The notes below the pieces were generated by a model. That model was not told where the DNA came from and made no database searches. It saw only the letters and a program-made list of their open reading frames with translations. From Candidatus Omnitrophota bacterium (GTDB lineage Bacteria; Omnitrophota; Gorgyraeia; Zapsychrales; Aceulaceae), in NCBI GenBank assembly GCA_028693815.1, contig JAQUUP010000004.1, positions 29,683-93,682 on the forward strand: 64,000 nt of DNA, written 5' to 3'. Position numbers and translations under genes: made by a program. Of the stretch, positions 1 through 64,000 are shown one piece after another (position 1 is the first letter of the stretch; every line of letters begins with the position of its first letter).

Positions 1-396
1 CTGGATTCGAGTGAGCTTTTGCCTTTTCTATCCAGGGATGAAAGAGTTTTAAGCTCAGCTTTATTTATTGATAAAGGTTCGGATAAATTTGAAGTCGTAT
101 ATTTTGACGCGAATACAATAAAAATTAGAACAGATTTTGAAGAAAGAAAATTCCTAGTTTATAACGACAGTTATCTTCCTGACTGGCATGTTTTTGTTAA
201 CGGGGAAGAAAAGGAAGTTTTTCGTTCTAATATAGCTTTTAAAGGTGTGGTGTTGCCTGCAGGGAAAAATTTTGTTGAATTTAAGTATATGTTTTTAGGA
301 GATTCACGCGCGCACTTGATGATTCTGACTATGTTTAGCGTATTTTTTCTTGTGCTAATTTTTTCTTTATGGAATTTATCTAAAAAAAAGAAATAA
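1..396 (+). CDS. 3'-terminal part of a large membrane protein (YfhO-like C-terminus); the gene starts upstream of the window
   Basis: The frame is open from position 1 with no stop. The C-terminal motif ...YLPDWHVFVNGEEKEVFRSNIAFKGVVLPAGKNFVEFKY plus a final TM helix resembles YfhO-family C-termini. Confidence 0.5.
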   Translation: MDSSELLPFLSRDERVLSSALFIDKGSDKFEVVYFDANTIKIRTDFEERKFLVYNDSYLPDWHVFVNGEEKEVFRSNIAFKGVVLPAGKNFVEFKYMFLGDSRAHLMILTMFSVFFLVLIFSLWNLSKKKK

Positions 397-400
397 GCTT

Positions 401-1273
401 ATGAGTATTTTTATAAAATTAAAAGAAGTTTTTGTTAGATCAAAATTTATTTTTTCGAAGTTTTGGATTGTTTTCCTGTTTTTTTTAATTCTTTTTTACT
501 CTTTTGTTAACAACAAAACTAATTTTTATGAGATTAATGATTTAATTGATAAGGTACACATAGAGGAAGAAATAGGTTTTTATATTTCTGAAGGAACGGA
601 GATCGAGTCAGAAAGATTGCAAAAAGCTATTTGGTTCTATGATCTTTTAGGTGAGGCTATTGGTTTTGACGAATATGTTCTTGGCAATATTGCAGCATGT
701 TATTTTTGCCTTGGTGATTATAAAGACTCTATTAAATTTTACGATAAGGCAATTGCGATCAATCCTCGTTTGTATACTTTTTATTTCGACAAGGCTATTG
801 TTAATATGCGTTTGCAAGAATATGAAAAGTCTCTTGAGTTGTTTGGCATGGCTTTTCGCCAAATACCTGCTACTTTTAAATATTATTTTGATTTCTTTAA
901 AGATATAGCAAAAGAGAGGCGAGAACGTTTTCGCTTAGAAGGGAGACTCTGGACTCCCGAAAAGGTTAATTCTCTTTTAAGTGATGATTTTTATTTTATT
1001 GAAGAAAGGATAAAGGAAGATTTAGTTCTAATGGTTAAAGAATTAAACAAAATCGCGCTATCATCAAATGGTAATTCAAAATTGCAATTAGAGGCTGGAG
1101 AATTAAAGGATCGAATTGAGTTGTATCAAAGGACCACAGGGGCAGCTTTCTTGAATGCAGAGAGCAGATTAGAGCATGACAGCAACAGTCAAGGTGCTGG
1201 GATTGTCCATTTTAATTTCCAGAATTTTAGAACCATGCTCATGATGGCATCATTGATTGATTCTAGGATTTAA
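401..1273 (+). CDS. TPR-repeat protein with an N-terminal membrane anchor
   Basis: There is a hydrophobic N-terminus followed by TPR-like repeats (LGDYKDSIKFYDKAIAINP..., YEKSLELFGMAF). Confidence 0.6.
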   Translation: MSIFIKLKEVFVRSKFIFSKFWIVFLFFLILFYSFVNNKTNFYEINDLIDKVHIEEEIGFYISEGTEIESERLQKAIWFYDLLGEAIGFDEYVLGNIAACYFCLGDYKDSIKFYDKAIAINPRLYTFYFDKAIVNMRLQEYEKSLELFGMAFRQIPATFKYYFDFFKDIAKERRERFRLEGRLWTPEKVNSLLSDDFYFIEERIKEDLVLMVKELNKIALSSNGNSKLQLEAGELKDRIELYQRTTGAAFLNAESRLEHDSNSQGAGIVHFNFQNFRTMLMMASLIDSRI

Positions 1274-1329
1274 TAAAATATTTTTAATGAAATTTTAATT
1301 ATATAGATTATTTTCTTTTAAGCATTTAT

Positions 1330-1347
1330 TAGTGAAATAATTCACAG
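1330..1347. promoter_or_regulatory. Rex operator-like inverted repeat (copy 1), tAGTGAAATAATTCACag
   Basis: GTGAA-N4-TTCAC matches the Rex box core TTGTGAA-N4-TTCACAA. An identical 17-mer occurs again at 1466-1482. Confidence 0.55.
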
Positions 1348-1438
1348 TTAGTAATAATTCTGTAATTATGTAAGTTCTTTATCTGCAACATCTAACATCA
1401 TCTCATAAGATAATATAATAATTACTTGAAATATTTAC

Positions 1439-1466
1439 TTGACAAGTTTATATTTGATGCTATATT
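1439..1466 (+). promoter_or_regulatory. sigma70-like promoter TTGACA-16nt-TATATT upstream of rex
   Basis: TTGACA at 1439-1444 and TATATT at 1461-1466. The second Rex box overlaps the -10 and transcription start region. Confidence 0.5.
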
Positions 1467-1482
1467 AGTGAAATAATTCACT
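1466..1482. promoter_or_regulatory. Rex operator-like inverted repeat (copy 2), overlapping the -10 of the rex promoter
   Basis: It has the same TAGTGAAATAATTCAC sequence as copy 1, 19 nt upstream of the rex start, which is the arrangement expected for autoregulation. Confidence 0.55.
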
Positions 1483-1500
1483 TAAATATTGGGAGGTTTG

Positions 1501-2136
1501 ATGGATTTACCCGCTAATACAATTGAAAGAATCACAAAAATATATGGATATCTTGACGCATTAGCAGAGAGAGAAGTGGATTTTGTTTCTTCGAAAGAAT
1601 TGGCTGAGGCTGTGGGCACAACGGATCATACAATTCGAAAAGATGTTAGCCTTTTAAAAATTACAGGTTACACCAGAAAAGGGTATTGTGTTCGATCTTT
1701 AAAGGGCGAGCTAGCTAAAAAGCTCGAGCTTGATAAAGAGCGAAAGGCCTGTATTGTTGGTTTAGGCAGGCTTGGAACAGCGCTCTTAGACTATGAAAAG
1801 GCTAAACAGGATGGATTTAAGATTGTGGCAGGATTTGATTGCAGCATTAATAAGCTTGAGAGGATTCGTGCTTCGATTGATGTATTTTCGATGAGTGAGC
1901 TTGAAAACATCATTAAAGGCCGCAATATCGATCTTGGCATTATTACAGTGCCCGCTAAAGCTGCTCAAGAGGTAGCTGATCAGTTGATTGCAGCTGGAAT
2001 AAAAGGAATTCTTAATTTTTCTCCAGCAAAGATTGTTGTGCCAAAGAATATTATTTATGTGGATATGGATTTTACAAATGCTTTGCGTTTTATGGCAGTA
2101 AAGTTTATTACTAAAAAGGAAGCCCCGCGCCCTTGA
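1501..2136 (+). CDS. rex: redox-sensing transcriptional repressor Rex
   Basis: A winged-helix N-terminus is followed by a Rossmann fold (GLGRLGTALLDY...GFKIVAGFD) typical of Rex. The ATG at 1501 follows GGGAGG. Confidence 0.85.
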   Translation: MDLPANTIERITKIYGYLDALAEREVDFVSSKELAEAVGTTDHTIRKDVSLLKITGYTRKGYCVRSLKGELAKKLELDKERKACIVGLGRLGTALLDYEKAKQDGFKIVAGFDCSINKLERIRASIDVFSMSELENIIKGRNIDLGIITVPAKAAQEVADQLIAAGIKGILNFSPAKIVVPKNIIYVDMDFTNALRFMAVKFITKKEAPRP

Positions 2137-2215
2137 GAATCAGGGCTGGGGTAAATTCGCACAAATAACTTAACGCTCCATCGTAGTCGCGTAAGTTATG
2201 TGCTCATTTAAGAAA
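2123..2215 (+). repeat. structured hairpin element copy C: GC hairpin, then TAAATTCG, long imperfect hairpin, CTCATTTAAG
   Basis: It shares conserved ends and CTTRACG...CGTAAG internal boxes with the copies at 29911-29998 and 35180-35272. The stems differ in sequence but stay complementary. It lies directly 5' of the serC RBS. Confidence 0.6.
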
Positions 2216-2228
2216 GTGGAGGATTGAA

Positions 2229-3311
2229 ATGGCAAGAGTATACAATTTTAGTGCAGGACCAGCAACGTTACCAGAGGAAGTTTTAAAGAAAGCCGCAAGC
2301 GAAATGCTTGATTACAATGGATGCGGTATGTCTGTTATGGAAATGTCGCATCGAGGAAAAGAGTTTCAGAAGATTTTCGATACTGCTGAAGCGACTTTGC
2401 GAGAAATTATGGCAATCCCTGAAAATTATAAAGTTTTGTTTTTGCAGGGTGGGGCGTCTATGCAATTTGCTGCTGTTCCGCTAAATTTAATGACTAAGAA
2501 TAAAAAAGCAGATTATGTTCACACTGGCCAATGGACGAAAAAAGCAATTGCTGAAGCTAAGAAATTAGGCACGGTTAACGTGGTAGCCAGCTCTGAGGAC
2601 AAGAATTTTTCTTATATTCCAGAGCTTGATTCTAAAACATTTTCGAAAGATGCAGATTATTTTTATATTGTGACTAACAATACTATTTATGGAACATGTT
2701 ATAAAAATATTCCTGAAACAGGTAATGTGCCGATTATTGCGGATATGTCGTCTAATATTTTGTCAGAACCAATTGATGTGAAGAAATTTGGTGTTATTTT
2801 TGCGGGTGCGCAAAAGAATATTGGTCCTGCAGGCCTGACTCTTGTAATTATTCGTGAGGATTTAATCGGTAATGCTGCAGAGAATATACCAACATTACTT
2901 GATTATAAGGTGCAGGCGGATAATGGTTCTATGGCCAATACGCCACCTTGTTATGCTATTTATATGGCAGGGTTAGTTTTTGATTGGATTAAAAAACAAG
3001 GTGGATTGATTACAATGAAGAAAATTAATGAGGAAAAAGCAGCAATTCTTTATGATTTTATTGACCAGTCAAAACTTTTTAGTTGTCCAGTAGAAAAGAC
3101 AAGCCGATCATTGATGAATGTTCCGTTTGTTACGGGAGATGATGAATTAGATACTAAATTTATCTCGGAGGCAACCAAAAGAGGGCTTAAGGCCCTTAAG
3201 GGGCATCGTAGTGTAGGCGGCATGCGTGCAAGTATTTATAACGCAATGCCGATTCAAGGTGTTAAGGCGTTAGCTGAGTTTATGAAGGAATTTGAAACGG
3301 CAAATAAATAA
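2229..3311 (+). CDS. serC: phosphoserine aminotransferase
   Basis: The N-terminus NFSAGPATLPEEVL...HRGKEF and overall length match SerC. GGAGG lies upstream of the start. Confidence 0.9.
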   Translation: MARVYNFSAGPATLPEEVLKKAASEMLDYNGCGMSVMEMSHRGKEFQKIFDTAEATLREIMAIPENYKVLFLQGGASMQFAAVPLNLMTKNKKADYVHTGQWTKKAIAEAKKLGTVNVVASSEDKNFSYIPELDSKTFSKDADYFYIVTNNTIYGTCYKNIPETGNVPIIADMSSNILSEPIDVKKFGVIFAGAQKNIGPAGLTLVIIREDLIGNAAENIPTLLDYKVQADNGSMANTPPCYAIYMAGLVFDWIKKQGGLITMKKINEEKAAILYDFIDQSKLFSCPVEKTSRSLMNVPFVTGDDELDTKFISEATKRGLKALKGHRSVGGMRASIYNAMPIQGVKALAEFMKEFETANK

Positions 3312-3345
3312 GTTTATTAATTTTTAAAATTAAGAGAGGTTTAAC

Positions 3346-4521
3346 ATGTATAAAATAAAAACACTTAATAAGATTTCAGCAGAAGGATTAGCTGGTCTTC
3401 CTTTAGATCAATATGAAATCGGAACAGAGATTGCACAGCCAGATGCAATTATTCTTCGAAGTTTTAAAATGCATGATATGGAGCTTCCCGATTCTTTGTT
3501 GGCCGTAGGCCGCGCAGGAGCAGGAGTTAATAATATTCCAATTGAAAAATGTTCTGAAAAAGGAATTGTTGTTTTTAATACGCCAGGAGCGAATGCTAAC
3601 GCGGTTAAAGAGCTTGTTATTGTAGGCATGCTTTTAGCTTCTCGAGATATTGTTTCGGGCATTGTCTTTGCTCAGAGCTTGAAAGGAAAAGGAGGGCAGG
3701 TTCCTGCGTTAATCGAGGAAGGTAAAAAGAATTTTGCTGGGCAAGAAATTGCCGGCAAGACGTTAGGTGTTGTCGGTCTTGGTAAAATTGGCGTTATGGT
3801 CGCTAATGCAGCGCTTGATTTAGGCATGAATGTCATTGGATACGATCCTTTTATTTCGGTTGAATCTGCTTGGGGGTTATCAAGAGATGTTCAGAGGGCC
3901 GATGGGCTTGATGCGCTTATTGCGAATAGTGATTATATTTCTTTGCACACACCTTTAAGCAATGAAACTAAAGGCATGATTAGCGAAGAGAAATTTCTTC
4001 GAATGAAGAAAAATGTTCGTATTCTTAATTTTTCTCGCGGAGGTATTGTGAATAATGATGACTTAAAAACAGCGATTGAAAAAGGTATTGTTGCTCGTTA
4101 TGTGACAGATTTTCCAGATGACGAGCTTTTAAATATGGATAAAGTTATTGCGATTCCGCACCTTGGAGCATCAACGGCAGAGGCTGAGGGCAACTGTGCA
4201 ACGATGATCGTTAAGCAATTACGTGATTTTATTGAAACAGGAAAGATTAAGAATTCTGTGAATTTTCCAAATTGCAAGCTTGAGCAAGGCTCAGATTATC
4301 GGCTTGTGATTATGAATAAAAATATTCCTAATATGGTCGGACAGATTTCTTCGATTTTGGCTAAAGCTAATATTAACATTACTGAAATGTTGAACAAAAG
4401 CAAAGGTGATTATGCTTGTAATATTATTGACATTTCTGATGAGCCGAACGAAAAGCTTATCAAGTCGCTTTATGGTGTTCAGGGTGTTATCAAGGTTAGA
4501 GCGATTAATTTAAAGAAATAA
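3346..4521 (+). CDS. serA: D-3-phosphoglycerate dehydrogenase (short form with C-terminal ACT domain)
   Basis: A 2-hydroxyacid dehydrogenase NAD-binding core (GKTLGVVGLGKIG) is followed by an ACT-like tail. It is adjacent to serC. Confidence 0.85.
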   Translation: MYKIKTLNKISAEGLAGLPLDQYEIGTEIAQPDAIILRSFKMHDMELPDSLLAVGRAGAGVNNIPIEKCSEKGIVVFNTPGANANAVKELVIVGMLLASRDIVSGIVFAQSLKGKGGQVPALIEEGKKNFAGQEIAGKTLGVVGLGKIGVMVANAALDLGMNVIGYDPFISVESAWGLSRDVQRADGLDALIANSDYISLHTPLSNETKGMISEEKFLRMKKNVRILNFSRGGIVNNDDLKTAIEKGIVARYVTDFPDDELLNMDKVIAIPHLGASTAEAEGNCATMIVKQLRDFIETGKIKNSVNFPNCKLEQGSDYRLVIMNKNIPNMVGQISSILAKANINITEMLNKSKGDYACNIIDISDEPNEKLIKSLYGVQGVIKVRAINLKK

Positions 4522-4530
4522 AGGACTCCC

Positions 4531-5781
4531 ATGAGTCAGAACCAGGTTATCGTTATTGGCGCTGGACCCGCTGGCATGATGTCTGCTATTTCTGCTAGTC
4601 AGTTTGGCGCCAATGTTATTTTGGTTGAAAAAAATGCCGTATTAGGCCGCAAGCTTCTTTTTACCGGCAAAGGTCGATGTAATCTTACCAATAGATGTTC
4701 CTTTGATGAATTTCTAGAACGTTTTTCTAAAAATAATGGTCAATTTTTGCGTGATGCATTTAAGGTTTTATTTAATGAAGAGCTTATTGAATTCTTTGAA
4801 AAACGCGGTCTCCAGATGAAAACAGAACGTCAGCAGAGAGTTTTTCCTGAAACAGATAAATCAAGTAGTGTCGTACGAGTTTTGTCTGAGGAGCTTCGAA
4901 AGAAGAATATAAAAATTCGTTTTAGCACGATTGTTAAGAATATTTGGATTAACGGAAAAGGATGTGTTGCAGGTGTTGCCTTGTCTGATGGCAAGAAGAT
5001 TGAGTCAAGTAAAGTTATTTTGGCAACGGGTGGAGCGTCGTATCAATTTACTGGGTCTACGGGCGAGGGCTTTAAATTTGCTGAAAGATTAGGGCATAAG
5101 ATTGTTCCTTTGCGGCCGGGCTTGGTTGCTCTTGAGACAACGCAAAAAGAAATAAAAGCATTGTCAGGAGTTACACTTAGAAATATTAGGATTTATTTTG
5201 TTTCTGGAAAAAAAGAAATTGCCTCTTCTGTTGGGGAGCTTTTGTTTACAGAATTTGGGGTTTCTGGGCCTATTATTTTATCAATGAGCGGCATTGTTGT
5301 TGATTGGATTCAAGAAGGGCGCAAGGTTTTTGTTGAGGTTGATTTTAAGCCAGCACTTGCTTTTGAGCAACTGGATGCACGTTTTTTAAAGAATTTTAAG
5401 GATTCTCCCAAAAAAAACATTAAAAATGTTTTAAAAGATTTTTTGCCTCAGCGGTTGATTGATATTTTTCTTGAGAAGAGCAATATTTTGCCAGACAAGA
5501 GAGCTAATCAGATCACTCCCAAAGAACGTGAAAAGCTTATTTTGCTTTTTAAGCGCTTTCCCATAGAAATTAAAGAAAGTCTTCCGATGGAAGAAGCAAT
5601 GGTTACCCGTGGAGGGATTTCGCTTAAAGATATTAATCCTCGTACAATGGAGTCTAAAAGAGTAAAAGGGCTTTATTTTGCTGGCGAAATCATTGATGTG
5701 GACGGTGATACAGGTGGATTTAACCTGCAAGCGGCATTTTCAACTGGATATTTGGCTGGTAAATCTGCAGCTATTTCCTAA
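4531..5781 (+). CDS. HI0933/BaiN-family NAD(P)/FAD-dependent flavoprotein
   Basis: A GAGPAG FAD motif and a ...GRCNLTN... signature are characteristic of the HI0933-like family. Confidence 0.8.
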   Translation: MSQNQVIVIGAGPAGMMSAISASQFGANVILVEKNAVLGRKLLFTGKGRCNLTNRCSFDEFLERFSKNNGQFLRDAFKVLFNEELIEFFEKRGLQMKTERQQRVFPETDKSSSVVRVLSEELRKKNIKIRFSTIVKNIWINGKGCVAGVALSDGKKIESSKVILATGGASYQFTGSTGEGFKFAERLGHKIVPLRPGLVALETTQKEIKALSGVTLRNIRIYFVSGKKEIASSVGELLFTEFGVSGPIILSMSGIVVDWIQEGRKVFVEVDFKPALAFEQLDARFLKNFKDSPKKNIKNVLKDFLPQRLIDIFLEKSNILPDKRANQITPKEREKLILLFKRFPIEIKESLPMEEAMVTRGGISLKDINPRTMESKRVKGLYFAGEIIDVDGDTGGFNLQAAFSTGYLAGKSAAIS

Positions 5782-5859
5782 GCATATTGGATGTTTAATA
5801 AAAAAAGATTTTATGTTAAGATGCCTTCTAGTGTCTAAATAATTTAATTTTAATTTTGT

Positions 5860-5876
5860 AAAAAAAAAGGGGGGGG
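5860..5876 (+). repeat. homopolymer tract A9 G8 immediately 5' of a start codon
   Basis: The tract aaaaaaaaagggggggg ends 1 nt before the ATG at 5878. A near-identical A8G6 tract is at 17630-17643. Confidence 0.9.
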
Positions 5877-5877
5877 T

Positions 5878-6228
5878 ATGATGAGAAAATTCTTTTCATT
5901 CATTATTGCAATATTTTTTTGTTTAAGCGTTCAGAATGTTTTTGCGCATCCACCGGTTCGCGTTGATATTTCTTATGATGCACCAACAAAAACAGTGACA
6001 GCTGTGATTGTTCATCCTGTTGCAGATCCAAAAACGCATTATATCGAAAAAGTGGATGTTTCTGTTAATGGGAAAGAGATTATGGATGAGAAATTTACAT
6101 CTCAGCAGAATGCAAATTCTGACACTGTAACATATAAGCTCAAAGATGTTAAGCCTGGAGATGTTGTTGGGATTGAAGGGTATTGTAATATTTTTGGGAA
6201 AAAAGAAAGTACAATTACAATAAAATGA
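5878..6228 (+). CDS. small secreted protein of unknown function; predicted mature N-terminus begins with His (AHPP...)
   Basis: It has a signal peptide with a VFA-HPP cleavage context. No family was recognised. Confidence 0.55.
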   Translation: MMRKFFSFIIAIFFCLSVQNVFAHPPVRVDISYDAPTKTVTAVIVHPVADPKTHYIEKVDVSVNGKEIMDEKFTSQQNANSDTVTYKLKDVKPGDVVGIEGYCNIFGKKESTITIK

Positions 6229-6566
6229 AAGACAAAATAATCTTTAGCATTTTACGTGTTTCGCTAGGGGTAGTTTTTTTAGTTTTTGGTATCGGAAAGT
6301 TTACCGGAGATTATTGGGCTAGAAGCATGGAGGCTATGAGTATCGTTCAAGCGATGCCATGGAGTTCGCAATATTCTGTTTGGGCTTTTGGTGTCGTTGA
6401 GATTCTAACATCGGTACTTTTAATTTTTGGTTTTTTTGTGCGTTTTGCAGCTGTTTTAGCGGCACTTCAGCTTTTATTAATTTTGATTGTTTTACAGTTT
6501 CAGGAAGTTCGAGATGTTGGACTTTTGGGCATGGCAATATTTTTAGCTTTTTATGAAAAGAAATAG
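6225..6566 (+). CDS. DoxX-family membrane protein
   Basis: A small 4-TM protein with the DoxX-like pattern (LRVSLGVVFLVFGIGKF...). Confidence 0.7.
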   Translation: MKDKIIFSILRVSLGVVFLVFGIGKFTGDYWARSMEAMSIVQAMPWSSQYSVWAFGVVEILTSVLLIFGFFVRFAAVLAALQLLLILIVLQFQEVRDVGLLGMAIFLAFYEKK

Positions 6567-6580
6567 AAAGAGGTAGACGC

Positions 6581-7747
6581 ATGGCGACAGATCCAATTTG
6601 TGGAATGCAGGCAGATGAAAAAACCTCTCCCAAAATTTTTTATGAGAATAGGGAATATTTCTTTTGCAGTCAACGGTGTGCTAAGAAATTTATACAAGAA
6701 CACCATCTTTCTGAGGGGCAGATTATTGTTCCTGAAAAGAAAACGAGGTCTTTCTTAAAAAACAAAACTGTTGTTGTTTCTTTTGTTCTTGCTTTGATGA
6801 TTGCCCTCTCATTTATTCTTCCTATTCTAGAGCCTTTCCGAAAATCTTTTGGGATGTATTTTAAAACCATTTGGTGGGCGGTTTTAATTGGGCTTTTGAT
6901 AGGAGGGGTGATCGATTATTTTATTCCTAGAGAATATATTTCTTCAGCGCTTTCGACATCAAAAAGACAATCTATTATTCGAGCAGTTATTTTAGGATTC
7001 TTTATGAGTGTTTGTAGCCATGGAATTTTGGCTTTATCTATTCAGCTTCATAAAAAAGGTGCCTCAACGCCATCAGTGGTTGCTTTTCTTTTGGCTAGTC
7101 CTTGGGCGAATTTACCTTTAACAATTATGCTTATTGGATTCTTTGGTTTGGCGCAAGCATTGTATATTATCCTTGTTGCGATCTTTATTGCGATTGTGAC
7201 AGGGTTTATTTTTCAGTTTCTAGAATCTAAGGGATTGGTTGAGAAAAATATAAATAGCGTTGAGCTAGCAAGTGATTTTTCGATCACCAAAGATATGAAG
7301 AAGCGATTTAAAGAGTATCAATGGAGCACAAAGCAGCTTAAAGAAGATGTAAAAGGTATTTATAGAGGAGCTGTTTCGTTGTCTAACATGGTTTTATGGT
7401 GGATTCTGATCGGAATGGGAATGGCTAGTTTAGCAGGGGCCTATATTCCCGAAGGATTTTTTTATCAATATATGGGGCCGACTGTTTTAGGGTTGTTTGT
7501 TACGCTTGCGGTTGCAACCGTTTTAGAGGTTTGTTCTGAAGGTACGGCTCCGTTAGCATTTGAAATTTTTAGACAAACCGGAGCGTTGGGCAATAGCTTT
7601 GTATTTTTAATGGCGGGTGTTGCCACTGATTATACTGAAATTGGATTACTATGGCATAATGTTGGACGCAAAACCGCGATTTGGCTTCCGGTTGTGACAG
7701 TTCCTCAAATTATTGTTTTTGGTATTCTCGCCAATATAATTTTTTAA
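6581..7747 (+). CDS. YHS/TRASH-domain metal-binding module fused to a DUF318-type permease (SO_0444-like Cu/Zn efflux family)
   Basis: The N-terminus PICGM...YFFCSQRC is a YHS motif. It is followed by a multi-TM permease containing a Cys-x-His (CSHG) segment. Confidence 0.75.
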   Translation: MATDPICGMQADEKTSPKIFYENREYFFCSQRCAKKFIQEHHLSEGQIIVPEKKTRSFLKNKTVVVSFVLALMIALSFILPILEPFRKSFGMYFKTIWWAVLIGLLIGGVIDYFIPREYISSALSTSKRQSIIRAVILGFFMSVCSHGILALSIQLHKKGASTPSVVAFLLASPWANLPLTIMLIGFFGLAQALYIILVAIFIAIVTGFIFQFLESKGLVEKNINSVELASDFSITKDMKKRFKEYQWSTKQLKEDVKGIYRGAVSLSNMVLWWILIGMGMASLAGAYIPEGFFYQYMGPTVLGLFVTLAVATVLEVCSEGTAPLAFEIFRQTGALGNSFVFLMAGVATDYTEIGLLWHNVGRKTAIWLPVVTVPQIIVFGILANIIF

Positions 7748-7769
7748 AATTGAAATAATATTTCGATAA

Positions 7770-8909
7770 GTGAATAATCTTAAAACTCACCTTATTTGCC
7801 TTGAATGTCCTAATGGATGCAATTTGAATCTTGATTGGAAAGCAGATCACTTGGTGGCTGTTTCTGGTAACGAGTGCGCTAAAGGCATTGTATTTGTCTC
7901 GCATACTTTAAAAAAGAAGCATAATGCACATATTGTTGTTGAGGCGGCATCGAAACATTTTAGTAAAGAGGTTTTGTCTCAAATTGTCTCATCTTGGGAT
8001 CTTGTGCTTAGCCGCTTGCATTATGACATTATGATTCAAGGTAGTCCTGAGCGAAGTGTTTTTCGTGTTGTGATCGAAGACGATAAAAAAGATCGATATC
8101 TTTTAGAGGAGATTGCTCCCAAAACACTTAAAACAAAACAAAAAATTGTTCAAACACTCGATTTTTTATTTAATAAGAACCTTCGATACATTCAGCCCTT
8201 TTTGAAGAATAAAAATAATGATTGTATTATTTCGCATCAAAACAAGTTATGGCAGATGACCCCGTTTATTAAGGGCGCTTCACTTGATCGTCGAGAATAT
8301 ATGTATGATTATTGGCGCGGAGATCTTTTGGCTGATTTTTTAATTGAGCTTAAGAAAAAAACACAAGATGGAATGCTTTTGAAGGATGAAAAACAATTTT
8401 CTATCAAGAAATATGTTTATCGGTTATTGAGGGAAATTAAAGCTCACCAAAAAGATATTAAAAGAGAAGTTGATGCTGTTGTTTGCTTTCTTGAAAAAGA
8501 ATTTATGGCTGTTCATGACGAGCTTCCTGTTTGCTTTTGTCACGGAGACTATCACCCGATGAATATTGTTTGGGGTGACAATAAAATTGAGTATGTTATT
8601 GATTGGGAATTTTTAGGAAATAAGCCTGAGATTTATGATGTTTGTAATTTAATCGGGTGTGTTGGCGTGGAGCATCCTTCTAGCTTGTATGAAGGGCTAA
8701 TTATTCCTTTTATCAAGAAAATACGCGATTCAAAGATTTTTTCTGATATAAGTTTTCAATATTTGGTTGAATTTATAGTGGCGCTTCGTTTTGCCTGGCT
8801 TTCAGAGTGGCTGAGAAGAAAAGATCATCAGATGATAGAACTTGAATTGGCATACATGAATTTTTTAATTGAGCACAAAGAAGATCTTGAAAAAGTGTGG
8901 GGGATATAA
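7770..8909 (+). CDS. fusion of an N-terminal Cys-rich (CxxCPxGC...GNxC, DUF1667-like) domain to an APH/choline-kinase-type phosphotransferase
   Basis: The Brenner motif HGDYHPMNIVW and IDWEF are present. The N-terminal ~60 aa hold conserved Cys pairs. Confidence 0.65.
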   Translation: MNNLKTHLICLECPNGCNLNLDWKADHLVAVSGNECAKGIVFVSHTLKKKHNAHIVVEAASKHFSKEVLSQIVSSWDLVLSRLHYDIMIQGSPERSVFRVVIEDDKKDRYLLEEIAPKTLKTKQKIVQTLDFLFNKNLRYIQPFLKNKNNDCIISHQNKLWQMTPFIKGASLDRREYMYDYWRGDLLADFLIELKKKTQDGMLLKDEKQFSIKKYVYRLLREIKAHQKDIKREVDAVVCFLEKEFMAVHDELPVCFCHGDYHPMNIVWGDNKIEYVIDWEFLGNKPEIYDVCNLIGCVGVEHPSSLYEGLIIPFIKKIRDSKIFSDISFQYLVEFIVALRFAWLSEWLRRKDHQMIELELAYMNFLIEHKEDLEKVWGI

Positions 8910-8957
8910 AAGAATTCTTTTATTTAGAATAAGAGAACTAGGCAGAAAGCAATCGCG

Positions 8958-9209
8958 ATGTGGTACGTTTATATCTTGGAGACAAAAGATAAAAGATTTT
9001 ATACAGGCAGTACTAATGATGTTGATCGCCGGATGAAGATGCATGCAGAAGGCAAAGGTGCACGGTTTACGCGCATTTTTGGTTTTAAGAAACTTTTATA
9101 TACCGAAGCTTGTGGTGAAACGAGAGCCGAAGCGCTTAAGCGTGAAAGAGAAATTAAGAAGCTGACTAAAGAAAAAAAGGTAGAGCTTGTTTATGGCAAG
9201 ACAACTTAG
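8958..9209 (+). CDS. GIY-YIG nuclease-family small protein (UPF0213-like)
   Basis: The sequence YVYILETKDKRFYTGSTNDVDRRMKMH matches the GIY-YIG core. Confidence 0.75.
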   Translation: MWYVYILETKDKRFYTGSTNDVDRRMKMHAEGKGARFTRIFGFKKLLYTEACGETRAEALKREREIKKLTKEKKVELVYGKTT

Positions 9210-9212
9210 CGT

Positions 9213-10598
9213 TTATTTGATGTCGATTGTAAGGACAAAAATATCATCTTGAAATTCTTTGTCTTTAAAGAAATTAAGCTTTTCAATAAGTTTTTGATTA
9301 AAAATTCCTGCTGAAAGGGCAAAATGGTTTTGGATAAAATTTTCAAATCGTTCTGTGCCGAATTCCTCCATTTTCTGATTCTTTATTTCTGTAACTCCAT
9401 CTGTAAATAAGATAAGTTTATCTTTATTTAAAAATGATATTTTCTTTTCAAGTCCAGGCTCAGTATTTTCTTTTTCTGTCGGGATACCTAGAAGCATATT
9501 AAGGGATCCAAGCTTTTCAACTTTAGAGTCACGCGAGCGATAAAGATATTGACTAGGGTGTCCATGGTTAGCAAAGGTTAATTCCATTTTGCTAAAATCA
9601 AGGAGGCAACAAAATGCACTTAGAAACATGTGTATTTCTTTAAAATCGGTTTTAATAAAAGTGTTAAGACGTTCAAGCAGGATATTGGGATCTTGTGTTT
9701 CTTTAATAATGGTTTCGAACTCAGAATGAATGCGATTGACTAAAAGTGCGGCTGAAACGCCGTGACCGGTGACATCGCTAATGAAGAACAAAAGCTTATC
9801 ATCATCAATAAAATGAAACTTAGCGTAGTCTCCGCCAATATAGGACATAGGAAGATAGCTAACAGAAATATCAGCAAGGTTTGTGCTTATTGATTTTGGA
9901 ATCAGGGTTTTGTGAATACGCGTGGCAAGTTCAAGCTCTGTTTGCATTTGTTGATTTTTTAATTCAACTTCTTTTAAGAGAAGAAAGTTCTCAACATCGC
10001 GCGTGGTTTCTTTCTTCCGCACGACAAAACAAAGGAGTGCGGATAGTGACAGAAAAATAATCCCCATGGCCCAGGATTCATTTATTTCGGCGGATGTTTG
10101 GAGATAAGCGTAATGTGCAAAGATATAGAAGCTTACCAAGAGGTATAAGGCGAAATAGATTATGATAATGGGGATAATTTCAATTGCTGTCCAAGGCAAG
10201 ATAAAGCAGCCAACAAACAAAGAAAATAAGTGGGCCAAGACAACGTCATCGATGGTTGTTGGATACAAAACATCGAGATAGGACATAAAGCTAATAATAG
10301 CAAAGACAGTAAGGTAACCATAGAATTTAATAAGTGAAAGATTGGCTGTTTTTTTAGACGCGATTGAAAGAAGAAGTATAGTGAATGTTAGCGCCAGGAA
10401 GGCAGTGTATTCTATTGAATAAAATGTAAAATCGTATTGGTAAATAAGATACAAAATATCATGAATAACATATCCAGTAAGATAAAATCCTACTGTAAGA
10501 AAGAAAATGAGACGAATTCTTTCACGGAACAGAAAAACATTTTGTTGTTCAAACTCGCTTTGATATTGGATAGGAATTATTCTTTTCTTTTTAAACAT
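9213..10598 (-). CDS. membrane-anchored PP2C/SpoIIE-type serine phosphatase (RsbU-like) with multi-TM N-terminal sensor
   Basis: The C-terminal GDYAKFHFIDDDKLLFFISDVTGHGVSAAL motif follows 6-7 predicted TM helices. Confidence 0.75.
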   Translation of the reverse strand: MFKKKRIIPIQYQSEFEQQNVFLFRERIRLIFFLTVGFYLTGYVIHDILYLIYQYDFTFYSIEYTAFLALTFTILLLSIASKKTANLSLIKFYGYLTVFAIISFMSYLDVLYPTTIDDVVLAHLFSLFVGCFILPWTAIEIIPIIIIYFALYLLVSFYIFAHYAYLQTSAEINESWAMGIIFLSLSALLCFVVRKKETTRDVENFLLLKEVELKNQQMQTELELATRIHKTLIPKSISTNLADISVSYLPMSYIGGDYAKFHFIDDDKLLFFISDVTGHGVSAALLVNRIHSEFETIIKETQDPNILLERLNTFIKTDFKEIHMFLSAFCCLLDFSKMELTFANHGHPSQYLYRSRDSKVEKLGSLNMLLGIPTEKENTEPGLEKKISFLNKDKLILFTDGVTEIKNQKMEEFGTERFENFIQNHFALSAGIFNQKLIEKLNFFKDKEFQDDIFVLTIDIK

Positions 10599-10600
10599 TC

Positions 10601-11002
10601 TTATTCTTTATCAGCTAAAAGTTTTATCCAGACTTCTCTTGAACGAGGACCATCAAATTCTACAAAGAAAATGCCTTGCCATGTACCAAGCTGGATTTCC
10701 CCATTTTCAATAATGAAGTTCTGAGAAAAATTAATCAAGCTTCCTTTTATGTGTGCGTCTGAATTTCCTTCTATATGCTTAAAATTATTATCTTGAGGAA
10801 TGGTTTTTTGTAAAAAAGATAACATGTCGCGCTTGACATCTGGATCAGCATTTTCGTTAACCGTAATTCCAGCAGTTGTGTGTGGAGAAAAAACAGTTAA
10901 TAATCCTGAGTGAAATTTCTCTTGTGAGAGGTATTGCTGAATTTGAGGTGTGATATCAATAATTTGGTTGCGATGTTGTGTCGAGATTTTAATCATGTGC
11001 AT
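10601..11002 (-). CDS. YjbQ/UPF0047-family protein (secondary thiamine-phosphate synthase family)
   Basis: It is about 130 aa and contains the HTTAGITVNEN and NSDAHIKGSL signature segments. Confidence 0.8.
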   Translation of the reverse strand: MHMIKISTQHRNQIIDITPQIQQYLSQEKFHSGLLTVFSPHTTAGITVNENADPDVKRDMLSFLQKTIPQDNNFKHIEGNSDAHIKGSLINFSQNFIIENGEIQLGTWQGIFFVEFDGPRSREVWIKLLADKE

Positions 11003-11237
11003 AGATTAATTATATAATGCATTTTTTGTTTCTCAACATATTTTCTTTTAATATGATATGAGAAATTATTCTTAACTTTATTAAAGTCGTTGATTTCGAG
11101 AACTTAGACAGCAAGCGAGTTTTAAGAATATGATTTATCGTTTTTGCCTTGTTTCGCGTGAATGAGTGAAGTAAAATAAACAAAGAAATTCTTTAAAGAC
11201 TCTATGGTAAAAGTGTGCACTTAAAAAGGAGCTGATA

Positions 11238-11402
11238 ATGAAAATTGGTAAAAAAACAGTTAAGGTGTTCAAAATGAAAAATCGCAGAGGATACGCAGCG
11301 CTTTGTTGTGATCATTTGACAGAAGGAGCGACCCAGAATCAAGCTTTAGGCCGGATGGAAAAGGCCTTGCTAAGAACAGAAAGAAAGCTGAAGAAGAAAT
11401 AG
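11238..11402 (+). CDS. possible small ORF (54 aa, basic, CC pair) in a 585-bp intergenic region
   Basis: AGGAG lies 6 nt upstream of the ATG. There is no recognisable family, and the ORF falls below the 60-aa cutoff of the provided track. Confidence 0.25.
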   Translation: MKIGKKTVKVFKMKNRRGYAALCCDHLTEGATQNQALGRMEKALLRTERKLKKK

Positions 11403-11588
11403 ATTCTTTCAGAATGCTCCATAAAATGTCCAAAATGAGTAATTAAGTGGGAATTTTATCCTATCTCAATCGGAATATTGTATTTTTTACTCCACCTCAA
11501 AGTATTTGAAAAATAAAGACTTAGAATAATTTCTAATTATGGAACTTTTTGCTTTGTTCGTTTGTCTAAGTAAGTAGAAAGGAAGTTT

Positions 11589-12149
11589 ATGCAAGAGATT
11601 GCACAAGATATTTTGGAACGATCAGCCGCTGGTGATTTAGAGGCGTTTGAATCTCTTTATAAAGTCTCTAGCGGATTTGTTTATACCGTTGCTTTTCGTG
11701 TTTTGCATCGTCATCAGGATGCTGAAGAAATTACCCAGGATGTTTTTGTTAGCGTTTATAAAAATTTAGGGAAATTTGAATTTCGCTCATCTTTTAAAAC
11801 ATGGATTTATCGCATTACAATTAATGCAGCACTTAATCGGGCTAAAAAAAATTCTAAGGAAAGAAAAACCTCTGTTGTTTTGAATGATTATCAAATTGAT
11901 AGTGAAAGTTATAAAAATCATCAAGAGCAGATGGAAAAAGATTCTAGCGGTTTAGCTCAGGAACTTTTAGAAGTCCTTAATCCTGATCAAAAGGCTTGTG
12001 TTATTTTAAGAAGTATTGAGGGTTTGAGTTATCACGAAATTGCGGAATCTTTAAAGATTAAGATCAACACCGTTCGTACACGCTTAAAAAGAGCTAGAGA
12101 AAAAATGAGCGAGTATTATAAAAAGCGAGGTGATTATGATGAATTGTAA
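11589..12149 (+). CDS. ECF-subfamily RNA polymerase sigma-70 factor
   Basis: Region 2 (YKVSSGFVYTVAFRVL...AEEITQDVFV) and region 4 HTH (LSYHEIAESLKIKINTVRTRL) are both present. Confidence 0.85.
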   Translation: MQEIAQDILERSAAGDLEAFESLYKVSSGFVYTVAFRVLHRHQDAEEITQDVFVSVYKNLGKFEFRSSFKTWIYRITINAALNRAKKNSKERKTSVVLNDYQIDSESYKNHQEQMEKDSSGLAQELLEVLNPDQKACVILRSIEGLSYHEIAESLKIKINTVRTRLKRAREKMSEYYKKRGDYDEL

Positions 12150-12627
12150 AAATATTCGAAAATTATTGTTAACTGATTATGTTGATAACGAGACGAGTGA
12201 TTTAATGCGTAAAACTATTGAGAATCATCTGCTGGATTGCCAGAATTGCAGAGAATTTGCTTCAAGCACTAAAAAAGCTGTTTTTGATTCCTTCTCTGAA
12301 GTCGAGCGATTTTCTCCTCCGGCAGAATTGTGGCATAAAATAAAAGAAAAGATTGAACAAGACCCTAAAGAAAAGATGTTTTTCAACAATATTTATTTCT
12401 TTAAGAATATTAGAAATATCTTTATTTTATCTCGATTTGCAGTTGTTTTAGCGAGTATTTTAATAATTGTTTCGTTAGTTTTATTTATTAAAAACTCAAA
12501 TCAGAACGTAGCTCTTGAAAGCCAAGAAAAAGAAAATATTATTTATCTTGTATCTTTAGATCAAGAAATCAGCTCTGATTCTGATTCTGGAAGCTTGGGA
12601 ACAAGTATTGAAGAATATTTTTTATAA
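12130..12627 (+). CDS. anti-sigma factor with zinc-finger (HLLDCQNC, ZAS-like) and one TM helix
   Basis: It overlaps the 3' end of the sigma gene. It has an H-x3-C-x2-C motif and a TM segment. Confidence 0.6.
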   Translation: MIMMNCKNIRKLLLTDYVDNETSDLMRKTIENHLLDCQNCREFASSTKKAVFDSFSEVERFSPPAELWHKIKEKIEQDPKEKMFFNNIYFFKNIRNIFILSRFAVVLASILIIVSLVLFIKNSNQNVALESQEKENIIYLVSLDQEISSDSDSGSLGTSIEEYFL

Positions 12628-12677
12628 AAAGGAACTTTTTTAGATTTAAGGTTGTCTAAGATTATTGAAAGGGGGAA

Positions 12678-13214
12678 ATGGTTATGATTAACAGAAAAAA
12701 GATTATAGCTGGAGTTGTGGTAGTAATGTTTTTTGCTTGGACAAATATTGCACAGGCAAGGGGTCACAATGGAATGAAAAAAAATGGTCCTCGTACAGAA
12801 GTCCGGGGTCCAAGCGAGGAACAGATTCAGAAGATGGAGAAGAATCTAGGAATTACGGAGGATCAATCATTGCAGCTAAGAAGTCATCGTGAGGGACATC
12901 AGATAAAGATGGAAAGTCTTATGAAACAAATGAAAGAAAAACGTGAAGCGTTAAAGCAAGAGTTAGAAAAAGCAGATACAGATCAGGCGTCTGTTGAGGT
13001 TTTGTCAGCTGAACTAAAAAACGTGCAAGCGCAGATGGTTGACGAAAGGATTAATGGCATTTCAGAAGTAAAATCAATCTTGACACCTGAGCAATTTGAG
13101 GAGTTTAAAGGAAAAATGAATAAAAAAGAGCGTTTTCGTAAAGAAAAAAGTTGGAAAAAAGGTGACGCTGAAGAAGAGAGGATGCCATCGTCTCGATTTG
13201 ATGATGATTTTTAA
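12678..13214 (+). CDS. Spy/CpxP-family periplasmic protein (LTxxQ motifs)
   Basis: It has a signal peptide and repeated LTPEQ / ITEDQ motifs. Confidence 0.65.
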   Translation: MVMINRKKIIAGVVVVMFFAWTNIAQARGHNGMKKNGPRTEVRGPSEEQIQKMEKNLGITEDQSLQLRSHREGHQIKMESLMKQMKEKREALKQELEKADTDQASVEVLSAELKNVQAQMVDERINGISEVKSILTPEQFEEFKGKMNKKERFRKEKSWKKGDAEEERMPSSRFDDDF

Positions 13215-13231
13215 TAATAAATGAAAGAAAG

Positions 13232-13269
13232 AAAAAGGGCTCTGCTTAAATAAGCAGAGCCCTTTTTTG
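13232..13269. terminator. bidirectional rho-independent terminator between convergent genes
   Basis: A 12-bp hairpin GGGCTCTGCTTA / TAAGCAGAGCCC with a 2-nt (AA) loop is flanked by AAAAAG on the 5' side and TTTTTTG on the 3' side. Confidence 0.8.
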
Positions 13270-13279
13270 TCTATCTTTT

Positions 13280-13747
13280 TTATTTAAAAGTTTTTAGTGT
13301 TTCCCATGTTTTTGAGCCGACAACACTATCAGGCGTAAGTCCATTGTCCTTTTGAAAATTTGAAATTGCATTGATTGTGTTTGGTCCAATTTTTCCATCA
13401 ACATTGCCTTCATAGTATCCGGCGTTTTTTAAAGCGATTTGAATCTCTGCAGGAGTTGCGTTAACGCGAATGATACCAAGCCCATCTTTAGATTCAAGAA
13501 CTTCTGGTGAAAGTTTTTTTGGTTCAGTCAGTTTAGTTAGCTGATTGTTTTTTTCTTCGATTTGCTTTGTGAGACCATTAATTTTATCGTAAAGACGAGA
13601 AATTTCTTGATCTTTTTTATTAATATTATTTTCTAAAAGATGAACACGATTAGTGAGTTCATCGGTTTGAGGCTGATATTTTTGTGTTGTCTGACAGCCA
13701 GCAAAGATAAGTCCTGAAGCCATAAGCAGAAGAAGTATTTTTTTCAT
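13280..13747 (-). CDS. lipoprotein with C-terminal peptidoglycan-binding (PG_binding_1) domain
   Basis: There is a lipobox (LIFAGCQ), a coiled-coil region and a GYYEGNVDGKIGPNTINAISNFQKDNGLTPDSVVGSKTW domain. Confidence 0.7.
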   Translation of the reverse strand: MKKILLLLMASGLIFAGCQTTQKYQPQTDELTNRVHLLENNINKKDQEISRLYDKINGLTKQIEEKNNQLTKLTEPKKLSPEVLESKDGLGIIRVNATPAEIQIALKNAGYYEGNVDGKIGPNTINAISNFQKDNGLTPDSVVGSKTWETLKTFK

Positions 13748-13840
13748 GAGAGTCTCCTTGTGAATAAAAGTTAATAGGTAAGCTGATTGTAGTGCATAAA
13801 GAATTTTATTTCAAGAAACATTTTGTATACTAGAAAGATA

Positions 13841-13869
13841 TTGACAGTGCTTAAATTTGATTCTACTAT
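13841..13869 (+). promoter_or_regulatory. sigma70-like promoter TTGACA-17nt-TACTAT for the Cys-peptide/permease/arsC operon
   Basis: Consensus -35 and near-consensus -10 elements sit about 30 nt upstream of the RBS at 13891. Confidence 0.5.
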
Positions 13870-13901
13870 CAATAAATATTAATAATCGAAAGGAGCGCAT
13901 T

Positions 13902-14051
13902 ATGGGTTGCTGTGATCAAAAGAAGGAAAATTCTATTGTTAAATGGTTTAAAAATTTTATAGAGAAAATGGATAAGAAGATGGAGAAGGAAAGCCAGAAA
14001 AGATCTTGTTGTTCAGATAAAAAGGACGGAAGCGGATCATGCTGCGGGTAG
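13902..14051 (+). CDS. 49-aa peptide with three vicinal Cys pairs (MGCC..., ...CCSD..., ...CCG)
   Basis: AGGAG lies 6 nt upstream of the ATG at 13902. The peptide overlaps the downstream permease gene by 13 nt, so it is probably co-translated. Confidence 0.5.
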
Positions 14052-15004
14052 TTGTTGATTGGCTTGTTTATTCTTTGCTGAAGCTTGACCCAGCATCTCG
14101 CTGGGCAGGTGCTTTACATTTTTTTATTTACGATACAGTTAAAATTATGCTTTTGTTGTTTTTTATGATTGCTTTTTTTGGATTTTTACGCAGTTTTATT
14201 GATCAGCATCGAATTAAAGCTTGGCTTGTTGAAAAAAAGATCTTTGCCAATTTCTTTGCATCTCTTTTTGGTGCATTAACGCCTTTTTGTTCTTGTTCAT
14301 CAATCCCGATTTTTTTAAGTTTTGTTAAGTTAGGCGTTCCTTTAGGGGTTATGTTTTCTTTCTTGATTACATCGCCGCTGATCAATGAATATTTGGTTGT
14401 TTTGATGCTTGGATTTTTTGGATGGAAGATTACAAGTATTTACGTCTTTAGCGGAATGTTTATCGGAGTTTTTGTTGGGGCAATTCTTGGAAAACTTAAG
14501 CTTGAGAAATATTTAGTGAAAGATTTAATTGCAGATACAGCACAAGCATTGAACATTGTTGAATATCGCGGAATAAAACAGAGAATTTTGTTTGGTGTTA
14601 GTGAGGCGGTGAGTATTTTAAGGCGACTATGGTTTTGGATTATTGTTGGTGTTGGCGTTGGAGCATTGATTCATAATTATGTTCCTAAAGAGGCTATTGA
14701 TTCAGTACTTAGCCGAACAGGTATTTTTTCTGTTCCTATTGCAACAATTTTAGGCGTTCCAATGTACGGAAGTTGCGCGGCGATTGTGCCGATTGCTGTA
14801 GCTCTTTTTAAAAAAGGTGTGCCCTTAGGAACCGCACTTGCTTTTATGATGGCAACAAGTGCTTTGAGTCTTCCGGAGGCTATTATTTTAAGACGAGCAA
14901 TGAAGCTGCAGCTTATTGTTATTTTCTTTGGAATTACGACATTTGGTATTATTTTTACAGGATATTTATTTAATTTTTTGCAAACACTTCTAGTTCAATT
15001 TTAA
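14039..15004 (+). CDS. DUF318-type permease with [10 protein letters not shown] motif (ArsP-like organoarsenical efflux permease family)
   Basis: An eight-TM permease carrying the CSC motif characteristic of ArsP. It sits directly upstream of arsC. Confidence 0.7.
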
Positions 15005-15010
15005 AATTAT

Positions 15011-15427
15011 ATGAAGAAAAAAGTTTTATTTGTTTGTATTCATAATTCTGCGAGAAGTCAGATGGCAGAAGAAATTTTAAGAAAACTTGCATCTAATCGT
15101 TTTGAAGTTGAGAGCGCTGGACTTGAGCCAGGCGTTATCAATCCTTTGGTAGTTGAAGTCTTGAAAGAGCAGAAGATCGATATTTCGCATAAAAAAACAC
15201 AATCTGTCTCTAGTCTTATTGAGAGCGGGAAGAAGTATGATTATGTCGTTACGGTTTGTGATGAAGCTTCTGCTGAACGATGTCCTGTTTTTCCGGGAGA
15301 TGCGAAAAGGCTTCATTGGGGGTTTGAAGATCCATCGAAGCTTCAAGGAACGAATCAAGAAAAAATGCAAAAAATTAGCATAATTCGAGATCAGATCAAA
15401 GATAAAATTAAACAGTGGATTAATTAA
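15011..15427 (+). CDS. arsC: arsenate reductase, thioredoxin-coupled LMW-PTPase family
   Basis: A CIHNSARS P-loop (C-x5-R) is present. A downstream Cys pair (VCDEASAERCPVFPG) matches the Cys10/82/89 architecture. Confidence 0.8.
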   Translation: MKKKVLFVCIHNSARSQMAEEILRKLASNRFEVESAGLEPGVINPLVVEVLKEQKIDISHKKTQSVSSLIESGKKYDYVVTVCDEASAERCPVFPGDAKRLHWGFEDPSKLQGTNQEKMQKISIIRDQIKDKIKQWIN

Positions 15428-15455
15428 GAGCATTAATTCTAAAGGAGCTTGCGGG

Positions 15456-17567
15456 ATGTCTGTAAAACGATTTTCAACTTTTGAAGGCGTTTTTATTCCA
15501 AGTCTTTTAAGTATTTTTGGCGTTATTATGTACTTGAGGCTTGGTTGGGTTGTTGGGCAAGTTGGATTGTTTGGTGCTATTTTGATTATTTTGTTAAGCA
15601 ATATCATCAGTCTTTCAACGGGGTTGTCTGTTTCTTCGATTGTTACAAATATTCGCATTGGTCACGGCGGCGCATATTCCATCATTACAAAATCTTTAGG
15701 CGTCGAAGCAGGAGGTGCGATTGGATTGCCGCTTTATTTCGCACAAGCACTTTCTGTTGCTTTTTATGTTGTTGGTTTTACTGAATCTTGGATTTACGCA
15801 TTTCCACAGCATGATTTCTTGATGGTGTCATTAATTGTTTGGTTTTGTGTTTTGTTGGTTTCCTACTTTAGTGCACGATTGGCTTTTCGGTTGCAATATG
15901 GTGTTTTAGTTATTATCGCTATATCGCTTTTTTCTATATTTTTAAGTGCGACGACTGCCGGCGTTTCACAGCCTTTGCATTTTCCAAGATTCTCCGGTGA
16001 TTTCTTTAAAACATTTGCTGTTTTTTTTCCAGCGGTTGCAGGATTTATGGCAGGGCTTTCTATGTCTGGAGAATTAGAGGATCCAAAGAAAAGTATTCCT
16101 GCGGGAACCCTTTGGGCAATTTTTGTAAGTATTGTTGTCTATTTATGTTTGGCTTTTTGGTTTTGGAGTCATGCTTCCGCTGATTCACTCATAAATAATA
16201 CAGCATTGATTGTTGACTTGGGTCGCTGGCGAATCCCTATTCTTGCGGGAATCATGGGAGCAACTCTTTCGTCTGCTTTGAATATGTGTGTAACAGCGCC
16301 AAGGACATTGTTTGCGTTAAGTCAAAAAATGGGAATTCCTGCTTTAAAGCCATTTATTTATCGTAATCAGCAAGGGGAGCCAACCACAGCAATTCTTTTG
16401 ACCTCTTTTATTGCTTTGATTACAATTTTAGCTGGAACCCTTAATCAGGTTGCAAGCCTATTAACTATGTTTTTCCTGATTACATATGGCTTGATTAATC
16501 TTTCAGTTTTGATTGAACAAAGTATTGGCATTGCAAGCTTTCGTCCTTCTTTTAGAGTATCAAAACTTATTTCTTTTAGCGGTGCTTTGGGTTGTGTGAT
16601 TGTTATGTTTTTGATCGACTCTTTGTTTAGCGTGATCTCTATTGGCATTATTTTGATTTTGTATTTGTGGCTGATAAAAAAAGAAACAAAAAGATATTCT
16701 CCCGATGTTCGAAGCGGGCTTCTTATTTTTTTAGCAGAAAAAATGGCCAGGGCTGCAGCTCGATTGCCGTATTATCCTAAAATTTGGAAACCGAATGTTA
16801 TTGTTCCTGTTGAGGATATTGGAAGATTTTTTTCTTCAGTTCCATTGATTCATTCAATTATTTATCCGAGCGGGAGGCTTACAGCGTTTCAAATCTCAGA
16901 TAAAGAAAATAAAGAAAAAGATCGTCAGAAAATCTTCGAAGTCCTAGAGCCTTTCCGAGAAGATGGGATGTTGGTCGAAGCTCTTGTCGCGCAAGCGACT
17001 GACGTTGTTTTGGGGTCAGTGACGGTTTTACAGACAATTAAAAATACGCATTTTCCTCCTAATACATTTCTTTATCTATTGTCTAGTGATTCATCATCAG
17101 ATGAAAAAGCGCTTCAGATTATTCAACAAGCTTGTGTTGAAAATCTTGGCGTTATTATTTTAAAAGAAGGAGTTGAGGTTGAGTACCAGGAAGATCGAAT
17201 CATTAATCTATGGATTCGAAAAGGAAGTCCAAATATCGATCTTTCGATTTTAACAACATTACAACTTCAAAAAAATTGGGATGGATTTATTCGACTTTTG
17301 CAAATTGTTGATTCTAAAGAAGAGCAGGATGACGCTATTGCTTATCTGGTGCGTTTGGCAGAGCTGATGCGTCTTCCAGAAGGTGTTGATGTCCAGGTTT
17401 TAGTTGGTCAGTTTCCATTTATTTTGGAGCAGGCTCCTGTTGCGGATATTAATATTCTTGGAATGGCACAGAATCCAGATTTAGGCTTAATTCGAACAGT
17501 TTCAGATTTTGTTAAGACACCGGTTTTGTTCTTAAGGGATTCATCACATGAAAGTGCAACAGCTTAA
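15456..17567 (+). CDS. APC-superfamily transporter of the cation-chloride cotransporter (SLC12-like) type with a C-terminal cytoplasmic domain
   Basis: The N-terminal FEGVFIPSLLSIFGVIMYLRLGWVVGQ segment is near-identical to SLC12 TM1. There are 12 TM helices and a 250-aa soluble tail. Confidence 0.75.
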   Translation: MSVKRFSTFEGVFIPSLLSIFGVIMYLRLGWVVGQVGLFGAILIILLSNIISLSTGLSVSSIVTNIRIGHGGAYSIITKSLGVEAGGAIGLPLYFAQALSVAFYVVGFTESWIYAFPQHDFLMVSLIVWFCVLLVSYFSARLAFRLQYGVLVIIAISLFSIFLSATTAGVSQPLHFPRFSGDFFKTFAVFFPAVAGFMAGLSMSGELEDPKKSIPAGTLWAIFVSIVVYLCLAFWFWSHASADSLINNTALIVDLGRWRIPILAGIMGATLSSALNMCVTAPRTLFALSQKMGIPALKPFIYRNQQGEPTTAILLTSFIALITILAGTLNQVASLLTMFFLITYGLINLSVLIEQSIGIASFRPSFRVSKLISFSGALGCVIVMFLIDSLFSVISIGIILILYLWLIKKETKRYSPDVRSGLLIFLAEKMARAAARLPYYPKIWKPNVIVPVEDIGRFFSSVPLIHSIIYPSGRLTAFQISDKENKEKDRQKIFEVLEPFREDGMLVEALVAQATDVVLGSVTVLQTIKNTHFPPNTFLYLLSSDSSSDEKALQIIQQACVENLGVIILKEGVEVEYQEDRIINLWIRKGSPNIDLSILTTLQLQKNWDGFIRLLQIVDSKEEQDDAIAYLVRLAELMRLPEGVDVQVLVGQFPFILEQAPVADINILGMAQNPDLGLIRTVSDFVKTPVLFLRDSSHESATA

Positions 17568-17629
17568 CAAAAGACCTACATTTTTTCTTTAAATGCAGTA
17601 TAATAGAATAACTTTTCAACCATTTATTT

Positions 17630-17643
17630 AAAAAAAAGGGGGG
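17630..17643 (+). repeat. homopolymer tract A8 G6 immediately 5' of a start codon
   Basis: The tract aaaaaaaagggggg ends 5 nt upstream of the ATG at 17648. TATAAT lies at 17599-17604. Confidence 0.9.
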
Positions 17644-17647
17644 CGCA

Positions 17648-17938
17648 ATGAAGGAATTAGAAATAAATAAAAAACTTCGTTTTTGGCAGATCATTGTTTT
17701 AATTCAACTTATTTTGGTTATTTTTCTAGGGCTGTTAGTTTATGCACAAAAGTCAGATATAATTTCACAAAAAACATATATCAGTGTATTGCAAAATGGA
17801 ATAGCCGTTCGAGATCAAAACACTCGTATCTTGTCTAAACGACTTGTCGCTGCCATGACGCTTTTGCAATCAGCTGCACAAGAGATAACACAAGGTGGCG
17901 CTTTAACTCAAGAAGGAGCTGTGGGTCAACAGCAATAA
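17648..17938 (+). CDS. small membrane-anchored protein, unknown function
   Basis: A single N-terminal TM helix. No family was recognised. Confidence 0.45.
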   Translation: MKELEINKKLRFWQIIVLIQLILVIFLGLLVYAQKSDIISQKTYISVLQNGIAVRDQNTRILSKRLVAAMTLLQSAAQEITQGGALTQEGAVGQQQ

Positions 17939-18060
17939 GCATAACAGAAGAAAGCGTTTTTTCTTTAGTTTCTGAAGGCCTTCTTTTTTCTTATTTTTAT
18001 GCTATATTTAATTTAGGTGGATTCGTTCTTTGTAGTTGTTGTTCGGTATTTTTTTTCTAG

Positions 18061-18096
18061 CCCCGCCAGGGGATGATTTCTCTGGCGGGGTTTTTA
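18061..18096 (+). terminator. rho-independent terminator
   Basis: The hairpin CCCCGCCAG-loop-CTGGCGGGG is followed by TTTTT. Confidence 0.75.
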
Positions 18097-18212
18097 GTTA
18101 AATCAAAGCTTGTAAATTAAGAATTCATGTTAAAAGAAGCGACATTTTCTGTTTTATTTCAATATTCTTGAAGTATAATAAGGATATTTTTAAATCCTTA
18201 AGAGAGTTAAAT

Positions 18213-18911
18213 ATGATTCCAACAAAGAATTTAATTATTTTATTTAGCACTTTTGTTTTAGTTATTTTTTTAGTTCTTGTTTTCTTTTTTCCTTCTGAGG
18301 AAAAAAGAAAGAAGAAGAAAAAGAAAAAGGCTCTTGAGAAACAAATTTCGCCAGAAGAAAAAGAGTGGCAAGATACGGCTTTTAAACTAAAAAAACATAT
18401 TGAGAAACTAAACCAAGAAATTAATTTTCTTAAGATTGAGCAAAAGAAATCTTTTGATCAACTTAAAGAAGAAAAGCAGGCTACAGCGAAGCTTGAAGAA
18501 AAACTAAAAAGAGAAAAGAAATGGTTTATCGAGCAAGAAGCTTCTTTGGGTCAGCGCACTAACGATATGCGTAAGCTAAAAATGGAAATGGATCGCGCTC
18601 AAACGGAGCGAGAAAAAGAGTATTCTCTAAGGCTTGGAAGCGAGCGTGAAACTAGAGAGCTTAAAAAAGATATAGAAGAGGCTAACAAAGAAAGAAAAGA
18701 ATTGCTTTTAAAGGTTATGGAGCTAGAGTTTCAGCTTAAGTCGCAAAAGGAAGAGACCGCGGAGTTTAAAGCGGTTAATAAACAATTGCTTAAAGAAAAA
18801 GCGATTGAAGAAAAGCAGTGGATCGCAAAAGCTGAATTTGTAAAATTGGAAAAAATTCTTAAAGAAAAAGAAAAAGAAATTAAAAAGCTTCAAGAAGATC
18901 GGCATCGATAA
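18213..18911 (+). CDS. membrane-anchored K/E-rich coiled-coil protein
   Basis: The ATG at 18213 follows GAGAG. One TM helix is followed by a poly-Lys stretch and a long heptad-like charged region. The TTG at 18168 used in the track is less likely. Confidence 0.55.
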   Translation: MIPTKNLIILFSTFVLVIFLVLVFFFPSEEKRKKKKKKKALEKQISPEEKEWQDTAFKLKKHIEKLNQEINFLKIEQKKSFDQLKEEKQATAKLEEKLKREKKWFIEQEASLGQRTNDMRKLKMEMDRAQTEREKEYSLRLGSERETRELKKDIEEANKERKELLLKVMELEFQLKSQKEETAEFKAVNKQLLKEKAIEEKQWIAKAEFVKLEKILKEKEKEIKKLQEDRHR

Positions 18912-18916
18912 TCCTT

Positions 18917-20101
18917 ATGTTTTCCAAAAGAACCGAGTGGTCCTTAGAAAAAAATCCTCTTACCCTCTTGTTTGAAGATTTAAAGAATAAAAATCATGCA
19001 ATTTTTGATCTAACAATATCCAATCCTACAAAATGTGCTATCGATTATCCTCAAGATCAGATTTTGCAGGCACTTTGTGATAATAAGAATATTTTTTATG
19101 ATCCAGCATCATTTGGCTCTTTAGCTGCGCGCAAGACTGTTGCGTCTAATTCTCGGCAATCTGAATTTCTTATTGATCCTGATCAGGTCATCTTGACATC
19201 AAGCACAAGCGAGGCGTATTCTTTTTTATTTCGTTTGTTGTTAAATCCAGATGAGCATATTTTGCTACCGAGACCAAGTTATCCTTTGTTTGAATTTTTA
19301 GCTAATTTAAATGATGTTGAAGTTGATTTTTATCCTTTTGTTTATGACGAGGAGTGGAAAATAGACTGCGATGCACTGGAGGGGCTGATTAAGGGGACTA
19401 CAAAAGCTATTGTATTGGTTAATCCTAACAATCCGACTGGGTCTTTTGTAAAACCTGCTGAGCTAAAAAAGATTAATCAAATTTGCAAAGAAAATAATAT
19501 CTCTATTATTTGTGATGAAGTTTTTTTAGACTATGGATTTAAAGAGGACAAAGGTGCTTTGCATAGTTTATCTTCAAACAAAGAAGTTCTGACTTTTGTT
19601 TTAGGAGGACTATCAAAGGCGCTAGGCTTGCCGCAGATGAAGCTATCTTGGATTTTAACGTCAGGACCTGAGGATATGGTAAAAGAGGCGTTGAATCGTT
19701 TGGAAGTGATTGCAGACACGTATCTTTCGGTTTCAACTCCTTCTCAAAATGCGCTAGCGAAATGGTTTAATTTAAAGGCAGACATACAAGGGAAAATTAA
19801 AGATCGGTTGGCACATAATAAAGGTATTTTAAACGATATTTTCTTGGATAAAAATCATTTATGCCAAATACTGAAAGCTGATGGGGGATGGTATGCTGTT
19901 ATTAAAGTTTTGACTAATGTTCAGGAAGAGAGCTTTGTTTATAATCTTTTAAAGGAAAAACAGGTTTTTGTTCATCCAGGGTATTTTTTTGATTTTGAAG
20001 ATGAGCCTTATTTAGTCGTTAGTCTTTTAACTAATCCTGAGATATTTGAGCAGGGACTTCAGAGAATTGCATCGTACCTTGATTTGACTGTAAAACCATG
20101 A
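18917..20101 (+). CDS. class I/II PLP-dependent aminotransferase (alanine-transaminase-like)
   Basis: The LGGLSKALGLPQMKLSW PLP-lysine region and NPNNPTG motif are both present. Confidence 0.8.
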   Translation: MFSKRTEWSLEKNPLTLLFEDLKNKNHAIFDLTISNPTKCAIDYPQDQILQALCDNKNIFYDPASFGSLAARKTVASNSRQSEFLIDPDQVILTSSTSEAYSFLFRLLLNPDEHILLPRPSYPLFEFLANLNDVEVDFYPFVYDEEWKIDCDALEGLIKGTTKAIVLVNPNNPTGSFVKPAELKKINQICKENNISIICDEVFLDYGFKEDKGALHSLSSNKEVLTFVLGGLSKALGLPQMKLSWILTSGPEDMVKEALNRLEVIADTYLSVSTPSQNALAKWFNLKADIQGKIKDRLAHNKGILNDIFLDKNHLCQILKADGGWYAVIKVLTNVQEESFVYNLLKEKQVFVHPGYFFDFEDEPYLVVSLLTNPEIFEQGLQRIASYLDLTVKP

Positions 20102-20186
20102 TCAAGGAATAGGCTTGCAAACTTTTTTGTATTTGATAATATGTTAATATTATTATATATTCTTATAAATATTAATAGGGGGAGAA

Positions 20187-20663
20187 ATGGGGCAAAGACC
20201 ATCTTGGGATGAATATTTTCTGAAATTAGCTATGTTAGCCTCTGAAAGGGCTACTTGTCCGCGGATGCATTGTGGGTGTGTTCTTGTGAGGGATAAAAAC
20301 GTTATTGCTACTGGCTATAATGGATCGATTCCAGGGGATGACCATTGTGAGGATGTGGGCTGTTGGGTTGTTGAGAATCATTGTATTCGCACAAATCATG
20401 CGGAGATGAATGCTCTTATGCAAGCGGCCAAGAAGGGTCATGTTGTTGATGGTTCAACTGCATATGTGACAAATATGCCGTGCACGACTTGTGCGAAAGC
20501 ATTGATTGCTTCTGGCATCAAAAGGGTTGTTGTTTTTTCAGATTTTCATGATACATTGGCAGTTCAGTTCTTTAGAAAAGCCAATATCGCGATTGATAAG
20601 ATTGCTAAGCCATCGAATCAAATTGAGTATGATTTAGACAGCTATTCTTCGGCGAGGAAATAA
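20187..20663 (+). CDS. dCMP deaminase (CMP/dCMP deaminase zinc-binding family)
   Basis: The zinc site HAEMNAL...PCTTCA is present. Confidence 0.85.
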   Translation: MGQRPSWDEYFLKLAMLASERATCPRMHCGCVLVRDKNVIATGYNGSIPGDDHCEDVGCWVVENHCIRTNHAEMNALMQAAKKGHVVDGSTAYVTNMPCTTCAKALIASGIKRVVVFSDFHDTLAVQFFRKANIAIDKIAKPSNQIEYDLDSYSSARK

Positions 20664-20847
20664 TTTAAGAGATTCTTGATTGATATGATTTTTTTTGAAA
20701 CGAGGCAACCATTTAAAAGACAAGGTTGCCTTGTTTAGCGTAAAGAGAAGAATATAGAATATAAAATTTTAACAGTAGATGACGAGTCTACATTCTTAGC
20801 TGGACGATAAGATTTTCTGAGTAGAAAGAAAAAGGACAATTAAGCAT

Positions 20848-21651
20848 ATGAAATTATTTATTATTATTTTGGCTATTGTTGTTGCTTTTATTTCGTTTGT
20901 TCGCTATATCGAAAGAAAAAGTATTTTTTTTCCAGACAAAGATCTTGTGATGCATCCACATCATTTTCTTTCCGATGGTAAGGACGTCTATTTTGCAACA
21001 GAAGATGGAGTTATTTTAAATGGATGGTTCTTTAAAAATAATGATGCCTCAGCCACAGTTTTGTTTTTTCATGGAAACGCCGGAAACGTAAGCCATCGGT
21101 TAGAAAAAGTTTCAATGTTTTATAACATGGGATTGAATGTTTTTATTGTTGATTATCGTGGATACGGACGAAGTGGCGGGGCTCCAAGCGAGCAAGGGCT
21201 TTATCGAGATGCTAGGGCTGCCTACGACTATCTTTTAAGTCGTGATGACGTTAAGGCTAGAAGAATTATTGGTTACGGAGAGTCTTTGGGAGGGGCTGTT
21301 ATCATTGATTTGGCACAAAATCGTAAATTTGCTGCTTTAATTGTTGATTCGACTTTTCCGCGGATTGTTGACATGGCCAATTTGGTTTACCCGTATATTC
21401 CTGGATTTTTATTAACAATAAAAATGGATTCTTTAAGCAAAATTGAGACTATTGATGCTCCAACTTTATTTATTCACAGCTTTGATGATGAAATAGTTCC
21501 GATAAATCTTGGAAAAAAACTTTTTGATGCTGCGCAAGAACCTAAAAGGTTTCTAGATATAAACGGTAGTCATAATGATGGATATCGAAAATCGGCAGAG
21601 ACGTATATTGATGGCATTAAAGATTTTCTTGAAGATTGGAGGCTTATTTGA
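20848..21651 (+). CDS. alpha/beta-hydrolase (S9/BAAT-like)
   Basis: An N-terminal TM segment, HGNAGN and the nucleophile elbow GESLGG are present. Confidence 0.75.
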   Translation: MKLFIIILAIVVAFISFVRYIERKSIFFPDKDLVMHPHHFLSDGKDVYFATEDGVILNGWFFKNNDASATVLFFHGNAGNVSHRLEKVSMFYNMGLNVFIVDYRGYGRSGGAPSEQGLYRDARAAYDYLLSRDDVKARRIIGYGESLGGAVIIDLAQNRKFAALIVDSTFPRIVDMANLVYPYIPGFLLTIKMDSLSKIETIDAPTLFIHSFDDEIVPINLGKKLFDAAQEPKRFLDINGSHNDGYRKSAETYIDGIKDFLEDWRLI

Positions 21652-21680
21652 TAAATCATAGATTTTTACGAACATCTAAA

Positions 21681-22850
21681 ATGAAAATTTTAGGTCCAGA
21701 TTCTAAACCGATTACTTTAAAAGGTGTTAATTTAGGCGGATGGTTGATGATGGAAGGCTATATTATGCATGCGCCCAATGAAGGGGTGCAAAAGTTTAAA
21801 AGAAATTTTGCAAAGCAACTCGGATCGAATGCGCTTAGAACTTTTGAAAAAGAATTTATAAAAACATTTATTCAGGAAAAAGATATTAAGAATATCGCTC
21901 AACTTGGGTTTAATTGTATTCGTTTACCTTTTCATTATAAATTAGTTGAAAGCAAACCTTATCAGTATAGCAAAGAAGGCCTTCGGGCTATTGATCAAGT
22001 TATTGAATGGGCAAAGAAATATAATATTTACATAATCCTTGATTTGCATGCTGCCCCAGGATGTCAAAACCATGATTGGCATTCGGATAGCTTAGGAAAA
22101 GCTGATTTGTGGCGAAACGAGAGTTTTCAAAAGCGCACATATGCGCTTTGGGAATTTCTAGCGAGACGCTATAAAGATAATCCGACAGTTGCTGGATATG
22201 ATATTTTAAACGAGGCTGTTATTCACGATGCACAGAAATTAAATCGTTTTTATAAAGAGGTTATCAAGCGCATTCGTTGCGCTGATAAAAATCATATTCT
22301 TTTTGTTGAGGGGAATCTTTGGGCGACGAATATTGAATGTTTGGATAATTTTCAAGATGATAACTTGGTTTTAAGTATTCATTTTTATCATCCGATTGAT
22401 TTTTCTTTTAATTTTATGCCAAGGCTTTCTTATCCGTTGAAAAAAATATGGAATAAGACAATGCTTAAAAATATGGTTGAAAATTATGCGAATTTTGCAA
22501 AAAAGCGATCTTGCCCGATATTTGTTGGCGAGTTTGGGATTAATTATCGTTATGATCAATACGGGGAAGTAGGTTATTTACAATATATTCTTAATCTTTT
22601 CAAAAAGCATAAATTTCATTGGACCTATTGGACATATAAAGCGATCAAAAACGCACATTTTCCAGATGGGATATTTAGTTATTATCCAAATAGCCCTTGG
22701 GTTAATCGGCAAGGTCCAAAAATCGGCTGGGAAACCTATGTTGATTTGTGGTTAAAATCGAAAAAAGAAATAATTCAATCTTGGGACACAGAGCACTTTG
22801 ATCCTAATATAAAAGTTGTGGAGACTCTTAAGCATGCTGCCTGTGACTGA
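21681..22850 (+). CDS. glycoside hydrolase family 5 (cellulase-like), cytoplasmic
   Basis: The GH5 signatures CIRLPFHY, ILNEAV (acid/base) and FVGEFG (nucleophile) are present and there is no signal peptide. An alternative TTG start at 21648 has a better RBS. Confidence 0.75.
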   Translation: MKILGPDSKPITLKGVNLGGWLMMEGYIMHAPNEGVQKFKRNFAKQLGSNALRTFEKEFIKTFIQEKDIKNIAQLGFNCIRLPFHYKLVESKPYQYSKEGLRAIDQVIEWAKKYNIYIILDLHAAPGCQNHDWHSDSLGKADLWRNESFQKRTYALWEFLARRYKDNPTVAGYDILNEAVIHDAQKLNRFYKEVIKRIRCADKNHILFVEGNLWATNIECLDNFQDDNLVLSIHFYHPIDFSFNFMPRLSYPLKKIWNKTMLKNMVENYANFAKKRSCPIFVGEFGINYRYDQYGEVGYLQYILNLFKKHKFHWTYWTYKAIKNAHFPDGIFSYYPNSPWVNRQGPKIGWETYVDLWLKSKKEIIQSWDTEHFDPNIKVVETLKHAACD

Positions 22851-23640
22851 AATTATAAGTTTTGGCAATTTTCGCATCAAAGAAGTTGTTAAACTTCGTC
22901 AAAGAGCTACACGAGATGAGACAGGCCTGACAATTGTTGAAGGTCTTCGTGAAACAAGACGAGCTTTTGATGCAGGAATTGTTTGCCAGGATGTTTATTG
23001 TTCTCAGTGTTTTTTTGATCAAAACAAAGAAGATAGTTTTGTCGTTGAGCTGATGGAGAGGGTAGAAAATATTTTTTGTGTCAAAGATAAAGTTTTTGAA
23101 AAGATTTGTTTTGGAAATCGAAATGAAGGTATTCTGGTTGTGTGCAAACAGCCTCAGTATAAATTTTCTGATTTGAAGTTGTCTAAGAATCCTCTTGTTA
23201 TTGTTCTTGAATCACTTGAGAAGCCAGGAAACTTAGGTGCGATTTTGCGGACTTGTGATGGTGCTGGCGTTGAGGCGATTATTGTTTGCGATCAAGTGAC
23301 TGATATTTACAACCCGAATGTTGTTCGATCGAGTACGGGAGTTATTTTCTCAATCCCAATTGTGAGAACAACAAGTCAAGAAGCTGTTCAGTTTTTAAAA
23401 GAAAAAAAGATAAGTATTTGCGCAACTTTTTTAGAATCAGAAAAGAAGTATACTCAGATAGACATGAACAAACCAATAGCAATTGTTGCAGGAAGCGAGC
23501 AAAGAGGGCTTGATAATTTTTGGCGTCAAGCGGCCGATGATTTTGTTTTTATTCCAATGGTAGGGCAAGCTGATTCTCTCAATGTCTCTGTTGCAACATC
23601 GATTGTGCTTTATGAAGCCGTCCGTCAACGAAACAAATAA
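22834..23640 (+). CDS. TrmH/SpoU-family RNA 2'-O-methyltransferase
   Basis: It has the SPOUT motifs LESLEKPGNLGAILRTCDGAG and SLNVSVATSIVLYE. Confidence 0.8.
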   Translation: MLPVTEIISFGNFRIKEVVKLRQRATRDETGLTIVEGLRETRRAFDAGIVCQDVYCSQCFFDQNKEDSFVVELMERVENIFCVKDKVFEKICFGNRNEGILVVCKQPQYKFSDLKLSKNPLVIVLESLEKPGNLGAILRTCDGAGVEAIIVCDQVTDIYNPNVVRSSTGVIFSIPIVRTTSQEAVQFLKEKKISICATFLESEKKYTQIDMNKPIAIVAGSEQRGLDNFWRQAADDFVFIPMVGQADSLNVSVATSIVLYEAVRQRNK

Positions 23641-24346
23641 TATCCGCTTACAAGTTTTCTTATCGCGTTGTGGTGTTTGTTCGAGGCGTAATGCGATGGA
23701 GCTTATTCAATCGGGCAAAGTGTCGGTTAACGATCGTATTGTCTTTGAGCCATCGACACCTGTTGATCCCCAAAAAGACAAAGTATGTGTTGATAAAAAG
23801 TTGATTTCTTCAAAGCAATATGAGTATATTCTTTTAAACAAGCCAGCTGGATATACGACGACGTCAAAAGATCCTTTTGCAAAGAAAACTGTTTTTGATC
23901 TTTTGCCTAAAGAATTTAAAAAGTTAAATCCTGTCGGACGCCTAGATAAAGACACAGAGGGATTGCTTATTTTTACTAATGATGGCGATCTTGCTTATAA
24001 ATTAACACACCCAAAATTTAATATTGATAAGGTTTATAAAGTAATTATTGTTGGGCAGCTTAAGCCAGAAAGTCGAGCTGTGTTAGAGAAAGGCGTTGTT
24101 TTAGATGGAAAGAAAACAGCGACATGTAAAATTTCTGATATTCGAGTATCCGACAATCAAACAACGCTATTGATTAAGATTCATGAAGGAAGAAAGAGGC
24201 AAGTACGTTTGATGTTTGGCCAAATAAAGCACTTTGTTCGATATTTAAAGCGAGAAGAGCAAGGGCCTGTAAAGTTAGGTTCATTAAAATTAGGAAAATG
24301 GCGACAATTAACTTCGCAAGAGTTAAGAAGTCTTAAGGCCTTATGA
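23612..24346 (+). CDS. pseudouridine synthase, RsuA/RluB family, with N-terminal S4 domain
   Basis: An S4 motif (IRLQVFLSRCGVCSRR) and the catalytic RLDKDTEGLLIFTNDG are present. The start is uncertain between 23582 and 23612. Confidence 0.8.
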   Translation: MKPSVNETNNIRLQVFLSRCGVCSRRNAMELIQSGKVSVNDRIVFEPSTPVDPQKDKVCVDKKLISSKQYEYILLNKPAGYTTTSKDPFAKKTVFDLLPKEFKKLNPVGRLDKDTEGLLIFTNDGDLAYKLTHPKFNIDKVYKVIIVGQLKPESRAVLEKGVVLDGKKTATCKISDIRVSDNQTTLLIKIHEGRKRQVRLMFGQIKHFVRYLKREEQGPVKLGSLKLGKWRQLTSQELRSLKAL

Positions 24347-26283
24347 TTACAATTACAAATCTCTCTAAGAATTTTACAAACCGAACATTGTTTAATGATG
24401 TTTCAATTAGTATTTATCCCAATGAAAAAATTGGTCTGACAGGCCCTAACGGCGCTGGAAAAACAACATTATTTTCTATTATTCGTGGGGAAATGGAAGC
24501 GACTGGCGGAGAAGTCCAGATACAAAAGAATTTAAATATTGGATATTTACCTCAAGAAACTTCTTTTCGTTCAGACCGGACTGTTATCGAAGAACTAACA
24601 TCTGGTGATGACCGAATGATTGTGCTGAAAAAGGAAAAAAGAAAACTTGAGGATGAAAATAGAGCCGATAGCATGCGTTATGGTGATGTTTTAGATGAGC
24701 TAGAGCAGTTAGGTGTTTATGATCTTGAACATCGGGCAGAAAAAATTCTTTCTGGACTTGGATTTCATGAAAGAGATTTTAACAAGCCAGTGTGTCATCT
24801 GAGTGGCGGTTGGCAGATGCGGACACTTTTAGCGAAGCTTTTGACGTATCAATATGATTTACTTTTATTAGATGAGCCTACGAATTATCTTGATTTAAAT
24901 GCAACTCTCTGGCTTAAAGATTTTTTAAGTCATTATCAGGGAACGTTTGTTATTATTTCGCATGATAAAATATTTCTAGATGATGTAACAAATTATAATA
25001 TTGTTTTAGAAAATGCACGCATTGTAAAGGTTAAGGGAAATTATTCGGATTACGAAGAGTCGAAAGTTCAAGAAGAAGCCACCCTTGAGAAAAAGCAGCG
25101 TATCATAGAAAAAAAGAAACAACAGCTAGAACGTTTTTGTGATCGTTTTCATGCACAGCCAAACCGCGCATCTGCTGTGCGTAACAAGCGAAAAATGATT
25201 GAGCGTATGGAAACAGTTGAAATTGAAGGTAGGCGGAAAAGTATTAAAGGTTTTGAATTTTCTGATACAAAGCGAAGTGCTTACAATGTGATTACATTGG
25301 AAAATGTTTCAAAATCATATGGCGAGACAAATGTTTATCAAGGCTTAGATTTTGAAATTATTCGAGGACAAAAGGTTTGTTTGGTTGGAGAAAATGGAGC
25401 CGGAAAGTCTACTCTTTTAAAAATGTTAGCAGGTGTTCTTGATATTGATCAGGGCAATCGTCGTGTAGGTCAAAATGTGGATATTGGATATTTTTCTCAA
25501 ACTCGTTTGGATGTTTTGAATCCGAACCGAACAGTTTTAGAAGAGGTGTCTGTAACTTCGCAGGGAAGAGTTCGAGCGCAAGAAGTGCGCAGTCTTTTAG
25601 GACTTTTTAATTTTCATGGGGATGATGTTTTTAAAACAATACGAATTTTATCTGGAGGGGAAAAAAGCCGTGTTATTTTAGCGAAGCTTTTGATCGATCC
25701 GCCAAACTTTATTTTATTAGATGAGCCAACAACGCATTTAGATATTGATGGGGTTGAAGCGTTGACAAAAGCTTTTAGGGCATATGAAGGTACGCTTTGC
25801 TTTATTAGTCATGATTTATTTTTTGTTAAACAAATTGCAGACCATATTGTAGAAGTTAATTATGGTCAATTAAAGCAATTTCATGGTAGGCTCGATTATT
25901 ATCTTGAAAAACGAGGTCTGATCGATGAGAAATTGGCACAAGATAAAAAGAAAATAAAGCACGAGAAGAAAAAAGAAACGAAGCAGAATAAGGAACAAGA
26001 AAAATCTAGTTCTGTTGTTGAACAGCTTCACAAAAAACATAAGGAAGCTTTAAATAAGATTGCTAATAATAAGAAAGAAATTAAAGAATTAGAAAAAGAA
26101 AAACAAGAGCTGGAAACAGAAAGCTATGTTAAGGCGCGCGTTCTTTCTGATCCCCACAGCCAAAGAGATGGCGAAACGCTTAAAAGTTATGGAAAGCGTT
26201 TAAAGTTTATTCATCAGCGTATTCGAGAGATTGAATCGCTTATTGAGCGTTTAATTAAAGAAAATCGTGAAATAAATAGTTAA
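24343..26283 (+). CDS. ABC-F family ATPase (two tandem ABC domains, no TMD) with C-terminal coiled coil
   Basis: There are two Walker A motifs (GPNGAGKTT, GENGAGKST), two signature motifs (LSGGWQ, LSGGEKSR) and no TM segment. Confidence 0.9.
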   Translation: MITITNLSKNFTNRTLFNDVSISIYPNEKIGLTGPNGAGKTTLFSIIRGEMEATGGEVQIQKNLNIGYLPQETSFRSDRTVIEELTSGDDRMIVLKKEKRKLEDENRADSMRYGDVLDELEQLGVYDLEHRAEKILSGLGFHERDFNKPVCHLSGGWQMRTLLAKLLTYQYDLLLLDEPTNYLDLNATLWLKDFLSHYQGTFVIISHDKIFLDDVTNYNIVLENARIVKVKGNYSDYEESKVQEEATLEKKQRIIEKKKQQLERFCDRFHAQPNRASAVRNKRKMIERMETVEIEGRRKSIKGFEFSDTKRSAYNVITLENVSKSYGETNVYQGLDFEIIRGQKVCLVGENGAGKSTLLKMLAGVLDIDQGNRRVGQNVDIGYFSQTRLDVLNPNRTVLEEVSVTSQGRVRAQEVRSLLGLFNFHGDDVFKTIRILSGGEKSRVILAKLLIDPPNFILLDEPTTHLDIDGVEALTKAFRAYEGTLCFISHDLFFVKQIADHIVEVNYGQLKQFHGRLDYYLEKRGLIDEKLAQDKKKIKHEKKKETKQNKEQEKSSSVVEQLHKKHKEALNKIANNKKEIKELEKEKQELETESYVKARVLSDPHSQRDGETLKSYGKRLKFIHQRIREIESLIERLIKENREINS

Positions 26284-26284
26284 T

Positions 26285-26536
26285 ATGAAATTAAAAGCCG
26301 ATCTTCATGATATTTTCTCAGATGGACACAGGCTTGAGAGCACGCTTGCCGGCATTATGGAAGAGGCTCAAGAAAAACGGGTAAAGCTTGTTGAGATCAT
26401 TCCTGGAAAAGGATCGGGACAGCTTAAAAAACATGTTTTAAAATTTTTGGAAAAGAATTATAAGAACATTTATCATCGAATAGAAAAAGACGATAAGAAT
26501 TGGGGCCGAATTTTTGTTCATTTTCGTTGGAAGTAA
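26285..26536 (+). CDS. Smr-domain small protein
   Basis: The sequence DLH...VKLVEIIPGKGSGQLKKHV matches the Smr core. Confidence 0.7.
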   Translation: MKLKADLHDIFSDGHRLESTLAGIMEEAQEKRVKLVEIIPGKGSGQLKKHVLKFLEKNYKNIYHRIEKDDKNWGRIFVHFRWK

Positions 26537-26570
26537 ATTGGTTTTTTAGGATTTAAAAGGAGAAAAGAAA

Positions 26571-26957
26571 ATGCGCTACATTATATTTCTTTTGTTGTTT
26601 AGTTTTTTATTCTCGGGTTGCGGTATTTTTCATGTTCAAGAAATTATGCGCATTAAAGCCGTGTCCGCTAATATGGATGAGCAGCAGAAATATGTGGATG
26701 CTAAGAATGAAGAGTTTGAAAAGCTCCTCAAGATCGTCAAGGAAGGAAAGATATCGAATTATAAAACTCAAAAAGATTTTGTTAAAGAGTTCGGCGATCC
26801 TGTTTTTAGCAAGCAACTTTCGAAACAAGAAGAATATTCTGAAGTTTGGCTTTATCGATATTGCGATAAAATGTTCGGGTCTGAAAAAGTGTATTTGTAT
26901 TTTGATGATGCAGGAAACTTAATAAAATGGGAACATCGATTACCAAAGTCGCAATAA
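26571..26957 (+). CDS. lipoprotein, unknown function
   Basis: It has a signal peptide with an LFSGCG lipobox. Confidence 0.5.
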   Translation: MRYIIFLLLFSFLFSGCGIFHVQEIMRIKAVSANMDEQQKYVDAKNEEFEKLLKIVKEGKISNYKTQKDFVKEFGDPVFSKQLSKQEEYSEVWLYRYCDKMFGSEKVYLYFDDAGNLIKWEHRLPKSQ

Positions 26958-27592
26958 GAAAAATTTATCAAAAACTTTTTTCTATTTTTGGTCCACAAAA
27001 ATGGTGGCCTGCCAAGACTCGCCTGGAGGTTATTATTGGCGCAATTCTCGTTCAGAACACTAATTGGAGTAATGCGGAAAAGGCGATTGACAATTTGCGT
27101 AAACGCCAGCTATTGTCCGTAGAGAAATTAAAAAGTATTAGTGTTCAAAAGCTTGCTTTGGTTATCAAGCCTGCTGGATATTTTCGTGTTAAAGCAAAAC
27201 GATTAAAGAATTTTATTTATTTTCTTTTCAAAGAATTTGATGGCAGTCTCAATAAAATGGCTAAGGAGAAAAGTCAATTATTGCGCCAGAGACTTTTATC
27301 TGTTAATGGCATAGGACCGGAGACTGCAGACTCAATTATTTTGTATGCGTTTAATAAGCCTGTTTTTGTTGTGGATGCATATACAAAAAGGATTTTCTCT
27401 CGTCATCAATTTGTTAAAAGTACTGTAGACTACCAGACTCTCCAGAACTTATTTCTAGAGAGCCTGGCGGTCAATACAACGATGTTTAATGAATATCACG
27501 CATTGATTGTTTATCTGGGAAAAACATTTTGTAAGCCTAAAAAACCGCTATGCTCACTGTGTCCGCTCAGAGATTTTCTTCACGTGGTTTAA
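26927..27592 (+). CDS. HhH-GPD endonuclease III-like DNA glycosylase family protein
   Basis: It has the sequence GAILVQNTNW...GIGPETADSIILYAFNKPVFVVDAYTKRIF and a C-terminal Cys cluster. Confidence 0.75.
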   Translation: MGTSITKVAIRKIYQKLFSIFGPQKWWPAKTRLEVIIGAILVQNTNWSNAEKAIDNLRKRQLLSVEKLKSISVQKLALVIKPAGYFRVKAKRLKNFIYFLFKEFDGSLNKMAKEKSQLLRQRLLSVNGIGPETADSIILYAFNKPVFVVDAYTKRIFSRHQFVKSTVDYQTLQNLFLESLAVNTTMFNEYHALIVYLGKTFCKPKKPLCSLCPLRDFLHVV

Positions 27593-28125
27593 GAGACGAG
27601 TAAAGATTGATCTTTGAAAGATGAAAAATTTTCCCTCAAAACATCTCTTAAGTGTTCGTCAAATAAAATAACAGTTTGATAGATAGGCTCAGCTGATGCT
27701 GTATTTTTTTGCGATGATCGAAGAATTTGTGATTTAAATCGAATATTTTTTCCAAATCGTTTGCTTGGAAAAATAATTTTTATTTCAACAGAGGCGTTTC
27801 TTTTTAGGCAAGAATGAGTTTCGCATGAAACACCAAGAAGGCTGATATTTTTTGAAGATGTTTTGATAATGATGTTATCAAATATAATTTCGATAGGAAA
27901 ATTAACATTAAAACGTCGGTAGCGTCTTTTTTCTAAGAAAATATCTATTTCTTGAGAAGCGCCTAGTCGTGCAATTTTCCAAGTGTGACCATATTTGTTG
28001 ATCCAATCAAGCGCAGCTGTTGCAAATCCGATTTCTTTTTTACGTTTTTCACTCTCAATCCATTTGTGCTTGCGGATTTCCATAAGTGCTAAATTATCTT
28101 TTAGAAATGAATATTTCTTTTGCAT
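27589..28125 (-). CDS. PilZ-domain protein (putative c-di-GMP receptor)
   Basis: An RRYRRF motif and a D-x-S-x-x-G-like motif (KNISLLGVS) are present. It is the only minus-strand gene in this block. Confidence 0.55.
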   Translation of the reverse strand: MQKKYSFLKDNLALMEIRKHKWIESEKRKKEIGFATAALDWINKYGHTWKIARLGASQEIDIFLEKRRYRRFNVNFPIEIIFDNIIIKTSSKNISLLGVSCETHSCLKRNASVEIKIIFPSKRFGKNIRFKSQILRSSQKNTASAEPIYQTVILFDEHLRDVLRENFSSFKDQSLLVS

Positions 28126-28292
28126 TTCGCCTCCTTTCTTAGGGGTTCGATAAATGATGAAGAATGATTATAGCAATCGAAAAATTGAATTCAAGGGTTA
28201 AAACAAATATTTTAAAAATAAAATTTAGAGTTTATAATAAAAATAAGATTCAACAGTCATTCAGAGGAAACAGAAGGAAAAACAATTTATAT

Positions 28293-29453
28293 ATGCTTGT
28301 AAAAACGATTGTACATATTGATATGGATGCTTTTTTTGCATCTGTTGAACAGGCTGATAATCCTGCATTAAAGGGTAAGCCGGTTGTCATCGGAGCAGAC
28401 CCGAAGCATGGCAAAGGCCGTGGCGTTGTTTCGACATGTTCTTATGAAGCAAGAAAGTTTGGCATTCATTCGGCGATGCCGATATCAGCGGCATATCAAA
28501 AGTGTCCTCATGCGATATTCTTGCCGGGTCGAATGTCTCGTTATCGCGAGATTTCAGATCATGTTTTTAGAATCCTTTATGATTTTACTCCAGACATTGA
28601 GCCGATTAGTATCGACGAAGCTTTCCTGGATATTACAGGAACACGTCGTTTGCACGGAACGGCTGTAAAGACATGTTTAAAAATAAAAGAACGGATTAAT
28701 AAAGAGACAGGCTTGACCGCCTCTGTTGGCATTGCTCCTATAAAGATGGCAGCAAAGATTGCCTCAGATCTTTGCAAGCCTGATGGCATTCTTGAGATTA
28801 AAAAAGATAAGATGTTAGATTTTTTGTGGCCACTTCCCATTGAAAAATTGTGGGGCGTAGGACCTAAAACAAAAATATATCTAAATAAACTTGGCATTCA
28901 AACAATTAAGGATTTAGCCAAGCATTCCAGGCAAGAGCTTTGTCAGAAACTTGGTGAGTCTGGAGATCATTTTTATTATTTGGCAAACGGCATTGATCCG
29001 CGCGGTGTTGAGTTGGAAGGAGAGACAAAGTCTGTTAGTCATGAGCATACTTTTGAAATTGACACGAAAGACAAAGAAGTTTTATATAAAATATTATTAT
29101 ATTTAAGTGAAAAAGTTTCTCGTCGTTTAAGACTTGAGGGGCTGAAAGGGAAGACGGTTACAATCAAAGTACGATATGAAGGCTTTCAAACATATACGCG
29201 TGCAGCGACGCTTGGTTTTTCAACGAATTTTGTTGATAACATTTATCAAAAAGCAAAAGAGTTGTTTGAGGGATTTTATTCTGCATCAAATAAAGTGCGC
29301 TTAATTGGCGTTAAGGTTTCTAATTTTAAGAATTTGTATGTTCAAGAGAATTTGTTTGAGGATCAGACGGATAAGAAAAAAGAGTGTATTCATAAGGCGG
29401 TTGATTCTATTAAGGATAAATATGGCGAGAAGTCTATTCATCGAGCAGCATAA
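28293..29453 (+). CDS. dinB: DNA polymerase IV (Y-family)
   Basis: The N-terminus starts IVHIDMDAFFASVEQ and the length is typical of DinB. The start is taken at the ATG at 28293 rather than the 28164 start used in the ORF track. Confidence 0.9.
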   Translation: MLVKTIVHIDMDAFFASVEQADNPALKGKPVVIGADPKHGKGRGVVSTCSYEARKFGIHSAMPISAAYQKCPHAIFLPGRMSRYREISDHVFRILYDFTPDIEPISIDEAFLDITGTRRLHGTAVKTCLKIKERINKETGLTASVGIAPIKMAAKIASDLCKPDGILEIKKDKMLDFLWPLPIEKLWGVGPKTKIYLNKLGIQTIKDLAKHSRQELCQKLGESGDHFYYLANGIDPRGVELEGETKSVSHEHTFEIDTKDKEVLYKILLYLSEKVSRRLRLEGLKGKTVTIKVRYEGFQTYTRAATLGFSTNFVDNIYQKAKELFEGFYSASNKVRLIGVKVSNFKNLYVQENLFEDQTDKKKECIHKAVDSIKDKYGEKSIHRAA

Positions 29454-29456
29454 AAA

Positions 29457-29879
29457 ATGCTTTACAGAAATGGTGAGTTTAAGGATACTATATACCATAT
29501 GAAAAATATTGTTATTCATATAGGGGATTTAGAAATTCGGGCTAAATTAAACGGTTCTCAAACTGCGGGTCTTATTTGGGATAGTCTTCCGATTAAATCG
29601 TTTACAAGTCTCTGGGGCGAGGAAATTTATTTTCAGATACCGGTCAAATGTGATTTGGAGGAAGGTTTTTCGTCAGAGGCAGCGGAAATAGGAGATTTGG
29701 GATATTGGCCTGAGGGAGATTGTTTTTGTATATTTTTTGGCCCTACGCCAATTAGCAAACCAGGAGAGATTCGTCCGGCAAGCAATGTTAATATTGTTGG
29801 AAAGATTGAAGCTGATTGGCAGGTTTTAAAGTCTGTTGGTGAGAATGAGACCGTTCTCATTGAAGAAGATGGTCAATAA
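29457..29879 (+). CDS. cyclophilin-like-fold protein (DUF3830-like)
   Basis: The sequence GDLGYWPEGDCFCIFFGPTPIS...RPAS matches the DUF3830 core. The start may instead be the ATG at 29499. Confidence 0.65.
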   Translation: MLYRNGEFKDTIYHMKNIVIHIGDLEIRAKLNGSQTAGLIWDSLPIKSFTSLWGEEIYFQIPVKCDLEEGFSSEAAEIGDLGYWPEGDCFCIFFGPTPISKPGEIRPASNVNIVGKIEADWQVLKSVGENETVLIEEDGQ

Positions 29880-29910
29880 ATAAAGTTTCAAAATTTAAAG
29901 TTTTAATATT

Positions 29911-29998
29911 CCGACACGTTGCACGTGTGGGATAAATTCGTGCGGCTGGCTTGACGTTGCCTTAAGGGCTTCCGTAAGCCAGGCATTCATTTAAGGAG
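29911..29998 (+). repeat. structured hairpin element copy A, directly abutting the rmuC RBS
   Basis: A short hairpin ACACGT-TGC-ACGTGT is followed by TAAATTCG, a long imperfect hairpin (GGCTGGCTTGACG...CGTAAGCCAGGC) and TCATTTAAGGAG. The AGGAG lies 7 nt before the ATG. Confidence 0.6.
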
Positions 29999-30003
29999 TA
30001 TTT

Positions 30004-31092
30004 ATGCAAATTTCTGTATGGGTTTTAATCGGGTCTGTTGCCGCTATTGTTGTTTCATTTGTTGTGTCGATTCTTATATTAAAGGAAATCGTTCGTAAAG
30101 AAGTGCGTCAGGAATTTGATTTTTCAAGAGGGCAACTTCAGGAAAAGTCAGAGACAGAAATGGAAATTAAGAAACAAGCTGTTGAAAGCTCTGTCAAAGA
30201 TTTAAAAGAATCGATTGATAAGTATGCCCAGATGGTGCATCGTTTCGAAAAAGATCGTGATGAAAAATATGGAAGCCTTGCTAATGAGCTTAAGAATACT
30301 TCGCAGGCAACCGTTCGATTGCAGGAAACGACAAGTCAATTAACAAATGTTTTGGGGAATAACCAAAAGCGTGGCGAGTGGGGTGAACGAATGGCAGAGG
30401 ACATTATCCAGCTCTGCGGACTTCGCGAAGGGGTTAATTATAAAAAACAAGCTAAAATTGATTCTTCTGGAACTAAGCCAGATTATACCTTTTTGCTTCC
30501 TAATAAGCATAAAATTAATATGGATGTAAAGTTTCCTCTGAGCAATTATCAGCAGATGGTCAACGCTGAAGATGTTAATCAAAAAGATATGCATAAAAAG
30601 CAATTTTTGTCTGACGTTAAACAGCGGCTTAAGGAGATTCAGAATCGATCATATATTAATCCTGCAGAAGGAACGCTTGATTTTGTGTTGGTTTTTATTC
30701 CTAATGAGCAAGTTTTTGGTTTTATTCAGGAGAATTTTCCAGGGTTGGTGGATGAGGCATTAAAGCAAAAGGTTGTTTTATGCTCACCTTTTACTTTGTA
30801 TTCGATGCTTTCTGTTATTCGTCAGGCGTTTGAGAATTTTTATTATGAAAAAGCGACAAAAGAAATTATTCGTATGATTGATCTTTTTGTTAAGACATAC
30901 GCTACGTTCAAAGAACGCTTTGCGTCATTGGGCGATGCAATGAAAAAAACTGTTCATCTGTATGCGGATATCCGCGACAAAAGCTTTAAGAATTTAGATA
31001 CAAAGATTAATCGCATCGAAGATTTTAAAAAGGGAAAAATGTCCTCTTCAGAGGAACCTCTTATTATTGATGTCAAAGAAGAAGGTGAGTAG
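30004..31092 (+). CDS. rmuC: DNA recombination protein RmuC
   Basis: An N-terminal TM helix and coiled coil are followed by the RmuC core (GEWGERMAEDII...). Confidence 0.8.
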   Translation: MQISVWVLIGSVAAIVVSFVVSILILKEIVRKEVRQEFDFSRGQLQEKSETEMEIKKQAVESSVKDLKESIDKYAQMVHRFEKDRDEKYGSLANELKNTSQATVRLQETTSQLTNVLGNNQKRGEWGERMAEDIIQLCGLREGVNYKKQAKIDSSGTKPDYTFLLPNKHKINMDVKFPLSNYQQMVNAEDVNQKDMHKKQFLSDVKQRLKEIQNRSYINPAEGTLDFVLVFIPNEQVFGFIQENFPGLVDEALKQKVVLCSPFTLYSMLSVIRQAFENFYYEKATKEIIRMIDLFVKTYATFKERFASLGDAMKKTVHLYADIRDKSFKNLDTKINRIEDFKKGKMSSSEEPLIIDVKEEGE

Positions 31093-31094
31093 AA

Positions 31095-31802
31095 TTGTCT
31101 GTTGTTCGTTATTCTAAAATCTTTCCAAAGTCAGTGGTTGCTTTGACAACCGACCGAGGATGTGATTTTTTCTTTTCTAAAAGTACTCCCAACCTAACTC
31201 ATAAACAAAAGATGTTTTTCGTTCGACACAAAGTTAAAGGTGTTAATAATTTTTATAATATCCAACAAATCCATGGCAAACGTGTTATTCTTGCAAAAAA
31301 GAAAGATTTTAATAATCAAAAAAGTATTCCGAAAGCGGATGCTTTGGTAACAAACGAAAAAGGCGTTGTGCTAGCGGTCCGAACAGCGGATTGCATTCCT
31401 TTGTTTTTATTTGACCCTAAAAACAAGGCCCTTGGTTTAATTCATGGAGGCTGGCGATCGATTAAAAAAGAGATTGTCGCAGTGACCATAAAAATAATGA
31501 CGGTTAAATACAAAACAAGGTCAAAAGATCTCAAGGTTGCTTTTGGGCCATCGATTCGAGCTTGTTGCTTTGAAGTTGAAAAAAGCTTTTTGAAGAAATT
31601 CCCAACGTCGGCAGTAGAAAAGAATGGCAAATATTACGTTGATCTGGTTTCAGTTGCAAAAAAGCAGCTCAAAGGCCTAGGTGTTCAGCAAAAGAATATT
31701 TTTGATGTTAAAATATGCACGTGTTGCAACCATCAATTCTTTTCTTTTCGTCGGGGAGATACTTCTTCTGGAAGAATAGCTTCTGTAGCTGTGCTTACGT
31801 AA
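31095..31802 (+). CDS. PgeF/YfiH-family (Cu-oxidase_4, DUF152) protein
   Basis: It has the motif ADCIPLFLFDPKNKALGLIHGGWRS. It probably starts at the TTG at 31095. Confidence 0.75.
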   Translation: MSVVRYSKIFPKSVVALTTDRGCDFFFSKSTPNLTHKQKMFFVRHKVKGVNNFYNIQQIHGKRVILAKKKDFNNQKSIPKADALVTNEKGVVLAVRTADCIPLFLFDPKNKALGLIHGGWRSIKKEIVAVTIKIMTVKYKTRSKDLKVAFGPSIRACCFEVEKSFLKKFPTSAVEKNGKYYVDLVSVAKKQLKGLGVQQKNIFDVKICTCCNHQFFSFRRGDTSSGRIASVAVLT

Positions 31803-31891
31803 GGTTAATTTTGGTAATAAACCGTTTGTAAAACAATCGCTTTAAGATAGAATAAGTCACAGATAGAATTATTAATGATTAGGTTTTGGAA

Positions 31892-32206
31892 ATGAATATC
31901 GTTATTTTAATTACGGCAAAGAATCAGAGAGAAGCAAAAAAGATTTCTAGTAAACTTCTAGAAAAAAAGCTTGTGGCTTGTTGTAACATCATTAAAGGTG
32001 TTCAGTCGTTTTTTTGGTGGAAGGGTAAGATCGATTCGGCTAGCGAGGTCATGCTGGTTTTAAAAACAAAAAAGAGTCTTTTTTTAAAAATTGTTAGTAC
32101 GGTTAAAAAACTTCATAGTTATGAAACGCCTGAGATTATTGCTTTGCCAATTGTTGCAGGTGATAAGAGTTATTTAAAATGGATCAATGCGTCTGTAGAC
32201 GTATAA
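31892..32206 (+). CDS. cutA: divalent-cation tolerance protein CutA
   Basis: It is about 105 aa with the CutA1 pattern (VACCNIIKGVQSFFWWKGKI...YETPEIIALPI). Confidence 0.8.
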   Translation: MNIVILITAKNQREAKKISSKLLEKKLVACCNIIKGVQSFFWWKGKIDSASEVMLVLKTKKSLFLKIVSTVKKLHSYETPEIIALPIVAGDKSYLKWINASVDV

Positions 32207-32220
32207 AACGGGAGAAAGAA

Positions 32221-32718
32221 ATGAAAACATTTGGACGTATTTTTATTGTTTGTGCTTTAATTGTTTTTGCATTTAGTTTTTCAAATGTGTCAGGACAGTT
32301 TTTTGGTCTTCAGAATCCTCTCGTAGGGGAGCCGGCACCTGATTTTAGACTTTCAACTCTTAGCAAAGATTCTGTTAGTTTTTCTGAGTATCGCAATGGA
32401 GGAAGAGCGATTGTATTTTTTTGGGCAACATGGTGTCCTCATTGTCGAACAGCGCTAAGAGATTTGAGTCTTAAAAAAGATATGATTGAGCAAAAACAAA
32501 TTAAAATTGCTCTTGTTGATGTTGGAGAAAGTGGTGCTAAGGTTGAATCTTATCTTAGAAAAAATAACATTAATCTTGATGTTTTTTTAGATAAAGATTC
32601 TTCTGTTGCAGAGGCGTATGCTGTTTCGGGAGTTCCAAGTTTTTATTATGTTGATTCCGACGGTACGGTGACTGCCGTTAATCATGGTTTGCCGCAGGAT
32701 CTTGAAAGTCTTTTTTAA
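32221..32718 (+). CDS. periplasmic TlpA/ResA-like thiol-disulfide oxidoreductase
   Basis: A signal peptide and the thioredoxin active site WATWCPHC are present. Confidence 0.8.
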   Translation: MKTFGRIFIVCALIVFAFSFSNVSGQFFGLQNPLVGEPAPDFRLSTLSKDSVSFSEYRNGGRAIVFFWATWCPHCRTALRDLSLKKDMIEQKQIKIALVDVGESGAKVESYLRKNNINLDVFLDKDSSVAEAYAVSGVPSFYYVDSDGTVTAVNHGLPQDLESLF

Positions 32719-32722
32719 AGAT

Positions 32723-34219
32723 TTAAGAATTAGTCTTTTTTTGTTCTTCTTTGAGTTTCTTGATATTATCAATAAGATTTGATTTTTGTCTTAGCTGATC
32801 TAAGAAGTTTTTAAATGCCGTATTCTTTTTTTCTTCAAGCAATTGTGTTTTTAATTCTTCCTTCTTTTCTTCAAACGCATTTTCGTCAATCGGGACAAAT
32901 GCATTCAAGTAAACAATGCAATATCCAGTGCTTATTTCTGTTGGATCGCTGAGGCGATTTCCTGCGGTTAGTGCAAAAGCGGCTTTGTGAAAGTTTTGCG
33001 CAGTTCCAATACCAGGGAGGTATTGTCCTCGAGTAAAAGGGGCTGGTTTTTCAGCTTTTAGTTCAAGCTGTTTTGCCGCGACATCAAAAGTTTGATTAGA
33101 CTTATCTTCAAATGATTTTTTTATTTTCTCTAAAACATCTTCAGATTTCTTTTTTGCTAATTCTTTAGATTTGTCATACGCCAGAGCTTCTTTGACTTTG
33201 TCTTTTACTTGATCAAGCTCAGGAACATAGGGTTCTTTTTGTTCTTTAAGTTTTAAGACATAGAATCCTTTGGATGTTTTGATAGGGCCGGCAATCGATT
33301 CTGGTTTTATGCTCAGGGCCTCTTGAAAGATTTCTAGTGGCCAGCCGAGATTAAGATTTGGGTTTTCTTGACTAAAGAATCCGCTTTCCTGAACTTTAAG
33401 ATCATATTTCTTTGCTAAATCTAGAAAGTCGATATTGTCGCTGTTAAGATCTAGGGTAAGATTGTCAGCTTGACTCTCGATATTTATTTTTTGTTCATCT
33501 GTTGCATCCTTCGGGTATTCAAGCGCTAAATACTCAACATTGATCATAGGAGGAGTTTTAAAATTATTTTGATGTGCTTGATAATAAGAGGCAATTTCTT
33601 CATCTGTTGATTGAACATTCTTTTGATATTCCAAGAATGGAATTAGAACATAAGAAATATCGATTTTCTCATTTTGATTCTTGTAAGCTTCAAGCGCTTC
33701 CTCATCCGATACAGTCATAAGGTCTGTTTCTTGCTCGTAAATTTTTGTAAATACAAGAGAGCCTCGAATTCCTTCTTCAAAATCACGAGGGCTACATTTA
33801 AAGACATATTGAACAATTTGATTGTATAGAGCTGGATCAAATTTTCCATCTCTTTTAAAAAATCCGAGATTAGCAATAGTTTTGATTACTTCATTGTTCG
33901 CGATTTTAATTTTTCGTTTTTTTCCTTCGCGCAGAAGAATAAGTCTATCCCAAGCCTCAGATTCTAGATCAAGGAAATTTTTGATCTTAAAGAAATTTTC
34001 TCCATAACGCATAATGGCTTGATTTTGGACATGCATTAAAGCATCTTGAAAGTCTTCCATTGAGATCTTTTTTCCAGAAATCTCTCCTGCGTATCGAATA
34101 GAATTTGGCTGCATCAAAGAGGAAGAAATACCAAAGAAAACAAAGGACACCGTGATCATGACGGCCATAATCCATAAAAGTTTCTTGGCGACACCTTTTT
34201 TACGTAGAATTTTTAACAT
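32723..34219 (-). CDS. ppiD: periplasmic chaperone/peptidyl-prolyl isomerase PpiD-like
   Basis: An N-terminal anchor, a SurA-like N domain and a parvulin-like region (KTSKGFYVLKLKE) are present. Confidence 0.75.
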   Translation of the reverse strand: MLKILRKKGVAKKLLWIMAVMITVSFVFFGISSSLMQPNSIRYAGEISGKKISMEDFQDALMHVQNQAIMRYGENFFKIKNFLDLESEAWDRLILLREGKKRKIKIANNEVIKTIANLGFFKRDGKFDPALYNQIVQYVFKCSPRDFEEGIRGSLVFTKIYEQETDLMTVSDEEALEAYKNQNEKIDISYVLIPFLEYQKNVQSTDEEIASYYQAHQNNFKTPPMINVEYLALEYPKDATDEQKINIESQADNLTLDLNSDNIDFLDLAKKYDLKVQESGFFSQENPNLNLGWPLEIFQEALSIKPESIAGPIKTSKGFYVLKLKEQKEPYVPELDQVKDKVKEALAYDKSKELAKKKSEDVLEKIKKSFEDKSNQTFDVAAKQLELKAEKPAPFTRGQYLPGIGTAQNFHKAAFALTAGNRLSDPTEISTGYCIVYLNAFVPIDENAFEEKKEELKTQLLEEKKNTAFKNFLDQLRQKSNLIDNIKKLKEEQKKTNS

Positions 34220-34460
34220 AAATAACTCCGATTGTTTATTTTGTTCCTGTGAATCGCGCGATTTAGCGTAATAAGGCAGGATTTTTTAATTAATTTTCTT
34301 AAAATTATACAAAATTTTTAATAAGAATCAGTATAGCTTTAGGTAGTGCGTTTGGCAAGGGGTTTTCCGCTAAAAATGAGGCTATTAGCACGCCTGGGCG
34401 GTTCCTGGCAAAAGGTCTAAAATATGCTATACTTTAAAAAATTTCTACTTATATAAAGAT

Positions 34461-37400
34461 ATGAATAAAAATATATTAAAGAATAGACCTTTTTTAAGGG
34501 CGATTTCCCTATTTGTTATTTTGGCTTTTGGGGAGAGCGTGCTTATTCCTCAATATGTTCCTAAGGTTTTGGCGCAGAGTGCTTTAGGAGTTCCTTCTTC
34601 AGGTGCAGTTATTCATTTAAGTCAGCCATTTACGCCTGTTATTTTTAGGGGTTTAAAGGTTTTCCCAAAAGATCCCCTAAGATTTGATTTTATTGTTGAT
34701 CGTGCTGATTCTAAGCTTGAAAAGGAAGAATTTAAGTCTGAAACCGAAAAATTAATTCGTTACTTTTTGGCATCTTTGACAATTCCTGAAAAAGACCTTT
34801 GGGTTAATCTTTCTCCGTATGAGCAAGACCGCATTATTCCACGAAGTCTTGGAAAAACAGAGATGGGAAAAGATATGCTAGCTCAAGATTATTTGCTAAA
34901 GCAAATCACAGCTTCTTTGATTCACCCAGAGGGTGACACAGGCAAGAAGTTTTGGCAACGAGTTTATAGTCGGGCTTATCAAGAATATGGCACAACTGAA
35001 ATTCCTGTGGACACGTTTAACAAGGTTTGGATTATGCCTCAAAAGGCTGTTGTTTATGAATTTGGAGATCGGGCTTTTGTGCTTGAGAGCAAGCTAAAGG
35101 TAATGCTGGAAACAGACTATTTGGCAATGCAAGAAGATAGAAGGGAGAGGATGGAAGATAGAGGAGGTGTTCCGATTTTGACTGCTGGGTCGCAGTCAAA
35201 ACGGAATAAATTCGCGCAGGCTGACTTGACGTCGACTCAAAGTCTCCGTAAGTCAGGCGCTCATTTAAAAAGCAAGTTAGCCTCTGACATTATCCGCGAT
35301 ATTGTTATTCCCGAATTAGAAAGCGAAGTCAATTTTGGTGAGAATTTTGCGCAATTGCGCCAAATCTATCATTCCATGATTTTGGCAGCATGGTTTAAAA
35401 AGAAACTTAAAGGATCGATCCTCAATCAAGTTTATGCGGATCAGAACAAAATTAAAGGCGTTGATTTAGTTGAAGAGAATGTTTCGCAAGAAATTTATGA
35501 TCAATATTTACAAGCATTTAAAAAAGGTGTTTGTGATTTTATTAAAGTCGAACATGATCCATATACGAATAAGAATATTCCAAGAAAATATTTTTCCGGC
35601 GGTATCGAATGGGTGGCATCAAGTAATATTGAATATGTTACAAATATTTCGAGTCAGCCGCCTGTTTGGGTGTCGAGCTCAAGCCTTGAAGGTGTTGATT
35701 TGAATCTCAAGCCGGTTTTCGATGCTCCTGATCAAGAAGCAGGATCTAATATCGTAGATCTAATTTCGGCTTTAAGCTTAGCTGGATATCCTCAAAAAAA
35801 GAATCAACAAAGAAATATTGTTTTGATTGGTTCAATAGATAGTCTTGAAAGCGCAATCTTTCTTTCAAATAAGTTTCCAAAATCAATTATTTATGTTGTT
35901 GAGGAAGATGAACAGTTTTTTGAAGAGCTTAAAAAGCAGCTTAAAGAAGTTGATGACGATCAAAATACGACAGGCATTCAGTTGATCCATGCGCATCCTT
36001 CAGATGTTTCGGATTCTTTGGCTAACGAAATGATTGATTTGGTTTTGATGGACAGTCATGTTGATTATTATGGATACATACAAAATGAACTTCCTGATAT
36101 TTTAAAAGAAATTAAACGTATCCTAAAACCAAAGGGCATTTTTTGTGCTGATTCTATTTCTTATTTTAAAGAAGCAAAACAAGATCTTGAAGTTCTAGGG
36201 TTTTTTTATTCGCAGCCATCTGAAAAAAAATATAAGGATTGGATTTTGGTTGCTGAGAAAAAGATTTCTTCATCTGTCACCGATTCCGCGCAGTCTGTTA
36301 TCTCGGATCTTAAAAAGGACTTGGGTCAAGGACCGTGGGTTTTTTATGCGTTTGGCGAAGTTCCTCATATTTATTGGGATGATAATTTGGATATTGAATT
36401 TTTTAAGAAAAAACAACAAGATTTTCTTAGATCCGCAACGCAATTGTCAAAATCAATTCCTTTTGAATTTGATCTAATACAGAGAGGAAGACTAGATTCT
36501 TTTACTATTGAGCTTCTTAAGAATGCCTATGATGCCCTTTTAGCTGTTTGGGACAAGGAGCTGCCTCAAAAGAATATTGCTTTGAAAAACTATATTCCAC
36601 AAGTAATGTTTGATATGAGTATTGATGATGACTCTTTGATTATTTCGGTTTACGATAATGGAATCGGTGACACAGCAAGTCGAGAGATTTTTACAAAACA
36701 TAAGAATCAAAAAGCTAACGAAGGGAAACGTTATTGTTATCTTGGCGGCGGTGGCTGGGGATTAATAAAGGTGCAGTATATCAAAAGTCTTTATAAAGGG
36801 GATTTTTCCTTAACGCTTGGAAACCGATCTAGCCGTTTTACACATGCAAAGATTACTATTCCTTTATCTAAGCTTGTTATCAAAAACAATGAAAAATTAG
36901 ATAAGCTAAGCTCCTTTTTTATAAAATCTGACTCTGCGCAAGCGAAAGGCAACAAGATTTCTTCGCCTACAACCGACCCCGCGCAGGTGGTCTCAAGCGG
37001 AATCCTTTTACCGGTTGACATCGAAAAAGAAAAACAGGGTTTTATTTCAGATTGGAATAAGTATTATCAGGATGGACTTGGCGCTGAAAAAATGAAGCTG
37101 ATGGTGGAAAAATCTAAAGGGGTCATGTCGATTTATGATTTTATAAAGATATGGATGGTAAAAAGCAAAAAGACGCTCGGAGGATATTCCTTGGGTATCA
37201 ATGAAGAATCTTATTTTGGATTTTGCGATTTGGCTGGACTCACAAATCATTATGAAGGCTATAAAGAGATGGAAATAACGTTTTTTGGGAATCCAGATCA
37301 CAGGTATATCCAAAAAATTTCAGCCACAGGAAAACCAATCGTTTTCTTTATTCCTAAAAACATTTTTACCTATTCAGACAATTATGCACAGCATACAAAA

Positions 37401-40400
37401 ACCGAAATGAGATATTTGCTTGAAAATTTTTCTTATTTAGAAAACGTTTATTTCGTCTTTGGAGCTTATGAGATTATTCCCCAAGAATATGAAGAAGAAT
37501 GGATGGAGAAATGTCCAATCCGGCTTAGCGGAAGAGAATGGTATGCAAAGCTTATCGAGAAGGTTTTTTCTGATGTGAACGACGTACGACGAACATCGAG
37601 CGACGCCCGCCTGCCGGCGAGGCAGGATTCACGCTTCACGATCGGCGAAGCTGCCGCCGACCTGCCTGACCGGCAGGCAGGCTCCGCGCAGGCGGGGGGA
37701 AAGTCCGCAGCCAATAACGAAAGTAAGTCAATCATCTCATCATCGATAGGGGTCAGGATGACTCAAGAAAAATTTAGTCATGAGCTGGGAAGACCTTTAA
37801 GTGAAGGTGAGTGGGCTCTTGTTGATGCGCTTTGGAGAATTGTGCCCTCTTCTAATGAGCAAAATCAATCTCTTTCTATCTGGAAGAGGGTGCGCAATCA
37901 GAAAATCTTTTCTAAAAAAGCATCAAGACCACGTTCTGCAGATGAGGATATTTTAGATATTTTTAGAAAGATGGATTTGGTGTTTAGAGGCGATGCTAAG
38001 CAAAAAAAGGATTTTATTTATCAAATGGAAAATTATGTTCATTTGTATTTAGAGAAAGAAAAGAATTTTGAAGGTTTGGAGCCTTTTGAGTTGCTAAAAA
38101 CGGTGTTAGCTCAAGCTAATCAGTCTCGGCCTTTGGATCGGACATTGATCGTGTTGAGCGATGTAATCGACAGAGGATTAATTAAGTCTGAAGAAACTAT
38201 CGTTGGAATTGCTGAGAAATTTCATTCTGATCCATCTCAATGGAAAGATATTCCTGATCAAAGCTCAAAAAAGAAGTCTATAATCGGGAGAAAACCGGTG
38301 GTTTTGTTGGTTGATGATAATCCAGGCCAGATCAGAGAGCTTAAGGTTTCTTTGGAGAATGCGGGATATGATGTTGACTTTGCCATGGCACCTGAAACAG
38401 GATTGAAGAAAATTGAGGAATCAATCCCTGATCTTATTGTCACCGATTGGGAAATGGCGCCTTTCATGGATGGCATAACATTTATTAAGAGACTTAAAAA
38501 ATCTTATCCAGATATTCCGGTTGTCTTTAGGTCAGGTGACGTTGGAGATGGTGATGACAGCCGTAGCATGCGAGGGAGTTTTATTTTAGCTGCGTTTGAT
38601 AATGTTGTTGCTGTTTCTGGGAAGTTTCGCGAAGAAGATGTCGCATTTCAAAAGATTCAAGAATTCGTCAAAACCTCCAGCCCGATGGGTGATCAGGTAT
38701 CGATAGATCTTGATATGGAAAAACCGCAAAAAGGATCTGTTTACGTAGGAAACGATGAAGTTTTTCCTAAAGCGGTGAGAGAATTTTTAGGAGACAGAAG
38801 AGTTTTGGTTATGGAAAATATATGCGATCAAGAGGTGGATGCGCAAACTCTTTCTTTGGCTCCTAAAAAGATAGACAATCCTGTTGCGCTTAGAGTGATT
38901 GTTGTAAGGTCAGCAGATAATCTGGAGGATAAAAAGCCTCTTTGCAATGTCTTTGTTTTGGATGCCTCAGATAAAGATGCTCCTATGTTGGCGTATTCAA
39001 GCATGAAGATGAACACGGAAGAAGGCTATTATATGCAGACATGGTCGAAAAGGACAGCTCCTTTTAGTATTCCAAGACAAGCTTTTATTCAACGGTCAAT
39101 AGTTTTATTGTTAGCTAAGGGAGGCATAAAGGAGCATAGATCTGATACTGAGGGAGGCTTGCAAAATGATCGATCTAACGATAGATATCTTAATATGAAG
39201 AACGATTCTCGCCTTGAGGTCATTGCTGATAAGGGCTATATTGTTAGATATATTGGTGCTTCGAGTGGTTTGATGGGGGATGGAAATGCTGAAGACAGTG
39301 ATCAGGATTTGCATATAACGGAGGCGCTTCGAAAAAAAATATCAGAAAGTGGCATGGTTAAGGCGTTTTCGGAAACCGAATTTTTTGAGGATCAAAGGAT
39401 TAAGAATGAAGATGATTTAATTGAGGCCCTTAATAAACATTCTCAAGGAGTATTTGATATTAGAGAGTTTAAGCAAAGAGAGTTTTTAGAAGACGTTTAT
39501 GCGTTTGGACCACGCGGAGAAAGACATAACAAAGTAGTTGAGGAATTAGGATTTATCCACTATATGACATCTTTAGAGCCATATAATTTTGTTTTTTCTC
39601 ATTTAATTAAGAAATTAATTCAGGAAAAATCTAAAATTGTTTTTTTTGTTGGCAGAAATCTTGATCAGCAACATTTCACGAAGCTTACAACTGAAGAGTT
39701 GAGATTGCTTTTTGATAAAGAGGGATCCATAGAAAATGTTTATTTTGTTTTTGGTCTTTATGATCCTTTGCCTAATGTTGAGAATGCGTATCAAATAAAA
39801 GAAGATTCTCATGATGATGTAACAGTCGAAATAGAAAAAGGGAGCGAGGACAGGGATCATCGGGTAGTGAAGAAACGCAGAGCCTTTCCCAAAACAGTTG
39901 CCAATGAAAAAGCTGTTAAGAAAATTGAAGAATTTTTAAAAACTGAAAAAGGATTTATCCAATATGTTCTTGATTTTGTGGAGAAAGAAAATGGTCTTAC
40001 TTACTGGTTCTCCGATGGTTTTATCGCCTATCTTAAGAAAAGATTAGAAAAAGAATTTTCAATAAACATAACAACGCGAATGCTTGTCGATTTGTTTGGG
40101 CTTAATTCGGGTCTCTATAGCCTAGGGTTAAATGATAAGAATTTGAAAACAGGAGGAATTAGGGATAGCACCCGAGATGTTTTGATGAGTGATTTTATGA
40201 GCCATCAAGGGCCAGAGGCAGAAAAATCAAAACGATATTTTATTGAATTATGTTCAAATAAATATGTTCAAAAAATGTTTAAAAATCTTGAGCCAGGAGC
40301 GGTATCGATTAGGGATGGTGTTACGCTTTTTGATTATTTGCTTAAACGTCTAAAAGAAAGTTTTTCAGGCTACGTTATCGATTTTATCAATTCAGGTGGA

Positions 40401-43400
40401 AATTCTTTTTGGGATTTAAAAGGTTCACAAGGACTTTATGCCTATTCAAAGAAAAGGCTTGAGCAACACTTAGGTGGAGAGATAACAAATCTCATGTATT
40501 CTAATTTGCTAGGTTTTTCTTTTCCTAGTTCAGAAAAAAGGCGCCTTACAGGTGTTATATATAGTAAAACAAGAGATTTGATAGTTGCAAGATTTAGGCT
40601 TGAAGGAGAAGCGAGAAAAGGCATAGATAAAATTTATGAAAATCAAACAAGAAATATCGATGAGGAAAAGCTGCGCACAATAAGATTAAAATCAAAAGCT
40701 GAGAATTATATTCGGGGAGGGGCGTTTGAGAAGTATGTAGTTGATTATATTAAGAAATATGGATCAGGAGTTTTTGCAGATACTAAGGGGAAAGAAGGTT
40801 TTTATTTTTATGCTAAAGAAAGAGTAGAGCTTGATCTCAACGCCAAGATAGATGATTTGCTTTTTAATCGTATTTTAGGGGTTAAATTTAATTTATCAAA
40901 GAAAAAGAGATTTCATACAAGATCTATGCTGATGAACCTTAAAAAGATCGATCTGATATGCAATAAATTTAATATCGACAAAAAAATTAAGAAATATTTA
41001 AAAGGTATATGTTTTCAGAGTAGAGAGGGGAAAAAAGCTATTCTTAATGACTTTTATGTCCCATATTTTAAAGAAAAGCTTGAAGAATATTTAAAGCGAG
41101 GGGATCAGAATATTGTAAGCCTTTTTGGGAAAGATGGATTTTTTTACTATCTTTTTACTAGGGGATCTTTTTTATTGGAAGCGCACGCGCAATTTCTTGG
41201 TGTTGAAGAGGATGTTTTGGCTAATTTAATGGAAGGAAACATCGAAGGGTCCATTCTCGATGAATTAAAATCGATTCCGATTACCATAGGTCTCAGCGCT
41301 AAATTGAAAAATATATTTTTGAATCTTTTAGAAGAAGAAAAGGAAAACAAAAAGTTTTCTGGCATAACTAATTTAAAGGAGTTCGCTTTTGGTCCCAAAA
41401 GGCAGGTTTTAGAATCGGTAGCTTCTAGCGTTGTTACGCTTAGAGACGGCAGCACGATTCCTGAGAGCGTGTATCGAAATGTGCGTGATGCTCTTGGCTT
41501 GCCAGACAACAGAAATCCTGAAAAGAAGTATTTTACAATTTTTCAGGGTGGCAGCAGTGATGAGGCAATAAGGATTTTGAGCCTAATTGCTTCTAAAGAA
41601 AATTTTAATAAAAATGATTTTTTAAATTTAGCGATGGGTGGCAACCGGGATTTGTTTAAAGATATTTTGCGTTATTTAGCAGAAAAAAATTTGGTTGTTT
41701 TTAGTGGAAAGTTTGAAGACAATATAAAATTTGATCGAGATAGCAGCTTGTCTATGGATAGCACAGTTGCGCTCTTGATTCGCGCAAGCATTGATACGAG
41801 CGGAGACCCTTTCAGAGGAACTACATATTTTGCTTTTCAAGATCCGCTTTCGCAGGATAGTAGTAAGATTTCTTCTCCCACCATTGACCTCGCGCAGGCC
41901 ATGACGGCAGGGGAAAAAACGAGTTCATCAGGTATCAAGCTTATCGATTCGAAATCGGTCAAGCAAGCCATTGAAGAGGCGAGTCCGTTCGATATTCAGG
42001 TTAATGGTCAAAAGATCCCCATTTATTTGTATTGTAATTTTTCTGATGATCTTAGGGCATACAAAAAGAATGTTGTTTCGTTGATGATCCAAGCGATGCC
42101 TTTTGGCAGGAATGTCCGTTCTCAAGAATACAGAGAGGGGATTGAGGGTCACCCGGCGCTTTCGAACCTTTTGAATATTTCATCTGATCTTGGAGAGCTT
42201 GAGAGAGGTGGGTTTTTTGGTTTACTAACTGCGTCCCTTGAGCAAAGATCTGATGGAAGCGTGGTTTTGTATTTTGAAGAGAATCAGTTTTCGAGCAATT
42301 TTAAGCGCATTAAGCCGGGTAGTGCGCGCAAAGCATATGAGGAGTGGGTTCCTCGAGCTCATAAACATCTCATTGATGTTTTAAAGAAAAATTTTAATGT
42401 GGTAGATGTATATGCGCTTTCCAAAGACGTTATCCATGAACATTATAAGAATGACCGCATTAGTAAGGCGCGGCTGAAAGGTGTATTTAAAAAAGACGCG
42501 GATGCGATCTGGAATGATCTTGTCGACCATCAATGGATTTTTTCATATTCTGTTGACGGATATGACATCGCGCGCGTTAATCCTGTGCCGCCTCAAGGCC
42601 GTGAAAGATTGGCCGGAGATTGGGATATGGAGAGATTAGATCGCTTTTTAAGTACTCCTCAATCGAAGGTGAGCGGAGAGAATTTAAGAGAAGCTTATAG
42701 CCTCCCTTATAATAGACCAGAGTGGCGACGCGTGACCATGCCTCTTCCTGAGGCTTTACGTTTCCAATGGGGAAACTCATTTTGGGGAAACACCGCAATA
42801 GTTGGCGATGTTGAACTTTATCATTATGAGCCGATGGGGGATGAGGCGCAAGGCAACAAGATTTCTTCGCCCACCTCCATTGACCCCGCGCAGGGAGGGA
42901 AAACTTCCTCTCCAACATTAGCTGAAATGCTTGTAGCATCGGAAGGGATTCCAAAATTTTTAATGGAAACGGCAAAAAGCGTTCTTTTTGAGAATGACGA
43001 GAAAATTAAGGAATTTTTAGGTATAGAGCAGATTAGAAGTGTTCGGTGTCGACCTTATTTTTTACATACACCATTGAGCCTTTTAGTTTTTACATTTGAG
43101 ACTGAAAAAGGACAAAGATCAATTTATGTTAAGCGTAAATGCTCTGACTTTGAACAAGAGCTTACTCTTGACGCTTCTCGGGAAGAGGTCTTTCCTCCAA
43201 GTATGATTTTAAATGAGTCCGATGGCAGAAAGGCACTGTTTATTCGAGGAATAGATGATGGGGCTTCTTTGGAAAAAGTTAAAAAAGACCCCGATTGGAA
43301 GAAGTTCTTTTTGAACAATGAAGAACATTTCGTTAAAAAAATAGGAAATCAATACGGAAAATTAAATAAAAAGGCAGATGTTATGCATCACGATGTTCTT

Positions 43401-45158
43401 CTAAGGCATATATTTATTACAAAAAATAAAAAGGTATTCTTAATTGATTTAACAACAGAAGATGATGATGGAAATCCGATGTCGTCTAGATGGAGGGGCA
43501 TGCTCCACTATCTAGGCGAGGATCTTTATAAGGTAAAAGGAAAAATTTTTAGTTTTGTCCGCGATCTTTATTCGAGCGACTTGGTTTCTGGAAAAATGTT
43601 ATTTAATGATTTTAAAAAGAAAGAAAATTTTTATCAACAGTGGGTTCAAGGAGGATATGACGAAATACCTGAAGAGGTTAATAGGCCCAGTAAAGAAAAG
43701 AATCCCTATTTTCCGGGGAAAGAAGAAATTGCCTCCAGCCCCGCTCAGGTAGGAGAGAGAGTTATTTCTCTGGATGATTATAGTAAGGGTGATTCAGATA
43801 TTCAAGGAAAAGCAGGTCAGTCGGCTGTCTATTTTTCCGAAGACGGGAAACATGTTTTAAAGATATTTAACAAAGATTTGGTTAAAAAGTATGTAAGTGA
43901 TGGCGAAATTTCCGATGCACATGTAGTTATTATGGCTAAAATTATATTGAATCTCTCTGAAGAAATGAAAAGAAAGTTCATGGACTCAAAAATAAAAATT
44001 GTAGTTCCTGAGCTTGTAAGAATCAAAAATGGTCCTTTGGCCCTTTTGTCAAAAAGAATAAAAGGGGGAGAGCCGTCTTTCTTAGATCGAGGAGCAGTTA
44101 AGAAGATAAGTGAATTTCGCGAACGGATTTCCGGCCTTCTTGCGTTTCCTATTCAGGACAGAAGAGAATTAGATTACACAAATTTTTTAATTGATGAGCT
44201 CACAGGGCAAATTTATTGTATTGATTTGATTGACATGATTAGCTTGTTCTACATTCTTGATCAGATCGAAGAGAAACCTTTTGACGACCTGGATCGGATT
44301 AGTAAAAGATTTATAAAAGATGATTTTGATAAAAAATCCATCTCCTTACCCATCGGCAAAGCCATCTCCGACCCCGCGCAGGCAGGGGATGGTGATCGTA
44401 GTCAAACGCTTGTGCAACGCTTTACAGGTAATTCTGTCATGGCAACTATTTCACAACGTAATAATGATGTGATCCAATTTATTAAGAATTTTCTTGAAAG
44501 CGATTCTATTTTTATAAAGGAAGCCATTAACCAAGGTGAGAATTTCTCAGATGAAGAAGTTAATAGTAGATGGAAGAAGATTTTAGAAGATTTTAGCAAA
44601 GATTTAGGCCCAAATCAGATTGTTGATAATTTAAAAGATTTTTTAAACATAGAAACGATAGGAAATTATGATATTCATCAAATGATATCTCATCAGATAA
44701 CGATTGCGCTAGGGGCCCTTGAGACTTTAACGGCCATTAAAAAGAAAAAGCCTGAAAAATGGACGGATCAAGAATATAACGCCGCGGTAGCCGAATGGGA
44801 GACAAGGGTAAAAGATTACGGCTTCCAAGCTTATATTACTTTGCGCGCTATTGAACTTGCTGCAAGAGAGGAAAAAATATCCTCTGTTTTCATAAACCAA
44901 ACAACCGGCGGTATTGATTTTGATCGAGACAATTGGGAGCTGGAGACTAGAGGCGAAGGAATTGAATTTGAGATTCCAGCGGAGCTTCAAGGGGTTAATT
45001 TTGATGAAATTCAAGGTTTTGTGCCTGTTATCATTAATATTGTGCCAATCACAAATATTTTGCTGATTCTCGGATTAAGTGAAAAAGATATTAAGAATCT
45101 TAAGTGGGCACAAGAGTTGCAAGTTGCAGATAAGCCTAGGGAATTAAGTCTGCTTTAG
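34461..45158 (+). CDS. giant 3565-aa multidomain protein: N-terminal signal/anchor, CCoAOMT-like SAM-methyltransferase core, GHKL ATPase, CheY-like receiver, duplicated unknown module, two atypical kinase-like cores
   Basis: A single open frame of 10,698 nt. Motif-level domain assignments are given in the findings. A promoter-like TGGCAA-17-TATACT lies upstream. Confidence 0.8.
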   Translation: MNKNILKNRPFLRAISLFVILAFGESVLIPQYVPKVLAQSALGVPSSGAVIHLSQPFTPVIFRGLKVFPKDPLRFDFIVDRADSKLEKEEFKSETEKLIRYFLASLTIPEKDLWVNLSPYEQDRIIPRSLGKTEMGKDMLAQDYLLKQITASLIHPEGDTGKKFWQRVYSRAYQEYGTTEIPVDTFNKVWIMPQKAVVYEFGDRAFVLESKLKVMLETDYLAMQEDRRERMEDRGGVPILTAGSQSKRNKFAQADLTSTQSLRKSGAHLKSKLASDIIRDIVIPELESEVNFGENFAQLRQIYHSMILAAWFKKKLKGSILNQVYADQNKIKGVDLVEENVSQEIYDQYLQAFKKGVCDFIKVEHDPYTNKNIPRKYFSGGIEWVASSNIEYVTNISSQPPVWVSSSSLEGVDLNLKPVFDAPDQEAGSNIVDLISALSLAGYPQKKNQQRNIVLIGSIDSLESAIFLSNKFPKSIIYVVEEDEQFFEELKKQLKEVDDDQNTTGIQLIHAHPSDVSDSLANEMIDLVLMDSHVDYYGYIQNELPDILKEIKRILKPKGIFCADSISYFKEAKQDLEVLGFFYSQPSEKKYKDWILVAEKKISSSVTDSAQSVISDLKKDLGQGPWVFYAFGEVPHIYWDDNLDIEFFKKKQQDFLRSATQLSKSIPFEFDLIQRGRLDSFTIELLKNAYDALLAVWDKELPQKNIALKNYIPQVMFDMSIDDDSLIISVYDNGIGDTASREIFTKHKNQKANEGKRYCYLGGGGWGLIKVQYIKSLYKGDFSLTLGNRSSRFTHAKITIPLSKLVIKNNEKLDKLSSFFIKSDSAQAKGNKISSPTTDPAQVVSSGILLPVDIEKEKQGFISDWNKYYQDGLGAEKMKLMVEKSKGVMSIYDFIKIWMVKSKKTLGGYSLGINEESYFGFCDLAGLTNHYEGYKEMEITFFGNPDHRYIQKISATGKPIVFFIPKNIFTYSDNYAQHTKTEMRYLLENFSYLENVYFVFGAYEIIPQEYEEEWMEKCPIRLSGREWYAKLIEKVFSDVNDVRRTSSDARLPARQDSRFTIGEAAADLPDRQAGSAQAGGKSAANNESKSIISSSIGVRMTQEKFSHELGRPLSEGEWALVDALWRIVPSSNEQNQSLSIWKRVRNQKIFSKKASRPRSADEDILDIFRKMDLVFRGDAKQKKDFIYQMENYVHLYLEKEKNFEGLEPFELLKTVLAQANQSRPLDRTLIVLSDVIDRGLIKSEETIVGIAEKFHSDPSQWKDIPDQSSKKKSIIGRKPVVLLVDDNPGQIRELKVSLENAGYDVDFAMAPETGLKKIEESIPDLIVTDWEMAPFMDGITFIKRLKKSYPDIPVVFRSGDVGDGDDSRSMRGSFILAAFDNVVAVSGKFREEDVAFQKIQEFVKTSSPMGDQVSIDLDMEKPQKGSVYVGNDEVFPKAVREFLGDRRVLVMENICDQEVDAQTLSLAPKKIDNPVALRVIVVRSADNLEDKKPLCNVFVLDASDKDAPMLAYSSMKMNTEEGYYMQTWSKRTAPFSIPRQAFIQRSIVLLLAKGGIKEHRSDTEGGLQNDRSNDRYLNMKNDSRLEVIADKGYIVRYIGASSGLMGDGNAEDSDQDLHITEALRKKISESGMVKAFSETEFFEDQRIKNEDDLIEALNKHSQGVFDIREFKQREFLEDVYAFGPRGERHNKVVEELGFIHYMTSLEPYNFVFSHLIKKLIQEKSKIVFFVGRNLDQQHFTKLTTEELRLLFDKEGSIENVYFVFGLYDPLPNVENAYQIKEDSHDDVTVEIEKGSEDRDHRVVKKRRAFPKTVANEKAVKKIEEFLKTEKGFIQYVLDFVEKENGLTYWFSDGFIAYLKKRLEKEFSINITTRMLVDLFGLNSGLYSLGLNDKNLKTGGIRDSTRDVLMSDFMSHQGPEAEKSKRYFIELCSNKYVQKMFKNLEPGAVSIRDGVTLFDYLLKRLKESFSGYVIDFINSGGNSFWDLKGSQGLYAYSKKRLEQHLGGEITNLMYSNLLGFSFPSSEKRRLTGVIYSKTRDLIVARFRLEGEARKGIDKIYENQTRNIDEEKLRTIRLKSKAENYIRGGAFEKYVVDYIKKYGSGVFADTKGKEGFYFYAKERVELDLNAKIDDLLFNRILGVKFNLSKKKRFHTRSMLMNLKKIDLICNKFNIDKKIKKYLKGICFQSREGKKAILNDFYVPYFKEKLEEYLKRGDQNIVSLFGKDGFFYYLFTRGSFLLEAHAQFLGVEEDVLANLMEGNIEGSILDELKSIPITIGLSAKLKNIFLNLLEEEKENKKFSGITNLKEFAFGPKRQVLESVASSVVTLRDGSTIPESVYRNVRDALGLPDNRNPEKKYFTIFQGGSSDEAIRILSLIASKENFNKNDFLNLAMGGNRDLFKDILRYLAEKNLVVFSGKFEDNIKFDRDSSLSMDSTVALLIRASIDTSGDPFRGTTYFAFQDPLSQDSSKISSPTIDLAQAMTAGEKTSSSGIKLIDSKSVKQAIEEASPFDIQVNGQKIPIYLYCNFSDDLRAYKKNVVSLMIQAMPFGRNVRSQEYREGIEGHPALSNLLNISSDLGELERGGFFGLLTASLEQRSDGSVVLYFEENQFSSNFKRIKPGSARKAYEEWVPRAHKHLIDVLKKNFNVVDVYALSKDVIHEHYKNDRISKARLKGVFKKDADAIWNDLVDHQWIFSYSVDGYDIARVNPVPPQGRERLAGDWDMERLDRFLSTPQSKVSGENLREAYSLPYNRPEWRRVTMPLPEALRFQWGNSFWGNTAIVGDVELYHYEPMGDEAQGNKISSPTSIDPAQGGKTSSPTLAEMLVASEGIPKFLMETAKSVLFENDEKIKEFLGIEQIRSVRCRPYFLHTPLSLLVFTFETEKGQRSIYVKRKCSDFEQELTLDASREEVFPPSMILNESDGRKALFIRGIDDGASLEKVKKDPDWKKFFLNNEEHFVKKIGNQYGKLNKKADVMHHDVLLRHIFITKNKKVFLIDLTTEDDDGNPMSSRWRGMLHYLGEDLYKVKGKIFSFVRDLYSSDLVSGKMLFNDFKKKENFYQQWVQGGYDEIPEEVNRPSKEKNPYFPGKEEIASSPAQVGERVISLDDYSKGDSDIQGKAGQSAVYFSEDGKHVLKIFNKDLVKKYVSDGEISDAHVVIMAKIILNLSEEMKRKFMDSKIKIVVPELVRIKNGPLALLSKRIKGGEPSFLDRGAVKKISEFRERISGLLAFPIQDRRELDYTNFLIDELTGQIYCIDLIDMISLFYILDQIEEKPFDDLDRISKRFIKDDFDKKSISLPIGKAISDPAQAGDGDRSQTLVQRFTGNSVMATISQRNNDVIQFIKNFLESDSIFIKEAINQGENFSDEEVNSRWKKILEDFSKDLGPNQIVDNLKDFLNIETIGNYDIHQMISHQITIALGALETLTAIKKKKPEKWTDQEYNAAVAEWETRVKDYGFQAYITLRAIELAAREEKISSVFINQTTGGIDFDRDNWELETRGEGIEFEIPAELQGVNFDEIQGFVPVIINIVPITNILLILGLSEKDIKNLKWAQELQVADKPRELSLL
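35180..35272 (+). repeat. structured hairpin element copy B, located in-frame inside the giant ORF
   Basis: The hairpin GACTGC-TGGGTC-GCAGTC is followed by TAAATTCG, a long hairpin (GCAGGCTGACTTGACG...CGTAAGTCAGGCGC) and TCATTTAAAAAG. It is translated as ...KRNKFAQADLTSTQSLRKSGAHLKSK... Confidence 0.6.
37570..37720 (+). repeat. GC-rich (about 70% GC) island with two perfect GC hairpins, in-frame inside the giant ORF
   Basis: The hairpins are CCTGCC-GGCGA-GGCAGG and CCTGCCTG-ACCGG-CAGGCAGG, embedded in an otherwise ~35% GC gene. The island encodes ...SSDARLPARQDSRFTIGEAAADLPDRQAGSAQAGG... Confidence 0.7.
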
Positions 45159-45276
45159 AGATGCGTAATTTTTCCTCTTTACAACTGATACCCTCAAATG
45201 TATAATGCAACCTATTCAATTTCTGATATATTAAATAATGCTATTTATATTTATTTTTTAAAAGAAAGCTTAAGTA

Positions 45277-46152
45277 ATGAAAAAATTGAAATTAGGGCTA
45301 CCTAAGGGAAGCTTGCAAGAATCTACGATCAATGTTTTTGAACGCGCTGGATTTAAAGTTCGCATGTCAAGTCGTTCATATTTTCCTGTGATTGATGATG
45401 ACGAGATTGAGATTGTGTTGTTGCGTGCGCAAGAAATGTCGCGATACGTGGAAGACTCAGCCCTTGATTGTGGGATTACAGGCAATGATTGGATTGAAGA
45501 AAATGGATCGGATATTGTACGTTTAGCAGATCTTCTTTATGCGAAGCAAAGTGCGTCAAAAGTACGTTGGGTCGTCGCTGTTCCAGAATCATCTAAAATT
45601 AAGACAGTCAAAGATTTGCAAGGCAAGCGTATCGCTACAGAGCTTGCGAATGCCACAAAAAAATATTTGAAGAAAAATAAAGTAAAAGCAGAGGTTGAAT
45701 TTAGCTGGGGTGCAACGGAAGCTAAGGTGGCATCGGGTTTGGTTGACGCAATTGTTGAGCTGACAGAAACAGGCAGTAGCCTTAAGGCCAACAAGCTTCG
45801 CATTATTTCAACTGTGTGTGAGTCTGCGACACAATTTATTGCTAATAAAAAATCATATCAAGACTCCTGGAAAAGAAAAAAGATGGAGCAAGTGGTCATG
45901 CTTTTAAAGGGTGCCTTGGATGCCGAGAGCATGGTGGGTTTGAAGATGAATGCACAAGAAAACGATCTTAATAAAATTTTAAAAGTGCTTCCAGCGCTTC
46001 AAAATCCGACGGTGTCACCATTGGCGAAAGAAGGTTGGGTTGCGATCGAAACAGTGATTCGAGAAAATGTTGTTCGTATTTTGATCCCAGAGCTTAAAAG
46101 CGCTGGAGCTTGTGGTATTATTGAATATCCATTAAACAAATTGATTAACTAA
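45277..46152 (+). CDS. hisG: ATP phosphoribosyltransferase, long form with C-terminal regulatory domain
   Basis: The N-terminus [23 protein letters not shown] and the 291-aa length match the long form. Confidence 0.85.
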
Positions 46153-46171
46153 ATTAAGGAACAGTTGTCTT

Positions 46172-46273
46172 ATGCCTTGTGGAAAAAAGAAAAAAAGAAA
46201 AAAGATTACTACGCATAAAAGAAAAAAATTAAGAAAATCTTTGCGTCATTTGAAAAAACGTGACCATAAATAA
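46172..46273 (+). CDS. 33-aa extremely basic peptide, candidate bS22-like (DUF1713/AURKAIP1-type) ribosomal protein
   Basis: The peptide MPCGKKKKRKKITTHKRKKLRKSLRHLKKRDHK has an RBS-like AAGGAA upstream. It falls below the ORF-track cutoff. It resembles the mycobacterial bS22 pattern KKRRKRMSKKKHRKLLRR. Confidence 0.4.
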   Translation: MPCGKKKKRKKITTHKRKKLRKSLRHLKKRDHK

Positions 46274-46279
46274 TTTTTA

Positions 46280-47260
46280 ATGAGATTTTTTATTAGAAGA
46301 ATTTTTATTTGGATAAGCATATTCGGACTTTGCATGGCAGGGTTTTTAAGCCCTGCCATTGCTGTTGAATCACGAGATGCAAAGGCTCGTGCGCTTGCGC
46401 ATTATACGATGGGATTGATCCATGATTGGAATGGATCTGTCGACGAAGCGATCGAGGAATATCAAAAATCGATTCGCATTGAGCAAGATAATTATGCGAC
46501 TCATTTAAAGCTTGGATCAAATTATGGCCGAGTTGGCGATTTTGAAAAAGCGGTGAAGGAATTAGAAATTGCATCAGACCTTAATCCAAAAGATATTCAA
46601 GCCCACTATCTTTTGGCTCTCATTTATTCCTCTCAATCAAAAGAAGTTCAGGCCACAAATGAATACGAAATTATTTTAACGCGCATTGCTGAAGAAAATC
46701 CAGAAAGCCCAGAGGCGATTGCGTTTTTAGGTCAGCTTTATTATTCCGAAGGAAAAACAAAAAAAGCCATTGAGCAGTTTGAAAAAATTATTTTGATTGA
46801 GCCAAATAATGCAGAAATTTTATCTATTTTAGGTTCGCTTTATTTAGAGGTTCAACAAAGAAAAAAAGCCATTGATTTTTTTAAGCGTGCGATCGCTATT
46901 GATCCGATTCATGACGGAAGTCTAAATTCTTTAGGGTATTTGTATGCCGAAGATGGAATCAATATTGATGAGGCGATTGATTTGATTCAGCGCGCGTTGA
47001 CGGTTGATCCAGAAAATGGTGCTTATCTGGATAGTTTAGGATGGGCTTATTATAAAAAAGGTGATTATGAAAAGGCTCTTTTATTTTTAGAAAGAGCTGC
47101 AAAATTTATTGAAGATCCTGTTATTTATGATCATATCGGAGATGTCTATTTAAAGATGAATAAGCCAAAGAGTGCGGTTCGTTTTTGGCAAAAATCAGTG
47201 GATATGTTGCCTGATCAAAAAGAAGTTTTGAAGAAAATACAAAAGATACAAAGCCATTAG
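46280..47260 (+). CDS. secreted TPR-repeat protein
   Basis: It has a signal peptide and multiple TPR motifs. Confidence 0.7.
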   Translation: MRFFIRRIFIWISIFGLCMAGFLSPAIAVESRDAKARALAHYTMGLIHDWNGSVDEAIEEYQKSIRIEQDNYATHLKLGSNYGRVGDFEKAVKELEIASDLNPKDIQAHYLLALIYSSQSKEVQATNEYEIILTRIAEENPESPEAIAFLGQLYYSEGKTKKAIEQFEKIILIEPNNAEILSILGSLYLEVQQRKKAIDFFKRAIAIDPIHDGSLNSLGYLYAEDGINIDEAIDLIQRALTVDPENGAYLDSLGWAYYKKGDYEKALLFLERAAKFIEDPVIYDHIGDVYLKMNKPKSAVRFWQKSVDMLPDQKEVLKKIQKIQSH

Positions 47261-47280
47261 ATTTTAGCGAATTTAAATTT

Positions 47281-48138
47281 ATGAAAAGCATTTGCCTGCG
47301 ATCTCCCGCCAAATTAAACCTTTCTTTGCATGTTGTCAGCAAAAGACCAGATGGTTATCATAATCTTTCAACTCTTTTTGAGAAAATTAATCTGTTTGAT
47401 GACATTCGCTTGAGCTTGCGAGCGGATAAAAGAATTCGTATTTTTTGTGATCATCCGAGTGTTCCAAAAGGTCCTAAGAACTTAGTGTACAAGGCAGCTG
47501 AAATGCTTCGAAAAGATTGCCAAGTCTCAATTGGCATTGATATTCACATTAAAAAACGCATTCCTGTCGCAGCCGGGTTGGCTGGAGGATCTAGCAATGC
47601 GGCCACAGTTCTTTTGGGTCTTAATCAGATTTGGGGTTTGAAATTGACTGAAAACCAACTTGTTTGTTATGCCAAGCGAATTGGAAGTGATGTGCCATTA
47701 TTTATATATAAATATATATGGGCTTTAGGAGTCGAGCGCGGGGATTGTATTAAAAACGTCAATTTGAGCAATAAAATGTGGCATATTTTGATTATTCCTG
47801 GCATAAAAGTGTATTCACAAGAGGTATTTAGGGCATTTAAAATGAAGTTGACAAAGAGAAAAGATAATGCTACTATTCTTACTCGTGCGTTGAGAGAAGG
47901 GGCTTATCAGAAGGTTAGCCAGCTTCTTTTAAATGATTTGGAGGCAGCTATTGTGCATGCCCATCCACAATTATTAAAAATAAAGAATAATATAGAATAT
48001 ATGACCGGACTTAATATGTGTTTTTCCGGTAGCGGGCCTTCAATTTTTGGTATTGTTGAATCAGAAAAAGAGGCAAAGAAGATGCAATCTATATTATCAG
48101 CTCGCTATAAACAAGTATTTGTTGTTAGGACATTGTAA
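47281..48138 (+). CDS. ispE: 4-diphosphocytidyl-2-C-methyl-D-erythritol kinase
   Basis: A GHMP kinase motif (PVAAGLAGGSSNAAT) and the N-terminal KLNLSLHV are present. Confidence 0.85.
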   Translation: MKSICLRSPAKLNLSLHVVSKRPDGYHNLSTLFEKINLFDDIRLSLRADKRIRIFCDHPSVPKGPKNLVYKAAEMLRKDCQVSIGIDIHIKKRIPVAAGLAGGSSNAATVLLGLNQIWGLKLTENQLVCYAKRIGSDVPLFIYKYIWALGVERGDCIKNVNLSNKMWHILIIPGIKVYSQEVFRAFKMKLTKRKDNATILTRALREGAYQKVSQLLLNDLEAAIVHAHPQLLKIKNNIEYMTGLNMCFSGSGPSIFGIVESEKEAKKMQSILSARYKQVFVVRTL

Positions 48139-48170
48139 ATTTAGCCTGTAACTTAGGCAAGGAGGCAACA

Positions 48171-48614
48171 ATGGAAATAACAGAAATTCGAGTATTCTTA
48201 AAAGACGGACAAGACAAGAAGCTCAAAGCATACACAACAGTTACTTTTGATGATTGTTTTGTCGTTCGGAATATTAAGGTTATTCAGTCGACAAATGGGC
48301 TTTTTATTGCGATGCCTTCACGTAAGGTGAGGTTATCGTGTCCTAAATGTCATTTTAGAAATGAAATAGGTAGTAAGTTTTGTAATCATTGCGGTGCTGG
48401 ATTAAGTGTTAAGAATGTTTCGGCGGCTACGCCTGAAGATTCAAAAGCAGAGCATCGTGATATCGCGCATCCTGTTACGAAAGAGTTTCGTGATCAACTG
48501 CAAAAAAAAGTTTTAGAAGCATATGAAAAAGAAGTGGGATCTAGTAGCGCAAAGGAAAAAAAGCCTTTAGAAGAAGACGTTGCAGATAGTATTTTAGGGA
48601 CTGAAGATTATTAA
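48171..48614 (+). CDS. spoVG: SpoVG-family protein with an inserted CxxC...CxxC zinc ribbon
   Basis: The SpoVG core MEITEIRVF...NGLFIAMPSRKV ... EHRDIAHPV is interrupted by RLSCPKCHFRNEIGSKFCNHCGAG. Confidence 0.8.
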   Translation: MEITEIRVFLKDGQDKKLKAYTTVTFDDCFVVRNIKVIQSTNGLFIAMPSRKVRLSCPKCHFRNEIGSKFCNHCGAGLSVKNVSAATPEDSKAEHRDIAHPVTKEFRDQLQKKVLEAYEKEVGSSSAKEKKPLEEDVADSILGTEDY

Positions 48615-48631
48615 AAGAAGGTTTTAAATAT

Positions 48632-48702
48632 TGCCCGGTGGTGTAATGGTAACACACAAGAATTTGGATCTTGCGTTTCAGGTTCGAGCCCTGGCTGGGC
48701 AG
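48632..48702 (+). tRNA. tRNA-Gln (anticodon TTG)
   Basis: A cloverleaf was folded by hand. The acceptor stem is TGCCCGG/CTGGGCA with a U1-A72 pair. The D stem is GTGT/ACAC. The anticodon stem is CAAGA/TCTTG with loop ATTTGGA. The T arm is TCAGG-TTCGAGC-CCTGG. CCA is not encoded, and a T7 run follows. Confidence 0.75.
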
Positions 48703-48723
48703 TTTTTTTAAAGAAGTATAACC

Positions 48724-49986
48724 ATGGTTCAAACTGGCTCGATTATTTTGGCTGCAGGTAAGGGGACCCGGATGAATTCCGAGGAACCAAAAGTTTTGCA
48801 TAGCGTTTGTGAGCGAGCGATGATTGATTATGTGGTTGATACGGCTAAAGCAGCTAGTTCGAAGATATGTATTGTTTTGGGTCACGGGCACGAGCTCATT
48901 GAAAAGAAGTTTGGATCAGATATCCATATAGCGCTTCAAGAGAAGCTTTTAGGTACAGCTGATGCCATTAAATCTGCGCAATCTTGTTTTAAAAATTTTA
49001 AGGGTGATATTTTAGTTTTATGCGGAGATGTGCCACTTTTGAAAGTGGCAAGCGTTCGAAAGCTTTTAGTTGCCCATCAAAGATCTAAGGCTGCGTGTAC
49101 GTTTTTAAGCGCAGAACTTAAGAACCCTAAAGGGTATGGACGGGTTATCCGTAAAAATGGAAATAATGTGGTTGCAATTCGCGAAGATAAAGATGCAACG
49201 CCAAAAGAAAAGTCTATTTGTGAAATTAATACAGGGCTTTATTGTTTTAAGGCGCAGGATTTGTTTGACGGCTTGAAGAAGATTGCAGTAAATAAAAAAA
49301 AGAATGAATATTACCTAACAGATATTATTTCTGTTTTTGTTAAAGAGAATAAAGATGTTCGCGTTATAAAGTTAGACAATCCTGCAGAAGGATTAGGCAT
49401 CAATACGCGCAAAGATCTCGCAGAGGCAAATCGTATTTTGAACAAAAGAACGTTAGATAAATTAATGGATCAAGGTGTTACGATTGTTGATCCGAACACA
49501 ACCTATATTGGAGCAAACGTTAAGGTTGGACAGGATACCATTGTTTATCCGTTTGCATTTATTGAAAATGATGTTGTTATTGGCAAACGATGTAAACTAG
49601 GTCCATTTTGCCATATTCGTCCTCAGTCTCGTATTAAAGATGGTGCTCAGATTGGGAACTTTACTGAAGTGTCTCGATCAACAGTTGGCGAACAAAGCTT
49701 GATGAAACATTTTGGATTTTTAGGTGATACGGTTGTTGGTAAAAAGGTTAATATTGGTGCAGGTGTTGTGACCGCAAATTATGATGGAATAAAAAAGAGT
49801 AAAACGGTGATTGGTGATCAAGCTTTTATTGGGTCAGATTCGATTTTAGTGGCTCCTGTTAAGATTGGCAAAAAAGCTATGACAGCGGCTGGATGTGTTG
49901 TCCCTAAAAATAGAAATGTTCCCAATGGAAAAACAATGGTTGGAGTTCCTGGAAGAATAAAGTCGAAAGGAAAGACGAATGAATAA
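48724..49986 (+). CDS. glmU: bifunctional UDP-N-acetylglucosamine pyrophosphorylase / glucosamine-1-phosphate N-acetyltransferase
   Basis: An N-terminal nucleotidyltransferase motif (LAAGKGTRM) is followed by C-terminal left-handed beta-helix hexapeptide repeats. Confidence 0.9.
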   Translation: MVQTGSIILAAGKGTRMNSEEPKVLHSVCERAMIDYVVDTAKAASSKICIVLGHGHELIEKKFGSDIHIALQEKLLGTADAIKSAQSCFKNFKGDILVLCGDVPLLKVASVRKLLVAHQRSKAACTFLSAELKNPKGYGRVIRKNGNNVVAIREDKDATPKEKSICEINTGLYCFKAQDLFDGLKKIAVNKKKNEYYLTDIISVFVKENKDVRVIKLDNPAEGLGINTRKDLAEANRILNKRTLDKLMDQGVTIVDPNTTYIGANVKVGQDTIVYPFAFIENDVVIGKRCKLGPFCHIRPQSRIKDGAQIGNFTEVSRSTVGEQSLMKHFGFLGDTVVGKKVNIGAGVVTANYDGIKKSKTVIGDQAFIGSDSILVAPVKIGKKAMTAAGCVVPKNRNVPNGKTMVGVPGRIKSKGKTNE

Positions 49987-50917
49987 ATTAGCAATTATTA
50001 CAGGTAACGCTAACCCTGAATTAGCAAAAGAAATTTGTCAGCATCTCGGGATATTTTTGACAAAAGCGCTTGTTGGACGTTTTAGCGAAGGTGAGATTCG
50101 AGTCCATATTGAAGAAAATGTTCGTGGAAAAGATGTCTTTATTGTTCAGTCAACGTGTCGTCCGACAAATGATAATTTTATGGAACTTTTAATTTTAATT
50201 GATGCGATTAGGCGTGCATCGCCTAGACGAATTACAGCGGTGCTTCCGTATTATGGATATGCAAGACAAGATAGAAAAGATCAACCAAGAGTTCCAATTA
50301 CGGCTAAGCTTGTCGCTAATCTTATTACTGGTGCTGGGGCTGATCGCGTGTTGACAATGGATCTACATGCAAGCCAGATTCAAGGTTTTTTTGATATCCC
50401 AGTCGACCATGTTTATGCGATTAATACGATTAGCGAATATTTTATTAACAAGAAAATGAAAGATTTAGTGGTTGTTTCTCCTGATGTCGGTGGCATTAAA
50501 ATGGCGCGGGCTTATGCTAAAAAATTATCTGCAGATTTAGCCATTGTTGACAAGAGACGAGATAGCCCAGAAAAAACAGAAGTTATGCATATTTTGGGTG
50601 ATGTGAAAGGTAAGAAAGTTGTTTTGGTGGATGATATTATCGCAACTGCCGGTTCGTTGGTTGAGGCGATTGAAGAGCTGAAAAAACGAGGCGTTATTGA
50701 AGCGTATGCGGCTGTAAGTCATGGCGTTTTGTCCGGGGATGCGTTAAAAAGAATTGAAGAATGTGACATTTTAAAAGAGGTTGTAATTACCAATAGTATT
50801 CCTCTGGAAGATTCTAAAAAGAATCCAAAGATAAAAGTTTTAAGTGTTGCTGCTTTGTTGGCAGAAGCGATTAAGAGAACTCATAACGAAGAATCTATTA
50901 GTTGCTTATTTGATTAA
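49979..50917 (+). CDS. prs: ribose-phosphate pyrophosphokinase
   Basis: The PRPP-binding motif VLVDDIIATAGS is present and the N-terminal pattern is conserved. Confidence 0.9.
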   Translation: MNKLAIITGNANPELAKEICQHLGIFLTKALVGRFSEGEIRVHIEENVRGKDVFIVQSTCRPTNDNFMELLILIDAIRRASPRRITAVLPYYGYARQDRKDQPRVPITAKLVANLITGAGADRVLTMDLHASQIQGFFDIPVDHVYAINTISEYFINKKMKDLVVVSPDVGGIKMARAYAKKLSADLAIVDKRRDSPEKTEVMHILGDVKGKKVVLVDDIIATAGSLVEAIEELKKRGVIEAYAAVSHGVLSGDALKRIEECDILKEVVITNSIPLEDSKKNPKIKVLSVAALLAEAIKRTHNEESISCLFD

Positions 50918-50954
50918 TCAAAAGTGAAAAATAAGAAGGCGGGTAGATGACAAA

Positions 50955-51650
50955 ATGGAAGAAATAAAATTAGACGTACAAATTAGAAGTCAAATAGGAA
51001 AAGAAGGTTCTCAAAAAGTTCGTAAGGAAGATTGTATTCCGGCGATTGTTTATGGTGAGCATAAAGATCCAACTGCGATTAAGGTTGATCGTAGGTCATT
51101 TGAGCGCATTAGGCGTGAGCATCGAGGAGAAAGCGTTGTTTTTCATTTAAATGTTTTAGATGGTGAAAAAAAGTTACGCGATTATGCAGCTCTTGTTAAA
51201 GAGGTTCAGCATCATCCAGTGAGCGATTCCCTTTTGCATATTGATTTTATTCGTATTTCTTTGACAGAAAAAATTGAGGTTAAAATACCAATTCATGTTC
51301 AAGGTGATGCTGTTGGTGTCAAGAAAAACGGTGGATCTGTGGATCACCATCTTCGGGAAATTGATGTTATTTGTTTGCCGACAAAAATTCCTTCGCATAT
51401 TGATGTTGATGTTTCTGATCTTGATATTCATGATGCGCTTCATGTTAAAGATCTTGTTTTTCCAGAGGGTGTTGTGACAGAACATGACTTGGAGTCTATT
51501 GTTGTTTCGATTGCTCCTCCGATGAGAGAGATTGAAGAAGAGCCTTCTGAAGAGGACGCGACGACAGAACCTGAAGTTATTAAAGAGAAGAAAAAAGAAG
51601 CTGCTTCTGAAAAAGCAGATTCTGAAAAAGAAGAAAAATTAGAAGGTTAG
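50955..51650 (+). CDS. rplY: 50S ribosomal protein L25 / general stress protein Ctc, with acidic C-terminal tail
   Basis: An L25 N-domain (RSQIGKEGSQKVRKEDCIPAIVYG) is present, followed by an acidic C-terminal tail. It sits in the glmU-prs-ctc-pth order. Confidence 0.85.
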   Translation: MEEIKLDVQIRSQIGKEGSQKVRKEDCIPAIVYGEHKDPTAIKVDRRSFERIRREHRGESVVFHLNVLDGEKKLRDYAALVKEVQHHPVSDSLLHIDFIRISLTEKIEVKIPIHVQGDAVGVKKNGGSVDHHLREIDVICLPTKIPSHIDVDVSDLDIHDALHVKDLVFPEGVVTEHDLESIVVSIAPPMREIEEEPSEEDATTEPEVIKEKKKEAASEKADSEKEEKLEG

Positions 51651-51654
51651 CCGC

Positions 51655-52248
51655 TTGTCTCAAAGTTATCTTATTATTGGGTTAGGAAACCCTGGAAAAG
51701 AGTATCAATTTACGCGGCATAATTTTGGATTTTTAGTTGTTTCAGAATTAGCAGAAAAGTATAAAATAAAATTTATTCGAAGTTCAAAATACCAAGGTTT
51801 TTTGGGCCATGGCAATATTGAAGGAAAAGATGTTTTTTTGCTGTTACCCCAAACGTATATGAATTGTTCTGGTGTTTCTGTTCGAAAGGTTGTTGAGGAT
51901 AAAGAAATTGCGCAACAGAATCTTTTGGTTGCGTATGATGATTTTCATATTGATTTTGGTTCTTTGCGTATACGAAACAAAGGAAGTGCTGGCGGACATA
52001 ACGGACTTCAGTCGATTATTGATAAGTTGATGACACAAGAGTTTTCGCGATTAAGACTTGGTGTTGGATCGCCGAATGGAAAGAAGAGTGCAACCGATTT
52101 TGTTCTTTCTGATTTTAGCGCGAGAGAAAAAAAACAGCTAGATGAGCAAATACAAAAAGCTGTTAGTTGTTTTTTGGTTTTTTTAAAAGAAGGAATAAGT
52201 CAGGCAATGGCCATATTTAACAAAAGGAATAAAAATGAAGAAGTATGA
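51655..52248 (+). CDS. pth: peptidyl-tRNA hydrolase
   Basis: The motif LIIGLGNPGKEY...HNFGF is present. A TTG start is used. Confidence 0.85.
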   Translation: MSQSYLIIGLGNPGKEYQFTRHNFGFLVVSELAEKYKIKFIRSSKYQGFLGHGNIEGKDVFLLLPQTYMNCSGVSVRKVVEDKEIAQQNLLVAYDDFHIDFGSLRIRNKGSAGGHNGLQSIIDKLMTQEFSRLRLGVGSPNGKKSATDFVLSDFSAREKKQLDEQIQKAVSCFLVFLKEGISQAMAIFNKRNKNEEV

Positions 52249-52564
52249 ATTAGTTGTTATCCTAGATGCTCACTTAAGTCAGGATGAAAAAGAAAAGGTT
52301 ATTAAGGCAGCTGCTGATGGTATCGCCAAAGGCGAAGGTAAGGTGATCAATAGTCAAGTTTGGCTAGAGAAGCATAAGTTTACATTTAAAATTAAGAATC
52401 GGACAGAAGGAACATATTATCTGATTAATTTTGAAAGTAAGCAAGCTTCTGTGATAAAGATCCATAAGATTTTGAGCGCAAACGAAGATATTCTTCGCTT
52501 TGTGATTACTAATGTTGAGTCGAAATCCAGCGGTGAGTCGAAATCTAATGCTGAGTCGAAATAA
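52235..52564 (+). CDS. rpsF: 30S ribosomal protein S6
   Basis: The N-terminus YELVVILDAHLSQDEKEKVI...W is S6-like. It is followed by ssb and rpsR. Confidence 0.85.
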   Translation: MKKYELVVILDAHLSQDEKEKVIKAAADGIAKGEGKVINSQVWLEKHKFTFKIKNRTEGTYYLINFESKQASVIKIHKILSANEDILRFVITNVESKSSGESKSNAESK

Positions 52565-52585
52565 GGAAAAGAGAGGAATAAAGGA

Positions 52586-53026
52586 ATGGCGAGTTTAAAC
52601 AAAATATTTTTAATTGGAAATTTAACAAAAGACCCTGAATTGCGTTATACGCCTAACGGTGTTGGAGTTGTCAATTTACGCGTTGCGGTGAATCGAAAAT
52701 ATCGCGATCGAGCCTCAGGAGAGCTAAAAGAAGAAACATGTTTTATTACAGTAACGGCTTGGGACAAGCAAGCAGAAGCATGTAATCAGTATTTGGCAAA
52801 AGGGAGTCCTATTTTTGTTGAAGGAACACTTCAATCGCGTTCATGGGAAACAAATGATGGGCAAAAAAGAAATACTATTGAAGTTAGGGCTGAGCGAGTT
52901 CAATTTTTAGGTTCTTCAAAAGATTCTGCATTAAAAGGTGAAGAAAGCCTTGATGCAGATACTCAGGTAGAAGATTCTCTGAAGCCAGAGAATATTTCTT
53001 GGGATGAAGAAGAAAATGCAGTTTAA
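52586..53026 (+). CDS. ssb: single-stranded DNA-binding protein
   Basis: An OB-fold N-terminus ([22 protein letters not shown]) and an acidic C-terminal tail (DEEENAV) are present. Confidence 0.9.
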
Positions 53027-53040
53027 AAAAGGAAAAAATA

Positions 53041-53310
53041 ATGCTAAGAAAAAAAGATGATAAAAAGAAATTAGATCGAAAGAAGGTCGCTCGACGTCCA
53101 CGCGTTCGAATTGGTCTTCCGAAGGATACAAAAATTGACTATAAGAGTATTGATTTGTTGTTAAGAGTCACGACAACAAATGGCAAAATTATGTCTCGAC
53201 GATTTACCGGGGCAAATTCAAAGCAACAGCGGGATCTAACAAAAGCGGCAAAGCAAGCTAAATTTTTAGCTCTTGTTCCTGTCGGATCATCAAAGAGGTT
53301 TTTAAAATGA
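53041..53310 (+). CDS. rpsR: 30S ribosomal protein S18
   Basis: The S18 core [26 protein letters not shown] is present. Confidence 0.85.
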
Positions 53311-53750
53311 AAGTTATTTTATCACAAAGCATAGATAAGCTAGGAAAAGTCGGGGATGTCATAAAGGTTAAAGATGGTTTTGCTCGAAATTTTCTAATTC
53401 CTCAAAAACAAGCCTATCTTGCAACGGCTCAGAATTTAAAGAGGGTTGAAAAACAAAAAGCAAAGCATCAAGCTGAAGCATTAGAGAGAAAAGCACAGGC
53501 AGAAGAATTTTCAAAGAAATTGTCAGGTGTTTCTTGTACGATTAATGTTGAAGTTAACGATTTAGAAAAATTGTATGGAGCTATTTCAGAGACTGATATT
53601 GCCAAAGCAATTAATGATGAAGGTTTTGACATTAACAAAAAAGATATTGTGATCGAGCAGCCAATTGAAGAGTTGGGCATTTTTGAAGTTGGTGTTCGTG
53701 TCCATCCAGAGGTAACAGCAAAAGTTAGAGTATGGGTAACCAAGAAATAA
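53307..53750 (+). CDS. rplI: 50S ribosomal protein L9
   Basis: The N-terminus [32 protein letters not shown] is L9-like. Confidence 0.9.
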
Positions 53751-55114
53751 AAACCGCACGTAACTCTCAGGATGTTTTTCAATCTTTTGCAGATGGAAAA
53801 GTAACGCCTCAGAATATTGAGGCAGAGAAATCAGTGCTAGGATCAATGATGATTGATCAAGAGGCCATTGGTTTAGCTGCAGAAAATTTGAGCGCTGAAT
53901 CTTTTTATGAGTTTTCTCATCAACGAATTTTTGATGCGATTTTAAAACTTTACAATGATCGAAGAAATGTTGATCTTATTACACTTTCTGACGAACTAAA
54001 ATCTCAGGGAATTTTAGATGAAGTTGGGGGTGTTAGCTACTTAACAGTATTGATTGATTTGGTTCCTTCTTCGGCTAACATTGAGCATTATGCGCGCATT
54101 GTTAAAGAAAAAAATATCCAGCGACAACTTATTAAAAATGCAACACAAATTATTGCCGAGAGTTATAAGCCGGGAGTTGACATTGATGAGCTTGTGGATG
54201 GCGCTGAAAAGCTTATTTTTCAGATTGCAACAGCACGTCTTAAGCAAGATGCTATGCATATTAAGGAGCTCATTAAAGAGACCATCGAAACAATTGATAA
54301 TTTGTACCAACGAAAAGAATATATTACTGGTATTTCAACAGGTTTTACTGAATTTGACAAAATGACTTCTGGCCTTCAGAAGTCAGATTTGGTTATTGTG
54401 GCTGGGCGTCCATCTATGGGAAAAAGTTCATGGGCGATGAATGTGGCAGAATATGCTGCAGTAGAAAATGGAGCGGGAGTTGCGATTTTTAGCTTGGAAA
54501 TGTCAAAAGAACAACTTGTTCAACGTATGCTTTGTTCTCATGGACGCGTTGATGCGCATAAGGTTCGAAGTGGATTCTTGCTTCCATCAGATTGGCCCAA
54601 GCTAACAGCAGCTGCAGGAAAATTATCAGCGGCACCTATTTTTATTGATGATACGCCAGCGATTTCTGTTTTGGAGTTACGTACAAAGGCAAGACGATTG
54701 AAGGCAAGCCATGATATTCAACTTATTATTGTTGATTATTTGCAGCTAATGCGAGGAAGTGCGCGCGCGGATAGCCGGCAACAGGAAATTTCTGATATTT
54801 CTCGATCACTTAAAGCTCTTGCGCGTGAAATTAGCGTTCCTGTTATTGGCATTAGTCAGCTTTCTCGTGCTGTAGAAAGTCGACAAGACCATAGGCCGCA
54901 GCTTTCTGATCTTCGTGAATCTGGCGCGATCGAACAAGATGCAGATCTTGTTGTTTTGCTTATGCGCGAGGAATATTATAATCCTACCGAAGAAAACAGA
55001 GGCATCGCTGAAATAATTATTGCGAAACAAAGAAATGGACCTGTTGGAACAAATAAGGCGACATTTATTAAAGAATATATGAAATTTGAGAATTTAGCAA
55101 CCAGATCTGAATAA
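53732..55114 (+). CDS. dnaB: replicative DNA helicase DnaB
   Basis: The N-terminal PQNIEAEKSVLGSMMID, a Walker A motif (GRPSMGKSS) and the RecA-like motifs are present. Confidence 0.9.
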   Translation: MGNQEIKTARNSQDVFQSFADGKVTPQNIEAEKSVLGSMMIDQEAIGLAAENLSAESFYEFSHQRIFDAILKLYNDRRNVDLITLSDELKSQGILDEVGGVSYLTVLIDLVPSSANIEHYARIVKEKNIQRQLIKNATQIIAESYKPGVDIDELVDGAEKLIFQIATARLKQDAMHIKELIKETIETIDNLYQRKEYITGISTGFTEFDKMTSGLQKSDLVIVAGRPSMGKSSWAMNVAEYAAVENGAGVAIFSLEMSKEQLVQRMLCSHGRVDAHKVRSGFLLPSDWPKLTAAAGKLSAAPIFIDDTPAISVLELRTKARRLKASHDIQLIIVDYLQLMRGSARADSRQQEISDISRSLKALAREISVPVIGISQLSRAVESRQDHRPQLSDLRESGAIEQDADLVVLLMREEYYNPTEENRGIAEIIIAKQRNGPVGTNKATFIKEYMKFENLATRSE

Positions 55115-55130
55115 GCAGAGAGGACGTGTG

Positions 55131-57542
55131 ATGAAAAAGATATTTTGCCTAATGATTTTTTGCTGTTTAGGATTAGCGCTAACAAGTTTTTGTTTTGCTC
55201 AGTATGATACGGCAGAAAGCAAAATGGATGATTCTCTTTTAGAAGAACAAAAGGGTGAAACTCCTGCAAAAAAACAAATGGATGAATTTCTTTCAGAAGA
55301 GCAAGCAGATCAGGATAAAACGTCTAAAATCGTTAAGGTTATTGATATTCAAGGAAATAAAACAATTGGTACAACCGCTATTTTAGCAAAAATTAAAATA
55401 CGAGTTGGAGATGAGTATTCATCAAATATTGCTGGAGATGATATTAAAAGACTTTTTAATACTGGATATTTTTCTGATGTTGCTATTGAAAAAGAAGATT
55501 ATGAAGGTGGTGTAAAAGTTATTATTTATTTAACGGAAAAGCCTGTGATCGATAAAATTACATTTTCAAAGACAACTTATTATAGTACGCGTGCATTGAC
55601 ATTAAAAATTGAGAGCAAAGAAGGACGTTTCTTTGACCGAAAGAATTTGAAAGAAGACAAAAAGATTATAGCAGATTTGTATGCCAAGAAAGGTTTGACA
55701 GATGTTGTCATTGACGTTGATGTAACGACTGATGAGCAGAACAGCAAGGTGACGCTTCATTATATTATTGAGGAAGGCCAGCGGGTTAAGATTAAAAAGA
55801 TTAATATTTCAGGAAATAAATTTTTTAGCTATAAACAAATAATCCGTGCGATAAAAACTAGGGCAGATTCTCTTTTTACTTCTGGGTATTTAAAGAGTGA
55901 TATTTTAGAAGAAGACATGGAGCGTATCGCATTTCTTTATGCGGATGATGGCTTTTTAGATGCAAAAGCGACATATGCTATTGAACAGGTTGAAAAATCA
56001 AAACTGATTATCAACATTAGCGTTGAAGAAGGAAAACAGTATTTTGTTGGGGATATCGTTTTTGAAGGTAATGACATTGTTTTTACAGATAAAGAAATTG
56101 TTGAGGCCTTAGGAGAGCTAAAGTCAGATGAGACGTTTACGCCTAAAAAAATGGACGAAGCAATTTCTCGTCTTAATTCGAATTATTTTGATAAAGGATA
56201 TATCTTTGTTAATATTCAGGACGCAACTTCGATTAATCCTGAAACAGGAAAAGTGGATGTGCGTCTTAACATCCAAGAGGGTGATATTGCGTATGTGAAT
56301 AAAATCAATATTCAAGGAAATACAAGGACGAGAGATATCGTTGTTCGTCGTGAATTGCGCTTAAAGCCAGGAGATGTTTTTGATGGGGCTAAGCTGCGTC
56401 GCAGCAAAGAGCGTTTGAAGAATTTAGGATATTTTGAAGAAATTGATTATGACGTTCAAGATACGTCTTATTCGAATAAAAAAGATTTAGTTGTTCAGGT
56501 TAAGGAGGCTAAAACAGGGAGTTTTAGTTTTGGTGGCGGATATAGTACCGTCGATCAATTGGTTGGTTTTTTTGAGATTGAACAAAAGAATTTTGATTTT
56601 GCAAATTGGCCAACATTCACAGGAGGAGGTCAGGATATTTTGGTTCGTGCCGAACTTGGTTCTGTGCGTAATAATGCACGTTTAAGCTTTACCGAGCCAT
56701 GGATTTTTGATTATCCAATATCAGGTGGGTTTGATCTTTACCAAACAAAAACTGATCGTGAGTCAGACACAGGCTATGCGTATGACGAAGAGCGAACTGG
56801 AGGCGATCTTCGCCTTGGAAAACAGCTAACAGAATATTTGTCTGCAGGGACAGTATATCGCATGGAAGAAATCACAATTAGTAATTTGGATACGAGTGCT
56901 GGTTCTGAGTTGCAAAAAGAGGTTGGAACAAATACGATAAGTTCGTTAAGTTTTAGTTTAACGCATGATTCTCGCGATAATATTTTTAGTCCAACAAAAG
57001 GACTTGTTTTAGGGGGAACTTTTGATTATGCGGGTGGATTTCTAGGAGGTGACAAGAATTTTTATCGCATCCAAACAAGGACAAGTTATTTGGTCCCGAT
57101 ATTAGATGATACAGTTTTAGAATTTCGCCTAAGAACGGGATTGGTTACTGCTTTTGGTGATTCTGACGAGGTTCCAATTTATGAACGTTTTTTTGCTGGT
57201 GGAGCCAGGACAATCCGAGGGTATGACGAAAGAAAGGTTGGTCCTCTTGATTCAGCAACAAATGATCCTATTGGAGGAGATAGCTTGTTGATTTTCAATG
57301 TTGAATACACTATTCCTTTGGTTGATTTTATTAAACTTGCAACATTTTTTGATGTTGGTAACGTTTGGACAGATATGGAAGACTTTGGAACAGGAGATTT
57401 AAAATCAGGAACAGGTTTAGGGCTTCGGATCAAGACGCCAATTGGCCCGATTAATTTAGATTACGGATATCCTCTCAATGATGTGTCAGGAGAAGATGAC
57501 AGAACAGGAAAGTTTTATTTCAGCATTAGTCGATCGTTTTAA
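55131..57542 (+). CDS. bamA: outer-membrane protein assembly factor BamA (Omp85)
   Basis: A signal peptide, POTRA repeats, and a C-terminal beta-barrel ending in a terminal Phe are present. Confidence 0.85.
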   Translation: MKKIFCLMIFCCLGLALTSFCFAQYDTAESKMDDSLLEEQKGETPAKKQMDEFLSEEQADQDKTSKIVKVIDIQGNKTIGTTAILAKIKIRVGDEYSSNIAGDDIKRLFNTGYFSDVAIEKEDYEGGVKVIIYLTEKPVIDKITFSKTTYYSTRALTLKIESKEGRFFDRKNLKEDKKIIADLYAKKGLTDVVIDVDVTTDEQNSKVTLHYIIEEGQRVKIKKINISGNKFFSYKQIIRAIKTRADSLFTSGYLKSDILEEDMERIAFLYADDGFLDAKATYAIEQVEKSKLIINISVEEGKQYFVGDIVFEGNDIVFTDKEIVEALGELKSDETFTPKKMDEAISRLNSNYFDKGYIFVNIQDATSINPETGKVDVRLNIQEGDIAYVNKINIQGNTRTRDIVVRRELRLKPGDVFDGAKLRRSKERLKNLGYFEEIDYDVQDTSYSNKKDLVVQVKEAKTGSFSFGGGYSTVDQLVGFFEIEQKNFDFANWPTFTGGGQDILVRAELGSVRNNARLSFTEPWIFDYPISGGFDLYQTKTDRESDTGYAYDEERTGGDLRLGKQLTEYLSAGTVYRMEEITISNLDTSAGSELQKEVGTNTISSLSFSLTHDSRDNIFSPTKGLVLGGTFDYAGGFLGGDKNFYRIQTRTSYLVPILDDTVLEFRLRTGLVTAFGDSDEVPIYERFFAGGARTIRGYDERKVGPLDSATNDPIGGDSLLIFNVEYTIPLVDFIKLATFFDVGNVWTDMEDFGTGDLKSGTGLGLRIKTPIGPINLDYGYPLNDVSGEDDRTGKFYFSISRSF

Positions 57543-57570
57543 TATATAATTAATTAATAAGGAGGTTTTT

Positions 57571-58074
57571 ATGAAAAAAGTTATTGGTTTGTTCTTGGCA
57601 ATGATTTTAGCATTATCATTAACAACGGTTAGCTATGCACAGTCTTCTCTTAGAATTGCATATGTTAATCTGAGTCGTGTTTTTGATGAATATTCTAAAA
57701 CAAGTAATTATGATCAAACGTTAGAAAAGAAGAGCACAGAATATCAAAAGGAACGAAACAAAAAGCTTGAGAAAATTCAAGAAGCAGAGCGTAAACTTGT
57801 TTTGCTTAAAGAGGAAGAAAAAGAAAAATTAAAAATAGAAATTGATAAGAATAAAAATGATCTTATTGAGTTTGATCGTGAGAAACAAACAGATTTGCGC
57901 AAAGAGCGTGATGAGAAAATTCGTGAAATCTTGTTAGAAATTGAAGAAGTTGTTAAGGTTTATGCCGAGAAGGAAAAATACGATATTATTTTAAACGATC
58001 GTGTTTTAATTTATGGTAGTAAAGAATTAGAGATCACTGAAAAAGTTTTGGATATTCTTAACAAAAAGAATTAA
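57571..58074 (+). CDS. skp: OmpH/Skp-family periplasmic chaperone
   Basis: A signal peptide and a charged coiled-coil body are present. It lies between bamA and lpxD. Confidence 0.8.
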   Translation: MKKVIGLFLAMILALSLTTVSYAQSSLRIAYVNLSRVFDEYSKTSNYDQTLEKKSTEYQKERNKKLEKIQEAERKLVLLKEEEKEKLKIEIDKNKNDLIEFDREKQTDLRKERDEKIREILLEIEEVVKVYAEKEKYDIILNDRVLIYGSKELEITEKVLDILNKKN

Positions 58075-58200
58075 TAGGCGCTGTTTATCGACCTTTGTTC
58101 CACCAGAAGATGTATGGAAGTTAAAATATTTTGGTCTTTCTTTGGAAAGCAAAGGATGTTGATATTAGTTCTATTTTATTTCTTTGGAAAAGATTGATAA

Positions 58201-59232
58201 ATGCAAAAAACTCTTGCTGAAATCGCACAGCTAATTGATGGAAAAGTCTTGGGAGATGAAAAGGTTTTTGTTACAGGTATCTCCGGAATTAAAGAGGCCA
58301 GGGAGGGAGATATCACCTTTGTGGCTGACCCAAAGTATTTTCCTTTAATCGAAGAGACAAAAGCTTCGGCGATTATCGTGTCTGAAAATATTTTATCAAC
58401 AAAGAAAAATTTGATTTGCACAAAAGATCCATCTTTTGCATTTTCTAAGCTAGCAGTTAGTGTTGTTGGTGATTTGTCTCATCATATTCAAGGTATTCAT
58501 CCAACAGCTGTTATTGCAGATGATGCTGTGATTGGCAAAAATGTCTGCATTGGCCCTCATGCGGTTATTCAAAGTAAAGTTGAAGTTGGAGACAATAGTA
58601 TTGTCTATAGCGGATGCTTTATCGGATATGAGACTAAGATCGGAACAAAATGTTTGATTTATCCGAATGTGACAATCCGAGAGCGAGCTATGATCGGCAA
58701 TAACGTGATTATTCATTCCGGAACAGTGATCGGATCTGATGGTTTTGGATTTAATGAAGTTGGCGGCGCGCATGAAAAGATTCCTCAAATTGGGACTGTT
58801 GTGATTGAAGATGATGTGGAGATTGGTTCTAACGTCACTGTTGATCGTGCGCGATTTGATAAGACGTTTATTGGCAAAGGGACAAAAATTGATAATTTGG
58901 TTCAGATTGCACATAATGTTACCATTGGCCGTCATTGTATTATTATTTCACAAACAGGTATTTCTGGTAGTGTTCAATTAGGAGATCGAGTGACGATTGC
59001 TGGTCAAGTCGGCATTGCTGGACATTTAACAATAGGGGAAGGAACTATTGTTGCTGCCCGTTCAGGCGTGACAAAATCAATTGCTCCCAAAATGATTGTT
59101 TCGGGATTTCCGGCTAAGCCACATGATAAGGCAAAAAGAATTAATGCTGCGGTTCAGCGTTTACCCGAATACGTGAAGACCATTAATGATTTGAAAAAAA
59201 GAATTGAAATTCTTGAACAAAATCAGAAATAA
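58201..59232 (+). CDS. lpxD: UDP-3-O-acylglucosamine N-acyltransferase
   Basis: The N-terminus [15 protein letters not shown] is followed by a hexapeptide-repeat beta-helix. Confidence 0.85.
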
Positions 59233-59240
59233 CAATAGAT

Positions 59241-60575
59241 ATGAATCGAAAACAAAAAACAATTAAAAAAGAAGTTTCTGTTGAGGGCATTGGTCTTCAT
59301 ACAGGAAAAAAGGTAAAGCTTCTTTTTAGACCAGCAGAAAAGAATACAGGGATTCAGTTTGTAAGAGTTGATCTTGCCGAGCATCCGGTGATTGAGGCAA
59401 ATTGTTCAGCTATTGTTGATGGAAAGGGAATGCCGCGCTGTACTTCTATTGGTAGAGACGGAGTTATTATTCATACTGTTGAACATGTGATGGCAGCGCT
59501 TTATGGCATGGAAATTGATAATATTATTATTGAAATTAACGGAGAGGAATTGCCAGGGCTTGATGGAAGTTGTATTGAGTTTTTAAAAGCTTTGAAGGTT
59601 GTTGGTGTTGTTGAACAAGATGCGCTAAAGGAAGTTTTTGAAGTTAAAGAGCCGATTTGGGTTGAAGACAAAGGGGCTTCTATTTTTATTGTTCCTTCAG
59701 ATAGTTTTAGAATTTCATATACGTTGGATTATGATCACCCTGCTTTGTCTGCTCAAGTTTTTAATAAAAAGATTGATGGGACAATTTTTGAAGAACAAAT
59801 TGCTTGCTCGAGAACTTTTTGTTTAGAAAGTGAGGCGAAAGCGCTTCAAGAAAAAGGATTGGGAAAAGGCGCTAATTATACAAATACGCTTGTTGTTGGG
59901 GATGATGGCGTTAAGGAGAATACGCTTCGCTCTCCTGAAGAATTTGCTAGACATAAAGTTTTAGATTTTATTGGAGACTTGTATCTTTTAGGAATGCCGA
60001 TTTGTGGGCATGTGGTTGCTATGAAAAGTGGGCATAATTTAAATCGAAAGCTTTTGCAAAGAATTTCTGAACAAAAAGAAAAATATGCTTCTCAATTTGT
60101 AGAAACGGGCCATGAATTCGCTGGTAAGACGGTTCTTGATATTAACGATATACAGAAAATATTGCCACATCGTTATCCTTTCTTGTTTGTAGATCGCGTT
60201 GTTGAGCTTGAGCCCGGAAAGCGAGCTGTTGCTATTAAGAATGTAACTGCAAATGAAGGATTTTTTCAGGGACATTTTCCTGGAAAACCTGTTATGCCAG
60301 GAGTTCTTATGGTTGAGGCGATGGCGCAAGTTGGAGGTATTGCCGTATTAACAGATCCTCAGAATAAAGGCAAGTTGGCTCTTTTTATGGCAATTGATAA
60401 AGTTAAGTTTAGAAAAGTTGTAGAACCTGGCGATCAACTTGTTTTTGAAGTCGATGTGATGCGATGCAAATCTCGCATTGCGCAGGTTAGGGGTGTTGCT
60501 AAAACAGGTGACAAGGTTGTTGTTGAGGCAGAATTAATGTTTTCATTTACGGATTTTTCTTATTTAGACAATTGA
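59241..60575 (+). CDS. lpxC-fabZ: fused UDP-3-O-acyl-GlcNAc deacetylase / 3-hydroxyacyl-ACP dehydratase
   Basis: The N-terminal LpxC domain spans about 1-300. The C-terminal FabZ hotdog domain has HRYPFLFVDRV...FFQGHFPGKPVMPGVLMVEAMAQ. Confidence 0.85.
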   Translation: MNRKQKTIKKEVSVEGIGLHTGKKVKLLFRPAEKNTGIQFVRVDLAEHPVIEANCSAIVDGKGMPRCTSIGRDGVIIHTVEHVMAALYGMEIDNIIIEINGEELPGLDGSCIEFLKALKVVGVVEQDALKEVFEVKEPIWVEDKGASIFIVPSDSFRISYTLDYDHPALSAQVFNKKIDGTIFEEQIACSRTFCLESEAKALQEKGLGKGANYTNTLVVGDDGVKENTLRSPEEFARHKVLDFIGDLYLLGMPICGHVVAMKSGHNLNRKLLQRISEQKEKYASQFVETGHEFAGKTVLDINDIQKILPHRYPFLFVDRVVELEPGKRAVAIKNVTANEGFFQGHFPGKPVMPGVLMVEAMAQVGGIAVLTDPQNKGKLALFMAIDKVKFRKVVEPGDQLVFEVDVMRCKSRIAQVRGVAKTGDKVVVEAELMFSFTDFSYLDN

Positions 60576-60577
60576 TC

Positions 60578-61351
60578 ATGAAAATACATAAAACAGCGAT
60601 TATCCATTCTAAGGCAAAAATAGACAAAACAGTCATTGTAGGACCTTATGCGTCTATTGGGGAAGGTGTTGTTTTATCTGATGGTGTAAAAATAGGGCAG
60701 GGTTGTGTCGTCCAAGGAAATACAACGATAGGAAAGAATTGTACATTGTTTACAGGGGCAGTTATTGGAAGCATTCCTCAGGATCGAAAATATAAGGAAG
60801 AGGAAAAGACTTATCTTGAGATTGGAGAAGATAATATTTTTCGTGAGTATGTAACTGTTAATCCTGGAACAGGCGAAGGCGGAAAAACTGTTATTGGAAA
60901 CAATAATCTTTTGATGGCCTATTCTCATGTGGCGCATGATTGTGTTATTGGAGATAATTGTACGCTTGCTAATGTTGGAACTCTTGCTGGTCATGTAACA
61001 TTAGAAGATGGAGCTGTCGTCGGTGGTTTGACGGCTATTCATCAATTTGTTCGATTAGGAAAGCTTTCAATTATTGGTGGATGTTCTAAGGTTGTGCAAG
61101 ATATTCCGCCTTTTTCAACGTGCGATGGGCATCCAGCGCGTGTGTATGGATTGAATTCTATTGGCTTAAAGCGCGCCAATTTTTCTTTAGAAATAGTGAG
61201 ACTTTTAAAGCAAGCTTTTAAATTATTATTTTTTTCTAATTTAATAAAAAAGCATGCTGTTGAAGAAATCAAAAAGAAAGTTTCGCTTACTGAGGAAATT
61301 CAGCATCTTATTAATTTTGTTGAGAGTTCCAAAAGAGGACTTTGCAGTTAA
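60578..61351 (+). CDS. lpxA: acyl-ACP--UDP-GlcNAc O-acyltransferase
   Basis: The N-terminus IHKTAIIHSKAKIDKTVIVGPYASIGEGV is followed by hexapeptide repeats. An ATG sits 2 codons after an in-frame TTG. Confidence 0.85.
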   Translation: MKIHKTAIIHSKAKIDKTVIVGPYASIGEGVVLSDGVKIGQGCVVQGNTTIGKNCTLFTGAVIGSIPQDRKYKEEEKTYLEIGEDNIFREYVTVNPGTGEGGKTVIGNNNLLMAYSHVAHDCVIGDNCTLANVGTLAGHVTLEDGAVVGGLTAIHQFVRLGKLSIIGGCSKVVQDIPPFSTCDGHPARVYGLNSIGLKRANFSLEIVRLLKQAFKLLFFSNLIKKHAVEEIKKKVSLTEEIQHLINFVESSKRGLCS

Positions 61352-62178
61352 TGGATAAAGAAAATAAAGAAAATAAAAAGAATCTTGGGCTCATTGCGGG
61401 AAACGGAAAGTTTCCCTTTCTTTTTGCTCGCGAGGCTCGACGACAAGGATGCCGAGTGACAGCGGTTGCGATTAAAGGAGATACGTCTATTTTGCTCACG
61501 CCGTTTGTTGATAAGATTTTTTGGTCAGGGGCAGGAGAACTTAAAAAACTTTTTGAATTTTTTAAAAGTGAAAACATCGAAGATGTGGTTATGGCAGGTC
61601 AGGTAAGCCAAAGAAATCTTTTTGATGAGAATCTTCCGATTGATGAGGAGTTCAAAAATCTTTTTGATGCAATTAAGGATCGAAAAGCAGATACTATTTT
61701 TTCTGCGATAGCAGATGCTTTAAAGCAAAATGGAATGATGCTTTTAGATTCGACTGTATTTTTGAAAGATTATTTAGCTTCAAAAGGAACGATTACTAAA
61801 AGGGGCCCGAGTCAACAAGAGCTTGATGACATTGAGTTTGGAGTTATTATTGCAAAACAGATGGGAGAGCTAGATGTTGGACAGACTGTTGTGATAAAAG
61901 ATAAGGCGATTGTTGCGATTGAAGCGATGGAAGGAACAGATCAGGCAATTTTGCGTGGAGGAAGAATTGCGCAAAAAAAAGCTGTTGTAGTTAAAGCAAG
62001 TAAGCCGAATCAAGATTTACGATTTGATGTTCCGGTGGTAGGCGCAAGAACAATAAAAAATATGATTAAAGCAAAAGCTTCTTGTCTTGCGATTGAGGCT
62101 GGAAAGACGATTGTGATTGACGAAGATCGCTGTTTGCGATTAGCGAATAAGCATAATATTTGCATTGTGGGTATATAA
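61342..62178 (+). CDS. lpxI: UDP-2,3-diacylglucosamine hydrolase LpxI (DUF1009)
   Basis: The motif GLIAGNGKFP is present and the gene sits in the lipid A cluster. Confidence 0.75.
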   Translation: MQLMDKENKENKKNLGLIAGNGKFPFLFAREARRQGCRVTAVAIKGDTSILLTPFVDKIFWSGAGELKKLFEFFKSENIEDVVMAGQVSQRNLFDENLPIDEEFKNLFDAIKDRKADTIFSAIADALKQNGMMLLDSTVFLKDYLASKGTITKRGPSQQELDDIEFGVIIAKQMGELDVGQTVVIKDKAIVAIEAMEGTDQAILRGGRIAQKKAVVVKASKPNQDLRFDVPVVGARTIKNMIKAKASCLAIEAGKTIVIDEDRCLRLANKHNICIVGI

Positions 62179-62208
62179 AAATTTTTAGGAATATTGAAGT
62201 TTTGTTTT

Positions 62209-62235
62209 GGGCCACTTTCGCTGCGAAAGTGGCCC
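62209..62235. other. perfect 12-bp GC-rich stem-loop after lpxI (possible terminator, lacks a 3' U-tract)
   Basis: The hairpin is GGGCCACTTTCG-CTG-CGAAAGTGGCCC. The T-rich run is on the 5' side only. Confidence 0.5.
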
Positions 62236-62251
62236 AAACTATGAAATTTTA

Positions 62252-62280
62252 TTGACAGAAAAGGTCTCGTATGGTCTAAT
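62252..62280 (+). promoter_or_regulatory. sigma70-like promoter TTGACA-17nt-TCTAAT for the thi operon leader
   Basis: Consensus -35 and -10-like elements sit just upstream of the TPP aptamer. Confidence 0.5.
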
Positions 62281-62293
62281 CAGTTAACATAAA

Positions 62294-62406
62294 ACCGGGG
62301 AGGGCGCCAGGACGCTTCTGAGAACGCTGTGATGTAGACAGAAGACCCGTTATTCTGCCGTTTAAAGCAGATTTTACCTGATCTGGATAATGCCAGCGTA
62401 GGGAGA
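62294..62406 (+). promoter_or_regulatory. TPP (THI-box) riboswitch aptamer
   Basis: GGGGAGGGCGCC, CTGAGA, ACCC and ACCTGATCTGGATAATGCCAGCGTAGGGA match the conserved TPP aptamer segments. It is upstream of thiE-thiS-thiG. Confidence 0.85.
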
Positions 62407-62421
62407 AAAAGTAGTTCTATT

Positions 62422-62456
62422 TTCCACTTCAGATCAGAAGTGGAATTTCTTTTTTC
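62422..62456 (+). terminator. riboswitch expression-platform terminator
   Basis: The hairpin TTCCACTTC-AGATCA-GAAGTGGAA is followed by TTTCTTTTTT. Confidence 0.75.
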
Positions 62457-62539
62457 ATCTACCTTGTAGGTTTTTTGAAGAGAAGATGTAAAGAAAGCCC
62501 AACGTAAGTTGGGTTCTTTAAGAGAGCATAAAAATAATA

Positions 62540-63181
62540 ATGCAAAAACTCAAAGACCATAGCTTATATTTCGTTACTGGAGAAGAATATAGCGGTTCAA
62601 AAACAACTAAAGAAGTTGTGCTAGACGCGATTTTGGGCGGAGTTGATATTGTTCAGATGCGGGAGAAGAAAAAGTCTAAAAATGAGCTTTTGGCTTTGGG
62701 CCAAAAGCTTAAAGAAATTTGCCAGATTAATAATGTTCTTTTTATTGTCAATGACGATCCTTTTTTGACCAAAGAACTTAATGCTGATGGGGTTCATTTG
62801 GGTCAGCAGGATATTGAAAAATATCCTATTGAACAGGCGCGGGCTATTTTAGGTAATGAAAGAATAATTGGTGTCTCAACGCATTCGATTGAACAATTTC
62901 AAAATGCACAAAATCAGGATTGCGATTATTTAGCTTTTGGCCCAATTTTCTATACAAAAACAAAAGATTATTTTATTGGCCTTAATGATGTTAAGAATGT
63001 TTTAGAAGTTGCCCGAAAGCCTGTTGTGTTTATTGGTGGGATTAATCTAGAGAATATTGATTGTCTTCTGGAAGAAGGGGCAAGAAACATCGCTGTGATT
63101 CGTTGTATTGCAGCGTCGGAGGATGTTGTGAAAAGTACAAAAGAATTAAAGAACAAAATTATGCGAAAGGCTAAAAGATGA
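62540..63181 (+). CDS. thiE: thiamine-phosphate synthase
   Basis: The ThiE TIM-barrel motifs VNDD...GVHLGQQD...GVSTHS are present. Confidence 0.85.
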   Translation: MQKLKDHSLYFVTGEEYSGSKTTKEVVLDAILGGVDIVQMREKKKSKNELLALGQKLKEICQINNVLFIVNDDPFLTKELNADGVHLGQQDIEKYPIEQARAILGNERIIGVSTHSIEQFQNAQNQDCDYLAFGPIFYTKTKDYFIGLNDVKNVLEVARKPVVFIGGINLENIDCLLEEGARNIAVIRCIAASEDVVKSTKELKNKIMRKAKR

Positions 63182-63378
63182 AAGTTCGCATTAATGGAAA
63201 AGAAGAAAATATAGAGGTTGAACTAACATTGTTAGCTCTTTTAGAGCAAAGAGGTTTGAGTCAAAAGAAAATTGTTGTTGAGCACAACGCAAAGATTGTA
63301 GATCGAGAAGATCTGTCTTCTTTGGCAATTAAAGAAGATGATGTTATTGAAATTATTAGTTTTGTTGGAGGAGGTTAA
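63178..63378 (+). CDS. thiS: sulfur-carrier protein ThiS
   Basis: It is 66 aa and ends ...FVGGG. Confidence 0.8.
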
Positions 63379-63380
63379 AA

Positions 63381-64000
63381 GTGAATGATATTTTAAAGAT
63401 TGCGGATCAAAATCTTGAAAGTCGTTTGTTTATTGGGACGGGGAAATTTCCAAGTAAAAAGATTATTAAAGATGTTTTAGAAACTTCAGGTGCGTCTGTT
63501 GTGACTGTTGCGCTCAGGCGCGTTGATCAAGATTCAGAGGATGAAAATATTTTAGATTATATTCCGAAAAGTTGTTTGTTGATGCCAAATACATCTGGAG
63601 CTCGCAACGCTGAGGAGGCGATTCGTATTGCACGTCTTTCTAAGGCTGTTGGTTGTGGCAATTGGATAAAGATTGAAATTATTTCGGATAATAAATATTT
63701 GCTTCCTGATAATTTTGAAACAATTAAGGCAACAGAAATTTTATCGAAAGAAGGATTTGTGGTTCTGCCTTATATGAGTCCTGACTTGATGGCTGCAAAA
63801 AGATTGGTTGATGCTGGTGCAAAAGCTGTGATGCCTTTGGGTGCACCGATTGGGAGTAATCGGGGACTTAAAACAAAAGAGTTGGTTCGCATCATGGTTA
63901 ATGAAATAAACATTCCGGTTATTGTTGATGCTGGCATTGGAAGTCCGACGCAAGCGGCTGAGTGCATGGAACTTGGGTGCGATGCTGTTTTAGTCAATAC
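63381..64000 (+). CDS. thiG: thiazole synthase ThiG (3' end outside window), GTG start
   Basis: The sequence [22 protein letters not shown]...IVDAGIG is ThiG-like. Only the GTG frame is open, as the ATG 4 nt downstream hits a stop. GGAGG lies 6 nt upstream. Confidence 0.8.

Follow-up and report, generated by a model that had tools for sequence, protein, structure and literature searches.

Short, GC-rich palindromic mobile elements are known from the AT-rich genomes of fungal mitochondria, where these GC clusters, or double-hairpin elements, are occasionally inserted into protein genes without loss of frame. Rickettsia palindromic elements (RPEs) have a length of about 100-150 bp, are known only from Rickettsia and its close relatives, and belong to a CGTC-tagged superfamily. 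Small dispersed repeats (SDRs) are reportedly hairpin-forming mobile repeats of 21-27 nt that nest in minitransposons and in each other, often within tandem heptamers. The SDRs of Nostocaceae (Elhai et al. 2008, Genome Res 18:1484) are cited in PMC2884548 and PMC5861425, and PMC5861425 confines them to that family. RPEs (Ogata et al. 2000), as summarized in PMC3733652, are palindromic repeats found in frame in functional ORFs; they are translated as an extra peptide that loops or linkers are thought to tolerate. REPs are GC-rich imperfect palindromes of 20-40 nt, and two of them in inverted orientation often form a doublet that folds as one larger hairpin. They are mostly extragenic, with a minority inside genes, and carry GTAG or CGTC at one end. 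New copies insert beside or into existing ones, and REPs flank a cognate RAYT (Y1 HUH) gene with which they co-evolve within a lineage (PMC3116915, PMC3733652, PMC6006769).

We found a GC-rich palindromic island inside a large open reading frame of a metagenome-assembled genome (MAG) of Candidatus Omnitrophota. The DNA analyzed, here called the window, is 64,000 nt long, and all features described below are on its + strand. Positions 37600-37699 are 76% GC, compared with a mean of 36.2% (sd 6.3%) for 100-nt intervals across the 64 kb. This is the only such peak; every other 100-nt interval is at or below 62% GC. A preliminary description of this DNA had reported a GC-rich island of ~150 bp. 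We confirmed the jump in GC content and shortened the island: its GC-rich core is about 105-120 nt, and the 3' 30 nt (from about 37683) are a linker motif native to the gene.

The island contains two perfect GC hairpins, exactly as first described. Hairpin 1 (37610-37626; 17 nt, -10.8 kcal/mol) is CCTGCC-GGCGA-GGCAGG. Hairpin 2 (37661-37681; -14.0 kcal/mol) is CCTGCCTG-ACCGG-CAGGCAGG, the canonical 21-nt unit (CCTGCCTGACCGGCAGGCAGG) of the family described below. Between them is a spacer of 34 nt (37627-37660; 62% GC) that begins ATTCACG-CTTCACG. Taken from position 37606, hairpin 1 is a degenerate 21-mer that matches the canonical unit at 18 of 21 bases in reverse orientation; it is non-canonical and, as a 21-mer, would be in the rarer phase. 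The pattern CCTGCC-N3-9-GGCAGG has two matches in the 64 kb, both in the island, and none in 100 dinucleotide-preserving shuffles. A longer inverted repeat pairs 37600-37626 with 37661-37687 (81% complementary arms, 34 nt between them), and the folding energy of the 151-nt stretch is -69.6 kcal/mol (z = -3.5 relative to shuffles). There is also an outer 9-bp stem whose 3' arm, GCAGGCGGG (37688-37696), overlaps the native linker motif. Four degenerate tandem heptamers (ACGACGT ACGACGA ACATCGA GCGACGC; 37579-37606) abut the hairpin 1 unit upstream. This run is in the top 0.07% of window positions in a custom scan, and TRF made no call on it. The heptamers may be associated with the insertion, and we regard this as uncertain.

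The island lies in frame at about amino acids 1044-1084 of an ORF (34461-45158, from the ORF list and translation) that stays open for 3565 aa, as the preliminary description had proposed. The product is recorded at NCBI as MDD3374565.1, a modular protein of a Candidatus Omnitrophota MAG labeled 'response regulator'. The organism is also present in the Logan assembly of sequencing run SRR22315505. It is identical to P0001 of the protein collection, an NCBI-named singleton cluster, and the exact 3565-aa protein had no record in the assemblies. Pfam recognized only a receiver domain (aa 1281-1360) and a weak methyltransferase match. A search with the N-terminal domain returned more than 1300 family members, the best at 59% identity. 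The family to which the ORF belongs is highly modular, and its linkers are conserved in their DNA sequence. P0142, considered as a paralogue from the same genome, was dropped because we found no record of it.

We found that the island is flanked by two domains defined by homology. Domain A (37068-37580, about aa 870-1040) is a widespread domain of ~140 aa with the C-terminal sequence ...ENVYFVFGAYE... and is present in two copies in the protein. In exhaustive phmmer searches more than 100 matches to domain A spanned query residues 20-165, and a few extended to 198 (aa 1048). Domain B (37746-38249, about aa 1096-1263), which precedes the receiver domain, matched P0019 over query residues 246-413 and P0029 over 306-417 (phmmer). 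Domain A ends by about aa 1048 and domain B begins at about aa 1096, and the island is therefore in a linker, in agreement with the early suggestion that it is tolerated as one. An AlphaFold model of aa 851-1275 made without an alignment was too poor to use (mean pLDDT 41); its predicted coil, with lowest confidence at query 196-251, agrees only weakly with a linker.

The linker has its own recurrent motif, which resumes directly after hairpin 2. The native motif (37683-37712), (T)CCGCGCAGG-CGGGGGGAAAGTCC..., encodes SAQAGGKS. Within it, CGCGCAGG is invariant between the island tail and four further linkers of the ORF (36981, 41892, 42888 and 44376). In all, six other linkers of the ORF have the motif and lack the hairpins. 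Third-position GC is about 0.69 in the island, compared with 0.33 in the whole ORF and 0.31-0.46 in the other linkers of the protein. Because the island is so far above the other linkers, amino acid composition alone is insufficient to account for the jump in GC.

These features define a putative foreign insert of 78 nt (37605-37682; ARLPARQDSRFTIGEAAADLPDRQAG), or 26 codons (aa 1049-1074), with boundaries predicted from sequence. The best parse of the 78 nt is an inverted doublet: a G, the reversed degenerate unit 1, the 34-nt spacer, the canonical unit 2, and a C. Hairpin 2 encodes LPDRQAG (aa 1068-1074) in the phase usual for the family, with A at -1 and C at +1 (37682). The peptide of about 26 residues (...LPARQ...LPDRQAG) is of low complexity, as had been noted. 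Excising 37605-37682 leaves ...TSSD|SAQAGGKS..., which is like the native linkers ISSPT..DPAQGGKTS, and the junction of the empty site would be ...GAC joined to TCCGCGCAGG... No target duplication is visible at the island in the window. No orthologue with the domain A-domain B junction is present in the collections searched, and the empty site is thus predicted rather than observed. An exhaustive phmmer search with the segment from domain A through the island to domain B returned only the protein itself and single-domain relatives, and scans of GTDB and JGI with this segment found no relative. A diversity-generating (DGR) variable region was also considered and rejected, as there is no second copy of the island and no template repeat in the 64 kb.

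We found that the unit is dispersed in many genomes. Exact copies of the hairpin 2 21-mer are present in more than 120 metagenome contigs among the matches listed, with a tally of at least 125 copies at 115 or more independent sites. A degenerate hairpin pattern matched 28 loci in GTDB genomes. Thus the early proposal to look for other CCTGCC hairpins produced none elsewhere in the 64 kb and many in other genomes. The exact 21-mer is found, in both orientations, in GTDB MAGs of Bacteroidota, Acidobacteriota and Planctomycetota, and close variants are found in Omnitrophota, Ca. Magasanikbacteria and Melioribacteraceae. The hosts include MAGs of at least four phyla, and those identified are Omnitrophota, Bacteroidota, Planctomycetota, Acidobacteriota and Patescibacteria. 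All genomic hosts in the GTDB degenerate-pattern scan are MAGs or metagenome contigs and none is an isolate genome; one hairpin-bearing MAG (L010) is a complete chromosome. The copies have unrelated flanks, and the host contigs are mostly low in GC: the 21-mer is 76% GC, yet host contigs have a median GC of 0.44, and contigs below 0.45 carry 62 of 115 sites (matches listed). The degenerate pattern used for GTDB left loop-adjacent positions free, and the matches are still complementary there. Together, the low GC of the hosts and the complementarity at free positions indicate that recurrence of the GC-rich 21-mer is not due to chance.

Further hairpins of the CCTGCC type are dense around these sites. 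The 879 kb of loci contained 51 more, in 30 variants. The dominant length is 21 nt (167 of 199 hairpins), and seven pairs of hairpins directly abut. Four loci (L059, L068, L098, L108) have 3-6 hairpins per ~10-15 kb. The window genome has one site, with two units, in 64 kb; with no other copy there, either the insertion is an old one or this genome has few members of the family. Eleven matches were on viral contigs. These are all 61-69% GC and partly homologous to each other, and we consider them uninformative with respect to phages as vectors.

Bases next to the hairpin are biased. Among 123 copies (matches listed), the -1 base is T in only 2, and the +1 base is C or T in 111. Of the 21 clearly non-coding copies (low-GC copies among the matches listed), 17 have C at +1. 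We tallied bases over 24 positions in either flank of the 123 copies and saw no conserved tetranucleotide tag (GTAG or CGTC). In a repeat of ~190 bp from Flavobacteriales, an element with terminal inverted repeats (TIRs), copies differ by exactly one hairpin, located between 'ctccgg' and 'ctcgct', with no target duplication at the polymorphic site. A bare hairpin can thus be present or absent at one site. The same heptamer is found on both sides of the hairpin in 5 of 120 copies, which represent about 3 independent loci, and in 3 of 2400 controls (P = 1e-5). For tandem heptamers in general the difference is not significant (8.3% of hairpins, 5.3% of controls; P = 0.15). Four heptamers bracket the hairpins in intragenic inserts in AroA (L014), RecG (L060) and LysA (L108).

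We found that some hairpins are clean in-frame insertions in conserved proteins. In DnaK and MurA it adds exactly 7 residues relative to solved homologues. AroA has a 20-residue gap for two hairpins relative to its solved homologue, and Elp3 has an insert of about 33 residues that contains the hairpin. Composite inserts of CCTGCC units are present in AroA, LysA and Elp3 of other low-GC genomes. Essential genes with a hairpin include those for DnaK, MurA, AroA, AlaRS, LysRS and RecG. Hairpins are also found between genes, and those in unrelated proteins are in arbitrary loops. Among the matches listed, 27 of 71 independent low-GC sites are at least 40 codons inside ORFs of 200 aa or more, and 21 of 77 low-GC copies (before de-duplication) are clearly non-coding.

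There is strong filtering of the intragenic copies for a single reading phase, the one that hairpin 2 uses. This phase, encoding LPDRQAG or LPAGQAG, was used in 24 of 27 independent intragenic copies (P = 2e-7; matches listed) and in 4 of 4 GC-rich cases. The 21-mer is free of stop codons in five of six frames. No orientation bias was seen among intragenic copies (11 vs 13); because the sequence is palindromic, both orientations encode LP(D/A)(R/G)QAG, a peptide that should suit loops. The bias probably reflects selection against phases that contain Cys or stop codons.

Like RPEs, the window insert is in frame and leaves the ORF open, with clean gaps against solved homologues in DnaK, MurA, AroA and Elp3 as the counterpart; unlike RPEs, the CCTGCC unit is 21 nt, shows no tag in its flank counts, and has an identical sequence in several phyla. 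The window hairpins (17 and 21 nt), which have perfect stems, resemble REPs in being short and GC-rich, and the island as an inverted doublet with 81% complementary arms resembles a REPIN. In contrast to REPs, the CCTGCC hairpin is often deep in ORFs (27/71 low-GC sites, matches listed), shows no GTAG/CGTC tag, has no linked RAYT in the 148 loci screened, and crosses phyla as the same 21-mer. A MITE is 70-300 bp with terminal inverted repeats and a target-site duplication; the island is 78 nt, has inverted terminal units and no visible duplication, and its spacer is not common to other hairpin copies. Fungal mitochondrial GC clusters are likewise short, GC-rich, palindromic and sometimes in frame; they are organellar and differ in sequence and taxonomic range. 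The likeness to SDRs includes the 21-nt length, nesting in the ~190-bp TIR element and abutting copies, and it may extend to the heptamer brackets of some inserts. Unlike SDRs, the CCTGCC hosts include no identified cyanobacterium (GTDB scan), and the sequence differs. We know of no description, for SDRs, of a 7-codon in-frame invasion of housekeeping genes with a phase bias.

Our results are most consistent with the interpretation that the island is selfish DNA: a frame-preserving, 78-nt doublet of a tiny GC-rich palindromic repeat in an interdomain linker. We put the probability of this at roughly 0.8. The unit would have the core CCTGCC(TG)-loop-(CA)GGCAGG, with a canonical length of 21 nt, or 7 codons, and two inverted copies 34 nt apart. 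The doublet would have landed in a flexible linker immediately 5' of the native ...CCGCGCAGG motif, and would be transcribed and translated with the gene, adding about 26 low-complexity residues. The insertion would be tolerated because the linker has little structure to disrupt. Its strong mRNA hairpins could possibly affect translation between the two domains. The preliminary description had suggested a REP- or MITE-like insertion, and the dispersed hairpins with unrelated flanks and the clean insertions in conserved proteins support it.

The whole island (~80-100 nt) might instead be a coding fragment from a high-GC donor that was patched in by illegitimate recombination or break repair. 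Indeed, 33 nt (GCTGCCGCCGA, the hairpin and a C; peptide AAADLPDRQAG) are identical to a contig of ~76% GC (L063), extending 12 nt beyond the query. The spacer is 62% GC, and it and the outer flanks have no relatives except the last 11 nt of the spacer, which are common to L063. A single site in 64 kb also fits a donor fragment. However, the likeness to L063 does not extend past the 33 nt in either direction, the island begins and ends with hairpin units in inverted orientation, the canonical unit has the family phase and the +1 C, and composite inserts of the same units are present in AroA, LysA and Elp3 of other low-GC genomes. We consider a donor fragment unlikely. Horizontal acquisition, raised in the preliminary description, holds up only in the sense of an element family that crosses phyla, with which the 33-nt identity is compatible. 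A functional structured element, such as a translational pause, an RNase processing site or a recombination hotspot for module shuffling, seems quite unlikely. The strong structure, the location exactly at a domain boundary, and the DNA-level conservation of linkers in a highly modular family would fit such a role. However, a scan of 37000-38300 against Rfam gave only sub-threshold noise, the other linkers of the ORF do without hairpins, and the hairpin's presence between genes and in arbitrary loops of proteins with no relation to one another points to a parasite rather than a purpose-built signal. Exaptation at the window site is conceivable.

Two other explanations dispense with a mobile element. 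A native linker might have become palindromic in situ, by template switching or slippage from its GCGCAGG motif, with no foreign DNA. The overlap of GCAGGCGGG with the native motif, the degenerate heptamers flanking hairpin 1, and the absence of an empty-site orthologue from the collections searched would fit this. An in-situ origin cannot account for a 21/21 match to more than 115 independent sites of other genomes, nor for the common reading phase and +1 base, and six other linkers have the motif without hairpins. We judged it very unlikely, and rejected it because hairpin 2 matches the dispersed family exactly. A chimera or artefact of assembly is hardly credible. The source is a MAG, and at small k a de Bruijn graph could be confused by a 21-mer that many organisms of environmental samples share. 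However, the gene is in frame on both sides over 10.7 kb and the native motif resumes straight after hairpin 2. Random chimeras would not give a 24/27 phase bias, which the canonical copy follows, and the complete-chromosome MAG also bears the hairpin.

The selfish element would spread by means of a trans-acting enzyme that recognizes the hairpin in single-stranded DNA. Our best guess for this enzyme, held with clearly less than even confidence, is an HUH/Y1-type transposase. The main alternative would be an RNA-mediated route, as proposed for cyanobacterial SDRs. A screen for Y1 transposases (PF01797) among 2744 ORFs in 148 loci identified two genes, in L022 and L124. Each is flanked by its own, different REP (GGGGCTTCAGCCCC and GTAG-TCCCATAGGGAC), and a RAYT as the linked mobilizer is unsupported. 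No linkage of a RAYT to the CCTGCC hairpin was found in the 148 loci, a comparison of low power as it covers only about 6 kb per genome.

Searches of the literature found no paper matching the hairpin sequence or the two peptides, and concept searches led only to general work on REPs, RPEs and SDRs. The hairpin family is of the REP/RPE/SDR kind and is undescribed in the literature searched. At a little under even odds, it may be an undescribed, exceptionally small, phylum-crossing, translation-compatible element in essential genes of low-GC uncultured bacteria, with machinery that is possibly other than REP-RAYT. If the family is as it seems, bacterial mobile DNA would reach smaller sizes and span more phyla than is known, and the insertions would be a natural experiment showing where a protein loop can accept a defined stretch of 7 residues. 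The family raises the question of how one 21-mer is maintained and spread among unrelated low-GC lineages without a visible linked transposase. For the window, it would explain the spike in composition as harmless parasitic DNA, and the insert would mark a genuine boundary between domains of a giant protein that otherwise resists annotation. Such insertions would inflate apparent protein divergence in MAG annotation, for which LPDRQAG or LPAGQAG from one fixed 21-mer would be a simple insertion marker.

Parts of the window doublet recur elsewhere. The 17-mer of hairpin 1 is found in another Omnitrophota MAG (L017), where it is intergenic, and in L022. Spacing of 34 nt from hairpin to hairpin is also found at three other loci (L011, L029 and L125).

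We estimate a probability of about 0.8 that the island is an insertion in the linker between two domains and consists of a doublet of a 21-nt palindromic element with dispersed copies. The preliminary description had read it as a REP/MITE-like insertion; that reading is supported, and is refined here to a doublet of a palindrome whose exact 21-mer occurs in more than 120 metagenome contigs.

GC content in 100-nt intervals across the 64 kb averaged 36.2% (sd 6.3%). The interval at 37600-37699 reached 76% GC and all others were at or below 62%, in agreement with the local jump described earlier (about 70% against roughly 35%). The two perfect GC hairpins described there were found precisely so: hairpin 1, CCTGCC-GGCGA-GGCAGG, at 37610-37626 and hairpin 2, CCTGCCTG-ACCGG-CAGGCAGG, at 37661-37681. 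The pattern CCTGCC-N3-9-GGCAGG had no other match in the window and none in 100 dinucleotide-preserving shuffles (0/100). The two hairpin regions together form an inverted repeat (37600-37626 and 37661-37687; 81% complementary, 34 nt between), and the 151-nt stretch folded better than 200/200 shuffles (z = -3.5). As claimed, the island keeps the frame of the 3565-aa ORF (34461..45158). GC at third positions was approximately 0.69 in the island, 0.33 in the whole ORF and 0.31-0.46 in the other linkers of the protein, so the amino-acid make-up of the linker does not account for the GC spike.

The host protein has the same sequence as NCBI MDD3374565.1 on a 106-kb contig, titled "MAG: response regulator [Candidatus Omnitrophota bacterium]", and is a singleton at 90% identity clustering. 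Genes nearby (BamA, DnaB, GlmU, DinB) indicate an ordinary diderm chromosome. Members of the host protein's family, a very large one of Omnitrophota, are modular: they have N- and C-terminal modules in common and differ in the cargo between these. The conserved N-terminal domain (P0003, P0015 and P0019 are among the related proteins) has homologues in excess of 1300, with several in a single MAG and a top identity of 59%; each of the 120 matches listed was shorter than 670 aa. The conserved C-terminal module reads GGID...GFVPVIINI, and interchangeable cargo includes methyltransferase, HATPase-like, receiver, kinase-like, NUDIX, HAD and ankyrin domains. Domain A (...ENVYFVFGAYE...), upstream of the island, occurs twice in the protein. 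No Pfam model was found for the N-terminal domain, the C-terminal module or domain A.

We located the island relative to these domains by exhaustive phmmer (query aa 851-1275). More than 100 matches to domain A end within aa 1015-1048, and the P0019 match to domain B, on the downstream side, begins at aa 1096. The island (aa ~1044-1084) is precisely the gap between them, which bears out the proposed linker location. The junction of domains A and B was found in no other protein of a 1.84-billion-representative library, GTDB genomes or JGI metagenomes. A word-indexed search of 5.8 billion proteins also gave no junction match, and it missed the window's own 3565-aa protein, which is present in that collection; negatives of this search for giant proteins do not equal absence. 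With the junction unmatched in these collections, we infer the empty site.

A linker motif, (G)NKISSPT..DPAQ, recurs along the ORF, with conservation that extends to the DNA (...GACCCCGCGCAGG; 36981, 41892, 42888 and 44376). The 3' tail of the island opens with the invariant CGCGCAGG and then resembles the 42888 linker. We therefore take the sequence from ~37683 on as native, the foreign-looking part stopping at hairpin 2. The shared DNA motif, ...AAGATTTCTTCGCC..(6-12 nt)..GACCCCGCGCAGG, encodes K-I-S-S-P-T..D-P-A-Q in interdomain linkers at 36950-36990, 41860-41900, 42855-42895 and 44355-44385, and also at 43725-43750 and 36282-36295. Its codons are GC-rich in a genome of 36% GC. The motif may serve this protein family as a joint for recombination or module shuffling, or as a site of processing.

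Searches of public collections for other CCTGCC-containing GC hairpins, which had been proposed earlier for the genome, revealed that the hairpin is dispersed. A degenerate pattern with 21 specified bases, a consensus drawn from both internal units of the island, matched 28 stretches in GTDB genomes. Chance matches would favour high-GC genomes; instead, most were in Bacteroidota MAGs, with several contigs per MAG, and the remainder in Ca. Omnitrophota, Ca. Magasanikbacteria, Planctomycetales, Acidobacteriota and Melioribacteraceae. Nearly all contained the perfect hairpin CCTGCCTG-NCCGGN-CAGGCAGG, the loop-adjacent positions being free in the pattern. In metagenomes, the exact 21-mer of hairpin 2 was present in at least 125 copies at no fewer than 115 independent sites (flanks clustered). 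Median contig GC at the listed sites was 0.44, and 62 sites were in contigs below 45% GC. Flanks of the listed copies were unconserved, except that -1 was hardly ever T and +1 was C or T (C in 17/21 clearly non-coding copies); for hairpin 2 of the window these two bases are A and C, respectively. The fetched loci (879 kb) held 51 further CCTGCC-type hairpins, 4-6 on some contigs; they fall into 30 variants, among which a length of 21 nt predominates.

In Flavobacteriales MAGs, a ~190-bp TIR element has copies that differ by one hairpin. Between "ctccgg" and "ctcgct", 21 or 17 nt are present at two hairpin loci (L011, L029) and missing from four (L002, L004, L019, L020), with no target duplication at this site. 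By this comparison, the unit that inserts is the hairpin itself. We found seven directly abutting hairpin pairs. The 34-nt spacing of the window pair (37610-37681) recurs in the related L011 (3412-3487) and L029 (1371-1442) and in the unrelated L125 (133-207). Spacer sequences of these pairs are unrelated. It may be that insertion beside a resident copy follows a fixed geometry.

Taken from 37606 on, hairpin 1 reads as the degenerate 21-mer CCCGCCTGCCGGCGAGGCAGG, matching the canonical unit in reverse orientation at 18/21 bases; a closely similar unit is found in LysA of L108. The island would thus parse as G, unit 1 (reverse), 34 nt, unit 2 and C, the family's extra 3' C. The putative insert, 37605-37682, would be 78 nt, or 26 codons, and its removal would leave ...TSSD/SAQAGGKS..., near the native ...ISSPT.IDPAQGGKTS.... 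Four degenerate heptamers (37579-37606) lie upstream of the units, and ATTCACG-CTTCACG opens the 34-nt spacer. Four heptamer copies also bracket the hairpins in the AroA, RecG and LysA inserts; three extra copies make 21 nt, so the frame is kept. An identical heptamer was found on both sides of 5/120 copies vs 3/2400 controls, with ~3 independent loci behind this enrichment. Tandem heptamers in general were not enriched around hairpin copies (P = 0.15), and TRF made no call on the window array.

At low-GC sites, 27/71 independent copies lay 40 codons or more within ORFs that were 200 aa or longer, and in most of these the GC island is the 21 nt alone. In alignments to solved structures, clean gaps match the hairpin-encoded peptide: in DnaK (...alkd[LPDRQAG]agdk... 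vs E. coli ...vee-------agdk...), MurA (inserted LPAGQAG), AroA (a 20-residue insert, two hairpins) and Elp3 (a ~33-residue insert, several GC hairpins). Further host genes, assigned by sequence, include RecG, AlaS, LysS, MurB, LysA, PdxJ and histidine kinases. One phase, xxC/CTG CCT GAC CGG CAG GCA GG/N, was used by 24/27 independent intragenic copies (P = 2e-7, tested against 2/5 open phases), as by 4/4 GC-rich copies with a confident GC3-based frame. It encodes LPDRQAG, or LPAGQAG in the opposite orientation, and the orientations were equally common (11 vs 13). Hairpin 2 of the window is in this phase (LPDRQAG, aa 1068-1074). The pattern fits insertion at the DNA level, then selection on the peptide: Cys is encoded in the less used phases, and TGA occurs in one phase. 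A hairpin variant, CCTGCCTGTCCGGTAGGCAGG, seemingly brings an in-frame TAG into an apparent low-molecular-weight phosphatase-like gene (L028, 3992-4012), which may have been disrupted by a disfavoured-phase insertion. In L118 (1795-2997), the canonical hairpin is in frame close to the C-terminus of an IS91-family (Y2_Tnp) transposase gene (...LINLPDRQAGGKTA), an element within another element's gene.

Palindromic repeats lying in frame within genes have precedents (Rickettsia RPEs, intragenic REPs). SDRs are mobile hairpins of 21-27 nt. They are reported from Nostocaceae only (PMC5861425). A REPIN is an inverted doublet of REPs (PMC3116915, PMC3733652, PMC6006769), and for REPs and RPEs inside genes tolerance in "flexible linkers or loops" has been suggested (PMC3733652). 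The CCTGCC family is set apart by a unit of exactly 7 codons, the lack of a GTAG or CGTC tag, a large intragenic share of copies, a strong phase bias and an identical 21-mer in several phyla. We found no paper in the searchable literature on the hairpin sequence or its peptides; the family may still have been described.

Hairpins of the REP type should rely on RAYT/Y1 transposases (PMC3116915, PMC3733652, PMC6006769). Among 2744 ORFs of hairpin loci, a low-power test, linkage of the CCTGCC hairpin to Y1_Tnp was not supported: there were two Y1_Tnp genes, each flanked by its own, different REPs. One (L124, 1350-2330; DHIH...YIQNQEEHH type) has arrays of GTAG-TCCCATAGGGAC repeats on both sides, and GGGGCTTCAGCCCC hairpins together with a perfect inverted repeat of 23 nt enclose a RAYT-like gene (L022, 1500-2150); both arrangements are classical REPtron-like. 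Viral contigs with the 21-mer were solely of 61-69% GC context and partly homologous to one another. The ~76%-GC metagenome contig L063 (2096-2128, minus strand) is identical over 33 nt (peptide AAADLPDRQAG) to 37650-37682 of the 36%-GC window. The identity runs 12 nt past the searched 21-mer, which hints at a shared sub-lineage or co-transfer of donor flank, and it ends abruptly at both sides. Other, different GC-rich hairpin modules, such as gcgagcgacgaagcgaagcaatccag...ctggattgc, ccttcgacaagctcaggg and tcatgctgagcgtgccgaagcatga, lie beside or near CCTGCC hairpins, also within genes, as in Elp3 (L015, 5131-6882), DnaK (L067, "PSTSSGQA" insert) and the flanks of L013 and L018. Several mini-families of this sort seem to exist in these genomes, the CCTGCC unit among them.

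Follow-up and report, generated by a model that had tools for sequence, protein, structure and literature searches.

The SpoVG protein encoded in the window, the stretch of 64,000 nucleotides of Candidatus Omnitrophota DNA analysed here, carries an internal insertion that is predicted to fold as a C4 zinc ribbon and that starts one residue past the basic doublet of the canonical nucleic-acid-binding surface. The insert is real, ancient and strongly conserved, and it is not unique to the genome from which the window was taken. SpoVG with such a ribbon is the form found in every sequence that we examined from the Omnitrophota and the Planctomycetota, at least two phyla of the PVC group. What is new is the probable zinc-ribbon nature of the insert, its sharing by the Omnitrophota and its location relative to binding residues mapped in other SpoVG proteins. 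The gene and its parts are as follows.

48171..48614, plus strand: spoVG with the predicted internal zinc ribbon, 147 aa and a stop codon; Pfam PF04026, 4.4e-30
48171..48326, plus strand: N-terminal SpoVG beta-sheet core, residues 1-52, with the basic doublet R51-K52 at its end; aligns to solved chains
48327..48404, plus strand: predicted zinc-ribbon module, residues 53-78 (VRLS-CPKC-HFRNEIGSKF-CNHC-GAGL), from Pfam, AlphaFold2 (AF2) and Foldseek
48405..48452, plus strand: variable linker back to the SpoVG core, residues 79-94 (SVKNVSAATPEDSKAE), with low conservation
48453..48614, plus strand: SpoVG C-terminal part and stop codon, with the HRDIAHP motif (95-101), an alpha-helix (104-127) and an acidic disordered tail

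The open reading frame begins with ATG, is preceded by an AAGGAGG ribosome-binding site and runs in a continuous frame. Its product matches PF04026 with 104.1 bits (cut-off 29.6; E=4.4e-30), and positions 1-82 of the 82 in the profile are found across residues 1-120. The NCBIfam equivalog model NF009749 (‘septation regulator SpoVG’) gives 94.6 bits, below its curated cut-off of 108 bits, because the insert splits the match into two stretches. We therefore assign the protein to the SpoVG family without treating it as equivalog to that of the Firmicutes. A 100% identical sequence from a Candidatus Omnitrophica MAG (P0001) is named by NCBI ‘septation protein SpoVG family protein’, and the closest genome match among the loci listed is that of Candidatus Aceula lacicola, with 82% identity. 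By its family membership, the window protein would be a small nucleic-acid-binding (DNA/RNA) global regulator.

Alignment with the solved SpoVG chains 2i9x, 2i9z and 2ia9 gives two blocks, residues 1-52 and 93-120, and leaves 53-92 as the extra segment. The first block corresponds to residues 4-54 of the solved chains and the second to residues 58-85 of 2i9x and 2i9z. In a Foldseek search of the PDB with the predicted structure, the top 10 matches were all SpoVG chains (2i9z, 2i9x, 2ia9), with probability 1.00 and target-normalised TM-scores of 0.70-0.79. A reading made earlier from the sequence alone (hereafter the sequence-only reading) had taken the protein for a SpoVG homologue; the PF04026 match, the solved-chain alignments and the top Foldseek matches bear this out.

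Compared with canonical SpoVG (B. subtilis, S. aureus/S. epidermidis, Listeria, Borrelia; 2ia9, 2i9x, 2i9z), the window protein has the same fold and a full-length profile match, and it retains the PSRK doublet, the RDIAHP motif and the C-terminal helix. It differs in having a ribbon and linker of about 43 residues in place of TPDGEF, and H rather than F before RDIAHP. The six-residue loop T52-F57 of S. aureus SpoVG (TPDGEF) is represented here by V53-H95, about 43 residues, for a net gain of about 37 aa. The replacement of a TPDGEF-type loop by some 37 extra residues, as the sequence-only reading had described it, is thus seen both in the alignment with S. aureus SpoVG and in that with the solved chains.

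The histidine is a substitution in its own right. At this position (H95; 48453-48455), canonical SpoVG carries F (EFRDIAHP), and at least 90% of zinc-ribbon forms carry H (HRDIAHP/HADIAHP). It accompanies the insert, and its role might lie in docking the ribbon or in binding metal or a ligand.

The insert follows the pattern C-x2-C-x3-N-x6-C-x2-C-G, and its predicted zinc ligands are C57-x2-C60-x10-C71-x2-C74. The profile Zn_Ribbon_1 (PF13240) matches it with 24.8 bits within the full protein and 29.2 bits on the excised insert (cut-off 25). When 35 diverse inserts were scanned, DZR (PF12773) was detected in all 35, PF13240 in 34 and the RanBP zinc finger (PF00641) in 24; precomputed Pfam annotation of many homologues already pairs PF13240/PF12773 with PF04026. 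For PF00641, the window insert itself scores 15.4 bits (cut-off 27), and the 24 inserts counted as matches are those with E<=0.1, the best at 2.9e-07. The spacing C-x2-C-x3-N-x6-C-x2-C is equal to that of the RanBP2-type consensus (PROSITE PS01358), for which the pattern W-x-C-x(2,4)-C-x3-N-x6-C-x2-C was used. The tryptophan of RanBP2-type fingers is missing, position -2 being mostly D, V, A or S among 394 homologues, and we treat the likeness to these fingers as a resemblance and not as membership.

With generic PF13240/PF12773 ribbons and PF00641 fingers, the insert has in common the CxxC-x10-CxxC-G pattern and an aromatic residue before the third Cys. Unlike generic zinc ribbons, it is an insertion into an internal loop and not a terminal module. 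A profile built from the insert only and compared to PDB sequences retrieved generic zinc ribbons only (DZANK1, the ‘putative regulatory protein’ 9sfa, eL40, bL33, Rpb12, Nop10), and no functional lead emerged from this comparison. The families PF13240, PF12773 and PF00641 have no defined function to transfer.

In all homologues, 38-49 residues separate PSRK from HRD, and the segment that begins at G75 and stops just short of H95 measures 16-27 residues. The linker has a net charge that is negative in the Omnitrophota and positive in the Planctomycetota. In each of the three sequence sets, the knuckle has a mean net charge of +2.5 to +3.2, with no negative values, and nearly all homologues have a ribbon of net positive charge.

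Two AF2 monomer models were computed, one from an alignment of 50 Omnitrophota sequences and the other from 150 sequences of both phyla. The predicted strands span residues 3-10, 18-26, 30-40 and 43-47 and the helix 104-127, with pLDDT of 85-90 for the beta-sheet core and about 92 for the helix. With both alignments the ribbon (54-78) is modelled as two short beta-hairpins forming a compact knuckle with pLDDT of ~77-83. Confidence falls below 50 at residues 84-99 of the first model and at residues 89-96 of the second, and is also low in the tail; the deeper 150-sequence alignment brought no gain for the linker or for residues 89-96. Local Foldseek matches of the insert are NZF/RanBP2-type fingers, ZRANB2, eL40 and the ArnA zinc finger, with rmsd of 0.8-1.8 A over 26-28 residues and, owing to the small size of the domain, E-values that all exceed 1. 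The proposal that the C-x2-C...C-x2-C pair forms a C4 zinc ribbon, put forward in the sequence-only reading together with a call for structure prediction of the insert, is supported by the Pfam matches, the AF2 confidence and the Foldseek neighbours. The four cysteines would be expected to bind zinc.

The insert was then followed across sequence collections. In a search of 5.8 billion proteins, 4233 matches were obtained, and the best 120 (122-170 aa) all carry CxxC-x10-CxxC at the same site. A scan of genomes, one per GTDB species, returned at least 596 relatives; the best 80 are Omnitrophota-type MAGs, and the ribbon is encoded in 80/80 of these loci. In an exhaustive HMMER search of representatives of clusters at 50% identity, all but one of the best 150 matches (149/150) had the motif of four cysteines. 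Taking all fetched homologues, the four cysteines are present in 393/394 and C-x2-C-x3-N-x6-C-x2-C in 388/394.

In alignments of 50 and of 150 homologues, C57, C60, C71 and C74 are invariant. Other positions of the ribbon are also constrained: conservation over the 150 sequences from the two phyla reaches 90% or more for K63, N64, N72 and G75 (95% or more for N64 and G75), and it is 85-99% across the phyla when position 69, which is basic, and position 70, which is aromatic, are counted with these four. Conservation of the four cysteines at this level (393/394) is beyond what chance can account for. It reflects strong purifying selection across two phyla, and the insert is therefore judged functional.

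Carriers with names are found in both phyla. Those of the Planctomycetota include MCH8252621.1, Phycisphaerae and Sedimentisphaerales MAGs, and Anaerohalosphaera lusitana, a cultured planctomycete with the genome CP019791.1 whose SpoVG, P0337, is 46% identical to the window protein in an alignment unbroken through the insert. A profile search seeded with the long Planctomycetota-type forms gave at least 8000 candidates. The divergent short forms bearing a taxon name were again from Omnitrophota. Among the matches listed, no named example came from outside the Omnitrophota and the Planctomycetota/Phycisphaerae, and most metagenomic matches carry no taxon. The NCBI taxonomy treats the Omnitrophota as a separate phylum of the PVC group. 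The insert is thus widely present, an outcome that the sequence-only reading had named among those that would refute it, and SpoVG with the insert is the standard form in two phyla.

Many of the best 80 MAGs bear the title ‘uncultured Planctomycetales/Planctomycetia bacterium’ (binchicken assemblies; L002, L006, L009 and others). Because their SpoVG proteins are 58-75% identical to that of the window, we consider these titles to be probably placeholder or wrong taxonomy. As a set, the loci keep the Omnitrophota gene order.

A SpoVG insert has been described before. Gupta, Bhandari and Naushad (2012, Front Microbiol 3:327; PMC3444138) reported an insert of 32-36 aa at this site in SpoVG of all sequenced Planctomycetes, called it exclusive to them and worded it as ‘a 36 aa insert in a conserved region’. 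In that article the insert serves as a taxonomic marker only, neither zinc nor cysteine is named, and OP3 (now Omnitrophota) appears as a PVC member without a genome (PMC3444138). The window protein corresponds to this insert in having a net ~37 aa between K52 and H95, in the PSRK-RDIAHP region. Besides the similar length, the Planctomycetota proteins that we fetched share C-x2-C-x3-N-x6-C-x2-CG at the same site. The restriction to Planctomycetes given in the article does not hold, the window protein and the best 80 loci being Omnitrophota-type. Since the Omnitrophota share the insert, the published exclusivity needs correcting.

The sequence-only reading knew of no description of the variant. 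Its novelty has to be given up for the insert as such, which is in Gupta et al. 2012 (PMC3444138), and it stands, within the literature searched, for the zinc-ribbon nature, the occurrence in Omnitrophota and the function. In that literature, which comprised papers readable without subscription, Gupta et al. 2012 was the only relevant source on the insert and no paper dealt with its function.

The genomic neighbourhood of spoVG in the window consists of genes transcribed in the same direction.

45277-55114, plus strand: co-directional housekeeping cluster with hisG, a TPR protein gene, ispE, spoVG, tRNA-Gln, glmU, prs, L25/ctc, pth, rpsF, ssb, rplI and dnaB
47281..48138, plus strand: ispE (GHMP kinase), an ORF upstream of spoVG and separated from it by a gap of 32 nt
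48631..48703, plus strand: tRNA-Gln(UUG), directly downstream of spoVG; ARAGORN, and Rfam RF00005 with 55.2 bits

The order ispE-spoVG was found in 78/80 Omnitrophota loci, and in the other two the available stretch contains no match to ispE. The adjacency is also kept in Anaerohalosphaera lusitana, where a PF00288 gene precedes spoVG with a gap of 22 nt. In all 17 Omnitrophota loci tested (including L001, L003 and L005), tRNA-Gln lies after spoVG and before glmU. The order from hisG to L25 is whole in 55 of the 80 loci, and the others show a contiguous part of it within the available stretch.

In Firmicutes, spoVG-glmU-prs-ctc-pth forms an ancient housekeeping cluster, and we take the window neighbourhood, ispE ... 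spoVG-glmU-prs-ctc-pth, to have the same order. The order ispE-tRNA-Gln-prs-ctc-pth also occurs in Proteobacteria, without spoVG. A motif scan of all six frames of the window detected no second, canonical SpoVG paralogue. Since the gene lies within the ancestral cluster ispE-spoVG-tRNA-Gln-glmU-prs-L25-pth and is the sole SpoVG gene in the window, it is the housekeeping orthologue and not a stray or accessory paralogue.

Promoter and terminator scans of the ispE-spoVG gap gave nothing convincing, and tRNA-Gln was the only structured RNA near spoVG at Rfam gathering thresholds. Because the terminator scan detected no terminator between spoVG and tRNA-Gln, the tRNA may be co-transcribed with the spoVG cluster. 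We also considered the tRNA-Gln linkage as a functional clue and set it aside as probably just old synteny.

How the ribbon might act can be approached from the binding residues mapped in Firmicutes and Borrelia. DNA binding by these proteins requires a basic doublet located behind the PS motif (S. aureus K50-R51, Borrelia R53-R54), which probably touches the phosphate backbone (Jutras et al. 2013; PMC3688583). The DNA sequence specificity of S. aureus SpoVG is set by the six-residue stretch S66-E71, with which the helix begins (PMC3688583). RNA binding by Listeria and Borrelia SpoVG has also been reported in two further articles (PMC4959528; PMC11086051). By sequence mapping, the window equivalents are R51-K52 for the doublet and T103-D108 for the specificity stretch. 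All 150 zinc-ribbon homologues aligned have S50, R51, K52, D97, A99, H100, P101, R107 and Q111; with R51, K52, R107 and Q111 invariant, the canonical binding surface is retained.

The ribbon lies between R51-K52 and T103-D108, and its end is about 25 residues ahead of the recognition helix. Because it directly follows the doublet and precedes this helix, we place it at the rim of the SpoVG pocket, where it would add a contact to nucleic acid. The placement derives from the order of elements along the sequence, and we give placement and contact together an even chance of being right. An added surface for contact with nucleic acid or protein, as suggested in the sequence-only reading, is plausible and agrees with where the insert lies and with its charge. 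In the scenario that we propose, the hairpin loop after PSRK would have grown into a basic C4 ribbon, followed by a flexible linker of about 16-20 residues, in an ancestor shared with, or ancestral to, the Planctomycetota. Each subunit would thereby gain a second, electrostatically favourable contact to nucleic acid, as a clamp or as an extended footprint, and the preferred ligand of the ribbon would probably be single-stranded RNA or DNA. What the data show is the SpoVG fold, the site of the insert, its zinc-ribbon signature with the strict conservation of that signature, the retained SpoVG binding determinants and the spread over phyla; zinc binding, this contact and any regulatory role of the ribbon are what we infer.

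Several points weigh against a contact to nucleic acid. The structurally similar NZF/RanBP2 fingers often bind proteins (ubiquitin, Ran), no shared function is defined for small PF13240/DZR-type ribbons, and the W conserved in RNA-binding RanBP2-type fingers is missing. As to the placement of the ribbon, SpoVG is a dimer or tetramer, whereas the AF2 models are monomers.

One alternative is that the ribbon is a module for protein-protein contact or oligomerisation, with RNA polymerase, an RNase or a ribosomal component as partner, or linking dimers, and makes no contact to nucleic acid. Its nearest local structures include, besides the ubiquitin- and Ran-binding NZF and RanBP2 fingers, the ArnA finger of the ArnAB complex, and S. 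aureus SpoVG makes tetramer-sized complexes (PMC3688583). The disordered tails of the Planctomycetota proteins, with conserved motifs (EYDSLIADL, terminal FGAGIL) resembling partner-binding motifs, would also fit. We nevertheless hold this alternative to be unlikely, if worth keeping in sight: the knuckle is consistently basic, the insertion is at the nucleic-acid-binding face and not at a helix end or terminus, and the linked conserved genes are housekeeping neighbours only.

A somewhat weaker case can be made for a structural staple, that is, a neutral, lineage-specific insertion that was fixed early, stabilises the enlarged loop or the fold and has been kept because its removal would destabilise the protein. 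In ribosomal proteins and aminoacyl-tRNA synthetases many ribbons have mainly a structural role, and the insert weakly matches the zinc knuckle region of MetRS; the varying linker sequence, with a charge that flips sign between phyla, points in the same direction. The 85-99% conservation of K63, N64, basic 69, aromatic 70, N72 and G75 exceeds the needs of a staple, however, and canonical SpoVG folds well without any insert, so we judge this explanation improbable.

The Omnitrophota and many Phycisphaerae are anaerobes. To them, oxidative switching would be less obviously useful, which counts against the C4 site being a redox or metal sensor that switches SpoVG by cysteine oxidation or zinc loss, as in Hsp33 or RsrA. 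Four invariant cysteines in a regulator, adjoined by the nearly invariant H95 (F in canonical SpoVG), could suggest such a role, but the motif is that of a standard structural zinc ribbon without extra reactive cysteines, and we regard a sensor as very improbable.

Finally, the chance that the insertion is spurious or recent is negligible: a sequencing, assembly, frameshift or gene-calling artefact, against which the sequence-only reading had cautioned, is excluded by the continuous frame, the strong ribosome-binding site and the occurrence of the insert in many (hundreds of) independent assemblies, and a recent mobile insertion in one genome by its presence in 80/80 genomes, the top 120 proteins and 149/150 clusters.

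The Planctomycetota-type proteins show features of their own. Compared with them, proteins of the Omnitrophota form are short-tailed, and their tail and linker are both acidic. Many cluster representatives measure 200-520 aa and have tails in which R, G, E and D abound and whose last residues are often FGAGIL. In the Planctomycetota-type zinc-ribbon SpoVGs (P0128-P0270, for example P0164, P0257 and P0198), these disordered tails extend over 100-400 aa; a terminal FG[AG]G[IL] is found in 67/103 and an internal E-Y-D-S-L-I-A-D-L in 38/103. Both motifs are missing from the Omnitrophota form and look like short linear interaction motifs. A separate observation concerns P0124 (388 aa), which consists of four tandem canonical SpoVG domains without the zinc ribbon; its cluster, of 118 members, occurs on many long contigs, and two sources give it the name ‘DNA-binding cell septation regulator SpoVG’.

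Returning to the ribbon as a nucleic-acid contact at the pocket rim, a broader picture can be drawn, which we offer tentatively and with more doubt than confidence. The ribbon would be a RanBP2/ZRANB2-like second nucleic-acid module that makes SpoVG a bipartite clamp with altered specificity; its single origin would make it a synapomorphy of Omnitrophota and Planctomycetota within the PVC group, and with the long RGG/acidic disordered tails gained in the Planctomycetota, SpoVG may act there as an RNA-binding hub.

SpoVG is a widespread regulator with poorly understood workings, and its mechanism of nucleic-acid binding has been mapped in Firmicutes and Borrelia only. The Omnitrophota and Planctomycetota are two large, poorly studied phyla in which every sequence examined is of the zinc-ribbon form only. 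Sharing of the insert points either to a specific link between the two phyla or to an older origin within the PVC group, and the insert is a candidate shared-derived character for placing the Omnitrophota within that group. With an extra module between the mapped determinants, these proteins are also a natural variant for probing the interaction of the SpoVG pocket with DNA or RNA.
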